A stretch of 62,913 nucleotides of DNA, filler included, from Globobulimina sp. (taxonomy: Eukaryota), in NCBI GenBank assembly GCA_003354225.1. It is 33 parts of 33 records of this genome, joined end to end, with 100 filler letters (N's around TTAATTAATTAA, not from the genome) between each part and the next. Parts side by side here need not be neighbours in the genome. Positions count along the whole stretch, not along the records: positions 32,471 to 34,279 come from PIVH01011685.1; 32 more parts are not named here. One strand, given 5' to 3'. The notes beneath the pieces are model-generated. The model did not search any database. It saw nothing but the letters and a program-made list of their open reading frames with translations, and had not been told where the DNA came from. Both the position numbers and the translations under genes were made by a program. Positions 1-62,913 of this stretch are shown one piece after another; position 1 is the stretch's first letter, and the number at the start of each line of letters is the position of its first letter.

Positions 1-19
1 AATCTCAAAAATATCAGAT

Positions 20-727
20 TTATTTAAAAGAAATGAAAAAACGTAACTGTGTATTATATTCTGTGTTTAACACCACATCTGATGGGATACCACTGCAAGC
101 ATTACATACCCCTTCGATTAATAATGTACGGTGAATTCCACATCTTTCTTTTAAACATTGCCACAGTCTGATATTGTCACATTCCGAACACTCACCACTT
201 TTTTTTGCTATCTCCTGTAAAATAACATGTACGTAGGAATAGATGGCAGACACTCCACCATCACCGACACCAACAGTGGCGTCTGCGTCTCTGCCCATGG
301 GCGCAAGCGTCAGTTGTATCTCACCACCGAGTCTCAACTGTCCAGCGCCCATAAACTGTTTGACGGCAAATTCATCGTTCAAAATGAAGATATAATCCAC
401 TTTGCCACCGCCCACTAAGAAGCCAAAGGAGAGACCCAATACCCCTACACTCGAAGGTGGCGACCATGTGTTGTTTCTCTCATTACGCACTATCACACAA
501 CCCGTGCCAATATTGCCAGCGAAAAGGAACCCTGCTTTGATACAAGTGAGGAACACAATGCCTTTCGCATGTTTTAATATCATTTTCGGAATTAATTTGT
601 CTTTTGTGAGTGTTTTGCAGGGGTTTACGTAGTGTTCTAATGACATACGAGCGGCTTTCAACTGTCCTTCCAATGATAATCTTTTGACAGATTTGGGATG
701 GGAAGCGTACTTTTCGTCATCTGCCAT
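20..727 (-). CDS. SYLF/Ysc84 (SH3YL1-like) lipid-binding domain protein; similarity breaks after ...AIYSY
   Basis: IPKMILKHAKGIVFL, KAGFLFAGNIGTG, WSPPS, GLSFGFLVG and DYIFILND match the Ysc84/SYLF pattern. The C-terminal ~70 aa do not. Confidence 0.85.
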   Translation of the reverse strand: MADDEKYASHPKSVKRLSLEGQLKAARMSLEHYVNPCKTLTKDKLIPKMILKHAKGIVFLTCIKAGFLFAGNIGTGCVIVRNERNNTWSPPSSVGVLGLSFGFLVGGGKVDYIFILNDEFAVKQFMGAGQLRLGGEIQLTLAPMGRDADATVGVGDGGVSAIYSYVHVILQEIAKKSGECSECDNIRLWQCLKERCGIHRTLLIEGVCNACSGIPSDVVLNTEYNTQLRFFISFK

Positions 728-850
728 GGTTCGAAGTGAAGTAAAAAAGGAAACAAACTATGGGTCAAAAGACAGGCACAAAAATTAAAGACAAGACAAG
801 TCAAAACAAAATAAATATTCACACAGAACGACCAAAAAATTCAAAATGCA

Positions 851-1714
851 TTAATTCCATACGTACCAAAAAGCCATAAATAAAGAAAGTACAAATGTAT
901 ACGCCAAACAACACCAGTGTGGTCTTGGTGATAGCAAGAGATGATACCAATATTTCTCATACCTTTCAAAAACAAACAAATACACACTAATGTAAGCCAA
1001 TCCCACCAATATTCCAATCCATAAATCCAATAAAGTCAAACTTCTCTTGCACAAGAAATGATCCAATGCAGAAATTGGGACACACAACAAATGGACATTT
1101 ATCTTCAAAGGGTTCAAGTTACAAAGCCATAAAAATTTTTTCACTTTTTGGAGACTCTCTTTCTTTGTTGGCCCATTCCAAAATATCACTCCAATAAACA
1201 GTGGTGTCAGTACACCCCACCATACACTCACTGTGATTGAAGTGCAAACTAATGCAGGAAATCGAAGAATTTCACTCAAATAAAAAAAAATCGGAAATTC
1301 TGCTGAATCTGCTCCGATGAAATACAACGACGAAACCAAGTATCGAAATGTCATTAAACTCCAACTCATAACTGTAAATTGCATAATACCCCACCATCCT
1401 TGTTGATCTTGTCTGATAACCAATACTACAATGCACATTCCATAAATGAATATTATGAATCTCCAAATGAAGTTTATCCATGGTTGACCTGAATCTGCTT
1501 CAGAATACACTGGAAATTGGTCGCTTACATACGTGAATGTGACAGCCATTGCACAAACACAAACTGACATGAATAAATAAACAGTTGGAGACCATTTGCC
1601 CTGGATCAGAAAAGATGGTAATTTAATTTGGTCTTCATCTGTGCTTTTGTTTGATGTTGGATTTTCCTCTTTCTGCATCATCTGTTCCTGTTGCTGTTCT
1701 TTGTTGCTCTGCAT
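851..1714 (-). CDS. Multi-pass membrane protein, FAR-17a/AIG1 or rolling-stone-like
   Basis: About 7 hydrophobic segments; motifs QFTVMSW, ITVSVWW and NVHLL..SALDHFL. Start taken at the first in-frame ATG. Confidence 0.45.
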   Translation of the reverse strand: MQSNKEQQQEQMMQKEENPTSNKSTDEDQIKLPSFLIQGKWSPTVYLFMSVCVCAMAVTFTYVSDQFPVYSEADSGQPWINFIWRFIIFIYGMCIVVLVIRQDQQGWWGIMQFTVMSWSLMTFRYLVSSLYFIGADSAEFPIFFYLSEILRFPALVCTSITVSVWWGVLTPLFIGVIFWNGPTKKESLQKVKKFLWLCNLNPLKINVHLLCVPISALDHFLCKRSLTLLDLWIGILVGLAYISVYLFVFERYEKYWYHLLLSPRPHWCCLAYTFVLSLFMAFWYVWN

Positions 1715-2093
1715 TGATTGTGACTGTAAATTAATCCTCAAAAATGTGTTAATGAATAGCGTTGATTTTTTTCCGATCCGCGAAAAAAGTTTGTAATTGA
1801 TTAATTTAATTNNNNNNNNNNNNNNNNNNNNNNNNNNNNNNNNNNNNNNNNNNNNTTAATTAATTAANNNNNNNNNNNNNNNNNNNNNNNNNNNNNNNNN
1901 NNNNNNNNNNNTTCGATTTTTTTTTGTTATCATTTTTGTTGAAATTTTGTGTCATGGGGCACCACTAAAGTTGTTCACAAATATGAATTGCTAGCTGTAC
2001 ATCTGATTATTAATACACACATACTTACAGTTGTCACACTAAAATTTATAGTTTCAATATCCTATATCCTTGCACATGGAAACGAACATTTGA

Positions 2094-2753
2094 TTATGAT
2101 TCAGCATTGATTGTACTATCAGTGGTTGAACTATTTTGTAGTTCATCAATTTTATCTTTATATTTTTGCAATTCTTCATCAAAATGGAGTATATTGTTCT
2201 GATATTCTTGAGCTAAAATCATTTCATTTTGTGCAGTTATCTCCAATTTCTGTGTTAATATTTTATTTCGTTTTTTTAATTTTTTATTTTCTTGTTTTAA
2301 TCGAATTTGTTCTAAATCTGTCTCAAGTAATAACGCTTGAAAACTATCCAATAATCCATTAATTAGTTTTCTTTTATCCTCATATTTGGAGAATTCATCA
2401 ACTTTATCATTGTCAAATTTATGTAATAATTTCTTTATATTTTCGGCCTTCTGCAATGCACTGTGATTGATATTATATTCTTTCTGTAAACGTTTTATAT
2501 TTCGCTTAATATTTTTTTCATGAAAAATCACATCATTTAATATCTTTTTTAATTTGCTAGCTTGGCTGGAACTTTCCTCTGGTTCTGTATCATCTGATTC
2601 GTCATTCCCCATTTTTGATTCTTTCACATCATCCGATCTAGAAATTGAATCGACACTTACTTCTTCATCGGTGATATTACTATGGTACACCGTCAAGTTC
2701 ATATTCACTACATTTAAAGATGAACCATTTGTTTTTTTCTTTAACAATGACAT
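2094..2753 (-). CDS. Coiled-coil hypothetical protein
   Basis: ORF of >200 aa rich in K/E/L heptads. Confidence 0.6.
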   Translation of the reverse strand: MSLLKKKTNGSSLNVVNMNLTVYHSNITDEEVSVDSISRSDDVKESKMGNDESDDTEPEESSSQASKLKKILNDVIFHEKNIKRNIKRLQKEYNINHSALQKAENIKKLLHKFDNDKVDEFSKYEDKRKLINGLLDSFQALLLETDLEQIRLKQENKKLKKRNKILTQKLEITAQNEMILAQEYQNNILHFDEELQKYKDKIDELQNSSTTDSTINAES

Positions 2754-2979
2754 GATTGTTTGTAAGTGAATTTTTTGTAAAAAAAAAGAACATGTCAACC
2801 ACAAAAACATTTGTTGTGTTTATATTTTATTTTTTCGGAGCAAAAGCATTTTTTTCAAATGTATGCGAGGTAGCTTTAAGAAATACAAATTTAGCCACTA
2901 ATGTTGAAGTTAATTTGATTAATTGTCGATCGATGTCATTAATTTATAATTTAAATATAATATTAATATACAGCATCCA

Positions 2980-3722
2980 TTGTTGGATTCCGGTGCTTCT
3001 GTTACGTATACAGCAGGGATATCAACGTATCCTACAGATGTAAATTGGGTATCGATTCAAAATATGGCGATGGAGCATAGTAAATGTGTGGTGACCTTTT
3101 ATGCAGATTCAACGTGTCTTAATGCAGCAGGGAGTATGTTTGCGCATAATGGTATTGTTCGTAGTGATATTCCTACGATTGCGGGTATCACAAAATGTAT
3201 TAAAATCGCGGTTGAAGCGGATAGCGCCTCAACGATGGAAAATTGTAGATTAAGTTTATTTGCAAATGAAGGGTATGGCGGTGAGGAGGTAGTGCGTGAC
3301 ATGGAATACGATGCAACGATCGTAGCGGATAAATATGGTTATTTTAGCGATGAAGGTAACACTGTTCAGGTAAAACCATCATCGATCTCATTATTGTCCA
3401 GTTTATCAATAGAGACTTGTTGGGTTATGGTTTATGGTGACATTGGCTGTTCAGACCCAGCAAGTATTGATCTTCCTCGATTAGGGGCAATAACTGGTTC
3501 CGCCGGTGTTGCTCAACTCGATCCATCAGCGCCAACCATTAAATGTATTCGTGTGGTAGCAAATGAGATTGCCTCCATTCCAAGTGTTCCGACATTGATA
3601 TTCCATAATCCTTTCTTCCCATCATATTTAACCATATCTTTGGCGCTCATTGTTGTAGTAAATGTGTTGCTTATTTTAGCAACGGTTTGGTATTGTACCT
3701 GCAAAACTAAACGGGGGATTTC
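2980..3722 (+). CDS. Single-pass membrane protein with repeated CxxxxYxxxxC extracellular motifs (partial)
   Basis: Motifs CVVTFYADSTC, CRLSLFANEGY and CWVMVYGDIGC, then a C-terminal TM helix followed by KTKR. Confidence 0.55.
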
Positions 3723-3822
3723 NNNNNNNNNNNNNNNNNNNNNNNNNNNNNNNNNNNNNNNNNNNNTTAATTAATTAANNNNNNNNNNNNNNNNNNNNNN
3801 NNNNNNNNNNNNNNNNNNNNNN

Positions 3823-5357
3823 CAATATAGTGGATATTTAAAGATTCCAAATGCAACACCAAACCGATTTTATCATTATTGGCTAGTCACAAGCGAAGCA
3901 GATCCAGCCAATGCACCCATTGTTGTTACGTTCATTATTTATTTAATCTCTATTTATATTTCCAACATGCAAAAATATAAATACTTCTCGCTCACAGTTT
4001 TGGTTTAATGGCGGCCCAGGTAATAAATACTCACTTTCTACTGTAAGTACACACACTCACTTCCTCCCTATACAGGAGCCTCCAGTTTATTGGGCTATTT
4101 TGTAGAACAGGGACCATTCAATGTAAATAATGACTCGGTTACATATAACACCACCAATGTACCGCTATTATATTCCAATCAATATTCCTGGTCTAAAGTA
4201 TCCAATATTGTGTATTTAGAGAGTCCCGCTGGTGTTGGCTATTCATACTGCGATGGCGCTGATGGTCCGATCAATAGCTGTCCAGATTGGAACGATACCA
4301 ATGTCGCAGAGGATAATCATATTATTTTACAAGAATTTTTCAAAGCGTATCCAGAATATATGGGAAATGATTTTTTTATATTTGGCGAGTCTTACGGCGG
4401 TATTTATGTGCCGACATTGGTTATGCAAATCGAGATGGATCCCTCTGGGTTGCCGCCGTTGGTTGGCTTTGCAATCGGTAATGGCTGTTTAGGTCACGGC
4501 AATATGGGTGCTTGCGGTGTGGATCACCGATCTCTATTTTACCAGTTTATGTATGGCCATTCACAAATATCCACAAAACAGTATCAAAATTTATTAGAGA
4601 TTTGCGGCAATTCTCTCATTTATGGGAATGAAACGAGAGAATGCAGAACCGCTATGAACGCAGTACATGAAAGTTTAGGTGGATACAACGTATATGCGAT
4701 GTACGATGAATGTTATTTTGTGAATGATCAAGTTGACGAAGTGTATAAATTTGAGTCGGATCGATTTAATTTGAAGTATGCGTTCAACGGTGCACAGTGG
4801 AGAGTGAATGAAGAAGATGGCAATGATGAATATAAATGTGGCGGATGGACAGTGACTGAAATATATTTGAATCAACATCAAGTTAAAACTGCAGCGCATA
4901 TTCCATTGGATATAACATGGCAATGGCAAGGTATGCACAGTTTATATATATTGAAACATTGCAATTGGTACAACTTATACAAATCATTTGTAATATAGAT
5001 GGTGATTGGAATAAATATAAGAGCACACAAACTGATTTAACACCATATTATAAAGAATGGGTCAAGAAATACAGAATATTAATTTATTTTGGTGATACAG
5101 ATGCCGGCGTACCATACAATGGCGGAGAACAATGGACCATGGCATTGGGATATCCAGTAAAAGAAGCCTGGAGACCATGGACACCTTCGCAATCAACAAT
5201 GGGTGGCTATGTGCAAATTTATGAAACTGGCACAAATTTCACATATTTAACAGTGAGAGGTGCAGGTCATATGGCTGCACAATACAGACCTTTTCAATCA
5301 TTGTCAATGTATGACACATTTTTAAATAATGGATTGTATCCTTATTATAAACAATGA
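3823..5357 (+). CDS. Serine carboxypeptidase (peptidase S10), 5'-partial, 3 introns (3925-3997, 4020-4075, 4931-4998)
   Basis: Spliced product reads QYSGYL...PIVFWFNGGPGASS, YLESPAGVGYSY, GESYGG (catalytic Ser), GDTDAGVP and TVRGAGHM. Confidence 0.96.
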
Positions 5358-5733
5358 AAACGTTGTAATCATCATAAAACTAATTCGTTTGTAACTAATC
5401 TAAGGAAGTTCAGTAATCTTGATATAAACTGTACATCTAAATATCATATCGGATATTTACTATTATATTTAGATCAAACAAAAAAAATACAAATCACACA
5501 AAAAAATAGAACCACACAAACAATGGAAGGAATGCATTTAAGTCAGAGGTTGAGAAGTTGAGAGGTTCAGAAGTTGCTATACTATACGGCCGCGGCGGAT
5601 CGATGCGGTTGGAATTCTTCTTCAATTTCACCCNNNNNNNNNNNNNNNNNNNNNNNNNNNNNNNNNNNNNNNNNNNNTTAATTAATTAANNNNNNNNNNN
5701 NNNNNNNNNNNNNNNNNNNNNNNNNNNNNNNNN

Positions 5734-7347
5734 AAATACCTTGGAACGGCACATTGTGACCAAATTCAAATTGATGCATTAATTCCGAATGATATTTACT
5801 ACCAAGTGCCTCTTCCGATTGATCAAAGCGTCTAAACCTTGGTCCTAAAAATACAGCACCCATTAAACCACAAAAGCCACCAACCATATGGACCACAGCG
5901 CTGCCGGCAAAATCAATCGCGCCCGCATACACTGCAGGGCCAGGGTCCTCATTAAATGGCGATAGCCATCCTTTATCACTCCAAACCCAATGCACTATGT
6001 ACAGTGTATACAGATATTGTCAGATAAAAACACAACATAAATAATATAAGTACAGTATACACATTACACACCAACAACGGGATATATCCATGTCGATATT
6101 CCTACAGTATAAATAAAATACGCCTCCAATGTGCATCTCTCAGCGACTGCACCTGACACTATGGTTGCTGCTGTGGCTGCAAATGCCCATTGAAAAAACC
6201 ATGAATTATAAGTTCCAGATTCAATTAATATATCTTCAACACCCATAAAACCATTCGCATAGTTACTGGAGGAATCGCCGTAAGCTACGCAATAACCAAA
6301 CACATAAAATAATATGGCACCAATGCACGCATCCATTGTATTTTTAAATAATATATTTTGGACATTGCCTGCTTTGATGGTACCAGCTTCCAACAATGAA
6401 AATCCTAATTGCATAAAAAATACCAAGGCGCCAGCGATTAACACCCACATTTGATCCATATCTGCGGCAAAAGCAAATTGACTTAAAAAACCATCATTTA
6501 ATGTGGTATAACTTGTATTTGAGGCATAATAATTCATCACACCCGAATCTGGCAACGTTTCTCGTGGATAACAGATTCGATTCGACTGTAAATCATAAAA
6601 ACATAAATGTATTTGTTCCATAATAGACTCCAAATCTAAACGGCTTGACATATTCGCACAAGCCGTGCCATCATCTAAATTAGAATTGTTATAATTACAA
6701 TCTACATCACATTCAGTGGTTTCATTGTATAAAATATTTAGTGTTTCATAAGAAACACTGCCTAAATAATGTATATTTCTGCATTTTCGCGAATATTCTG
6801 CAATTAAATTCCAATTTGTAGTACAATCAGACGGACATTCTGTTTCTGTTCCTGTTGTTTTATGTAAATTAATTTATGTTGCTTTAGAAACAAAAATAAA
6901 CAACACACCAACTGTACAATTGTCTGAAACGTATTCTATTGCTGTACCAACATCTTGAGTGTTACTAAGGGTACAATTTAAATTTGATCCACATTGCAAC
7001 TGATTTTGATCCGCATAATATGGTCTCACTGCACAATCGGTGCATGTCGATGTATTCCAATAGGAATGGATTAAAACTTCATCAACGATACCACGTTGAC
7101 ACGAATCATAATACTGAGTCAATAACGAGAACGCCTGTTGACATTCAAAATGTGAATCACGATTGCAATTTGTGATACAATCAATGCTATTCAATGTTAA
7201 ATAGGTTTGTAAGGCATCAATCGCACCATTCGTCACAGCTGCAGAGCAATCTAAATCGTCTGTCCATCCGGTTATGCATTTACAATCTTGTAATTGACAA
7301 TATACAGATCCAACAAATAGTGCAACAATAAGAACACTGAACGTCAT
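5734..7347 (-). CDS. amt: Ammonium transporter (Amt1 family) with signal peptide and long Cys-rich N-terminal extension; introns 6852-6908 and 5995-6071; 3'-partial
   Basis: LVFFMQLGFSLLEAG, FFQWAFAATAATIVSGAVAER, YPVVVHWVW and DFAGSAVVHMVGG. GT-AG introns join the upstream ORFs in frame. Confidence 0.93.
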
Positions 7348-7643
7348 GAGATCGACTCTTGGTTTGTTGTATTCAGAGGAACAATTTGTTGTTTTCAAAA
7401 ACACTTTCAATTCTGACAGAGGGACGATTTATTTATAGAAGCATGACAGCAGTATGCGTTCAAGTCATAAATGCATATTCCAACACAACTGAATTGGACA
7501 CATTATGCCTCGATCCAGACAAATATGATATTTACAGTTCGTCNNNNNNNNNNNNNNNNNNNNNNNNNNNNNNNNNNNNNNNNNNNNTTAATTAATTAAN
7601 NNNNNNNNNNNNNNNNNNNNNNNNNNNNNNNNNNNNNNNNNNN

Positions 7644-9420
7644 TATTTAAACGAAACACATCTTCGATCACTGGAGATTTGAAACACATTGATGTACTAA
7701 AGAATAAATGGTTCAGACCACGCCATGGCCGCAAACGTGTTCGTCGACTCTTTCAATGGCATCATAGGTTTGGTGGACATGTTTTTCGACGAAGAATATT
7801 ATTATTTGGTGCTAGAAAAGGCAGACTTCGATCTTTATTATGTGATGAAGCAAAAAGGCCATTTATCGGAGGCCAAAACGCGAAACATAAGCTACGCTCT
7901 GCTCGGAGCCATTGCTTATATGCACCAAAAGAATCTGTGTCATCGCGACATCAAACCCGAGAACATAGTGTTCATTGCGAGCGACACCGACTCGCCGCGT
8001 TTGATTGACTTTGGCGATGCGGAGATGGCGAAGAAAGGCAAAGTGTACACCGAGTTTGTGGGGACTCCGCCGTATATGGCACCGGAGAGACTCAACCGAC
8101 ACTACGGATGGCAGCTGAAAAAAGCAGATATTTGGGCCATCGCCGTGGTCGCTTACGAAATGTTTACCGGACAGCGCTGCTTCAAAGGCGAGACTCAAAA
8201 GCAAGTCTTTGGCCGCATACTACGCGGAGACTGGGCGTGGCCGCAGACACAGAGCCAGACCGCGGCCAGTGACGAGATGCAGGACTTTATTCGGATTTGT
8301 TTGATGCCGGACGCCAAAGACCGGCCCTCTGCCGACGAGGCATTGCAACATGTTTGGTTTGACAGTCTCAGGAAGCAGCAAAAAGCTGTCATTCCGCCAT
8401 CGGATGCCATTTCAGATGATGGTTATCAGTCAAATTCACATGCAAAATATGCCAAAATGAGCCATCTGTCCACTGTCACCGACACAGTGCGGAACTGTAC
8501 GGGAAGCATTGCGATATTTGATAACTTGGCGAGTATGGTGGAGAGCAATCCGTTGCAGGACATTTTAGTAAAGTTTAGTCTGCTTTTCTTATCCTTGCAC
8601 ATTTTGGTGTGTTTATACTTTATATGTACATTGCATACATACAAAAAAAACATGCAACAGAGGCTACGTGGACGCGATTAAAGATGACGACTTAGCTCCG
8701 TATAAGCTGCAGTTTGATAAATTAGACGCGGACAGAGATGGATTTATAACCGGGACAGATTTGGTGAACACGTTTACGGCGAATGGCATTGGTCCGAACG
8801 AAGCGGCGAGTTTGGCCTCGATTATTATCTCAGAGTTAGACGGCGAGCGTAGTGGCACCATATCGTTCAGGCAATTTTTGAAAGCTCGGATGAAGTTTGA
8901 CATATCGGGGCAGATTAAGGCGCGCCAAGTGTTTGATGATATTCTTGCGGCGTCGAACAGCCGTTTGCTGTCTGAGAAAATGAGGGGAAAATATGGCGAT
9001 GTGGCGCGAAAACAAGCGGAGATATCACAGAAAATAATGTCGGGATTTGAGAGTGAAAAGGAACTGTCTGAGATTGTGGACGACTCTGTTAATGGAACTG
9101 GCATATCTCGAGAGGATATTATTGTGTTTTCGCAGTCGCAGACCGATCTGAAAGGGGACGAAAAGGAGAATTTGTATGCGATATTTGATACATATGATAA
9201 GGACGGAGATGGTATGTTGACCTTTGCAGATTTTGTGCAGGCTGTGTATAGTCGGCGCATTGTATCGGTTCTGAATGTGGACGAGAACGGAGAGAATGTA
9301 GAGTCACAAATGAATGATGATATAGTGGGAAAAGATAAAAATAAGGAGAGTCCATTAGGATTGCGTTTGAAAAGCCGTGTATCGCAGGATTTGTTGCCAA
9401 CGAGGGCAACGACGCAATAA
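7644..9420 (+). CDS. Ca2+-dependent protein kinase (kinase + EF-hands), 5'-partial, intron 8573-8660
   Basis: HRDIKPEN, DFG, GTPPYMAPE; EF loops DADRDGFIT, DGERSGTIS and DKDGDGMLT. Confidence 0.93.
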
Positions 9421-9732
9421 TGTTTATCTAATATAGCAAGTTTTAAGTTTATTNNNNNNNNNNNNNNNNNNNNNNNNNNNNNNNNNNNNNNNNNNNNTTA
9501 ATTAATTAANNNNNNNNNNNNNNNNNNNNNNNNNNNNNNNNNNNNNNNNNNNNGAAGTTAATTGGTGTTTCCGCTACCAGTGCCCTGAGAACTCCACTTG
9601 AATATTTAAGAGGGATGGTCACTTCTTTAAAGCTAAGGAGGAAATAGAGGGTCACATCTTAACGGGTTGTTGCCCAAACCAAAAATCAAAAAAAAATGAT
9701 CATAATATTTTTTTAAAGAGTGCAATAACTAT

Positions 9733-9782
9733 TTGATATTATTATAAATTATGCTATAATACCTCCATAACATATCGGAGGG
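9733..9782 (+). promoter_or_regulatory. Sigma70-like transposase promoter and RBS
   Basis: TTGATA (9733-9738), 16-nt spacer, extended -10 TGcTATAAT (TATAAT at 9755-9760), and GGAGGG at 9777-9782 before the ATG. Confidence 0.6.
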
Positions 9783-9791
9783 ATTGCGATT

Positions 9792-11306
9792 ATGATGGGT
9801 CATCAGAAACAAAACCAAGGTAAGCTTTTTATCTACAATTTTGATCTTGAAAGCAGAGTCCGTCAGGACCATCCACTTCGAAAAATAAATCAGATTATTG
9901 ATTTTGAATTTGTCTATAATGAAGTCAAAGGCAAATACGGTGATAACGGTAACGTATCTGTACCACCGCCCGTAATCCTAAAATTAATGCTATTGTTAAT
10001 TTATTATAACGTGAGATCTGAGCGTGAGTTGATGGATACCTTACCTGAGCGCCTCGATTGGTTGTGGTTTCTTGGCTATGATTTGGAATCGAAAATACCG
10101 AATCACAGTGTTTTGTCCAAAGCACGAAATCGATGGGGTGTTGACACCTTTAAAAGTTTTTTTGAGCGCATTATTTTACAATGTGTTGAAACCGGACTAG
10201 TTGACGGTAGTAAGCTTTTCATGGATTCAAGTATGATTCAAGCCAATGCATCCAACAATTCAGTAGTTGATACCACATCGTTGAAACGGCACTTGAATAA
10301 AAGCTACCGGCGTCTTGAATCCAGGTTGGAAGAAAACGACTCGAATTGTCCAAATCAAGATATCTTAAAAAAGAAGGGTGTAGCCAACAGGAAGTATATA
10401 TCCACAACAGATCCGGATGCTTCTGTGGTCCGGCGAGGGCATGGCAGATCAAAACTTCAATATCAGGTCCATCGAGGGGTTGATGACAAGTGTGAAGTCA
10501 TCACAGCCACCGAAGTTACACCCGGTGCAATCCACGAGTCGCATCTGCTCAATGCGCTGATAAAGAATCATCATCAAAATACAGGTCAAAAAGTTGAAAT
10601 AGTTGTGGCCGACAGTAAATATGGAACAATAAATAATTATCTTAGCTGTCATGATCAAGAAATTGCAGCCCATATCCAGTCTTTAGAGAAGAGCTCACGT
10701 GGTACCGGAAGCAAAAAAAATATTTTTCCAAAAGAAAGCTTCATCTATGATCGGGAAGACGACATTTTTATCTGTCCAGCAGGGAAGCCTCTTAAAAAGC
10801 GCAAATATAATAAAAAAAGACATCATTTTGAATATATTACAACATCCGGCACATGTAAAAATTGTGAACTTTGTAACCAGTGCACCCAATCAAAAAATGG
10901 TCGTACTGTAAATCGACATATCAGACAAGACGACCTTGATATAATGCTTTCAGAGGCAAACAGTCAGCACTCAAAAAAAGATATTAGAAAACGCCAGCAT
11001 TATATGGAGCGAAGTTTTGCATATGCCACACGCTATGGTTTTAAAAGAGCTCGATGGCGAGGACTTGATAAGATGCAGATTCAAGAGTATTTGACAGCAG
11101 TAATCCAAAATATCAAAGTATTACTAAAATATAATCATAAGCCTCTCAAAGAAATGGGTCTGAAAGCCCCATTAAAAGCAAGCAAGATAAAAAGAGGACT
11201 CGGTTATATTCTTAAACGCATTAATTTTAAAATGCGTTTACCCCTGGCAAGTCAACCAACACTAATTTTATCAAATTTTGATATTAGACCTCATTGCATG
11301 GTTTAG
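9792..11306 (+). CDS. IS1182-family DDE transposase
   Basis: DHPLRKI, PPVILKLMLL, SERELM, WFLG..IPNHSVLS (DUF772-like); DSS, STTDPDA and ADSKYG; Cys cluster CPAG..CKNC..C..C; R..MERSFA. Confidence 0.95.
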   Translation: MMGHQKQNQGKLFIYNFDLESRVRQDHPLRKINQIIDFEFVYNEVKGKYGDNGNVSVPPPVILKLMLLLIYYNVRSERELMDTLPERLDWLWFLGYDLESKIPNHSVLSKARNRWGVDTFKSFFERIILQCVETGLVDGSKLFMDSSMIQANASNNSVVDTTSLKRHLNKSYRRLESRLEENDSNCPNQDILKKKGVANRKYISTTDPDASVVRRGHGRSKLQYQVHRGVDDKCEVITATEVTPGAIHESHLLNALIKNHHQNTGQKVEIVVADSKYGTINNYLSCHDQEIAAHIQSLEKSSRGTGSKKNIFPKESFIYDREDDIFICPAGKPLKKRKYNKKRHHFEYITTSGTCKNCELCNQCTQSKNGRTVNRHIRQDDLDIMLSEANSQHSKKDIRKRQHYMERSFAYATRYGFKRARWRGLDKMQIQEYLTAVIQNIKVLLKYNHKPLKEMGLKAPLKASKIKRGLGYILKRINFKMRLPLASQPTLILSNFDIRPHCMV

Positions 11307-11990
11307 ATCAAAGAAATGACTTCCAAAGATCGGATTTGATCTATGCTTTGAGCAACAACCCGTNNNNNNNNNNNNNNNNNNNNNNNNNNNNNNNNNNNNN
11401 NNNNNNNTTAATTAATTAANNNNNNNNNNNNNNNNNNNNNNNNNNNNNNNNNNNNNNNNNNNNAATAATAATGGCAAATGGTATAAATTTGAGGATATTA
11501 AAATTATAAAAATTGGTGAATTCCAGTTGGTAAATAATAAGGCTCTGATATTGTTTTATAAAAAAACAAAACAAAATACAAAACTTGCCAATCATTCATT
11601 GTTTGATAGGTATTTCTAAAAAAGAGAGTAAATTTGTTTTTTGTTTCTTGTTTATTGCTCTTTCTTTTTGTGATCAAAGAGTTTTTCTGTATTATATATA
11701 GTATTTGTGTCATTGTATGATATGTTTTCTGTATTTAATTTTTTGTTTTGATTTGTGTATCGATCTGTTTTATGAACTCTTTTTTCTTTCTTTTTTCCAT
11801 CCTTTTTGTTGTTTAAATTGCAACTATTCTACCATACATAGTAATGTTTCCCAAACGTTCTATAGTAGCAAATAGCCGATGCTATAAAACCGATAAAAGC
11901 ATCGGTTTATAAAACACTGTTCGTAAATGAACCAAAATCACAAAATAAAAATTATAATACAATATATGTAATATATTATGGTCTGTTTGA

Positions 11991-12530
11991 TTAGTGTGTC
12001 ATTATTTTTCTCTTTGGAGCGGCGTTTGTTAATTTCTTATAAGCTGTTTCGTTTATTTTTTTTAGAGAGTACCAAACGTATATCAAAGACATCAGTCCAA
12101 TTCCCAACACTATATAATTTATCACAACCAGTCCTTCGTCATTGGTTGCAAGCCATTTTGCGTGGCCATACGCTCCCAAAGCAATAAATGATCCAATAAA
12201 TGATAAATATACCATTTTCCTTGCATACGTTCTTAATGATAATGATGCAGTTTTTGCAATTTGTAACGAGGACAGACTTTCTCGAAACATATATCGACGA
12301 AAAATGAAGGATGTGCCCATTAAAATTAATGTAGTTAAAGCTGAACAAACAATAACAACTGTCAATGCTATACCAAATATATATGCTGGTACTTCATGTC
12401 CAATAAAAATAGTTTCATCTGATTCCACCATCAAAGTGATAGAAAATCCAAAAACAAGAGTAGCAACTAATGATAATACATTTTGTTCTTCAACTTTATT
12501 TTCGTACAACTTGATGGCTGGTTTGCTCAT
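11991..12530 (-). CDS. Four-TM Orai/CRAC-channel-like protein
   Basis: TM1 SLVATLVFGFSITLMVE parallels Orai TM1 (ALLSGFAMVAMVE); four TM helices with Orai-like spacing. Confidence 0.55.
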   Translation of the reverse strand: MSKPAIKLYENKVEEQNVLSLVATLVFGFSITLMVESDETIFIGHEVPAYIFGIALTVVIVCSALTTLILMGTSFIFRRYMFRESLSSLQIAKTASLSLRTYARKMVYLSFIGSFIALGAYGHAKWLATNDEGLVVINYIVLGIGLMSLIYVWYSLKKINETAYKKLTNAAPKRKIMTH

Positions 12531-12777
12531 TCTATTTACAAAGTTTTTAACTGAACCAAAAGTTTGTTAGGGATGTTCTAACATTAATAATATCTCACAT
12601 TGGATAACCCAACAAACAAAGCTGTAGCAAACCATTTCTGTATAAAAAAGTATAATTGAATAAAATGTATACAATTTTATATTGTATTAATATTATATTA
12701 TATTATAAATTTAATTATAAAACAACAGAAACGAGAGAAAGAAAATTCGCAGTTACTGATTATTATAAAATTAAAAA

Positions 12778-13242
12778 TCAAGGTCTCTGACCAACGCCAC
12801 CGGCAATATCATAAATCGCTCTTTGAACCAACAAATTAATTTCATCCGCATCACTTTGCGTGGTGGCCTCTGCATAAATCCTCACACAATCCTCAGTCCC
12901 CGAGGGTCGAACAAAAGATCGCGAATCTTGATACTTTGCACAAATTGCATCAATTTGATCCTGTACACCTTTGGGCTCCACACATAATTGCTCCGCATTT
13001 GCTGTGATAAACACAGTCCGGTCCTTTACTCTTAACTTCGTTAAACAACTTGGCCGATCCACATAAATCGAACTCCATTTCTTCATATTCCAATTTAAAT
13101 CATACAACGCTGCCTCTACCAATAACGCATCGGCCAATGCATCGCCAATGGCTTGGTTCGAAACCAAATGGATTAATATCAATATCTCAATGGCTTTCTT
13201 CTCCTCTTCGCCCACGCCATCATCCAATTTGCTCCTTAACAC
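12778..13242 (-). CDS. PGM3: Phosphoacetylglucosamine mutase, last exon
   Basis: NQAIGDALAD, Y.DRPS, P.GVQDQID and RSFVRPSGTEDCVRIYAEA. Confidence 0.93.
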   Translation of the reverse strand: MLRSKLDDGVGEEEKKAIEILILIHLVSNQAIGDALADALLVEAALYDLNWNMKKWSSIYVDRPSCLTKLRVKDRTVFITANAEQLCVEPKGVQDQIDAICAKYQDSRSFVRPSGTEDCVRIYAEATTQSDADEINLLVQRAIYDIAGGVGQRP

Positions 13243-13462
13243 ACATAGTACAGTAATAAATATATAATTTTGTNNNNNNNNNNNNNNNNNNNNNNNNNNN
13301 NNNNNNNNNNNNNNNNNTTAATTAATTAANNNNNNNNNNNNNNNNNNNNNNNNNNNNNNNNNNNNNNNNNNNNTAAATAGTTATTGATAATGACTAAATT
13401 GTTATAGGTGACTAAACTGACTAGTCTAGCTGTGACCTCCTAGGAAACCTCAACCCAATCAT

Positions 13463-15183
13463 TTGGTTTATGCAAAATATGCGCAATCAGCCATTATCAT
13501 CAATGGTATTATTTATTGCTTTGCTGGATCTCCTACGGCCCACAATGAATATTATCAATATGCGGTGATACCAACGATCTCTCCTTCCTTTTCACCAACA
13601 GCAGCTCCCACATTCTCTCCAACCATTCCTCCAACAACATCTCCAACATCATCACCTTCCATCGCTCCAACTTTGTCACCAACAACTTCTCCAACATTTT
13701 CTCCTTCCGTCGCTCCAACGAGATATCCAACAAAAATAGATGAATATAATGAAACATTGCAAGTATTATTCATCATCGATAATTTGACAGAAAGCAACAA
13801 AGTGATTGTTAAAAACACAGAGGATATCCAGATGAATGTTATACCATTAATCGAAACATCGTTTGTTGACATTATTGTCGGTGACACACATTTACAATAT
13901 AAGCAATTTGAGATAATACCAGATAAATTCCATTATATTGACCATGGACAAAATCTATATTCCTACCAATTATCAATTGCTTCCACATTAAATTACAATA
14001 CTGAACAAGTAAAAAATATTATAAATACTATATCGAACAATGATCAGTTTATAAGTAAGACACAAGATTTATTGCGGAAATTTTATAATTATCAATATCT
14101 AACATTTGCGGTAAAAATTATCGATCCAACTCCGAGCAAAACAGCCATTGATTACGTTTTTTATTCAATCTTATCATTTCTTGGCTTGATGTCCGTCATT
14201 TCATTGTTTGCTTTTGTATATAATAAAAAACAAGGAACGAAAACAGATGATGCAAATTGGATGATTTTGATCTTTGTTGCTTCTCAAATTGCAGATTTTT
14301 TATCGGATATATTGTTATCCAAAGAAATAACAGATAGATTTGGAACAAATGAGAATGAACAATCTTTGTTTGTTGTATATTTCAGGACTTGGCAGCATTA
14401 TTTTTATCGTAATTCCATATATTTTCAATATTTATGTTACAATAAAAATCGATCAATATATCAAAGACAATAAAATCGCTTTAATGCATTTTAAAAACTA
14501 TCGTGCCGTATTTGTGATTGTTATGTTATTAACGGGTTCATCTTATATTGGAATCACGTTATTATCATCGAGGATATTTGGAGTTGAACTGTTTAATTCT
14601 GGTTTGACAAAACATGAAATACAAAAATTAACTAATTTGAAATTATTCGGTTCTGTTTTGGCAGAGAATTTTCCTCAAATTATTATCCAAATACTTTATG
14701 CAATATATCTTGGTGGAAATGTGTCAAATATCGCCATGTTATCATTTACAATGTCTTTGCTATCGATTATTGTCGTCATTTTATCCTACATTTTACAGAA
14801 AAAAGAGGGAAATTCGACTGCTGTTAAATATGAATTACATTTTGCCAAAAGTTTAGATTTGACCGATAATGAAAAAGTAACATTATCCCAAAAGAAAGAA
14901 TGTAAAGAAGCATTAAAGAAATTATTCTCTGCCACCTTGCAAATCGACGAAACATTGCTACAATTTGGAAAAAGTCGAGCTTTGAACAATGGAGTAATTA
15001 TCAATATTCTTCACTTTATTTTCCATTCAGAATTAAATCAACATCGAACAGCAAAATCAATTATTTTTGATCTTTATCAAGCACAAAAAAAAGAAATAGA
15101 GCAAGCATTATCAACTTATTTCGGGTCTGATGGGGAGATAAATGATGATCCGTTCTTTTTGGATTCACAATTTCAGGAAATGC
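13463..15183 (+). pseudogene. Surface protein (Kelch-like remnant, S/P/T stalk, multi-TM domain) with frameshift near 14360-14375
   Basis: SPT repeats. The TM series continues from ORF 13463-14473 into overlapping ORF 14340+ (ENFPQIIIQILY) with no plausible intron. Confidence 0.6.
13570..13722 (+). repeat. Coding 12-nt-period repeat (xxPT) mucin-like stalk
   Basis: SPSFSPTAAPTFSPTIPPTTSPT...; recurring CCAAC. Confidence 0.8.
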
Positions 15184-15283
15184 NNNNNNNNNNNNNNNNN
15201 NNNNNNNNNNNNNNNNNNNNNNNNNNNTTAATTAATTAANNNNNNNNNNNNNNNNNNNNNNNNNNNNNNNNNNNNNNNNNNNN

Positions 15284-15577
15284 TTATTTGAGCCATGCTC
15301 TGCCAAAAAATGTGCAAAATCATCAATAAAATCTGTGTATGATTCGGTACAAAATTCAATTAATATTTCTTGGCTTACTTTGCTTGCATTCATCTTATTA
15401 TTTTTTGTTAACACATTGAAATATTTTAAGCTCATTGTTAATCGCTGTAAATAGGAGCAGTTTGCTATGATTTCATTCTTTGATTTATTACAATTTGTGG
15501 ATATTTCCTCAAATATTTTAAGATCGATATCCATGGATTTATCAGTCACCTTATTATGCTTAGTTGGGTTTGTCATG
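15284..15577 (-). CDS. N-terminus of lineage-expanded hypothetical family protein
   Basis: CSYLQRL..LKYF...FIDDFAHFLAEH resembles CLSLERV..LKKY...LLNDYNHLLAFH in ORF 51750. Confidence 0.5.
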
Positions 15578-15593
15578 TGGAAAACGTTGAAGA

Positions 15594-16495
15594 ATGCAGC
15601 ATCAGCAACAACAACAACATGGTCAACCATACCAAGCAGTGTCTTACCATCACTCTGAAGCAGCGAAACAAGATAAAAAAGCACATTCAATTTCGAATTC
15701 GCAGTCGTCATCGCATGAAAGTAATAAAAGCCACCAAAGTAAGACGAAACAGGTTGTGGCAGAAAGCAAATATGATATGGATGAAAAGGATGATATTAAA
15801 CAAGATTCGGCCCATTCAACGCATGGCCGATTAACCTCACATATCGGTTATGCCTCTGCTTCGAATACAATATCACCGCAAGACAGCAATAATAATAATA
15901 ACAACAACAACAACAAAAGCAATGACAATGACAGCAACAACAAGAAGAATGGAAATAATTACTACAATTTTACGGATGCGACAGTCAAAGAGCTGTCGAA
16001 TAGTAAGCAATACTGTCCCAACACGGACAAAATAACTTATTTATATGGTCAGAAGGAATTACTTATTTCGCTGATGGCTATTTGACAGTGCCCGACGATG
16101 TAAGTATTATATTAAGGACATCGATGATTTTGCCAATGTGAGCGAAGGCATTTATACTCGTACTGCTATGTACAATTATAATTAACGCAAATCAATTGAC
16201 TGAAATGGTGTCACCGTTTGGCCATTTTAGTGAAATTGGCAGATTTGCAGCGAAATCAAAGAAAAATAAATATATGCTATTATTAATACGTCGGATTTTA
16301 AACCGTGTATTTTGTCAACAATGGCTGTTTTTTGTTGGGATAAAATGTATTAACAAAGATCGACCATGGTGGTGGGATATCTTTTGGAATATATCGTTGA
16401 AACTAAAAAACCAAACACCGACCCTGACCGATGATGCGTATAAATCAATGGAATATAAGCAAGATCCCAATGATGTTCTTGATTTCCGACTGTGA
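15594..16495 (+). pseudogene. Low-complexity (Q/N/S) gene with several frame disruptions
   Basis: Protein-like reading switches frame several times around 16040-16200; (AAT/AAC)n run at 15888-15915. Confidence 0.35.
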
Positions 16496-16584
16496 GAACA
16501 AGACCTCAATCACAAAACTTTCATTGTTGAAATTAAACAACCAATCAAAAAAAACATGCAAGAATAATAATAAAAAAAATTAAA

Positions 16585-17093
16585 TCATTGCTTAATTATC
16601 AAACAATCATAACCCCACCTACTATCATATGCATCTTTTGATAAATTTATATTCCATTTTTTCTCATTAAATCTTTGTTTTACTGACTCATTCAAAATAT
16701 TACTTAACCAGGTGTAATAACTTCCAAATCTATCTGCTTTAATAATATATTTAATGGATGGTTTGCAGGATTCAATCGATGATAAAAATGATAATAAATT
16801 AAATCTATATTCTGTTGATTTACTTGTTGTATTAATAACAATTTTATTAAGATTTGTAAATATGGGAAATATTTTCGGATTTATTACATTTAAATATGAA
16901 TTATTCTCTCTATAAAAAAGTAAATCACTTAATTCCGTAAAATATGTTAATATGACATGAATATTAATGACTATTTCTGTTTTTTTATTTACAAATAAAT
17001 GAAATGAATCAAGAATATATGGATCAATATCTTGTTTCTCTTTTTCTTGATTTAATTTATTATTTATTAAGGCATTCAATATTAAAATATCTG
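16585..17093 (-). CDS. Hypothetical protein, C-terminal part
   Basis: Open frame of 164+ aa in very AT-rich DNA. Confidence 0.55.
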
Positions 17094-17654
17094 NNNNNNN
17101 NNNNNNNNNNNNNNNNNNNNNNNNNNNNNNNNNNNNNTTAATTAATTAANNNNNNNNNNNNNNNNNNNNNNNNNNNNNNNNNNNNNNNNNNNNAGGATGA
17201 AAAGGAAATGAAAGGAAATTTTAATAAGAAAGAAATATTTGCTGTAAATAATTATAATGATAATGGCAATGAGATATTATTAAATATTGGAGATGCAATC
17301 GGTAAATACATTTTTAAATTGCATTATTTTGCTTCAAACTCTTGGTCTCTTAACCAGCGGGTATGCAACATCGTTTTCGCGATTATAGGGTGATTGTTGC
17401 AAAACGCGATGCGCAGCATGTTGCGCGATGTTGCGCGATTGTTGCAAGAAAACCTACTAAACTACGACTAGAACCTGACGAGCGACTGCTCATTGTTTGC
17501 TGTGTGATTGTTTGCTATGCTAAGTGTCATTAATAGATTAAAATGAAATAAGTTAAAAGTCCAATCAGTTTAACCAGATACAAAGTCCAATCAGTTAAAA
17601 AAGTCCAATCAGTTTAACCAGTTCGCCAAATTCCTTCTATGTGGTTCGCCACAA

Positions 17655-18898
17655 TTGCCGTTATTCAGAAGCAATGAAATGGATACCATGGGGTCAGTGA
17701 CTGATGTCCGAATAGTGGAAATATCAGGATTAACATATAATAATTATGACAATAACCAATCAGCATATTATGCAATTTCGAATGCATTATTTAAAAAAGA
17801 AAAAATAATATTTGAGTTTCCAATGGATGTATCATCAACACCTAAAGTTTTGATCGATGATATCAATGGTACCATAATGCACGACCCGCCTCAATCGACT
17901 ATGGCAGATGGCATACGATTAGCAGACACAGAAAATATTGTATACTTACGAGATACTGATAATTGGAAAACATATTTTATTGTTTCTAACGAAGGCTATC
18001 GAGATTATAACGTAAAAACGAATTTTTGGTTATATTCTTTGAACGGAACATATATTGGCAATTTGTCATACTGTACAGATATATTTCAGGAAACAGGCAC
18101 ACGAACTCACCCAACCAATGGTTTTGGTGATGGGGATGGTGTCGAATCCATGTCCATCACATCTGATTATTCAAAAGTTATTTGGATAGCATCAAATACA
18201 CTCATTCAAGATCAAACATTCAATAAAAGTGTTAAGTATTCTGTACATATATATATATAAACATCGTTTTACTTAAAAACAATGAACTGAAACAGATTCG
18301 GATTTCACTCAATACAATGCATTATAATAAATACAATGGCATACCAACGTGGACAGAAGATTATCAATTTAGATATGACAAAGATAGCGAAGATTCCACA
18401 GTATCGGACGCAACAATTATCAGTGATGATTTATCAATCATTATAGTATTAGAAAAAGAAGCCGTCGATCAAGTATATACAATAAATGTGTACCAAATAG
18501 ATTTGTGTAATATCAATTCAACGCAATATGACATATCACAATGCATTGCATTAACAAATACTTCGTGTAATGATACACGTGTTTTGAATAAAACATTGGT
18601 TGGCCAGTTTGCTAGATTTGCGTCAGATATTCCAAATATAGAGTTGATAAATTGGGACGCACTCACTGTCGCCAGAGGATTAAAATGTGCTGCAACTGCA
18701 GCTCATAAATCGCATAACGATGTTGGTGAATACTTTTTAATGGCAGTTTCTGACTCAAATGAACAGGAAGACACATATTTAGCATATCTATGTTTTGAGC
18801 CTAACGGTACATCATATAATCCCACCATGTACTTCACAACAACAGCTGTTGCAAACAAACAGCAACAACAATCTGAAATTGCATATGTTGTTTGTTGA
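17655..18898 (+). CDS. Esterase-like-activity-of-phytase family beta-propeller; intron 18231-18295; 5' end disrupted
   Basis: EISGLTY, FIVSNEG, GVESMSIT, IIVLEK, NWDALT and MAVSDSN in the family's order. Confidence 0.7.
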
Positions 18899-19103
18899 CA
18901 CTGTTTTTGTTAATCCGTAGATTTTTTAAGCACAAAGAGAAACACGCCAATGACATGCGTGTATCAAATGCATTGGTTGTTGTCATAGGGATTGGTAACT
19001 ATGNNNNNNNNNNNNNNNNNNNNNNNNNNNNNNNNNNNNNNNNNNNNTTAATTAATTAANNNNNNNNNNNNNNNNNNNNNNNNNNNNNNNNNNNNNNNNN
19101 NNN

Positions 19104-19683
19104 CATACAAGGCATCACTACTTCCTCTAAAAAGCCCTGGTCGTATAAACGTTTCAAATTTCTCACAGACAGAAAGTTGCTGAGTGCTATCCACTGCGCA
19201 GTTGCTCACAATTAACCCTTTTCGATCCCTGAGCACGTTGACAGGAAAATTGTCTAAATCTTCATCCAAAGTGGCGCGAATTGCATGTACCAAATCTGGT
19301 GAACCAGTCCTTGCGGCCAAGTCAGTGTCGCAAATGGCTGAATCTTTGATGGCATAATATAAATCCATTCGACTTTGTTCACCATCGCTGACGTTATAAT
19401 TGATTGGGTCGTGATAGCCGCCAATGGTTATGTTGGCATCGTTGGCATCAAATTCTGTATAGGTCACTCTAATCGCACTATATATCATACTGTTCACTGT
19501 TATTAGATCGGTGCCGCGAATGGCTGATACTGTTTCTGCTACAAACTCTTGTTGTTTTTTACATTGTGCATAGGATATTGGACAGGATGCGTCCATTAAA
19601 ACTACTAATTCATATCGACGGTCTGCACATGATGCATATACTGGTTGTATTGGTGAGGGTGTCGGCGATGCCGTATCTCCACC
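19104..19683 (-). CDS. vWA-like domain protein (partial exon)
   Basis: ELVVLMDASC (MIDAS-like) after an SPTP linker; KGLIVSNC. Confidence 0.5.
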
Positions 19684-20140
19684 TAAATATTAAATTGCAT
19701 GAGAAAAAGTATATTTTATGGTTGTGGATAGAAGTATGTATTGGTTTTACCATTTATTGTTAAGATATGCAGAGCGTATGTAATTATGAAGATGGCTTTG
19801 ACTGTATAAAAATTATAAAAGTGGTTTTGACAAATAACAATTTTTCGGATTAATATACAAGAGTTGTATAAACCTGGTAATAATGAATACATTTTATTGG
19901 ATGTTCACGGCTGTATCAAATGCTGTACAATATGCACGGTTGGGGAGAAGGAATGGTAAATGTAAAGTTGATGTTTTCTTTATATAATTAAAAAAAAAGC
20001 AGAAAACCCTTCAGCTGAACCATCCCGTCATCACACTCTATTAATTACTCGTTCTAAAGTAACCTATCCCAGAAACAGACACCTTAACAAATACCTAAAT
20101 ATATCACCACACTCTGTTAATCACTGAATTAATTCAAAAG

Positions 20141-20425
20141 ATGTCACATCGCGATGGTGGTAATGATAAAACGGATCAAGTTCTTGTTGAAATTGATCAA
20201 ACCAAAACAACGATTGGTGATGGAATTCAAATGGCAATTGACAGAGGAGATAAATTGGAAGATGTGAATGAAAAAGCATTGATGCTTTCTGATGCTGCCA
20301 ACCTATTCAATAAAAATGCACAAAAAGTGCAAAAACAGACTTGGTTAAAACAATGGAAAATGATTGTATTGATCATCTCCATTGTAATTATATTGATTGT
20401 TATAATATGTTTACTTGCTGCATAA
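20141..20425 (+). CDS. Synaptobrevin/VAMP R-SNARE
   Basis: AIDRGDKLEDVNEKA..LSD.A..F.K.A plus a C-terminal TM helix. Confidence 0.92.
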   Translation: MSHRDGGNDKTDQVLVEIDQTKTTIGDGIQMAIDRGDKLEDVNEKALMLSDAANLFNKNAQKVQKQTWLKQWKMIVLIISIVIILIVIICLLAA

Positions 20426-20608
20426 TCTGCTCTTTCTTCTTATTTTCAATCATTAATTATTTTTTTTTCCATTTGCGTGCATGACTCTAATATTTAATTA
20501 GTAGTCATATGTGTGTTCTTTTTTTTATTTTTTAAGTAAACTAAACTTTCAACAACAAAAAAAACAGAAACTTCCAACATAGCATCCGGTCACTAAATTA
20601 TTTCGGAT

Positions 20609-20908
20609 ATGTCGAGCGATGATGACAACAATGATAAAATGAAGGAGGTTCTTGTTGAAATCGATAAAACAAAAGCAACGGTTAATAAAGGCATTCAAAT
20701 GGCAATTGACAGAGGAGATAAATTGGAGGATTTGGATGAAAAGGCATTAATGCTTTCTGATGGAGCACATCAATTCAATAAAAAAGCAAGAAACGTGAGA
20801 AGACATTTTTGTTTGCAACAATGGAAAATGATTGCACTGATTACCTTCATTGTGATTATATTGGTTATTGTAATATGGCTTATTGTTGCACCACCCAATA
20901 AAAAATAA
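20609..20908 (+). CDS. Synaptobrevin/VAMP R-SNARE, tandem paralogue
   Basis: AIDRGDKLEDLDEKA..LSDGA.QF.KKA plus TM; strong nucleotide identity to 20141-20425. Confidence 0.93.
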   Translation: MSSDDDNNDKMKEVLVEIDKTKATVNKGIQMAIDRGDKLEDLDEKALMLSDGAHQFNKKARNVRRHFCLQQWKMIALITFIVIILVIVIWLIVAPPNKK

Positions 20909-21013
20909 ATTTTNNNNNNNNNNNNNNNNNNNNNNNNNNNNNNNNNNNNNNNNNNNNTTAATTAATTAANNNNNNNNNNNNNNNNNNNNNNNNNNNNNNN
21001 NNNNNNNNNNNNN

Positions 21014-21228
21014 TTAACACATGATTTGGTACCAACGCAATTAGAGCTATTATCTGTTTCAACATCACCATAAGCCGTCCAATAACCAGAAGCAGTGTGG
21101 TTAGTTAGAAAATCAGTGTATGGCAATGGTTCTCGTGTTGTTGTTGTTGGTACAGTGCAATATATCCTATTAAACAAATACAAAAAGATACAGAATGTAT
21201 CTAATAATACAGTTTTAGCAGATGTCAT
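21014..21228 (-). CDS. Secreted protein, N-terminus (partial)
   Basis: Hydrophobic leader followed by PTTTT and a Cys-containing segment. Confidence 0.45.
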
Positions 21229-21288
21229 GTCGAGGCAAAAATCATAGCGAAAACTTTCTTAAAAAATGCAGCAAAATACAAGTAAGAT

Positions 21289-22095
21289 ATGCGAGCGCTC
21301 AGCCTCAACGATGATGCTTCTGATCAGATGAATGAGATGGCATTCTATGAATCAATGTCTGCTGTTGAAATGCAGCAAGGCACCTATATCTATTCAAAAT
21401 ATACCAAATGGTGTTTCGCAAAGTATGTTGTATTCGTTGCTGTCACTCTTATTCTTACATTAACATCATCAAATTCTTATTCTTGTGATGAACGGATTGT
21501 TCCTTTGTTTTGATGAACGGGACATGTAATTGAATTCTTTCTTGTTTTGATTATTATGGTATTATGGGAATGTTATTGCGTTTATTTGACAAAAAACCGG
21601 ATTTGTAATATGTTGATAACGTATAATTTCTTGGATGTTATATTTAAAATATTGCAATGTGATGATGCAGATAATAATGTTTGTGAATTATTTGCAGATA
21701 GAAATAACATTGAAATAACGGTCGTTGATGTTGCGTTATATATGATGTTTCTTTTATGGATGTCTAGAGTTTGTGTTACTTTTTGTTGTTGCAACAATAA
21801 CCGACATCGATATGAAATTTTGATCAATACATTGGTGTTTGTGGTATGGATAATACTGAGTGTCGCAATGATGTATTGTTTAATTGCACAAGCAATGGGT
21901 CGAACTTATATTATTCATATTGTTTGGAGTTTGATATTAAGAATAATAATATTTTTGAGTGCAATGGATACAATATTCATAAAGGAAGCGCGAGATTCAT
22001 TGTTTGAATGTATCTCAAATTATCATAAAAAAATATCATATGAACCTTACGCAGCCGCAGTAGAAGAATCTGCTGATTCCACACAAGCACAATAA
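21289..22095 (+). pseudogene. Multi-pass membrane protein interrupted by in-frame TGA TGA (21511-21516)
   Basis: ORFs 21289-21513 and 21547-22095 are in the same frame: ...IVPLF**TGHVIEFFLVLIIMV... Confidence 0.6.
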
Positions 22096-22923
22096 TATAT
22101 ATTTATATGGGAACTATGATTTATAACTACTGCAGTTTATCAATAACTAGCATCAATTAATTTGTTATTGTTCGTTTTTATGAAAAGCACCAAATTGTAG
22201 TTTGTTTTTGTTGGATATATTCAGAATTATTTGTGTACAGCCACGCGTATGACTCTTTATTTATGAATACTGCCATATCATATGAAGCTGAAGCCCTATT
22301 TTTGTATCCCCATCAAGCTTTTTTCATCCTTTCGTGGAGTGTCGGATTTGATTGTACACTGTATATTGAATGTGTGATGCTCGAAAATCAATATTTTATA
22401 TAATTGAAAAAAAATCACATTCGTAACAACAAAAAATATTAGATTGTGATCATCTTTTGAGTCGGTTTTTGTTGCCATAAAAAACTGGCAGCAAAACTGG
22501 CAAAACTGGCAAAACCGAGTCACTTTATAGTTGTAGTAATATATATGTTATGACGTACCGTTGGGTTTATATTTGTAGTAAAAGTCAATTATTTACATAA
22601 CTAGTTTGGTGTATAAATTGTAGTTTGTATAACTAGTTTGGTGGATTTCCAGCAACAAAGACCAAAAAGGATATTACCATCATTTGTGACTGAAAGCATT
22701 GCTAAAAGAAAGAAAGATTATTTAAATAACATATGCTTTTTGTTTGGCTTTCGGGTTTCCTTTTTTTATTTAATAATTAACAAAAACTCCTACTACAAAA
22801 AGTCCTAACAATGGTACTTAATTNNNNNNNNNNNNNNNNNNNNNNNNNNNNNNNNNNNNNNNNNNNNTTAATTAATTAANNNNNNNNNNNNNNNNNNNNN
22901 NNNNNNNNNNNNNNNNNNNNNNN

Positions 22924-23579
22924 TTTTCAATCAAAAAACGACTGTTTTGAGGTTGCCAAAGTGTTATCAAAAATTGTGTTACCAAAAGCAGAAGATCTTG
23001 AATTCATCAACCTTTTCATAAAAGATTTTTATCAAAAAAGTCGATTTAACAAAATATGCGAAAAAGTTGCTGAAACCATACATCGAGCATCAATTATATG
23101 GCGAATATTTACGGTTTTTATGGGTGCGAATGCCAGCTGGGGATCCCAGTCAATTAGGTGAAGGTGCCTTTGTTTCACCTTTTTTGACGGAATTGGAATA
23201 TTTTAAGCATATATCGCGTGGATTTAGTGGCATTGAGGACGAATTTAAGAATGCTGCGGCTGACGCAAAGGCAAATGGAGAAAGATTTGATAAAAAAATG
23301 CCATTTACTAAAGCGTTGAAAGGACTATATTTCCAGAAATGGAAACCACCAAATTTTGAACATAATGTGACTGTAAGTACTGGCAAATCGCAAAATGTCT
23401 TGTTATGGTACATTTATGTTATTATTGCTGTGGTTATTGTTGCATTTATTATTATTGTGGCGGTCAGCGTTATGAAATATAGGCAGTATAAGAATATTTA
23501 TAGAGATGGATATGAAATAATTAAACAAAAGAAAATAAATGTTGAGGAAGATAAATCTGAATTTGTAGCTATTTCTTGA
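22924..23579 (+). CDS. Single-pass membrane protein, C-terminal part
   Basis: Open frame with TM LLWYIYVIIAVVIVAFIIIVAV followed by basic residues. Confidence 0.55.
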
Positions 23580-23988
23580 ATTATATATATAAATATATAT
23601 ATTTATACGGTAGTTGATGTCTGTTAATGTCTATCAATTCTTCATCCATTTGTATTTATATTTATTTTGTATGTGTTTATTTTTATTACATATTATATTA
23701 CTTACATTTTCGTCTGCAATTAAAGTTGAAAATGTAAGCACTTTTATTTCCATATTAATTGTATTTATTGTTTGCAAACTCTACCTCTATTTATTATTTC
23801 AGTGGAATTTTAAGTATATTTACTCATTTTGCTGAACGATATATTCCAAAATATAAGTTGTATATTTGGTTCTGGTGTACCTTTTTCACAGAAAGCTTTG
23901 TCTGGAGTTTGCAAAAAGATTATTTGCAACAAAAAGATACGTATATACACATTCAGTACAACACAACACAAATTTGAATCATATTTTA

Positions 23989-24733
23989 TTAAATACTCAA
24001 AGGTGCAATTTGTTTGGTCCAATAATTTGTCTCTTTAAGATTACCACATTTAATCTCAATATTTCTCTTCTTATTATTTGGTTTATCTCCTTGTTGACAC
24101 ATAGAACATTTCACATCTTTTGCAACATTTAAAAATGTACAAACAGGACAATTCCAGTCTTTTTGTCTCACATCTCGCATAGACACCGTGAATGTTTTCG
24201 CATCTCTAATAAAATGAAATGTGCCTTTCTTAAATTCAATTGCTTGTCTATTATAATTATATTTGAATACCACTCGATTCTCTTTATAATTTGGTACAAT
24301 TTTTGCATCTTTATATTGTCTTTGATTTCCATTTATTGTTATTATCACAGTCCATGTTTTATTTAAATATTCATTGTCATATTTGCTTCCTCTGTCACCT
24401 GAATTTGGCTCAAATACAACTTTATTAACTTTTAAATCATATTCTGTTAAAATTAAAATTCATCCATTTTGCCACCATAAACTTTCTCACCTTCTGTATT
24501 TCCCATTATTGTGACACTAAAAGCCCCGCTCGGTGCACTTCTGCCCGGTTTTACCTCATCGTCAAATACACGGCAGGCGTCAATGCAATATATCCTCGGT
24601 ATGGCTTCCAATTCTTCATCTTTCGAAAAATTCTGCCGAATTCTATTATATTTAATTTTTGAATTATCCGAACATACCAAACTTGTGGCGGTGCCATGGC
24701 CACTCACTGTGATGAAAAGCGCATCGAATTTGG
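23989..24733 (-). pseudogene. Caspase-like peptidase (C14) followed by RanBP2-type zinc finger; frameshift/deletion near 24455
   Basis: FDALFITVSGHG (His) and PRIYCIDACR (Cys). The downstream frame reads ILTEYDLKVNKVVFEPN...WNCPVCTFLN...KCSMC. Confidence 0.7.
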
Positions 24734-24833
24734 NNNNNNNNNNNNNNNNNNNNNNNNNNNNNNNNNNNNNNNNNNNNTTAATTAATTAANNNNNNNNNNN
24801 NNNNNNNNNNNNNNNNNNNNNNNNNNNNNNNNN

Positions 24834-26297
24834 AATATTGGATGATTCAACAAATCCTGATAATAGAAATTTATTACCAAAGAAACGAAGAATTTCAGAA
24901 AATTGCAATCAAGATCTAAATATAAATAATTGTAAATATTGGAAGCTGAAAAACTCATACACTGCCAATGGATACTGGAGTATTTTTAAATTGTGTTTAT
25001 CAATCAAGCGGGATCGAATTGGAGTGGTGTTATCAAGAAAAGCAAACAACAAATTTAAAATCATGATCATAGAAACAAATATTATGAATTCGAAACATAA
25101 AGAAATATGGTCTGAAGAGGGAATAATATCATCTCCAAATCAAATTGCATTAAATGATAAATTAAATGTTTGTATTGTTGCATATCAATGTAATGCCATT
25201 GATTTGTTTAAAATTACAAACTCTCAATCAATATCAAAGGAAAGTATAGCAATAAATGATGGCAAACCTAGTGATCCAAATATTTCATTGATTGGGATAT
25301 TAATTAATAAAATAATATTAATTACAAAGAGAGGGCTGCTTCATCCGCGTATAACAGAATATGATACAAAAACAGGTATTTTAATTTGTATGACGAATAA
25401 ATCGTTTCCGTTTGTATTTTGTTTAAATAAAAGGTACAAAATCTGAATATGCATTAACAAATACAATAAATGTAATCTGTGGCAATGATAATGGTTCTAA
25501 ATATATACTATTACCTCAGTCCAAGAAAGCAAATAAAAATAAAATAATTATTCATGATAATGATAATAACACAATATATGATATCAAGCACGAATTAGGA
25601 ACACTACAAATATTAAAAAGCACAGATTTTGAATCATTGTTTGCTGATAAATATTTAAAAAGAATCATTTTAAAATCAAACGATGCAATGTATTGTTTAC
25701 AAATTGGTAAAAAAACTGAAGTCGAAAATATTAATTTGCAACAACATAATGATGGGTCAACATCATTTGATGTAAATGGAGTTAATGACTCTCCAAAAAC
25801 ATTTATCTGTCACAGTACTTTTCTATTTAAAGAGCGAACACCATCACATTGTAAAATTGGTAATTTTTATAATAGCGATATCCTTATTGGACATAATCAA
25901 AACCAATTGGTTATTTGGAGAATATGTAATCGTCAACAAACCAAAAAAGTTCTTTTGAGGTATTTAGTATTTATGTATCTTTTTAGCTTTAATTTGCTGC
26001 GTCGGAAAATAAAAAATAAAAACAAAACATAGAAGCGCACCAATGTTTGACGAGCTTATTTGTGGCAAGATCAGTGAATATATATCGCAAATACCACAGA
26101 AATTTATCATTACATTTATCGATTGTAATAAGAGACAATTTAGTGTGGAAGGTCTTGATGCTAGACATGGTTTTATTATATTAAGTAATGATGCGGCTGA
26201 ATCATTTGCATTCATATTGGATTATTCATTGATATTAAATCTAGCTAATCAATCACAATGTTTTCGTATGTTTACAATTTGTTTGCCTAAAAAATAA
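24834..26297 (+). CDS. Hypothetical beta-rich protein, multi-exon, partial
   Basis: Successive ORFs separated by short GT..AG segments (~25376-25433, ~25960-26032). Confidence 0.45.
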
Positions 26298-26743
26298 TAT
26301 TTGTTTACCAATTGCTGTTTATATGTCACATGTACAATAATTTCAATTAATATTATTAATTTTAAATTATAATTATACGTTTATGGAGAATGGTTATTCT
26401 GTATATTTTATATGCTGCTTGTTTCTTTTTATAATTTCCCCTTTCCGTAATTTCTAATGTTTTCTTTTCTGTTTTCTAATATTGCTTGTGATTTTTTTAA
26501 CATTTTATTAATTAATTCGCTTTCTCAAGAATTGGGGTATACACTTGGCAACGTTCGTTTTCTATGTAAATGCCGTACAATTAATAAAACCACAAATGAA
26601 AATAATACATGCATACGATTGTCTACTTAGATTGAATTCAGTGNNNNNNNNNNNNNNNNNNNNNNNNNNNNNNNNNNNNNNNNNNNNTTAATTAATTAAN
26701 NNNNNNNNNNNNNNNNNNNNNNNNNNNNNNNNNNNNNNNNNNN

Positions 26744-26848
26744 TCCTCCAGTTACCAATGCTGTTTTAGATGTTGAAGATGTTGAGAAGCGTGCTATTGG
26801 CCGACTTGATTGTGTTGCGTTGAATATTTTATTTACTGATCGTAACAT
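26744..26848 (-). CDS. Short-chain dehydrogenase N-terminus with mitochondrial-type presequence (partial)
   Basis: MLRSVNKIF...ARFSTSS followed by KTALVTGG (start of the Rossmann motif). Confidence 0.65.
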
Positions 26849-26892
26849 GTTTATTGATCGCTTCGTTACAGTAAGTTTTTTAATTAGCAAAA

Positions 26893-27942
26893 ATGGTTGA
26901 TTTTGACTGGTACAGCATGACGCCGTCAGGGAGAGCTTTTACACAAATTCATTTAATTGTTGCGCTGGCTATTACATGCTTTGTATTTGGCACTGGATTT
27001 ATGGCGATTCAGTTTTTTTGGGGGAGTTCTGGTAAAAAAAAGATCAACTCCATTGTTTTTGTAGTAAAAGAAGTAACTGCTTATCATCAGACATTAGCAT
27101 TTATTAAACAATTGAAAAAAACTGAAGCATTGGATGCCATCATAGTGTGTGGAGGAGGCAGACCATCAAAAGTAGCTGAACCACCATTATATGTTCAATC
27201 ACGCTGCGATATATCTGTGTTACTATACAATCATTCAAAACAATATTTTGGTAAAAATAAACTGCCAAAAATATTATGTGTGTCTGGCGGCACTGCCCAT
27301 ACTCCGCAGTTATTGCATAACTCCACAAAATTGCCAGTCTGGGAATCATATTCCAGCGCTACATATATTTTGCAAAAATATTCATCATTTGTGGACGCCA
27401 AAGATGTTTATATGGAAACTGCAAGTTATGATACCATCGGAAATGCATATTTTGCAAAGATATTATTCTCCGATGTGTTGCAATGGAAAAATATAGCAGT
27501 TATTACCAATGATTGGCACATCGAAAGAACGAAGGCAATCTTTGAATGGATCTATTCTCTGTCAACAAAGCATGGTTATACTACCAATATGGTGTTTGTT
27601 TCTGTTCTATCAAATTCGAATAAGGATTTGACAAAATCTGCGCGGAAAGCCAGAGTTGAGCGGGAACAAAAATCATTGAAAAATGTTTATAGATTACAGG
27701 AAAAATATAATACATTGACTAAACTGCATGAATTCATATTTACGGAACATTCAATGTATTCGTGTTCAAACACCGACGGAAAGAATAATAAAAAGGCCAA
27801 TTCAAAAGAAGCTGATGAAAGATTAATGGCAGCATATGGATCCAAAGCAATTGGTGATAATGTCACCGAAATGTTTGAAAATATAAAGAAAAATTATCAA
27901 AATGAGTCCACTAATCGCTTTAAAAAAATACAACAAAGATAA
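26893..27942 (+). CDS. DUF218/YdcF-family protein with N-terminal TM
   Basis: DAIIVCGGG, CVSGGT, E..SYDTIGNAYF and VITNDWHIERTKAIF. Confidence 0.88.
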   Translation: MVDFDWYSMTPSGRAFTQIHLIVALAITCFVFGTGFMAIQFFWGSSGKKKINSIVFVVKEVTAYHQTLAFIKQLKKTEALDAIIVCGGGRPSKVAEPPLYVQSRCDISVLLYNHSKQYFGKNKLPKILCVSGGTAHTPQLLHNSTKLPVWESYSSATYILQKYSSFVDAKDVYMETASYDTIGNAYFAKILFSDVLQWKNIAVITNDWHIERTKAIFEWIYSLSTKHGYTTNMVFVSVLSNSNKDLTKSARKARVEREQKSLKNVYRLQEKYNTLTKLHEFIFTEHSMYSCSNTDGKNNKKANSKEADERLMAAYGSKAIGDNVTEMFENIKKNYQNESTNRFKKIQQR

Positions 27943-27998
27943 AATTTTATTTAAGATTTTCTTGCTCAGCAAGTACACTCTATGACTCAAACTGTATC

Positions 27999-28349
27999 AT
28001 GACACATTCATCCACTGATTCCACTCAAGCATCAAATGACGGGCAAGAAAACGTATTATCATTAAATGGATCAATCGGAGATAATTTCGTTGTGATGGTA
28101 TCTTCAATATTCATACATTGCTTTGTCGGGATGTTTTGTATTATAATATTTGTATTATGGCATCGTTGTGGCCCTAATAAACGACTGGAATTTGATGAAA
28201 CGCCCGGAGGCAAATCAAAATCAGCAGACATTGAGTTATGTAATGCTGAAGAAACATTTTTACTCCATGTTAATGCTGAAAATGTATCAAATCAAGATCT
28301 AGAGGAGGAACATAGTGATAATATATATCCATTAAAAGTAAATTTATAG
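27999..28349 (+). CDS. Small single-TM hypothetical protein
   Basis: One TM helix and an acidic tail. Confidence 0.4.
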   Translation: MTHSSTDSTQASNDGQENVLSLNGSIGDNFVVMVSSIFIHCFVGMFCIIIFVLWHRCGPNKRLEFDETPGGKSKSADIELCNAEETFLLHVNAENVSNQDLEEEHSDNIYPLKVNL

Positions 28350-28652
28350 AATTTGTGTATTGTTTTTTTGTGTTCTATGCAGAGCTGAAATTATATTTTT
28401 GCTCACAATATACAGAATTGCAAGTGAATGATATTTTGTTCGGCATTGTTATTTATAAACATTCATTTGTTTCTTTTTCTCCTTTCAATATTTTTCATTG
28501 TTGATGCTATCATTTCTTCTTTCGTTTCTCAAAAATAATTGCAGATCCTCACNNNNNNNNNNNNNNNNNNNNNNNNNNNNNNNNNNNNNNNNNNNNTTAA
28601 TTAATTAANNNNNNNNNNNNNNNNNNNNNNNNNNNNNNNNNNNNNNNNNNNN

Positions 28653-30461
28653 TGTTTGTCTAGGGCAGCTTCAAGGTTAATTTCATCACAATCAAGAACT
28701 TGCGCGAATATTTCAGTGTATACTAAATAAAATGTTTTTAGTATTCTTATTTTGTCTCTTAGTGAAATGAAGTTGTGATTAAAATCTAATTGCGCCAGCA
28801 TGCGTGCTTTCTGGTCAAGTTTGTTGAGGAAAACATTGTTTGTGCACTGTGTTGAGACGAGGTTGGAACGATCAAAAGTGCAGAGGTGGGCACCTAAATA
28901 GCGCAAAAAGGTGACACGGCGTAACGGTTTGTTGTTCATTAAACAGGAAAAGTGCATTTTGGATATAGGCCAGCTATCATCGCGTATTACATTATCCCAC
29001 ATTATGTGGAAAGGTTTATCGGAGATTTTATGTTGATAATAGCTGTAATGTGTTTTGAAGGCTTCGAGTATTTCTGTTGGGATTTCAGTGTCATGATAGG
29101 TGCAGACGTATCCATCAATATTAATGGCCATTGAGCGTATAGAGCCAGTACGTTGTATTAGGACCATCGGAGCCTGTTTATCATTGACTGCGTTTAACTT
29201 TGTATGGTATTCTGCGGTTATGGCTTGTTTCTGTGTGGCATTATAATGGTGTAAGTTGTTGGTTGTCACGGATGGATCATTATAAATTATGGTTTTGCAT
29301 TTATTGGCATTGAAAGTGTACGCCCATTTTTTGCTGTGCTTTTCGCAGATTTGTAATAGTTTGGATAGATTATCAATGGAGTTAGCAACAAGGACAACAT
29401 CATCAGCATAGAAGATACATGAAATCAATTGGTTTGGATCTGGCGAAGTCGCTCCACACTCAGAGGCTTGCAATTCAGTGATCATGTCATCAATGAAGGC
29501 GGCAAATAGGATGGGACTGAGCACGGATCCTTGGAGCACTCCATTGTGCAATTGGAAGAGTTGGGTTATGAATGGTATGGCTCTTATGGCAGAGTGAGAA
29601 TTGTTGTATATCGCTTGGATGATTTTGCAAATATTGACAGGAATATTGAAGTGTTGATGCAGTTTGTAGAGGAGGCCTTTTCTCCAGACAGTATCGAAGG
29701 CTTTGCGGATGTCAAGCGATGCGCAGTACAGAGGTTTGCGTTGAATCGTGGCGGTTTCAGAGACGAGGTGCAATGTACCAAGTTGTTCTGGAACACCCCG
29801 TTTGGCTCTGTTGCCGCCTTGTAAAATATGTAGGCTCTTTCTAAAATTATGCTTGATATTCATGCGCCACAGAACCAATCGCTCATAGGCTTTGAATATT
29901 AGGGGGAGTAAAGTGATGGGGCGGTAATGGTTTGGTGTATCGCCATCTGGCTGTTTTAATATGGATATCACCGAACCTAGACGGCAGTAATAAGGGATTA
30001 TATATGTACTGTTCCAGGTATTAAACATCACACAAAGTAGTTGATTTATCACATCATTGTTTATGCTGAGATGCGGTGATTTAATTCCATCGTAACCCGG
30101 CGCAGAATTGGCATTTGCAAACTGCAGTGCCATTTCTACAGAGGAGTATTTTAAATAAGGGTCCTCCTCACTGTCTGAGTGATTATCAGGAGAGGAATAG
30201 CCAGAATTGTGTATGTCTGCAGATGGGGGTTTGTTGGGGGAAATGTTGGTGTCATTGTCTATGTTGCCGAGGGAATAATTGTATTCTGTGTGAAACATTT
30301 CGTTCTGTTCAGTTTCGAGTCGATCAATGTGGGATGGGTCATAGTGCGGGATCGTTTGGGTGCTTTCATGGAAGATCCAATTTTCATGGTCGTTGGGGAT
30401 AGATTCTAAGGGCGGGGGTGGAGGATCTGGTTCATTTTCAGTTGGCTTGGAAGGGATGAAT
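28653..30461 (-). mobile_element. Non-LTR retrotransposon ORF fragment (reverse transcriptase)
   Basis: APGYDGI, YRPITLL, DIRKAFDTV, GVLQGSVLSPILF, YADD and RYLG. Confidence 0.93.
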
Positions 30462-30561
30462 NNNNNNNNNNNNNNNNNNNNNNNNNNNNNNNNNNNNNNN
30501 NNNNNTTAATTAATTAANNNNNNNNNNNNNNNNNNNNNNNNNNNNNNNNNNNNNNNNNNNN

Positions 30562-32370
30562 TGAAAATGTTTTCAATAATTAGTTTTGTTTCGTTATATC
30601 GCGGATAATTGAGTCCATTTATGAATTGGAGCACAGGTAAATTATCAACATAGATTTTATAGTGAATTGTATCATTATTGCAGCGAATTTATTTATCGAC
30701 TAATATAATTATTTATTTTGCATAAATAAAAACAATATACATCGAGGCAATTGGTTCAATATTTAGGATAAATTGCAGAATATCAATAGGTGTATCTAAT
30801 CGACATGGAATTGCTAATCGGAGGAACTTATTTTGGAGGGTTTCAAGTAAATTTTTAGAATCATATGGATAATAATGAGTTAATCCATACTCAATTCTGG
30901 ATCTTGCCAATGATTTATAAAGGACCGCAATGGATAATGGGGTTAATTTTATACCGGATTTAATAGTAAAATATAATCGCCAGAAACTACGCATAGTTTT
31001 GGCCCGGATTTTATCAAAATGCGCATGGAAATTCAATCTCTCATCAAACCACAGTCCCAGGTATCTGGCAGTATGTTCATATTGGATTGGGATCGAATGG
31101 ACATTATATTTACTTATTTTAATTGATTTATGTGTATTAGGATCGACTTTTATTGTATATTTAGGATAGTATTTGATAGGATTTCCATGGGAGAAGTTCA
31201 TGGATGTACATTTTGAAGGATTGATCATAAGTTGCCATTTATCACACCAATTACTGAAATTATCAAGTTCTTTTTGGAGGAATTTATATCGGAGAGGGTC
31301 TTTTGTACCGGGGCTGGTCCAAAATGCTGTATCATCAGCAAAACAAGCAAAATGGACAAAGTTCGGGAATTTTAGATTAAAGTCATTTGTAAAAATTATG
31401 TAGAGTATGGGGGAGAGAGCAGAGCCCTGTGGGACTCCAATTGGCTGCGCAACCCAATTTGACTCTGCTTTCTTAGCAATGACTTTTGTAAAACGTGTTT
31501 GAATGAATGAAGCTAATACATTTAATATATTTCCTTTTATATTATTTTTAATTAATTTATATATTAAACCATTATGCCACACACTATCATATGCTTTCGA
31601 AAAGTCCGTGAAAACAACATCCGTTTCACTGACCATATCGAATGAAGTTTGTATGTCGGTTATAAACGTTGTCAGTACGTCATCGCAACATCTATTTATC
31701 TGAAAGCCACATTGATAGTTATCAAATATTTTATTCGTTACACAAAAATGCTGAAGTCTTTTTGCGAGTATTTTCTCAAAAACTCTACCTAGGCACGACG
31801 AGACCGCAATGGGTCGGTAGTTTCTAGGGTTACTATGGTCTTTATATGGCTTTGGTATTGGAAGAAGGTGAGAAAAGTTCCAATATCCAGGGAACACACC
31901 TTTATCCAGGCATTTATTGAACAGCGGAAGGAGGCAATTTATCAGTATTTCACCGCCATGTTTTATCATTTGGTTGTGAATTCTATCTGGTCCGTACGCT
32001 TTATGAGTGTCCAGATCACGTATAACTGACCGGATTTCGTACGAAAGAATGGGATCGTTTAGTATTTGATAATTATTATTCATTATAGGGATTTCCGTAT
32101 CAATTCTCGATGGGTTCACAGTATTTGTTTGGGTATTTTGGTTTCGTTTATCCCGCATTATATCATTTCTGTCATTTAGGTCAATCGATATTGTTTCTCT
32201 GTTATTTTTTAGGTAATTTGGAACATATTCATTAATATATTGATGCCAATTTTTATGAATTTGGCTTGATTTAGGTTTAGGAGGTTTCGTCATGGCCTCT
32301 TGGAGCATTTTAGCCTGTTTATGAGGGTCAGTGATATTTGAGTCATTTTTAAAGGTCAATGCGGGAATAT
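30562..32370 (-). mobile_element. Second non-LTR retrotransposon fragment (RT), joined to an RNase H-like remnant
   Basis: KAYGPDRI, YRPIAVSS, DFSKAYDSVWH, GVPQGSALSP, FADD and RYLG; IYVDNLPVLQFI fragment at ~30562-30688. Confidence 0.93.
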
Positions 32371-32470
32371 NNNNNNNNNNNNNNNNNNNNNNNNNNNNNN
32401 NNNNNNNNNNNNNNTTAATTAATTAANNNNNNNNNNNNNNNNNNNNNNNNNNNNNNNNNNNNNNNNNNNN

Positions 32471-33208
32471 ATCATGAATATTGTTATTATTTTGCAATAC
32501 GAGATTGAAGAAAATCATGATCAGCAATGTGCTGACGACGCAGCTATAGGTTTTGCGAGTATTATTGAACCATTTACTGCGGAATGGATTGGTGATTTGG
32601 ATGTATTGATTGATATTAATATTACAATCTGGAATGATGAAGCAAACGAAATGATAGTAATTACGTATGAAAGCTCTTCAACATCAGACGCGTCATTGGA
32701 GGAATTGAATTCAATTATAACTTCTAGCAAATTTAAACAGAAATTAATTGAGCAGTTGGAAGATAATGATAGCAATGCAGATGGTGATTGTTTTAAATTT
32801 TTAGATGTGAATAACAAAGATGATGGACAGGGACAGGGTATAGGTATAAATGTATTTGACTTTGATTTCGCAAACTATGGAACCACTGAAATTTTAGTGG
32901 TGGTTTTAGCCGGATTGATATGTTTAATATGTTTATGGATATTAATATATTTAGTAATGAAGAAAAAACAATGTAGGAAAGAAGGGAAACATAAAAAAAC
33001 AGCAACTGTTGAATTTGGTGAATTTGGTGGTTTAGGAATTAGACAAATATCTATAAATGATAAAGCCGATGCATTATTTGCGGAAGCATTAAGTGTTACG
33101 AATGAAAGAAAATTATCACAAATGAGTGTTCCTAGACATGTGGTAAATGCTACGCCGTCTGCCTCCGATTTGCCATTACCAGATACAAATGATGTTTATT
33201 ATATATAA
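32471..33208 (+). CDS. Single-pass membrane protein, C-terminal part
   Basis: Acidic ectodomain, TM ILVVVLAGLICLICLWILIYLV, then MKKK. Confidence 0.6.
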   Translation: MMNIVIILQYEIEENHDQQCADDAAIGFASIIEPFTAEWIGDLDVLIDINITIWNDEANEMIVITYESSSTSDASLEELNSIITSSKFKQKLIEQLEDNDSNADGDCFKFLDVNNKDDGQGQGIGINVFDFDFANYGTTEILVVVLAGLICLICLWILIYLVMKKKQCRKEGKHKKTATVEFGEFGGLGIRQISINDKADALFAEALSVTNERKLSQMSVPRHVVNATPSASDLPLPDTNDVYYI

Positions 33209-33361
33209 AGTTATATCCAGAAAATGTTTTTGTTGTTACTTCTACATATTTTTATTTTGTCTTTTTGTCTCCAATCTGTCAGCATGGAGTCGGACTTTAA
33301 TAAACCCGATTGATTCACTGTCATCTGCAAAGCCACATAGATATTTTCAATTGTTTACTTC

Positions 33362-33401
33362 TTTCTGATGAAGACCTCCTTTATGGGGTCGAAACGTCAA
33401 A
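33362..33401 (+). ncRNA. Minimal type I hammerhead ribozyme motif (Penelope-like-element type)
   Basis: CTGATGA(33365-71) A GACCTC-cttTAT-GGGGTC GAAA(33391-94) CGTC: complete core, 6-bp stem II, palindromic ACGT in place of stem III. Confidence 0.78.
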
Positions 33402-33819
33402 CATTGTAAATTTAGCTAGTTAGATCAACTCCACAGACTATAGCAAAGCCACAGACTTTTTGATTGCATATACATGACCAGAGAGAAGAGAAATCCACGC
33501 TCCTGGCATGCAATGCACTAAGTGATCTTCGAAAATAGTTAGTTGGCATATAAAGATTTTTTAACACAATATAATAGTTACAGTAATGTTCCCGATAAGA
33601 TATACACATATTAGTACTCATATAGATATTCATATGGTTGACCTGTCAAGGAATCATATATGCTCATATATATATTATATAACTCCAAAAAAATAAGGAA
33701 TATGGTATATTGTTAGTCTTATATTGCCTATTTTTCATTAGACTACTGCCAACTAACTTTTTTTCTCGATCCATAACTTAAAACTTCAATTACATGGCAC
33801 TTACGCTTTAGTTTGCCAA

Positions 33820-33890
33820 CTTTAAATCGGTTTCCCATTAATGAATTTAACCCAATTTAGTATTAAATTCATATGAAAACCGATTCAAAG
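33820..33890. repeat. Imperfect ~28-bp inverted repeat (MITE-like hairpin)
   Basis: CTTTAAATCGGTTTCCCATTAATGAATTTAA, a 12-nt loop, then TTAAATTCATATGAAAACCGATTCAAAG. Confidence 0.7.
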
Positions 33891-34379
33891 CAATCTAAAA
33901 ATCGCCTCTCCAGATTTAATATACATAATACGAATGCGTATCAATACACTGAAAGCAAAACATGTCACAGCCTACGAAGGGATTACGCCGTTCGCCGCAT
34001 GCTTTGCCCAAACCGAAACTATAAATTAAATGAGAGATCGGTGGTGTGTCCCACCGCAACAAAAACATATTATGTTGGCCCACATTATCCAATTTATTGT
34101 AATGAAAGAAGATTTGTGTTCAAATCCCTATCATTACATTTTTTATTTTTCCCAAACAAAACTACTATTTTGTGTTTGTGTTTGTGTTTCTGTTGTATGT
34201 TTGAGTATACAATATTTTCTCAGATAACTTCAAAAACACACATTCTCCATCAAAAAAGACATAAAAAAATTGTAAAACANNNNNNNNNNNNNNNNNNNNN
34301 NNNNNNNNNNNNNNNNNNNNNNNTTAATTAATTAANNNNNNNNNNNNNNNNNNNNNNNNNNNNNNNNNNNNNNNNNNNN

Positions 34380-34847
34380 AGGCTCCCCTTTTTCTTTCGC
34401 CCTTCCTCGTTTTTCAAAGTCCCCCCGGCACCCCGTGCCCCGCGCTCCGAACTCCTCGGCAAGCAACCCGCGCTTGCAATGGGGACATACGACCGCCTTG
34501 CGCCCGCTCCAGGCGGTGGCCAGCTTTTTCGCGGCGATACGGTGCAAGTTGGCGTTTTTGGCCGCTGTTGCCGTCGCATAGAGCCGTTTCGCCGCCCGCG
34601 TCATTTTCTCAAATCTATTTGCCAGCACCATAAACGCGTCATACCCTTCGACGGTGCGCTTGCAATCACGGCACCAAATACGCCGTTCATAGGTATCATA
34701 GGACAATCGCAAATGATGGCAGCGAGTGGGCCTTTTTGAAAAGCCGCGCTCTAGCCGGACCCCGGCCAAATCTACAACAACCGCGTCAAATTCGGGCCTT
34801 GAATCAATCGGCTCATCCCCGCCCCCGTCTGTAATCATGATACTCAA
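34380..34847 (-). CDS. Phage-type hypothetical protein with two CxxC pairs (3'-partial)
   Basis: GC-rich contig; CHHLRLSYD..ERRIWCRDC and CPHCKRGL; starts 2 nt after the upstream stop. Confidence 0.6.
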
Positions 34848-34849
34848 TC

Positions 34850-35629
34850 CTAAAAAATAATTTCATCATTAATTGCCAAGCCGGGCGCAAAATGCCCCGC
34901 CGGGGTACTTCGGTAAAATGCCGGTAATAAATCAAATCCTATTTTAGCATACCGATTAAATTCAAGCGACCATCCCGATTGATTAAATTTATCCGGCGCT
35001 TCCAGGCGCCGCCAATGGCGAAACCGATCCACCAGACAGGCAAGCCCTCTATCGTTTGCGCCCATAATGGCCCAACGGTTTAAATCGTCGCTGTCTGGTT
35101 TCCACTGACAAAGGGGAATTGCCTCTAAGTTCTCTTTTATAAATAATGATTCTTTCTCTTTACTATTAAGGGGGCATTTGTGGCCTTGTCCGTTTTTGGC
35201 AAGTCCGTTTTGGTCAAATTTTTCGGCGCTGTTTGGTGTTTTTTCTGGCTCTGTCTGTTCGATACTTTCCCCCAGGCTTTGCGGGCGTCCCTCGCCTTCT
35301 GGTATGCGCTGCAATATTTTATGAGTTGCCGGGTCAACATATTCATAAATAACCGGCCTTTTTTCGGGTTCCGCATAAAACACAAAATAATTTCGCACGG
35401 TTGTGCTGCCTATTTTAACAACGATTCGTTGCAAATATCCGGCCTCAACAAGCGCCGATCTAAGGGCGCGGGCGGTTTTAACGCCGCATTCAAAAAGCGC
35501 GGCAATCCATTTCAGTTGGGGCGTAAAATTTGGCGCCTGTAAATAAAGCTCACTATACAAAAGACGCAACCGCCCTGAAAGCCGCGCATCCCTGCGACCG
35601 GGTGCGGTCACAGATATTGAATAAGACAT
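34850..35629 (-). CDS. Phage/plasmid replication initiator-like protein (N-terminal wHTH)
   Basis: RLS..RLLY..L...IAALFECGVKTARALRSALVEAGYL (wHTH), short-repeat linker, C-terminal FR.W...W...F; SD GAGGGA before ATG 35629. Confidence 0.6.
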   Translation of the reverse strand: MSYSISVTAPGRRDARLSGRLRLLYSELYLQAPNFTPQLKWIAALFECGVKTARALRSALVEAGYLQRIVVKIGSTTVRNYFVFYAEPEKRPVIYEYVDPATHKILQRIPEGEGRPQSLGESIEQTEPEKTPNSAEKFDQNGLAKNGQGHKCPLNSKEKESLFIKENLEAIPLCQWKPDSDDLNRWAIMGANDRGLACLVDRFRHWRRLEAPDKFNQSGWSLEFNRYAKIGFDLLPAFYRSTPAGHFAPGLAINDEIIF

Positions 35630-35728
35630 AGTTATTCCCTCACTGGCCAAAAGGCCCTTGACTTGATACGGGGTAACAACTACAAGAGAGAAATAACATG
35701 TTGTTTCTCTTGTAGAGGCTTCCCAAAG

Positions 35729-35756
35729 ACCCGGTGTTCTAGCACCGGGTTTTTTT
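35729..35756 (+). terminator. Intrinsic terminator, antisense to the rep gene
   Basis: ACCCGGTG-TTCTAG-CACCGGGT with T7 at 35750-35756. Confidence 0.8.
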
Positions 35757-36288
35757 GTGTTTTGGTCTGTTTTATTGACTGACTACATTTTGATTTTCCC
35801 ATGTTTTTACATCTACCTGCATTCTCTCTTACAGTGTCGGCTATAGGAATTCAAACCAAAATGATACTTGATAAAAAGCTAATGTATTAAATACAATATC
35901 TTAATAGGATCAAGCAAGCCGCTAAATATGGGGGGATGAGGGAAGATATCACACAAGACTGGTCTTAGATTTATGTGATATTGAGAGGCATAATCAAGAG
36001 GCGGTCCCTGTATCGACTCTGGAAATCGTAGGGACCGCCGGACATGGGTATTAAGTCGGATCAACCCAAGACGTGAATTATACAGATTAAGCACCACACC
36101 GTAAACGATTAAAATTTACGGGCGTATTCTAATAGTTAATGAATATTCTAATAGATTTGTTTAATCAGCGTCCTGCGCCTCCTGTGCGNNNNNNNNNNNN
36201 NNNNNNNNNNNNNNNNNNNNNNNNNNNNNNNNTTAATTAATTAANNNNNNNNNNNNNNNNNNNNNNNNNNNNNNNNNNNNNNNNNNNN

Positions 36289-37608
36289 CCTAAAGTATCT
36301 CCTCCAGGAGTAATAATATTCATTTCATGATCGTTTTCACCAATAACTATAAATTCGTCAAGCAATACATTTGCATTTCCAAAACCACCGGGTGTCACAC
36401 CAACTTCTTCCGTAACTGCAGTATTTGCGCCATATTGTCCGTCAGTTATTATTTCAGCGTTTGTAGCCTCAGCATTAGTGCTTTTATTGCTGGCAATAGT
36501 ACATTTATCCGATTCAATATTGACATCAACAGTACCTTCATTACGTACACTGTTTGGAGTACTGATACTGGCTACACTCACCATGTCAATGTTTGATCCA
36601 AATTGAATACCAATATCTGTTGTTATATTCATCATATCTTCATTCTGCTTCCTTTCATTTGACCCTTTCTGTACTATATATCGCAACACACAGAAAAAGG
36701 ATAATATACAAATACAAATAAAAAATATTACTGATCCGAGAACCATCCAAAGTATGCTACCATCTCCATTGCCCTTTGTTTTACTTATTGCAATACTTGT
36801 AAATGTATTAGATGTTGTTTCAATGTGTTGCTCATTGCCTGTGGGAACATTTGTTGCTGTTGAGGTCACTGGATGTTTTGTTGGAGCTTTGCTTGGAATT
36901 TGTGTTGGGAAAATGCTTGGAACCTTAGTTGGAGTTTTTGTTGCCCCAACACTTGGTATGTTAGTTGTTGGCAGGTTAGTAGTCGGTATATTCGTTGTTG
37001 GTCTGTTCGTGGTTGGCATGTTACTATAACCAGTTGGCATGTTAGTAGGCAAAGTTAAGGGGGCCATAGTAGGCAACTCAGTGGAAGTTTGACTAGTTAT
37101 TATTTGTATATTATCACATCCAGTACTGGTACATATGAAATCCGATGATGAAGACACATCAATTGCGGCACCAGCACAGCTATTCGAATCTAGACAATTA
37201 ATATCACGCTGACCGGATCCACATGTAAAATTTGCATTGATACATCCGTCTGTTCCACTACAATCAATGGAAACATTAGGAACGTATTGAGGTATTACAT
37301 TGATAGAACTGCATGATCTGTCACCAACAAAGCATTTGAGTGTAATGGATGTTGCTGATGCACCATATATGCTTGCATTAAAACAGGAATCTGCTGCATT
37401 GCATCTTATCCAACACGGATGATCATGTTGCGGAATTACATGCGTTGTCAGCGAGGCAATTTAAATAGCATATTTCACCAACGTTTAGATTGGAGCATTG
37501 ACAGGCTGACCGACCTTGACAGCTGATAGAATATGTTATTGGTATTGCGATACTGATCAGAATGAGGTACATCTCTTTGTGCATGATCTGATTGATTTTC
37601 ATGTTCAT
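36289..37608 (-). pseudogene. Cys-rich/PT-stalk/TM surface protein with frameshifting deletion near 37425
   Basis: Signal and Cys exon ends CNSAT*. Another frame continues DHPCWIRCNAADSC... into ORF 36289-37157 (PT repeats, TM). Confidence 0.6.
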
Positions 37609-37837
37609 TTTCCTGACTGTTTTTGAGTGAAGCCTGCGTATATTTATTTAACAAAAAGCAGAAACACATAAATTAAACCCAGACGGTTTAAAACGTTCAC
37701 ATCATATAATTGTATTTTAAAATTAGAACGTTTGACATTCAAAAAAACAGAAAGAAAGAAAAAAAAAAGCACATTAAAAAATATAAGTCGTGTCACAGGT
37801 ATAATTATTTTGAGAAATTTATTTTTATATTATTTTA

Positions 37838-38097
37838 TTAATCTGATTCTTCATTAGGGACAGTAGTCATTCCTCTTTTTGTCGTTTTATTGCTACTACG
37901 GGCCATCTCATCCATTGGTCTGTACGTTTGCTGTATTTCATCAAATTGTCTTTTCATTTCACGATGCTTTTGACATAAATAAACAATGACAACCAACGCA
38001 CAGCAAACCAATCCAACCGCAGCCGCTGCAATCACGATAATCCACATCAAGCTGCTATCATTACCATTGGCGCCCATACCATCCGCATTGCCACCGG
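37838..38097 (-). CDS. Single-pass membrane protein, C-terminus
   Basis: TM LMWIIVIAAAAVGLVCCALVVIVYLC plus a cytoplasmic tail. Confidence 0.55.
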
Positions 38098-38308
38098 NNN
38101 NNNNNNNNNNNNNNNNNNNNNNNNNNNNNNNNNNNNNNNNNTTAATTAATTAANNNNNNNNNNNNNNNNNNNNNNNNNNNNNNNNNNNNNNNNNNNNCTG
38201 TTTTCTTTTCCATTTTTGCATCATTTGAATGTTGGGAAATTGTTCGGGATTCGCATTTTTAAACACAACTTGATTTTTTTTGCCTATCACACAAAAACAA
38301 AATGAATC

Positions 38309-40006
38309 TCATGTTGCTATAAAAAAAAAACACATACACAATAATTGGTATTTTGATTCATAAATTGCTCGTTCTTTCACATCCAACATATTCAATGCTC
38401 GTCGAAACGAATTCTTTTTATCTCCAATTAACAGCTGATCCTCATCAAATATATCATTTTTAGCCTCTCGTTGCTCCTCAAACGTTGCCATCGAATTTAA
38501 CAATTTCTGCTCAATCACTTGAATTTCTTGCAATGCCGCATTAATATCTGACAGTTGACTTTTATAATTTGGATACTTTCTGGGCAATATCCGGTACTGT
38601 TCGATAATTCCTTTCCTTTTCGCAAAATACTGGCTGTCGCCGTAATATTTGGTCCACGCCAGCTTAGTTTGCGGGAAATATTTGCTTTTAAATAACTGCG
38701 GAAAAACAAATCCGACCTCGTCCTGCGAGCAGTCGCGCAACAAAAAGGACAGCAAATGTTGAATATTTTCAATGATAACAAACGAGAGAAAGACAGAAAG
38801 GCGATGCAATCCCATATTATACGATTGTTTATAGAGCGATATTACAGTTTGAATATCAATTTGTTGAATTAGCAGATCTTCGCAGTACGACACTAACGAC
38901 GGCACTTTGCATATTATATCTTCGTCTAAACCCAAACACGAACCGTCTCCTTTTCTTTTCTCGTGCTTTTTGCCTTTATTTCGTTGCTTTTTGTGCTGTT
39001 TTTTGCCTTTGTTTCTCGTTTGTTTCTCCTCTTTTTGCTCTCCTTTGAAGACCAGCACTGAGAACAAAGTGGAACACGCATACAAACTCTCGTTGCTTTT
39101 CTTCGCCAAAGGCGCAGAATTCCAAAATTCCTCTGCAATTTTCTTATTTTTCAGTTGTTTTACTTTCTTGTGATACCGAACGGCATTCAACAAACTGCGA
39201 TTTGGCCACAAAAACGATTGAACCACAAACGCACTGTTCTTGGTTGCCAGCACTTTGCCGATCTGCGACAACGTCACTATGCGTTCGATATTTGCCATTT
39301 TGATTCTGTGCTTGCCGCGCTTTTTCCCGTTGCCTTTCCAGAACTGCTTCTCTTTGCCACTCAGACCGAACTCGCCAAAGCCATAACATTCGCCCATATC
39401 CGTGCTCAACAGACACAGTTTCGGAGCACAGCAAATGTCCGCAATCCCCTCCACATTCCCGATGTAAAACGCCTCCGTCGACGGCGCCTTCCATTCATAC
39501 ATATCATTGTTAGTCGCCGCCGCAATGCATCGCGCAGAATTCTCCAGATTGTAACAGCAGAGCTTGTGTATCAGGACAGCTTCTCTTTTGTTGTGGTAAT
39601 GTTTGAATTTGCGCTCTTTATTCAAGCGAATCTCACTGAAACTGACATATTCCGAGTTGTCTTTGTTTTTGCTCATCGACAACAAGCTGCCATTCATTAA
39701 CAAGAGAACTAACCAATGCTCCCCAACGCAGGCACTCTCGATTCCATTTTTTATGTCTCGATTGGCAGACTTTATCTTCATCATTGTGGGAGTGCTCATT
39801 TTCTGTCCAATGAAGGATTTGCCAATCAAATAAATCTTATTATCAGTTCCAATCAGAATGCTCCGCTCGAACGCACTGCAAATGTACCGAATGTCGCATT
39901 TGCTATCCCCGCTCACACAAAATGGCTGCAACCGTTTATTCCATATTAACTTCGTCGCTTTTCGGCTATATTTGACAATCTCATCCAGTTTGCAGTTTTT
40001 AGTGTA
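38309..40006 (-). CDS. RCC1-like repeat plus BACK-like protein (IBTK-like), partial
   Basis: RCC1-type blades (ACVGEHWLVLL..NG, CYGFGEFGL) and VPSLVSYCEDLLIQQID..TVI. Confidence 0.6.
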   Translation of the reverse strand, partial: YTKNCKLDEIVKYSRKATKLIWNKRLQPFCVSGDSKCDIRYICSAFERSILIGTDNKIYLIGKSFIGQKMSTPTMMKIKSANRDIKNGIESACVGEHWLVLLLMNGSLLSMSKNKDNSEYVSFSEIRLNKERKFKHYHNKREAVLIHKLCCYNLENSARCIAAATNNDMYEWKAPSTEAFYIGNVEGIADICCAPKLCLLSTDMGECYGFGEFGLSGKEKQFWKGNGKKRGKHRIKMANIERIVTLSQIGKVLATKNSAFVVQSFLWPNRSLLNAVRYHKKVKQLKNKKIAEEFWNSAPLAKKSNESLYACSTLFSVLVFKGEQKEEKQTRNKGKKQHKKQRNKGKKHEKRKGDGSCLGLDEDIICKVPSLVSYCEDLLIQQIDIQTVISLYKQSYNMGLHRLSVFLSFVIIENIQHLLSFLLRDCSQDEVGFVFPQLFKSKYFPQTKLAWTKYYGDSQYFAKRKGIIEQYRILPRKYPNYKSQLSDINAALQEIQVIEQKLLNSMATFEEQREAKNDIFDEDQLLIGDKKNSFRRALNMLDVKERAIYESKYQLLCMCFFFIAT

Positions 40007-40219
40007 NNNNNNNNNNNNNNNNNNNNNNNNNNNNNNNNNNNNNNNNNNNNTTAATTAATTAANNNNNNNNNNNNNNNNNNNNNNNNNNNNNNNNNNNNNN
40101 NNNNNNTAGTGATGTTTTTTGCGAATGTAACACAGCTTGTTGTTGAAGAAATCGTCGTGCCATGTTTTTGTTAATATAAAAATGTATTTGGATTTTTGTG
40201 AAAAGTTTTTCTACTCATT

Positions 40220-41915
40220 ATGTCAGTCGTTATAATGTCACCTAGGCAAGGCTTTTTTTTCCTGTTCGGTTTATTATTTGCCGCAGTGTATGGATTGATT
40301 ACCAACTGCCCATTGTCACAAACTCGATCTACGCATTTAATTTGTAAAATACTGAAAAACACGAACATTGACCAAGTTCTCCCGGCACATAATTTCAGTG
40401 ACAATAATTATTGTTTATGGAATTTTACAAATACACAAAAATATATGAATTGTACTGCAAATAACGACATCACTGATATAGTTATGGAGGAAGTGGATAT
40501 CAATGGTACATTGGACCTAACCGTTCCTTGGCCATCCACTATGAAACAAATTGATTTTGAACAATATGACGCATATTCCAACACATTATACGGTGCTTGG
40601 AATTGGACCTCTTTCATCACTATGAGTAATTTTTACGAATTAGATCTTAGAAACAATCAAGTTATATTAGTTTATCCTGCATATATATATATTAAAGTGT
40701 TTTTCTGTACCTATCAAATAAATAGATTTCTGGAGCAATGTCGAGTGCGGACTTTGATGTCTTAGCATCAATTCCATCATTTAAGCATCTTTGGCTTGGC
40801 AGCAATAACTTTGAAATAAATTTTACGGACATCTCTTTGAATTTAAATTTGTCTGCTCTCAATTATTTGGATTTAAAAAGCAATGTATGTCCAGATTCTA
40901 CTTTTTTGGCTCTTATATGTATTGATATCATTGTTATATCAAGAAAGCATATGGCAGATTGGACACATCTATCAAGGGATTTTTTAGTCATTTCCCAAAT
41001 TTGATAACATTCGCAATTGGTGGACAAATTAGCGATGGCAATGGTGAGCTTTATGGAAACTTTGCAAATTTGGATTGTATATCAACTGCAAATTTACCAC
41101 AGCTTGAAATTTTTCGTATTTCATGGAATGAGTTTTCAGGTTCATTAGCTTTATCGCCGGGTCATTTTTTGAGTGCAAATTTCTTAAAAATTGCAGTAGA
41201 TTATAATAACTTCGACAGTATTGACTGGAGCATATTTTATGGTTTATATAATTTGCATACCATTGATATTAAATGGAATGCGTTGACAGGTACTATTGAT
41301 TGGAATGTAATATCTGATTTAGTGGTGAATGGCAGTCTTCGTACAATTGAACTTAATGGCAATCATTTTGAAGGTTATGCTGATTTTTCTTGGATTCCTT
41401 TTGATATTGCATTGACTTTAAATGTAGATTCGGATATTGGCTGCGATCCGATAATTTATCAATGCTTAGGTTCCAATACTCTGCTCAATAGAACGTTTAC
41501 TAAATGTACAAATACACCGCATCGTGAATCAGCCTGTCAATGTTCAACACAATCTACAGATTTTTATACCACTGTATCGCCAACAACATTGGCACCAAAC
41601 CCAAATACAAGTATGTATGGTACATTTATTACTGTGACCATTATTGATTAATTGCATGTTGTTGCAAGGTGTATGTAGTGAGGAATATGATGGATACATT
41701 GAATCGACATATCAGGCAGCAATGGAGTCTGGTTTATGCATCGAAGGTGCATTGTTTGTCGATGTTTTATCGCAAATTATGGATATTATTGACATTACAT
41801 ACAACAACAATAACTTGCAGGTATATACAACTATGAGAGATGAAGAAATCAGTAAATACTTTGAGGTCGAAGTTTGTGGCAATGTATCCATGAATGTTGT
41901 CACATGTTTTGATAA
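40220..41915 (+). CDS. Secreted or receptor-like LRR protein; introns 40661-40725, 40885-40943, ~41612-41668
   Basis: Plant-type LRRs LDLRNNQISG, LEIFRISWNEFSGSL, IDIKWNALTGTI and LNGNHFEG; signal peptide. Confidence 0.85.
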
Positions 41916-42609
41916 NNNNNNNNNNNNNNNNNNNNNNNNNNNNNNNNNNNNNNNNNNNNTTAATTAATTAANNNNNNNNNNNNNNNNNNNNNNNNNNNNN
42001 NNNNNNNNNNNNNNNTAATATATTTAGTATGAAGCTAGAATGTCTGTAGTCTGTACATATAAATAAATGCGTTTTGTGCGCAAGGATATGGATTTGTGAC
42101 TTGTTTTTTTTTTTTTATTTTGTGGGTTTTTCACAATAAAAAATGTACTGTGTATTTGTGGTGAACTTATTTTATTTCGATATATATTTTGTTGCCTCTG
42201 AAATCGTATATTTTTTATTAAAGTGTTCTAATTATGTACTTTTGTTTTGTGTTCTTACATTTTTTTTTTCGTTTTTTTATCCTATTTTATTATTTTGCAC
42301 CTTCCTTTTCAACACGTTTTGTGATATCAGAGAACCTTTTTTTGTGGTCATTTGTTTTATATTTTCATATTTGGATTGGTGTATTTTGAGATTTGTGGTC
42401 AAAATATTATTTCTCCTCTTGTATGAATGTATGTTAATATTTTTGATTTTTTGTGTTAGAGCAAGAGTGACTAATATAACTACTGTGAATTAAAAAAGGA
42501 TTTTTTTTGTGAATTATGGATGATTGTTCACTAGTCACTACTGGAGATCGCTAATTACAAATATTATTTTCTATATTACGAGATGATCATCAAAAAAGAA
42601 TATTTATAT

Positions 42610-43824
42610 TTATAAACAATATTTTCGTGTTGCATAAACACATGGAATAACCCCATTTCCTTCATGAGTACGATTACGAGTTTGAGTTAAAGGATTATAA
42701 TAATTGTTAAATTTGAAGCATCTGCTTCCAACATCTTTTGTATTTTTTCCTACAATACGTGCTTTTTTACTAGTGCTAGATATAAAACGTAGCGATTCTG
42801 GACCAGTTTGATTTAATTCAATGACATATTCTTTATACTGGATCAATCCAACGGGAACTTTCAAAGAAAGCTTGGTTGCAACAACATCCATTTCTGATCG
42901 ATAAAATGTCTCATTCTTAGAAGAACCAACTAATTTATGTCCATCCCACACATAAATCTTAACAATGGCCGTTGTTCGGCCATCACCACAAAAAATACCA
43001 ACTCCTGTCAATGATATACCTTTTTCTGAGACAGAAAACATATGTTTATCCATAGATTTTGCCGAATATTTCCATCCAGCGTACACACCATAATCGTATA
43101 CCATACCAAAGTTACACTTTCTCCAATTTATAATATCAAACACAGGCATTTCTTTCGTGATTTTCTGTTTATTTGATTTGAAATTTCCGGAGTGAATCGT
43201 CGTAAAAATTTGAATAATTTCATCTTGTGAAAGAAACTGAGGATTGAAAGTTATAATGCTTTGAGAGAAAAATGTGACATCCATAAAAGTAAAAGGAATG
43301 AATGATTTGATTTGATTTAACCAAAATAATTGTTCCTGTTTCAACTCATCTTTTTCCATCAAATCGTTTCTCTTCTTTTCATCATCATCCTTCTTATCAT
43401 TATTATCAATCATTTTTTTTTTATTATCAACTTTAAAATTTAACCATTTCAAGGTAGAATTCCAAATAATCTCATTTTTTGAGGATAATAAAATTTTACA
43501 CGCATCCATTTGAAACATTAATTTTAATGTTTTAACTGAAATTTCGCGAAAATATGAAGACGTGAATAATTGTATTATGAATGCAATACGTTTTGTAGTT
43601 CTAATGATATTAAATGCTCTCTGTATTAACTTATCGTCATTCACAGCAACGACTGTGTCCAATAATTGCAATACATTTTCTCTGTTATTATCGCATGAAA
43701 CGGTGAGCAGGACTCACATTTCTCTGGACTCACATTGGATAACATGAAACGGTGAGCATGGAATGTCTGAGATTCTTCTTTTGCCTCAGTGTTACCGACA
43801 ACAAATGAAATGTCATGAGTATCA
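42610..43824 (-). pseudogene. BTB-BACK-PHR protein (BTBD1/2-like) with deleted BTB core
   Basis: DISFVVG..FHAHRFML..VSP jumps out of frame to ENVLQLL. BACK (EIIWNSTLKW), PHR-like (FSV..ISLTGVGIF...GVIPCVY). Confidence 0.7.
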
Positions 43825-43924
43825 NNNNNNNNNNNNNNNNNNNNNNNNNNNNNNNNNNNNNNNNNNNNTTAATTAATTAANNNNNNNNNNNNNNNNNNNN
43901 NNNNNNNNNNNNNNNNNNNNNNNN

Positions 43925-45180
43925 ATTATGGTTAATGGAAAAATGGTAAACGAGATGGTTTTGGAATTTATAATTATTCGAATGGTTCGCAATATAAAGG
44001 TGAATGGCTTGCAAATCAAAAGGTTTTTCTTTTTGTTTTGTATATTTTTCTTGATATAATAATTTGTATACATATTAAAAGCATGGCAAAGCTGAATATA
44101 TTTATGAAAATGGAACAAAATTTATTGGCGAGTTTGAAAATGATGAACAAAAATATGAGTCAAAGGAACAGAATGAATTAATACAAGCACAAATATGTCA
44201 ACCTTTTGTGATAAATGATTTGAATATAAATATTAACTGTAATGTGATATTAAGAAATTGGAAATCGATCCAAAATATTTTATTTCCGAATTTATGCATT
44301 TTAAATAAATTATGGATGTTAATGCAATACATGAAATTAAGTCAAATCTATGAAATAAATAAAAATATTTCAATAAATACCTATTCAATTTATGGAAATA
44401 ATAAATGTGATATTACTGATCCAAATCATTGTTTTTTATTCAGACAATTTGTAGAAATATTAATTAAAATATCAATGTTTACTCAACAGAATTTACAAGA
44501 ATTTCTGATGAATCTTATTCAAATAACACCAAAAATAAAAAATATATCATCAATCAATCAATTATTTTGGAATCAGTTACCATTAAAATATAAAAATTTA
44601 TGGAAGAATAAAGAGTCAAAAGTTAAAATTAATTTCATTTTTGTTTTTTATATTTATATTCGGAAAAACGCAAACAAAATAGTTGTTATTTGAAGAAAGA
44701 TATTGTGAAATGACAAAAAAAATGTGTTCAACGGAACATATCAATGATAATCTTTATGCAAAGTATATTGATGGACAGATATTGAATAAAATTGTAACAA
44801 ATATTTTGATTGAACCGCGAATGCAAAGTATAATGATGAAAGAATTTGAAGATTGTTATTATTCAAAACAAACCGATGGAAACGAATTAATATTAAAAAC
44901 ATATGATGTTGATATTGAATTTATGGACTTAAATTCAATGAGATTTTTACTTTCCGAATGTAGATTATTTTTTGTCATATTAATATGTATTAAAATATGT
45001 TCGGATGAAATGATAAACGAAAAAGAAGAGAGCGAAAAAGAAAACCAAATTGATGATGAACAACAATTGGAAGAGAAACACGATAATGAAGAGCATGAAC
45101 AACAATTAAAATTAATGAATATTTTACCACAACATGTTGAAAATATATACAACCAAATACAACGACATGAAATGTTTTGA
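43925..45180 (+). pseudogene. MORN-repeat radial-spoke-head-10B-like gene with in-frame TAA (43933-43935); introns 44023-44081 and 44622-44682
   Basis: YG*WKNGKRDGFGIYNYSNGSQYKGEWLANQKHGKAEYIYENGTKFIGEFEND; LFRQFVEILIKIS. Confidence 0.65.
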
Positions 45181-45466
45181 ACTAATTTTGGTTTATTTAA
45201 TATCCTATAACTGTGACACCCATAGCGTTCTCGATTCGTGCTAGATTTCCAAGGCAATAAACGTATTTTACGGACTTTGTTATTGAGAAAATTGTCAATG
45301 TTTTCATAAATCTCAATGAACATACTAATTCAGACTAATATGATACAATACACAACAAGTTAACAACAAAAACACTAAGAACGATATTAGAACAACAAAA
45401 TGGAAATTATGTATAATAGTAAAAAAAAATGGCAAAATGCAGGCACTCTGAAATGATTAGCCTTTA

Positions 45467-45733
45467 TTATTTGTTATTTTGTTCATCATTTTTCACATTA
45501 TTTGTAGCCATACATCTCGCCAACACTATACTAATACAGCCATGATATGTACAGGAAATTAACAACACAATTATTTTAAAAGTAATATCGATAAATATAA
45601 ATGCATTCACTTCGAAGCCTTTTGTAGCTATAATAATTATTACCAATGGCAAATCCGTCACTGCATTCAATAAAATCATATGAATATGAATCGCTTCACT
45701 TGTCGAGGATGCATATCCAAATATCATTGGTGT
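45467..45733 (-). CDS. Membrane protein, C-terminus (partial)
   Basis: Hydrophobic helices, TDLPLVII. Confidence 0.4.
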   Translation of the reverse strand, partial: TPMIFGYASSTSEAIHIHMILLNAVTDLPLVIIIIATKGFEVNAFIFIDITFKIIVLLISCTYHGCISIVLARCMATNNVKNDEQNNK

Positions 45734-45833
45734 NNNNNNNNNNNNNNNNNNNNNNNNNNNNNNNNNNNNNNNNNNNNTTAATTAATTAANNNNNNNNNNN
45801 NNNNNNNNNNNNNNNNNNNNNNNNNNNNNNNNN

Positions 45834-46290
45834 GAATACTCTGTGGGGCGTTTTTTTTACTAATTTTCTTCGTTTTGCTGCTTTCCCCAATAATAGCTGT
45901 ATCTGTATCTGCTGCCATACTATTACGAACGCGATGGGTTTTCTTGCTTTTCTTGCTTTTATTTTTGGTTCTTTCGATGCGTAATAATTTAATATCACCG
46001 AATTTACCAAATAAATCTTTATTTGCTAATTTGGGCGTTGCCATTTCGTTGGATATTGACATTAAAATTATGGTATTCTTGTTTAAAAACATTAATTTAT
46101 ATGAGATCAAATATGAGATCATTACCCGGCCTATTCGTAATTTTTCAAATTCAAATTCTTCACCGTCTTCTTTAACGACAAAACATGCAACACATTCGTC
46201 GTTAAAAAAACTATTCACGAAACCACAGCACGGACAATTCCATGATGAAAATACGGTGTTGTGGACTCTTTCGTCACTGCTACAAGGCAT
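45834..46290 (-). CDS. RanBP2-type zinc finger plus RRM-like protein (3'-partial)
   Basis: WNCPCCGFVN..DECVAC; LFGKFGDIKLLRI. Confidence 0.6.
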
Positions 46291-46402
46291 ATTGGATTGG
46301 ATTATTTTGTAGGTAATGTACGTTGGGAAATTAAATTGTAGGTAAGTTAGTTTGGAGGTATTGTAAAAGGTAAAGTAAAAGGTAAAGTTTTTTTAGTTTT
46401 AA

Positions 46403-47347
46403 ATGACATCAAATGAGCAAAAAGAATCAAAAACTGAAACTGAAGAGAAATTCCATGGCCAATTTTCTTTGAAAGATGTCACTTCCATTGATTTAATTGA
46501 TTGTGGAAATTATTATCGTTTACCATCCACACTTAACCCAGAAAAAGATGAAAATGTGGTAAAGTTGCTATGTATATCAGATACACATAATAAGCATAAT
46601 GAAATTCAAAATATGCCACCCGCTGATATATTAATTCATTGTGGCGATTTTACAATGTACGGGAAATTGGCAGAAATTAAAAAGTATGATGACTGGATTG
46701 AACATCTAATTAAAGTTCAAAAAAAATACAAATATGCTATTTTAATTGCAGGCAATCATGACATCACATTAGAAGAGGACTATTATAATAAAATGGGTTA
46801 CATCAGTTTTCATGATGGCAAAAAAGAAAATGTTTTTCAATGTAATAAGATTGCCAGAAACGGAAATAACATTTACTTACAAGACACAACTGCGGAATTA
46901 TGCGGAGTAACATTTTATGGCAGTCCATACCAACCGGAATTTTCAGATTGGGCTTTTAATTTAGGTCGAGGTGCTCCATTAGCAAAAGAATGGGCGAAAA
47001 TACCTGCAAATGGTATTGATATTTTATTGACTCATGGACCGCCCAAATATCACGGCGACAAAGTAATGCCTTCATTTTCATTTTCAATGGATTCAGATGC
47101 TGCAATTGCAAATTATTATGGATGTAATGAATTATTGAAACGCGTTTTTACATTAAATAATATCCAATATCACATATTTGGACATATTCATGATGGCTTT
47201 GGTGCGAGCAAACATAAAGGAATCAATACAACGTTTGTCAATGCATCAACGTTAAATTCTAGATACTATCTCACCAACAAACCAATAATGCTTTATGTTA
47301 AAGGTAAATGTAAAGAAAAAAATGAACAGAAAAATGAAGAAAAATGA
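46403..47347 (+). CDS. Metallophosphoesterase (MPPED1/2, 239FB-like)
   Basis: CISDTH, DILIHCGDFT, IAGNHD, YGSPYQP, DILLTHGPP and HIFGHIH. Confidence 0.94.
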   Translation: MTSNEQKESKTETEEKFHGQFSLKDVTSIDLIDCGNYYRLPSTLNPEKDENVVKLLCISDTHNKHNEIQNMPPADILIHCGDFTMYGKLAEIKKYDDWIEHLIKVQKKYKYAILIAGNHDITLEEDYYNKMGYISFHDGKKENVFQCNKIARNGNNIYLQDTTAELCGVTFYGSPYQPEFSDWAFNLGRGAPLAKEWAKIPANGIDILLTHGPPKYHGDKVMPSFSFSMDSDAAIANYYGCNELLKRVFTLNNIQYHIFGHIHDGFGASKHKGINTTFVNASTLNSRYYLTNKPIMLYVKGKCKEKNEQKNEEK

Positions 47348-47742
47348 CCTCAAAAAAATAAATTCAAAAACATCTCAAATCATAACAAGTAAAGTCCACT
47401 TTACCTATATTGCATGTCGTGTCTCTAAAAGACTTCAAATACAAACGATAGGACGTTAGTGACACACAACAAAATGTCCAACAATCAATACGATCACGGT
47501 ACGTAAACATAAAACACAACGTGTTATCCTTGCGCTTAAATTAAATATAAAAACAAACAACAATCGTTTTCGCCAAGAATTTGCAAACTCACAAACCGAT
47601 TATCAATATCAACCAACTCAAACCGCAGTAGTCGAACCATCANNNNNNNNNNNNNNNNNNNNNNNNNNNNNNNNNNNNNNNNNNNNTTAATTAATTAANN
47701 NNNNNNNNNNNNNNNNNNNNNNNNNNNNNNNNNNNNNNNNNN

Positions 47743-49551
47743 TACTACAAATTGCTGAATATTAAACATTTGAAAAATAATTTGATAGTAATTTAATATG
47801 ATTGTTAGGAAAAACAACTTGTCACCTAGCACATTATCAGTCAATTGCTCATAGTCCATAGAAATCAATGACCATTTATTCAACTTTACCCCAATATTGT
47901 TTTGTCTCAACCTATACCCATAGAGAATACCAGATTTAGGGAAACAAAAGATAATAATAAAATGGAGTGAGTTATTTAACAGTTTAGGAATCCCAAAGTC
48001 ATGAGTAGCCCAAATGTCCACAGATAACTTAGACATGTGCTCAGACAAGGTAGAAATATAATAGAAATGACTAGAATCCCCTTTAAAATAACTAAAAGAC
48101 AAATAACTACAGGTCTCACATATATAAGCATTGGTATAATTATTACTTACTCTAGTAGGTGACCTGTCATGATTTGATCGTCTGTAATAAACATTGTTCC
48201 CAGGCAAACCTCCTTCACTAGTAAATGATAGAATTTTGGAGGACCCACATTTACAACCAGACACATCAAATAAGGTAGGAACAACATGTGTCTGAGCAGA
48301 TGATTCACATTGCTCTGAACACAAAGCTATAAAAGAAATTTTAACCCTATCCCCTTTAAATTTACTTTTAGAATTAATATTACAGCTAAAAAATGTTTCA
48401 AATACAGTACCAGCCTGTCTAAAATCGTCATTATCGGAAAAAAGATTTGTACTTCCGACTGTACACTCTTGACTAAACAATTTGGGAATTTTGGTCGCAA
48501 AATATAGTAAATTCTCCCAAATAAGCTCAACTAATATTATAATAGTGTTCAAATACAATTTAAGAGACACTTTAACCGAATTTATAATTTCCATAACATT
48601 ATATTTATGTTCAGAAAGGTTATTACTAATTAATAGAATATTTTTGGGGTCGGGCAAAAGGAAAACATCCATTTTTAGGCTACTAGTAGAAAGGTCAGCT
48701 GATAAATATTGGACCCATTCAATACTTATGCGGTCAGTAGTGACAGCCAAGCCATAAACATCTGTTTTACTAATAGACAAGCACCGAGGTACATCAATAT
48801 ATTTTACACTATTTTCAACCTCTACTGAACCCTTTCTATCCATTCTATCTATTTTTATAAACGAAAACGGAACAAAAGTATTGGACACATACATATAGCA
48901 AGCATCCACACTCTTAGGGACAGCAGATTTTACTCCTTTAAGTGTAGGTATTTTTAATAATTGACAGCAACCCCAATACCCGATACCTGGACTACAAAAA
49001 TTGGAAAGAATAGACTCAAATTGTTGGAGTCTCTCATTCAATAACTCAGTTAATATCTCTAAACTAGCAATTTTGCTTTCAAGAGTTATAGGCCCCAAAT
49101 CAACTAAAAAATGATTTTGAAAAACTACTCTCTCCTTCAAACCAAGAGAAATAGTTGACCGAAATAGCCGTTTTTCTCCCCCAATGATAGAATAATAAAA
49201 TAAACCCATGCGCGGAAACAGAAAAGAAAGTTTTGCGCCAATAAAAACGTAAATAACAGCTGGGCCCTTTCTCTCTACTCCTATCCTTACTAGACCGAGC
49301 CTGCCAGCCACAAAGTCTCGTTTACGACGACGAGCCATGCATGAATAGAAATGATTGTACCGTCGCTCGTCAAAAAGCAACAACAGGCGTTTTTTAGGAC
49401 TTGATTTATTCTCTGCCAAGCCACAAGCATTATTATTAGAGAAATTAGACGTATAGACGTTAGAAATTTTAAACATAAAAACTGTGACTGTCCATATAAA
49501 ATAGAATACCGAAATAACAAAAAAGGCAGAGTGAAGAAGAAGCAATCGCTC
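47743..49551 (-). CDS. Orphan ORF (~600 codons) spanning the whole contig
   Basis: Stop-free frame across an AT-rich contig; no motif recognised. Confidence 0.4.
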
Positions 49552-49689
49552 NNNNNNNNNNNNNNNNNNNNNNNNNNNNNNNNNNNNNNNNNNNNTTAAT
49601 TAATTAANNNNNNNNNNNNNNNNNNNNNNNNNNNNNNNNNNNNNNNNNNNNAGAAACATAACACATTTGATTACAAAATATATACAATA

Positions 49690-50077
49690 TAAAATACAGT
49701 ATATTACTGATTTATGTTGTGGTACTGTTACGAGCGCGGAAGTTAAAGATGTGGCCAACTATCCAATATTTGTAGCCGGCAGCCAACCGCAAGATGATGA
49801 TTTTTGGATTTTTGATAATGCAGTTTATAATCAGGGATACTTTACTGCGCCAATAACAGTTCAAGTTACAAATAGCAATAATGACACACTTACATTCACG
49901 GATGTTATTGCTAGTATTAATCCTGACAATACATATTATTCTGACAATAATACCAACTTTGGTTGCAGTGACGGACAAACTGGTACTTCTGGATGCAGCT
50001 ACAGTGTATATTGCATTTCTAAACGCATTGCTGTTGCACTATTTTTATCTTTATTCATTGTTTGCCTTTCTTTTTAA
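49690..50077 (+). CDS. Expansin-like C-terminal domain with hydrophobic (GPI-like) tail, last exon
   Basis: VTSAEVK, FWIF, FTAPITVQVT...LTFTDVI..I.P...Y. Confidence 0.55.
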
Positions 50078-50206
50078 ACTTAATTATAATTGTTTTCGTG
50101 TTTAATTGTATGTCTAAAGTACGTAAAAAATCTGTGTTATTCAATGGTGTTTGTTTGTAACTTGTAAGTGCTGTTAGGTTTATATAGGACAGAGAATAGT
50201 TTTTGA

Positions 50207-51376
50207 TTATGTTTTGTCATAATCATCTTCCATTGGATGTAGAATGTGCGTTGATTCTTTGATAATATTTCTAAAATCATAAACAAATTCGGCAATTAGC
50301 AAAAACACATCAGCTAAACCGTTCATATCCGACATTATGCACAACATCGCTGCATATTTATTGATTGCATGATTTATATCAAATACATAAAATTCAGTAT
50401 GTTTTACAACAATTCCGGAAGAATGTATCATTGGGCCGGGAATGCCACTTTCATGCAAAGAAAGTATACCAACCGCATACCACCACCATCCCGGATTAAA
50501 TGTTCCATCAATCAATGCTTGTCCATTATTTTTATTTAATCGCATTCCACAAAAACAGCCATTTTTGCCATGATTACTGTTTGGATATGGAACATAAATT
50601 CATTTGTATCCCTTTGCTTGCGCAATGTCTTCAATTGGTGCACTTTCTTGATACCAAATCATTCCATCCGATATCAAATGATTCAAAATAAAGGAATCAC
50701 TTTGACTTTTTCTAATATTTGGCCATAAAATTAAGAAAGCCATCTTGTTGAAATTATTTTTTCTGAAATCCCGAAATAAATTGTAATCAATGTCCATGTT
50801 TGCATATAAAGCGGAATTTGGCGCATTGCTATTTTTTCTCCATTCATTTGTGCCAAATAAATCTGAATTGTTTTCCATTCTTTGTCTCAATAATAATTTC
50901 CAACATTTTTTGCTGTTTGAAAACGATTTAGGATCAATTAAAAACCGCAGCGGAGTCCACTTTGTAGATAAAAAAGATATCATTTCTTTTTTTGAAATTG
51001 TTAAATTAGTTTTTGTGGTCGCTTTCTTATAAATTAGTGATGCAAATCTATCAATATTCCCATCAGAATCGTAAATAAATACGTTTTGCAATTTTTTATA
51101 TGTGTATTTTTCACGTATTATTAACACAAAAAAGTGCAATATAAATTGATAAAATTGATTATTTTTACATTGATAATTATTAAAATTAAAATTTGTGAGA
51201 GGAATAATTAAAGATCTCGACATTTCAAATGAAGTCCATTCTGATATTTGAGTTGAAGCAATCGCAGCATTTAGAAAATTTGTATCATTTTGATATTGCG
51301 ATAAAACAGAATAAAATTCAAATCTAATTTCAGTATCACATAATTCATTCATCCCTTCATTAATAAATGGTTGCAT
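50207..51376 (-). pseudogene. Fibrinogen-like/lectin-like domain protein with in-frame TGA (50600-50602)
   Basis: WKLLLRQ...IWYQESAP...GYK*IYVPY...ALIDG...WWWYAVG...GIPGP...EFYV reads in one frame across the stop. Confidence 0.6.
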
Positions 51377-51749
51377 AACATTTATACGCTTTGTATTGCC
51401 ATTTATTTTCTGCGTTTGATTGCGAATGAGCTGTAATTGTTTGTTTATTGGAATGTTATCNNNNNNNNNNNNNNNNNNNNNNNNNNNNNNNNNNNNNNNN
51501 NNNNTTAATTAATTAANNNNNNNNNNNNNNNNNNNNNNNNNNNNNNNNNNNNNNNNNNNNTTTGAACTGAAAAGCGGTCTATGTCTGGAACGTAGGCTTG
51601 TATTCATGCTAAACGACCTCAGTGATGTTTACAACTAAGATTTAAAAACACCTTAAATAAATCTTATGTCCTCATAAAGAAAGCATGTCTCCTTAACATA
51701 TTTATACATATTTTAATATACACAATTACTAGTTTACTACCAACAAACT

Positions 51750-53369
51750 ATGGGCAATCATCCATCACAACCAAATAATCGTTTATTCAGTGATGAACTG
51801 ATGTCACACAGACCAGTACAGCAACGTCCCCACGCATCCTCCGACGCAGTACCATATAGACCTAGACCCAGACAGCCACAAAAAGAAAACAACAACAATA
51901 ACAAAACCAACCCCAACAACAGCAAAACCAAACCCGTCCTCCCGATATTCACACAAAAAAAGAACCATTATAACCCCATCAGTCCACTGAAATCAAACGC
52001 ATACAAACCAGGCCACCTTTCCCCGACAGACAGAACCCACCCACACTCGGACCAGAATAACAGCGAATCCTTCAGCATCATCCAAGGGCCACAGCCCGAG
52101 CACTCTCACAGCAGCCACCCAAAAGTACTCATCATCCAAGGCTGGCTCACCAAACGTGGCGAAAACAGCAAAAAGCTGAAAAAACGCTACTGGAAATTAT
52201 ACGATAACGGCAAATTGACCTACAGCACGAAACAGAGCGGCTCCTTCAAGAAATACGCAAACCTCAAGGTCGGCATCGACGCCATGTCGTTGGCCGACGA
52301 CACCGGATTCAAAGTGCAAGTGTCTGGGCGCCACCTCACGTTCTACGCGCAGACCACCGACGAACGCGATGCGTGGTTCGCCATTATCTACAAATACTAC
52401 TACCAAAAGGGCCAAGAACAGGTGATTTTATTGGCGAAGTCGTCGGGGGACCGCCACGACGAAGAGGCCAAGGACAAGTTCGAGCTGCCCAAACTGGAGA
52501 TTATCACCGAGAAATACAACAAAAAGAGCCGCAAATCGCGGAGAAAAAAGCTGAAGCGGCGGAATAGCTTTGATAGCACCAAGGCGGCGGTGGCGCTCGC
52601 ACTGAAAGAGAAGCAGCAGAGAGCGCAAAAGAGCCACAATCCGCAGACCCCGCCAGCTACGCACACGCATTCGCGTAGCAAGTATGTGGAGGATATGAAG
52701 CGCAGTCGGTCTGCGACGGACAGACGGAACGGGAATGGCCGTAATGCGCATGCACCGAAAGAGGACGGTATGATTATATTCAGCGAGCAATATATGAGCC
52801 AGATCTGCGACGGTAAGACCTGTCTCAGTCTGGAACGCGTTCATTATGTGCTGAAGAAGTACGATTTGTGGCGGAGGAAGGAGCACAAGATTATGAGCCT
52901 GGGCATGTACAAGTATATAAATAACGGTCTGGGCGAGTGTTGTGATAATACGCATCTATTGAATGATTACAACCATTTGCTGGCATTCCATGACAGTGTT
53001 TTTAACCATATTTACGAGTATTTTGACGGGGAATGTGAGATTGCGAACTGTTTATTGATTAAGCGGCTGCATCGCGACAGGAATTATTACAAAAATGACG
53101 CGAAACGCAAGCAGATTTACTATAATTATGAGGATCCAAAGGAGATCAACACACAGCAGATATTGGATAAAATACACTGTTTTTACAGACATAGTTACGA
53201 TTTGGGACTCAAAGTGAAGAAGAGTAAGTTGCTGAGCATTGCGCAGAGTACGCGCAGTAATCACCGGAAATGGAGGACGAGTGTCATGAGCTCGATGCAT
53301 AAACGGCAGTCGCTGACCAATGAGGAGAGCAAAGAGGCGCATATGATCATAATGCAGAACGATACGACT
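51750..53369 (+). CDS. PH-domain protein fused to a lineage-expanded domain (3'-partial)
   Basis: IQGWLTKRGE..KKRYWKL..GKLTY...FYAQTTDERDAWF; then LLNDYNHLL..H, CEIANC..KRLHRDR and QQILDKIHCF..HSYD. Confidence 0.85.
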
Positions 53370-53749
53370 NNNNNNNNNNNNNNNNNNNNNNNNNNNNNNN
53401 NNNNNNNNNNNNNTTAATTAATTAANNNNNNNNNNNNNNNNNNNNNNNNNNNNNNNNNNNNNNNNNNNNACTGTACCAAGGATACTGTGATCGATAGGAT
53501 TCGTGTGACGGTTTCTTACATCAAATCGCAACTGAAGAAGATGGACAATTAATTTTTAAGTAAAGTGCCGCTTCACTTGCTTGTTTTTCTCAAGAATTAC
53601 AACTTTCAAATCTAGCTAGCTCACAATGTGCGATAACTGCGAGTGTGACTGGGGAATCGTGTTTAGTGTATTGAATGTGTGTTAAATGGCTATCCAATCT
53701 ATATTTTCATAGTGTTGCTATCTAATCTTTAATCTTTAATTTTTAATTC

Positions 53750-54124
53750 CAGTTTATCTGCGGTGTCGGCATAGTTATCGGGCATTTCAGTTTGGATGAT
53801 CCGTGTGATTGGCTGAGAGTACTTATCGGCATTTCAATCTGTTGGGTTGCAATAACGCACCGGTTTTGTGACCAATATGCTTTGGCATGGTTTCCATTTT
53901 GGGAGAAATCATTCGTATTTATGGGGTGTACCTTCATTTTCTTTTCTTGTGGGGCCTGGAACCGAGGCTGTCACCATCACAACAACGACAATGATAATTG
54001 CAACTTTGGCGAGAATTTTGCGGCTTTCTTTTTATGGGTCACGTTTGCCGTTGGCTTCGTTTATATTCTTTTAGGCGCAATTGAATTCTTTGCAGGTATA
54101 GGAAATTACAACATTTTGTCATAA
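53750..54124 (+). CDS. Small multi-pass membrane protein (5' end uncertain)
   Basis: Four hydrophobic segments. Confidence 0.4.
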   Translation, partial: QFICGVGIVIGHFSLDDPCDWLRVLIGISICWVAITHRFCDQYALAWFPFWEKSFVFMGCTFIFFSCGAWNRGCHHHNNDNDNCNFGENFAAFFLWVTFAVGFVYILLGAIEFFAGIGNYNILS

Positions 54125-54689
54125 GTTTATATGCATGTTATCTCATACAAGGCGCATCAATTTCGCATCCAGTGCCGCTTGAAGGATGTTGTGGCATTGG
54201 AGGAGGAGGAGGTGGCGGTGGTGATAGTTCAGGAGGAAAGAAGGAAAACGATGAGTTGAAAGAATCGAATGAAACAAATGAAAAAAAGGAATCTGAAGGG
54301 AAAAAACCAAAAAAGAAAGGTCGGACAACCACAGGGAGCACAGCAGGGACTATAAAGAAAAAAAGGAAAAAAAAAGCTACTATCTGATAGACTACAAATC
54401 CGGTCCAGTCAATGTGATGTTAATTTATATTGGTTTAAATAATGTGTGCATGTATAGCTGTTTCTGATCTTTGCGGTACTTTGCGGTGCAAACAATTGTG
54501 AAAAACGAATTTATCCACATGTTTTTCACTATTTTTGAGACAGATCCTAACAAACAAAAAAGGTTTAATATTAACAGTGATAAGGGATAACGAATAACTT
54601 TTATATGAACAACAACAAAAAACGCAGGAAAATATAATTAATACAATCACGCGAATACAATATTTAACAGCTATTTCACGAACAGTGAA

Positions 54690-55163
54690 TCATACATTGT
54701 TCTTATTTTGAAGACTTGTAAAAAGAGCAAGAATTGGATTGCTTCCTTTTAGATTTGGGGGTGTTTTGGTTGCGATAACCTTTGGTTTCTGTGGCATCAA
54801 AGCTCTCAATTCAACCTCACTTGGTCTATCTCCTTGGCCGTAGGGCAAACTTATTTTATGTTTAACTAATACTTCGCGAGCAGTCACAGCAAGTCGGTTC
54901 ATCATAAAACACTTTGAATACGCATTTTTATCAAAATATTGTCGAATTTTATCATTCATTATTTGTACTTGCTTTCCTTTTGATAAATAAAATCCCCAAT
55001 ATTGTTTTAAATATGTTTGTCCTGCATTCAATGTGGATAACGATTTTCTATCCTTCAAGTGATTCTGTTCAAACTCCATTGATAATTCATGTAACTCGTG
55101 CACTGTGATCTGTTTTTTCTTCAAAAAGTATGGTACGGGTTTATTTGGTTTGGGTGCTGCCAT
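54690..55163 (-). CDS. Basic hypothetical protein
   Basis: ATG-initiated 157-aa ORF with protein-like composition. Confidence 0.5.
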   Translation of the reverse strand: MAAPKPNKPVPYFLKKKQITVHELHELSMEFEQNHLKDRKSLSTLNAGQTYLKQYWGFYLSKGKQVQIMNDKIRQYFDKNAYSKCFMMNRLAVTAREVLVKHKISLPYGQGDRPSEVELRALMPQKPKVIATKTPPNLKGSNPILALFTSLQNKNNV

Positions 55164-55378
55164 TAGACTATGGCCAACTAAGTTTTTTTTGAGACCGTTA
55201 CATTTAAAGTCTACTTATGTCTAAGAGGATTGCTTGCCAGCAGCGTGGATTAATAAATAGTCCTCACTCTATTGCCTCNNNNNNNNNNNNNNNNNNNNNN
55301 NNNNNNNNNNNNNNNNNNNNNNTTAATTAATTAANNNNNNNNNNNNNNNNNNNNNNNNNNNNNNNNNNNNNNNNNNNN

Positions 55379-55901
55379 AAATGTTATAACAACAGCATCG
55401 GTGCAATTGTTACATAAATCGTATAGCAAACGTTCATGGATAAAATTGCCAGACGATGTAAATAAAGAGAATGGCAGAATACGTCATGAATTATTAACGA
55501 TTACAGTTGGTCCATTGTTAACTATTCATATTCGATCATTTCAATCATTTGAAGATCAAAAAACATATCAAAATAAGGAGCAATTCATATTAAATCACGA
55601 GATTGGCGGTGCCAATCATTTCGAAGTTGATATATTCCGAAATTCACAAATATGTGGCGGCACAACATATGAACAGTATAATTTTGGTTTATTGCATGAT
55701 ACACATAATGGGTTTGAATCTTTAATGTTTAAATCAAGATACAATGTGTTATCCGATTTTTTAAACAATGCTAATAATATATCTGATATGTCTATTTTAG
55801 CTAAAAATTCCATGGATACCGTACGATTAATGTCTGCAATATATAAAAATATAGCAATTTACAACAATGATAATATGAATAATAGTACTATTGATATTTA
55901 A
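55379..55901 (+). CDS. Possible Gfo/Idh/MocA-like oxidoreductase C-terminus (partial)
   Basis: Open frame ending in an amphipathic helix, DTVRLMSAIYK. Confidence 0.35.
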
Positions 55902-56012
55902 TTATAAATGTACATGTTGGAAATTGTAATGCAAACCATTGATTGATTGATTTTTTTCAAATTAATGATTGTTTATTTTAATATATTTACACTGTACTTG
56001 ACTACTTCAATA

Positions 56013-57187
56013 ATGGCAGATTCTGTTTCAAAAGTTATGGTGTCTATTGTTGACAGCCAGGTCAAAAATAGAGATAAATCGATACAACAATTGCCACAAA
56101 GCGAAAAAGCAGTTATGTGACAAAATCACAAAATAATTTCTGCAATCATAGAATACTTTGATTTATAGGGTCTAAAATATGATCGTAGACAGTTGATTGA
56201 CGACAGCAAAGAAAATGAATTCGTTTTGTCGGCATTAGACCTTGCATTACAAGGCAACAATGGGTGGAATCTTGACGAAAAAAACCCAGATATTCAAAAT
56301 AAAAAATGTCCCCATTCCAAACGGAAAGTATTCAGAATCGTTTGTAAAAACATCAATTCATGCGATTTCCAGGATGTTTATGATTATTTGGAATGTGGAT
56401 ATCGCGGAGTAGCTGATTTTGACATTATTCATCATATTGATAGCGATCATGATATATTATATCAAAAGATTGAGTCACCAGCACCAGAATGGATATTATC
56501 CAGCAGAGATTGTCAATGTTTACGAATGAGATTTTATATTAACGAATATTATGATAAATACAGTAATAATACATATACAATAATGGGTACTTTATGGTAT
56601 CCATTTGATTCAAGCTGGAAAGACCATATTTTATATATTGATCCCGGCAAATATTACCGTATCTGCTTTGAATTTGGCGCAAGAGTTTATTACAAGGCAA
56701 CTAATGCAATGTGTGGTGATTCGTACACTTACATTGGTTTGCAACATAGTTATAAAGCTCGTGGATGGATTCCGCAGTTTGTGGAAAACTCATTTGGTTT
56801 AAAACAGAAAAATATCAAATATTTTGATGATTTATGCAAAAGAATTCCGGATGAGCTGAAACAACGGAAATATAAAACAAATGCCAGAGTGCAGAAACCA
56901 TTGTTGCCCATCGGAAATACGAAAGGTAATGAGGATGCAGATGATTTTAAAGATGAACAGAAAAATAATATATATAATGAAGAAGAGGAACAAATTAGGA
57001 TTTGGTTGCGTGATGTCGGCGGCGATAATATTAATATGGAACAATATCTTGATGTTTTGATGAATAATGGGTTTGATAATTTTAATTTTATTCGAGGATT
57101 AAGTTTAGATATTTTGGAACAGATTGGAATTAATAAAATTGGACATCGAATTGAATTAATGCGACGGATAAATTGTTTGGAGGGGAA
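56013..57187 (+). CDS. START lipid-transfer domain plus SAM domain protein; intron 56112-56168
   Basis: WILSSRDCQCLR and ARGWIPQFVEN (START); IWL..MEQYLDVLMNNGFD...LEQIGINKIGHRIELM (SAM). Confidence 0.85.
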
Positions 57188-57287
57188 NNNNNNNNNNNNN
57201 NNNNNNNNNNNNNNNNNNNNNNNNNNNNNNNTTAATTAATTAANNNNNNNNNNNNNNNNNNNNNNNNNNNNNNNNNNNNNNNNNNNN

Positions 57288-57721
57288 TTGTGTGGAAGAA
57301 ATTGGATGCGTCGTTGGAGATATTGAATGTGGATGTTAATAAGATGGAAAGTGATGCATTGGTGTTTAGCTGTGATGTTGGTGCGGCTCCTGTGTCTGAT
57401 GTGCCGCCAGCACCGGTGAAGAGATTGTGTGGCGGATTAAGGGATCGAGAGATCGACCAATTGGTGATTGAATCGTGTGGGAGAGTTAAAGAGGACGTGA
57501 TAGTAAAAGCAAGTGAGAATAAACAAGAGGATAAATTCACGGAATTTACTCCAATTTCATGCAAATCACAGGTGGTGGCAGGGACTAATTTATTTGTTAA
57601 GGTAAAAGTAAACGAAAATTCATTTGTTCATGTTCGAATTTGGTGCAAATTAGATTCATCGATTGAATTAACCAATGTTGAATGGAATAAAAATGAGAAT
57701 GATGAAATAGTTTATTTTTAA
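57288..57721 (+). CDS. Cystatin/stefin, probably multi-domain (5'-partial)
   Basis: LCGGL, SQVVAGTNLFVKV and FVHVRIW. Confidence 0.88.
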
Positions 57722-57884
57722 TATAAGTTTTAGCCGTTGATATATTGTCTGAGCTTTGTTGACTTTGTTTTAAATTTAATATATGTGTTGTCAGTAACTA
57801 CGTACTTAAAAAAATCCGTATCCAACAATCGTCGAGACTTACTTTGCACAGTCCCTCCAACACTGAAAGTACAAATTAAATAGA

Positions 57885-59096
57885 ATGAAACTTGCTGTTT
57901 CCATCATCATTACGCTATTACTGGCTATTCACATTAAAGCAACACGATTATTACAAGCTATACAGCCTGTAACATGCGCATCTGTCGACTGTCAACCTGG
58001 TAATAATTGTTATGATACATCTAATGGAGCAGTTTGTTGTGATCCAAACATATGCCGTATGTTAATTAACATTGTGTATTTTATTTTTTTGTATTAAATC
58101 AATGACTTCAATATATCACCATGCTAGAGGCTGGACGTTGTGGTGGTAACGGATTACATGAATGTGAGCAAGGTTATGAATGTGTAGTAAGTTTCTGTCC
58201 TTACGGATTAACAGATTGTCCGGGAGTTTGTATTAATCCCTCTGCCCAACCAACTGCAGGTACATGTATAACATGCAAATGATGCAAACCATAAAATATT
58301 ACTATGTTATCTACCTTATACCGTTAAAAAGGCGAATTATGTGGAAAACAAGGAATAGATTGTGCTGCATTAAGGGCTCCAGCCGGTATTTGTTCGAATG
58401 GGAAATGTTATAGAAATTGTGGTGATTGTATATACAAACACGATGCAAATGGAAATTTCAATTGTGAGCCACAATTGATTGCAAAAGAAGCTGTCTGTCC
58501 GTGTGGCGGCTTTGAACATTGTGCTAGGTTGGTTACGTTGCAAATCGTCTCTTGTTTGGCATGTTTCCGTGTAATGTGCAATCATAAATTAATTCTTACA
58601 GTTACACACCCGATGGATGTAATACCTGTTTATGTCGCCACGATGGAACTCCTCCATTGTGTACGTACGGGGCATGTGACAGTGATGGATATTCTGAATG
58701 TAGAATTTGCAGTGATGGATATTCACTCAATGCAGTCACAAAAGAATGTGAAGCGGCACCAACATTGACATGTGCAAATGTGAGATGTGCAGCTCATACG
58801 ATGTGTGATGACACATCAACAGGACCAGTTTGTGTGGATATTGAGCCTGAACCAAAAGCAAAGGTAGGATGTGGTATTGACCATTGTAACAGGTATTACA
58901 TACAATATATATTATATTTAATCCACGCCACAAACTATTCACATTTAACAGTATATTTAATGGATGTAATTACTGTTCGTGCGATGGATTTAAAGAAGGA
59001 GCGTGTACAAAGAGAGCATGTATAACCGCCTATTCAGAAGCATATTGCACATGGTGTGAAGCTGGTTATATGTTAAATCCATCCACAAATAAATGT
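57885..59096 (+). CDS. Secreted Cys-rich multi-exon protein (follistatin-N-like and DGCNxCxC modules)
   Basis: Signal peptide; TCASVDC..C..GAVC, TCANVRC..C..GPVC and DGCNTC; several GT-AG introns. Confidence 0.7.
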
Positions 59097-59196
59097 NNNN
59101 NNNNNNNNNNNNNNNNNNNNNNNNNNNNNNNNNNNNNNNNTTAATTAATTAANNNNNNNNNNNNNNNNNNNNNNNNNNNNNNNNNNNNNNNNNNNN

Positions 59197-60060
59197 TGGT
59201 TGCAGCGCCACCAAACTGGGCGTCGTTTGCATTGCAGCCGTGCTGGATGGCTGGTACCCACTGCCTTGGTGTTTCTCTGTCGATTTGAACACATTCCAAA
59301 TGCGATCTGGATCTGAATCATTGAGACTCGGATAAATAAAGTGCCAAACTGACTGTACAAGACCGAAACAGGCAGTGGTAATCAAGAAAAATTGCATCCA
59401 GCTCGGATTGCGCATATATAAAAATATCAGCCAATCATATAGTTCTTCCGTTGTTTTTCCAATCCATGTTTTATTTTGTTTGTAGTATTCACTGTATTTC
59501 ATTTCTTCTGTTTCTGCATCTTCATTTTGCTCGTTTTCTTGGTCTGTTTCGGAGTTTTGTTGCGTTTCATACACTTTTTTGCCCCAACTATAATATGAAT
59601 ACTTTGCATTGGCAGCGGTTCTTTTTGCTGCTTTAAATTTGGATGCTTGTTTATGTAATAATTTCTCCGATAGACTAGTTTTTTTCGTGTTGTCTTTGTG
59701 ATTTATGATGGTTTCATACGCATCGCGTATTAATAAGAATTTTTTTTGTGCTTCTTGCTGTTGGCTGATTGGTTGCGATACATATAAGTCGGGATGCCAT
59801 TGTTTGATTAGATTGTTGTATGCTTTCTTAATATCATCAATCGGTGCATTTTCATCTATATTTAATGTGCTGTAATGGTGAGGCAATGGGGATGATGGTG
59901 AGACGTCGTTGGGTTTGGATGCAAAGTGTCTGTTTGATAGATAATGCATTTTGCAATTATATCGAGATGATGCTTTGATGAGATTGTGGTGAAAGTTCTG
60001 GAAATATCCAGTGTGTTTAGAGACGATGTGAGTGATACGACGGTTAGAAAGTGATGACAT
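59197..60060 (-). CDS. DnaJ-domain protein with mitochondrial-type presequence and TM (3'-partial)
   Basis: HYSTLNI..IKKAY..WHPD..KF..I.DAYE. Confidence 0.88.
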
Positions 60061-60108
60061 TGCGAAAATACTTGAGCCAGTATACGTAGGGTTTTCAATC
60101 AATCAATA

Positions 60109-60846
60109 ATGGCTAAGATAGGTGATGTAGCTTTGATAGTAGGACATAGATTGGCTATTGTACGATTTATAGGAACTGTTGAATTTACATCTGGCAAATG
60201 GATTGGTGTTGAATTAATGGAAGAGAGTGACGAACGATATGGATGTAACGGATCGCATAACAACAAAAAATATTTTCAAACAATGTATGAAAAAAATGGA
60301 TTATTTCTGAAAGATAATAATATAATAAAGATTATATCGGCTGAGGAACTGCTTCAAAAAGTTGCCGAATTATATCAAACATTATTGAAATGCCAATGCA
60401 ATACGTCTTCATCAGAAAGAGACGATGACTGTTTATCAGATAGTGCAGGTTCTGGTGGTTCTGTGGGAGATATAGTGGATGCAAATTATCAGCATATAAA
60501 CAAAAGATATTGTATGTTAGTTACTGGATATACTAAGATGTGTTCATCAGCATTTATTTCTGATCATGCGACAAAATTGATATTATGTTATTATGCTAAA
60601 CCCATTGTTATGCGAATAAATTGCAATGCTTTTATAACTGAAATTTTGTATTGTCCGGTAAGTGATGGATGGGTATCGATATTAAGCAAAATACAGCAAA
60701 AATTCCAACAATATAAGTATTACAATTCATGTGTTGAGTATTTAGAATATGATGGAAATACTGTTAATGAGTACAATTTTGATAACTTCGAATGGAATGA
60801 AAAACAATGTTTTGTTGCAGTGTGCTATCACCAAATGCATCATTGA
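60109..60846 (+). CDS. CAP-Gly domain protein
   Basis: IGD....VRFIGTVEFTSGKWIGVEL...GCNGS..KKYF...NGLF. Confidence 0.85.
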   Translation: MAKIGDVALIVGHRLAIVRFIGTVEFTSGKWIGVELMEESDERYGCNGSHNNKKYFQTMYEKNGLFLKDNNIIKIISAEELLQKVAELYQTLLKCQCNTSSSERDDDCLSDSAGSGGSVGDIVDANYQHINKRYCMLVTGYTKMCSSAFISDHATKLILCYYAKPIVMRINCNAFITEILYCPVSDGWVSILSKIQQKFQQYKYYNSCVEYLEYDGNTVNEYNFDNFEWNEKQCFVAVCYHQMHH

Positions 60847-61105
60847 ATATCATCGCACTGACAATAATTCAAGTTTTTGATGAAAAAGTAGATTGCATAA
60901 ATTAATACCTTATACGAAATTTTGGTGATAATTATGGAAAAGAGATCTTTTGAGAGAATTCCCACAAGTATAAAAGTAGCTTTTAATTGCTGCAATACAG
61001 AGTTCNNNNNNNNNNNNNNNNNNNNNNNNNNNNNNNNNNNNNNNNNNNNTTAATTAATTAANNNNNNNNNNNNNNNNNNNNNNNNNNNNNNNNNNNNNNN
61101 NNNNN

Positions 61106-62464
61106 ATGGGAACTTATGTAGAAACATATGTAGGACCACATCAAGAAGCATCAAGAACTTTAGATTGGGCGAATGAAAATGATGAATTAGAAATGATTTT
61201 TCCAACATCCGATTCCGAATCACTTTATGCGTATGATATGGCAACTCAAACATATACATTACATGGACCATATACCGGAACAGGAGATATAACCGTTCGT
61301 GGTATGTCAATGTTCTATGATAGTTGTGATAATTTATGTCCAACTGTTGATGATGTATGTAAATTTGGTTTATATGATTATAGTGCCCCAACTGATACTG
61401 ATATATTAGATGGAGATTGGGCGTTATTAACTTTAGATGATTTTAAAGATATGGAAACTCAATTTACTAATTATTATAATAGTAATGGAGGTTTAAAAAT
61501 CATTAAAGAATGGACTTTATCAAATTGTTGTATTAAATTAGATTTCCCAACATCAAATACATTTTTACATAAAGATGATAGTTATTTATACCCAGCAATA
61601 TCACCAAGCTCAATTCAATGTGTAGCAAATATGGCTCTCAATCAAGATTATATCTTTTTTGAAGCTGTAAATGGTATTTATGATATTACAATGTCTCCTT
61701 CTGACTGGACTACCGGTGACATTTGTGGTGATGGTAATAATCCAGGAATATATGCGACATCACAATGTTTTGACCCATACCCAAATTGTAATACTTGTTA
61801 TTTAGATTTAATTGGAGATGGAAATTGTAATACAGCAACTAATAATGAAGATTGTGGTTATGATGGTGGAGATTGTTGTGAAACAACTTGTGTAGGTGAT
61901 GATTGTGGTAATTGGGAATATCAATGTATTGACCCAACAGTTCCATATCCAAATTGTGATGCTAATTTAGATTTAATTGGAGATGGTTTATGTCACGCAT
62001 CTACAAATAATCATGATTGTGGTTATGATGGTGGAGATTGTTGTGAAACATCTTGTGTAGGAAATGATTGTGGTAATTGGGGATATCAATGTAAAGACCC
62101 TAGTGAAACATCATATCCGGATTGCACAGCTAATTTAAATTTAATTGGAGATGGTAAATGTCACGGTTCAACCAACAATGAAGATTGTGGTTATGATGGT
62201 GGAGATTGTTGTGAAGGAACTTGTGTAGGAAATGATTGTGGTATTTGGGGTTATTCATGTGTAGACCCAAGTAATTCTAATAATATTCCTAATACAGAAT
62301 CAATTGAATCTTCTGAGGATGAAGATTTATCTGGTGGAGAAATATTTTTAATTGTATTAGCAAGCATGATTGGAGGAGGATTATTAGTTGGCGGAATATT
62401 TATGTATCGTAAAAAATTCATGAATAGAGGTCATATTGAAGAAGAACCAGAACAAATCGTTTAA
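61106..62464 (+). CDS. Type I membrane protein with three LNR (Notch)-like repeats (5'-partial)
   Basis: Three copies of YPxC...LIGDGxC...NNxDCGYDGGDCC; C-terminal TM; no introns. Confidence 0.85.
   Translation: MGTYVETYVGPHQEASRTLDWANENDELEMIFPTSDSESLYAYDMATQTYTLHGPYTGTGDITVRGMSMFYDSCDNLCPTVDDVCKFGLYDYSAPTDTDILDGDWALLTLDDFKDMETQFTNYYNSNGGLKIIKEWTLSNCCIKLDFPTSNTFLHKDDSYLYPAISPSSIQCVANMALNQDYIFFEAVNGIYDITMSPSDWTTGDICGDGNNPGIYATSQCFDPYPNCNTCYLDLIGDGNCNTATNNEDCGYDGGDCCETTCVGDDCGNWEYQCIDPTVPYPNCDANLDLIGDGLCHASTNNHDCGYDGGDCCETSCVGNDCGNWGYQCKDPSETSYPDCTANLNLIGDGKCHGSTNNEDCGYDGGDCCEGTCVGNDCGIWGYSCVDPSNSNNIPNTESIESSEDEDLSGGEIFLIVLASMIGGGLLVGGIFMYRKKFMNRGHIEEEPEQIV
61772..62270 (+). repeat. Three ~170-nt coding tandem repeats
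   Basis: GATTGTGGTTATGATGGTGGAGATTGTTGTGAA is present identically three times. Confidence 0.9.
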
Positions 62465-62524
62465 ATAAAATTATTTATTTACAAAATTATAAATTATTTT
62501 TTATATTATATTATATTATATAAA

Positions 62525-62913
62525 ATGATTAAAGGATTCATCGTAAGTTTTTTAGTATTTATAAGTAATGGTATTATAGTTCCAAAATACTATAAATATC
62601 CAGTACAAGAAGATTATATTCCGATAATTGGCTTTCATCAAATTATTGGTGATGTTAATGAACCAGCGATAACTTCAATTGAAGAATTTAAAAGACAAGC
62701 AGAATATATGACGAATGTAATGGAATGTAATTGGATTACAATGGAACGATTGTCTTATTATATTATAAATAATGAAAAAACCCCAACAAACGCATGTGTT
62801 ATGACTTTTGATGATGGACATTATTCACAATATCATAATGCTTTATGTGTATTAAATGAATATAAAATACCAGCAACTTTTTATTTAAATCCAGCATTTG
62901 TTTTAAATGAAGG
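62525..62913 (+). CDS. Polysaccharide deacetylase (CE4/NodB, IcaB/PgaB-like), 3'-partial; absent from the supplied ORF track
   Basis: Manual translation gives MIKGFIVSFLVF...IPIIGFHQI...EEFKRQAEYM...CVMTFDDGHYSQYHNAL.VL.EYKIPATFYL. Confidence 0.88.
   Translation, partial: MIKGFIVSFLVFISNGIIVPKYYKYPVQEDYIPIIGFHQIIGDVNEPAITSIEEFKRQAEYMTNVMECNWITMERLSYYIINNEKTPTNACVMTFDDGHYSQYHNALCVLNEYKIPATFYLNPAFVLNE

Follow-up and report, generated by a model that had tools for sequence, protein, structure and literature searches.

The window analysed here, a stretch of DNA of 62,913 bases, consists of 33 contigs of 1808–1811 nt each, joined by linkers of the form N-TTAATTAATTAA-N. One of these contigs carries an open reading frame (ORF) for a membrane protein and, 157 nt past its stop codon, a motif with the build of a minimal hammerhead ribozyme. 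The features of this locus are as follows, in window coordinates.

32471–34279: the motif contig, 1809 nt, GC 32.3%
32474–33208, plus strand: upstream ORF of 244 codons for a membrane protein with a single pass, its 5′ end probably open
33327–33337, plus strand: direct repeat GCAAAGCCACA, copy 1, exact, 11 nt
33362–33364, plus strand: 5′ strand of helix I, UUU, positions 2.3–2.1, facing AAA at 33399–33401
33365–33371, plus strand: catalytic box C3–A9, CUGAUGA, read directly
33372, plus strand: unpaired A between positions 9 and 10.1, read directly
33373–33390, plus strand: helix II, GACCTC (33373–33378) with GGGGTC (33385–33390), 6 pairs, one of them U–G
33391–33394, plus strand: G12 A13 A14 A15.1 of the core, GAAA
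33394–33397, plus strand: ACGU palindrome, a loopless helix III, with CGT at 33395–33397 and C–G at 15.2–16.2
33398, plus strand: C17, the predicted cut site, with the cut between 33398 and 33399
33399–33401, plus strand: 3′ strand of helix I, AAA, positions 1.1–1.3, facing UUU at 33362–33364
33402–33445, plus strand: downstream part of the repeated block, into which other copies align as far as 33412, 33421 or 33432
33443–33453, plus strand: direct repeat GCAAAGCCACA, copy 2, exact, 11 nt

The ORF at 32474–33208 is the sole clear one in the contig and is free of introns over its 244 codons. The ORFs adjoining the motif have no Pfam domain, no tRNA was found in the contig, and the ATG within the core CUGAUGA opens a short ORF that reaches a stop after 13 codons. 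A preliminary description of this sequence had placed a minimal hammerhead in intergenic protist DNA. "Protist" is a reasonable label for the window as a whole, as detailed below, and "intergenic" here means that the motif lies past the end of the one clear ORF in its contig.

The motif spans 33362–33401 on the plus strand, 40 bases in all, as first described, and each of the elements then named (CTGATGA, the extra A, stem II, GAAA, CGTC, TTT/AAA, TGTTT and the GCAAAGCCACA pair) is found in the sequence at the coordinates given here. The hammerhead core, C3 U4 G5 A6 N7 G8 A9 together with G12 A13 A14, is in correct order and spacing, and the sequence has every one of the ~15 core and near-core features that a hammerhead calls for, plus several extras specific to the class. 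Helix II opens with the pair G10.1–C11.1 (G33373–C33390) and is closed by a 6-nt loop at 33379–33384. The pair A15.1–U16.1, formed by A33394 and U33397, is followed by C17 at 33398, in agreement with the H17 rule, and the predicted cut position follows from standard hammerhead numbering. Helix I consists of three A–U pairs followed by a C–C mismatch; an alternative strand for it, TGTTT, is present at 33352–33356.

Only one such motif is in view, as had been cautioned earlier: a search allowing up to three mismatches, our own descriptor and a covariance model all agree that it is unique in the window. The expectation for a chance match in AT-rich non-coding DNA was estimated from 40 Mb of first-order Markov sequence with the window's composition, both strands of which were searched with a descriptor equal in looseness to that of the preliminary description. 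The simulated sequence yielded 10 matches with a helix II of at least six pairs (0.015 per window) and a single one that also had a helix I of at least three pairs (0.0015 per window). Given that hundreds of chance matches are then expected over some 250,000 windows, the motif by itself is not decisive. Besides these figures, a chance origin would sit with the single occurrence in the window and with the blank returned by Rfam, whereas the match reaches features that the descriptor of the preliminary description left free. The evidence that bears most heavily against chance comes from the other copies described below.

Searches with hammerhead models had been proposed as a check. The hammerhead models of Rfam gave no match, either at the gathering score across the whole window or at E values up to 10 in the 301 bases from 33250 to 33550. 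However, the same models likewise miss all six control motifs of the minimal class, located in reference loci L061, L027, L036, L062 and L076, and thus the blank carries no weight for this class. A covariance model built by us from 104 sequences scored the motif at 49.7 bits with a runner-up at 11.9 bits in the window, a score and E-value that are partly circular, given that the pattern used to gather the sequences was derived from the window's own motif.

The reference set behind this model was collected from public contigs with the pattern CTGATGANGAC...GTCGAAACGTY, that is, CTGATGA, one free base, GAC, 10–18 free bases and GTCGAAACGTY. The pattern matched 11 loci of genome_contigs, 1 of viral_contigs and, in metagenome_contigs, at least 120 (at least 131 in total), with an estimated ~1 chance match per collection of that size. 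Loci L001 and L002 are accidents within coding sequence; the others, except L003 and L012, share the build of the window's motif. Among the matches listed, with the window's motif included, helix I has at least three contiguous pairs in 107 of 139 and exactly three in 31 of 139. Helix II has at least four pairs in 92 of the 139 listed, and the free base after A9 reads A 91 times, T 47 times and G once. At several animal loci the 5′ side of helix II carries the identical six letters, the loop is 6 nt long and helix I has three pairs.

For the alignment, 104 distinct sequences were taken from the matches listed, after exclusion of L001–L003 and L012, of duplicates and of motifs whose contig ends within 7 nt. 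Pairs 1, 2 and 3 of helix I, counted from the core, form in 90%, 88% and 86% of these 104 listed sequences with many pair types, and pairs 4, 5 and 6 in 65%, 50% and 31%. The covariation score of helix I across the same 104 is 0.405 versus 0.154 after shuffling, a value reached in none of 500 shuffles, and slid partners score at most 0.140. Accordingly, no more than the first three to four pairs of helix I are kept reliably in the class, and a three-pair helix I is normal for it. The weakness of stem I was raised as a caveat in the preliminary description, and its three A–U pairs with the following C–C mismatch do count against the hammerhead reading, as does a helix III of ACGU alone. As judged from its score under the covariance model, the motif of the window is as good a class member as the others.

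This class has been characterized in animals. The minimal hammerheads of metazoan Penelope-like elements (PLEs) lack helix III and its loop 3 and act as dimers through an extended helix III (Cervera and De la Peña 2014, PMC4209133). According to the same source, helix II comprises 6–8 pairs and helix I 4–5 pairs, or 2 in Drosophila virilis. Ribozymes of this class lie in the terminal repeats of PLEs and of their non-coding derivatives. The build read here, a minimal type I hammerhead with a one-nucleotide insertion and a palindromic stem III, corresponds to this PLE type as described in PMC4209133, in line with the earlier assignment. Four features in that account stand outside the search descriptor used for the class, namely family-wise covariation, a nucleotide lying between 9 and 10.1, the pair G10.1–C11.1 and a palindromic 15.2–16.2 (PMC4209133). 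The motif of the window has the last three of these non-imposed features, and its other copies hint at the first (compare PMC4209133). It is further like the animal PLE ribozymes in its type I topology, full core, unpaired nucleotide after A9, long helix II (six pairs here), short helix I and loopless palindrome. Unlike them, its apparent host is a foraminifer-like protist and its helix I is composed of A–U pairs throughout.

The match to this class enables us to propose a putative mechanism, in which fold, origin and activity are taken by analogy from the class. In the transcribed RNA, the core of CUGAUGA and GAAA would be joined by the six-pair helix II and by a three-pair helix I formed from the bases flanking the core. 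Helix III would be absent as a hairpin and reduced to the self-complementary ACGU, so that a lone copy could not reach the active fold. Two copies, carried on one transcript or on two, would instead form a joint helix III by pairing of their ACGU stretches. Both copies would then cut after C17 (33398/33399), probably slowly and with the help of protein, as has been reported for animal PLE hammerheads. Minimal hammerheads of this kind are reported to cleave poorly in vitro (PMC4209133), and their cleavage as dimers is attributed to Lunse et al. 2016, as cited in PMC6765202. In a PLE of Anolis, as reported in PMC11167929, the ORF begins at helix II, and cleavage required the protein of the element but was dispensable when insertion was assayed in vitro. 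RNA ending at the cut site was not observed for the one PLE examined biochemically (same source).

Secondary-structure prediction gave a different fold. The structures predicted for the monomer and the homodimer pair UGAUG with CGUCA and do not show the hammerhead. The minimum-energy fold lies at −12.7 kcal/mol, whereas the hammerhead fold, through its helices I and II, reaches −5.5 kcal/mol. Since energy models fail to capture the hammerhead core, the thermodynamic fold was not used as a test. It nevertheless counts against the hammerhead reading and would suit a conserved piece of a repeat, such as a transposon end or a regulatory box, that mimics a hammerhead and encodes no catalytic RNA. 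The minimal size of helices I and III would suit such a mimic as well, and strings termed "HHR_core" that match no hammerhead descriptor have been reported in PLEs (Craig et al., PMC8557442). On the other side, the ~15 core and near-core features are all present here together with four class-specific extras, and at more than 100 other loci among the matches listed this build clearly shows structural selection. The variation among related copies bears on this reading further.

Such copies were sought in Logan contigs from four public runs, which belong to four studies and carry organism codes A, B and C, by alignment to the motif contig. At least five records from three runs match the hammerhead block alone and have unlike sequence on both flanks, as follows.

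Run X2, record 13 (318 nt): block 33360–33412, 2 differences
Run X6, record 18 (196 nt): block 33362–33432, 2 differences and 1 gap
Run X6, record 19 (1107 nt): block 33364–33421, 7 differences
Run X6, record 20 (1042 nt): block 33365–33412, 5 differences
Run X7, record 29 (782 nt): block 33364–33397, 2 differences

The block shared among the copies thus starts at 33360–33365 and ends at 33397–33432. The loose ends past 33412 and 33421 hold, by eye, a 10-nt stretch that equals 33423–33432 with one difference. In run X1, contig depths at 33398 add up to 180.5, whereas the contig that represents the locus has a depth of 6.64 (~27-fold). Given that matches of 34–71 nt this close cannot be due to chance, the block represents a repeat family common to organisms A, B and C. 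The comparison of sequences therefore supports a multi-copy family in relatives of the organism, not a single-copy accident. A chance match in AT-rich DNA is likewise contradicted by the recurrence of the block, with 2–7 differences, in independent contigs, in other runs and organism codes and in different surroundings, and we regard it as highly improbable.

The manner in which the copies vary fits a ribozyme, as far as sequence can indicate. The most divergent copy preserves exactly positions 2.1 to 16.1, and no difference is listed within 33385–33397 in the aligned runs, where differences near alignment ends go unlisted. Position 17 varies between C and T only, with T in three X1 contigs, one X6 contig and record 29 of X7; G at this position occurs in none of the copies listed, and T is permitted by the H17 rule. 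The helix I pair 1.2–2.2 is A–U in the window, G–C in record 19 of X6 and C–G in record 29 of X7, the A-to-G change at 33400 in record 19 being accompanied by a C opposite, and pair 1.1–2.1 is A–U throughout the copies compared. This apparent covariation, taken from two copies and from loose ends of 30 letters that stand outside the alignment, is suggestive. Against a mere mimic, then, stand the two changes beside the core that preserve pairing, the non-G position 17 and the intact 2.1–16.1 of the most divergent copy, whereas the likeness of the copies does continue for ~15–45 nt beyond the cut site, as it might in any conserved repeat piece. On balance, we consider a non-catalytic mimic distinctly unlikely.

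The motif, its conservation in several copies and its match to a known class are all legible in the sequence, and the best explanation, with a probability of roughly 0.7, is that 33362–33401 is a genuine minimal hammerhead ribozyme that would depend on dimers and belongs to a copy of a dispersed repeat, likely the remnant of a retroelement. We infer from the class and from the setting that it would work as a dimer and that it descends from a retroelement, and likewise infer its host. Dispersed single copies in large number per genome are a further trait of animal PLE ribozymes, to which the five or more records with unlike flanks correspond here.

The contig's own join between gene and motif is supported by record 2 of X1 (585 nt, 0 differences), which bridges the ORF at 32474–33208 and the motif up to 33389. 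Contigs from X2, X6 and X7 cover the ORF as far as 33175–33271 and then end or diverge; the X2 contig of the locus ends at 33321, and presumed-RNA contigs of the ORF end at 33237 or diverge past 33271. These ends and divergences fit the insertion of a repeat beyond the gene, so far as contig alignments can tell. The ORF at 32474–33208 is the presumed host gene beside the putative insertion. No second copy of the motif and no tandem repeat covering it was found in the motif contig, and none of the listed block-holding records (196–1107 nt) contains a second match to the block. The rest of the 1.8-kb motif contig has neither a reverse transcriptase (RT) gene nor a GIY-YIG gene. Given a copy that is lone and dispersed and has no ORF behind it, the motif is most likely what remains of a retroelement insertion and inactive. 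In this contig it is thus probably an inert remnant ~160 nt downstream of a host gene.

The preliminary description had gone further and suggested a PLE or a retrozyme family. The family itself has materialized as a multi-copy repeat in the contigs of related runs; no PLE RT, GIY-YIG gene or tandem arrangement was found in the 1.8-kb contig, and by analogy with the class the repeat may plausibly be tied to a PLE or a retrozyme. Two ORFs elsewhere in the window, 28601–30298 and 30713–32359, do match RVT_1 in Pfam, and we take them, from their motifs, to be LINE-like. Both lie on contigs other than that of the motif. Since the 33 contigs of the window are unrelated and their adjacency is uninformative, a linkage between these ORFs and the motif was rejected.

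The layout expected of a PLE is visible, as sequence, in the reference set. Of 31 ORFs of at least 220 codons in the matched loci, 27 were submitted to Pfam, the others being three on L012 that lie far from the motif and one overlapping ORF on L099. In L061, two identical motifs lie 6.8 kb apart on one strand around ORFs with an RVT_1 match, and in L027 an RT ORF is followed by a motif. Other ORFs are animal genes by their Pfam domains, including a GPCR (7tm_1), collagen, a fucosyltransferase, NACHT and B-box. To judge from these ORFs, the reference set is largely animal DNA, partly filed in bacterial bins. The locus of the window differs from the animal PLE ribozymes in that its 1.8-kb contig holds neither a PLE ORF nor a second repeat.

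The animal character of the reference set raises the question of the host. The contig, or the repeat family, might derive from animal DNA in the samples (prey, host or neighbour), in which case the motif would be an ordinary hammerhead of an animal PLE. The typed matches of the pattern sit among animal-type ORFs (GPCR, collagen, fucosyltransferase, NACHT and B-box), and according to Craig et al. 2021 (PMC8557442) canonical PLEs with an endonuclease, the hammerhead-bearing ones included, were known only from animals and from one transfer to conifers. The ORF at 32474–33208 lacks a named relative: two word-based protein searches, among near and among longer lengths, returned zero matches, and a scan of the whole protein library returned six weak matches, none of which carries a name. 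Its likeness to another membrane-protein ORF of the window is confined to the transmembrane segment. Moreover, the assembly appears to be mixed, with the piece at 34380–36188 (GC 47.5%) looking bacterial.

Several observations speak for the protist. The GC content of the motif contig (32.3%) and its trinucleotide make-up are typical of the AT-rich majority of the window, and the 5′ flanks of the other copies of the block are equally AT-rich. The ORF runs for 244 codons uninterrupted by introns, and ORF and motif copies recur together under three organism codes at similar contig depth (51 versus 75–96 in X6). Furthermore, another of the window's contigs encodes a carboxypeptidase (ORF 4090–4998) whose best named relatives come from foraminifera: Nonionella stella, at 54% identity, and Bolivina argentea, whose protein belongs to a cluster with a representative 83% identical across 45% of the query. 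Sequence likeness of this kind supports the protist label as a reasonable one for the window and the assembly as a whole. Given that the gene of the motif contig is without a named relative and that the reference set is animal, a contaminating animal source is retained as an alternative, which we nonetheless judge unlikely.

If the host is what the label says, Foraminifera (Rhizaria) would carry a retroelement family of their own with a dimer-type minimal hammerhead, and the pairing of ribozyme and retroelement would be older or wider than the animal record suggests, or would have passed between animals and protists. We put this forward tentatively, at somewhat less than an even chance. The dimer-type minimal hammerhead has so far been tied to endonuclease-bearing animal PLEs and their retrozyme derivatives. 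A literature search on Foraminifera, Reticulomyxa or Rhizaria with hammerhead or Penelope, which covered the main texts of papers, returned no report of such motifs, and the one paper found to hold both "Penelope-like" and "foraminifera" merely cites Craig et al. Most likely, the motif is a real ribozyme whose kind is known, though hitherto undescribed from this lineage.

The protist setting recalls other PLEs whose hammerheads are built differently. Protist hosts are on record for the endonuclease-lacking group (PMC4209133; PMC8557442). Like the present motif, the hammerheads of these telomere-attached Athena and Coprina elements of rotifers, fungi and protists fall outside the endonuclease-bearing animal elements (PMC4209133; PMC8557442). 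The fungal and protist PLE hammerheads are described as a different, monomer-active type with a long helix III (PMC4209133). Those of fungi and protists differ from the motif of the window in their large helix III and action as monomers, and also in their location beside reverse-complement telomeric repeats (PMC4209133; PMC8557442), none of which was noticed by eye in the sequence read.

Hammerheads of PLEs reside in their pseudo-LTRs (PMC8557442), from which the non-LTR retrozymes of animals are proposed to originate (PMC7229834; bioRxiv 10.64898/2026.07.22.740005). These retrozymes resemble the present repeat in being non-coding and in their type I hammerhead, for which a second copy is required as partner (same sources). 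They carry such a hammerhead in each tandem unit, whereas the head-to-tail array is absent here, with one motif in the 1.8-kb contig. The hammerheads of newt satellite 2 and of the SINE-like elements of Schistosoma (Hammerhead_1 in Rfam) likewise have type I topology with a helix III that is weak, and they are active in dimeric form (Forster et al. 1988, cited in PMC6765202). Unlike the motif of the window, they keep a hairpin in helix III and loop–loop contacts between helices I and II, and the Rfam models built on them score neither this motif nor the animal minimal hammerheads.

Minimal hammerheads are among the most numerous ribozymes of animal genomes. Proposals for their role include the processing of retroelement RNA, the making of circles and mere passage along with PLEs. 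If true, a rhizarian protist family with this build would extend the known host range and would help to separate a ribozyme that travels with one clade of retroelements from one that arose or spread independently. Such a family would also provide a unicellular system in which to seek the partner reverse transcriptase. If, on the other hand, the contig is animal contamination, the finding becomes an ordinary one. The interest of the locus hinges mainly on a true foraminiferal host and on finding the partner element.

Two other readings of the locus were tried and set aside. UGAUGA could be taken as box C of a box C/D snoRNA, a reading rejected since no CTGA was seen downstream of it up to ~33480. 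The two copies of GCAAAGCCACA were considered as a target-site duplication; the window contains 30 exact direct repeats that reach 11 nt or more and lie no further than 150 nt apart, and the pair is thus unremarkable. A near-copy of the GCAAAGCCACA core is found in both loose ends of record 19 of X6, so that it seems to flank another copy of the block too, which, on this thin evidence, speaks against a target-site duplication.

An 11-nt direct repeat lies on either side of the minimal hammerhead motif (33327-33337 and 33443-33453). In record 19 of run X6, a 1107-nt contig carrying another copy of the hammerhead block with unlike flanks, a near-copy of the repeat's core seems to lie in both loose ends. 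The repeat may thus, tentatively, be the element's own part and not a target-site duplication. Further along the hammerhead's contig, the summed contig depth in run X1 rises to about 10,800 at 33569-33629 and to about 2,000-5,200 at 33752-33934, as against 6.6 in the single-copy part. Both intervals are very high-copy repeats, which makes the contig's entire right half a repeat patchwork. This half also contains a second short block of 58 nt (33962-34019), matched by X6 record 21 and X7 record 30, contigs with common unlike flanks on both sides of it. This block is a conserved piece of another transcript or repeat; a tRNA search found none within it.

Among the public loci matching the pattern of the motif's core, L061 served as the positive control for the Penelope-like layout. 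Two identical minimal hammerheads lie 6.8 kb apart, with broken ORFs matching reverse transcriptase between them, arranged as the pseudo-LTRs of a Penelope-like element would be expected to lie:
1351-1382, minus strand, first minimal hammerhead of L061
8175-8206, minus strand, second minimal hammerhead of L061

Animal-type minimal hammerheads were also found under bacterial labels, namely in one bin labelled Nitrospirales (L004, L007-L009 and L011), in genome DNA labelled Stappiaceae (L005 and L010) and in a bin labelled Poribacteria (L006). L007 additionally carries an ORF for the eukaryotic RNA polymerase III subunit Rpc31, and L010 a retroelement RNase H ORF. These bins probably hold host DNA binned by mistake. 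The viral-collection contig L012 has two identical pattern matches 360 nt apart, each with seven pairs in helix II and with helix I pairing absent; they may be hammerheads of another topology, or else a repeat:
12920-12954, minus strand, first pattern match of L012
13280-13314, minus strand, second pattern match of L012

The window itself is a chain (1-62913) of 33 contigs sorted by length (1808-1811 nt) and joined by linkers of the form N44-TTAATTAATTAA-N44; gene-neighbourhood findings that span a linker are unsafe. The contig at 34380-36188, with a GC content of 47.5%, looks bacterial or plasmid-like, and the assembly is accordingly mixed. Two ORFs in this region have only weak HTH_36 and zinc-ribbon matches:
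34850-35650, minus strand, first ORF
34332-34847, minus strand, second ORF

Elsewhere in the window, two separate contigs each bear one long reverse-transcriptase ORF:
28601-30298, minus strand, RVT_1 (E 1e-31)
30713-32359, minus strand, RVT_1 (E 1e-33)

By their motifs, we take both to be LINE-like and not Penelope-like, and active-looking non-LTR elements are thus present in the assembly. A further contig, of 37.7% GC, encodes an IS-type transposase:
9792-11306, plus strand, ORF of 504 codons with DDE_Tnp_1_6, DUF772 and DDE_Tnp_1 domains
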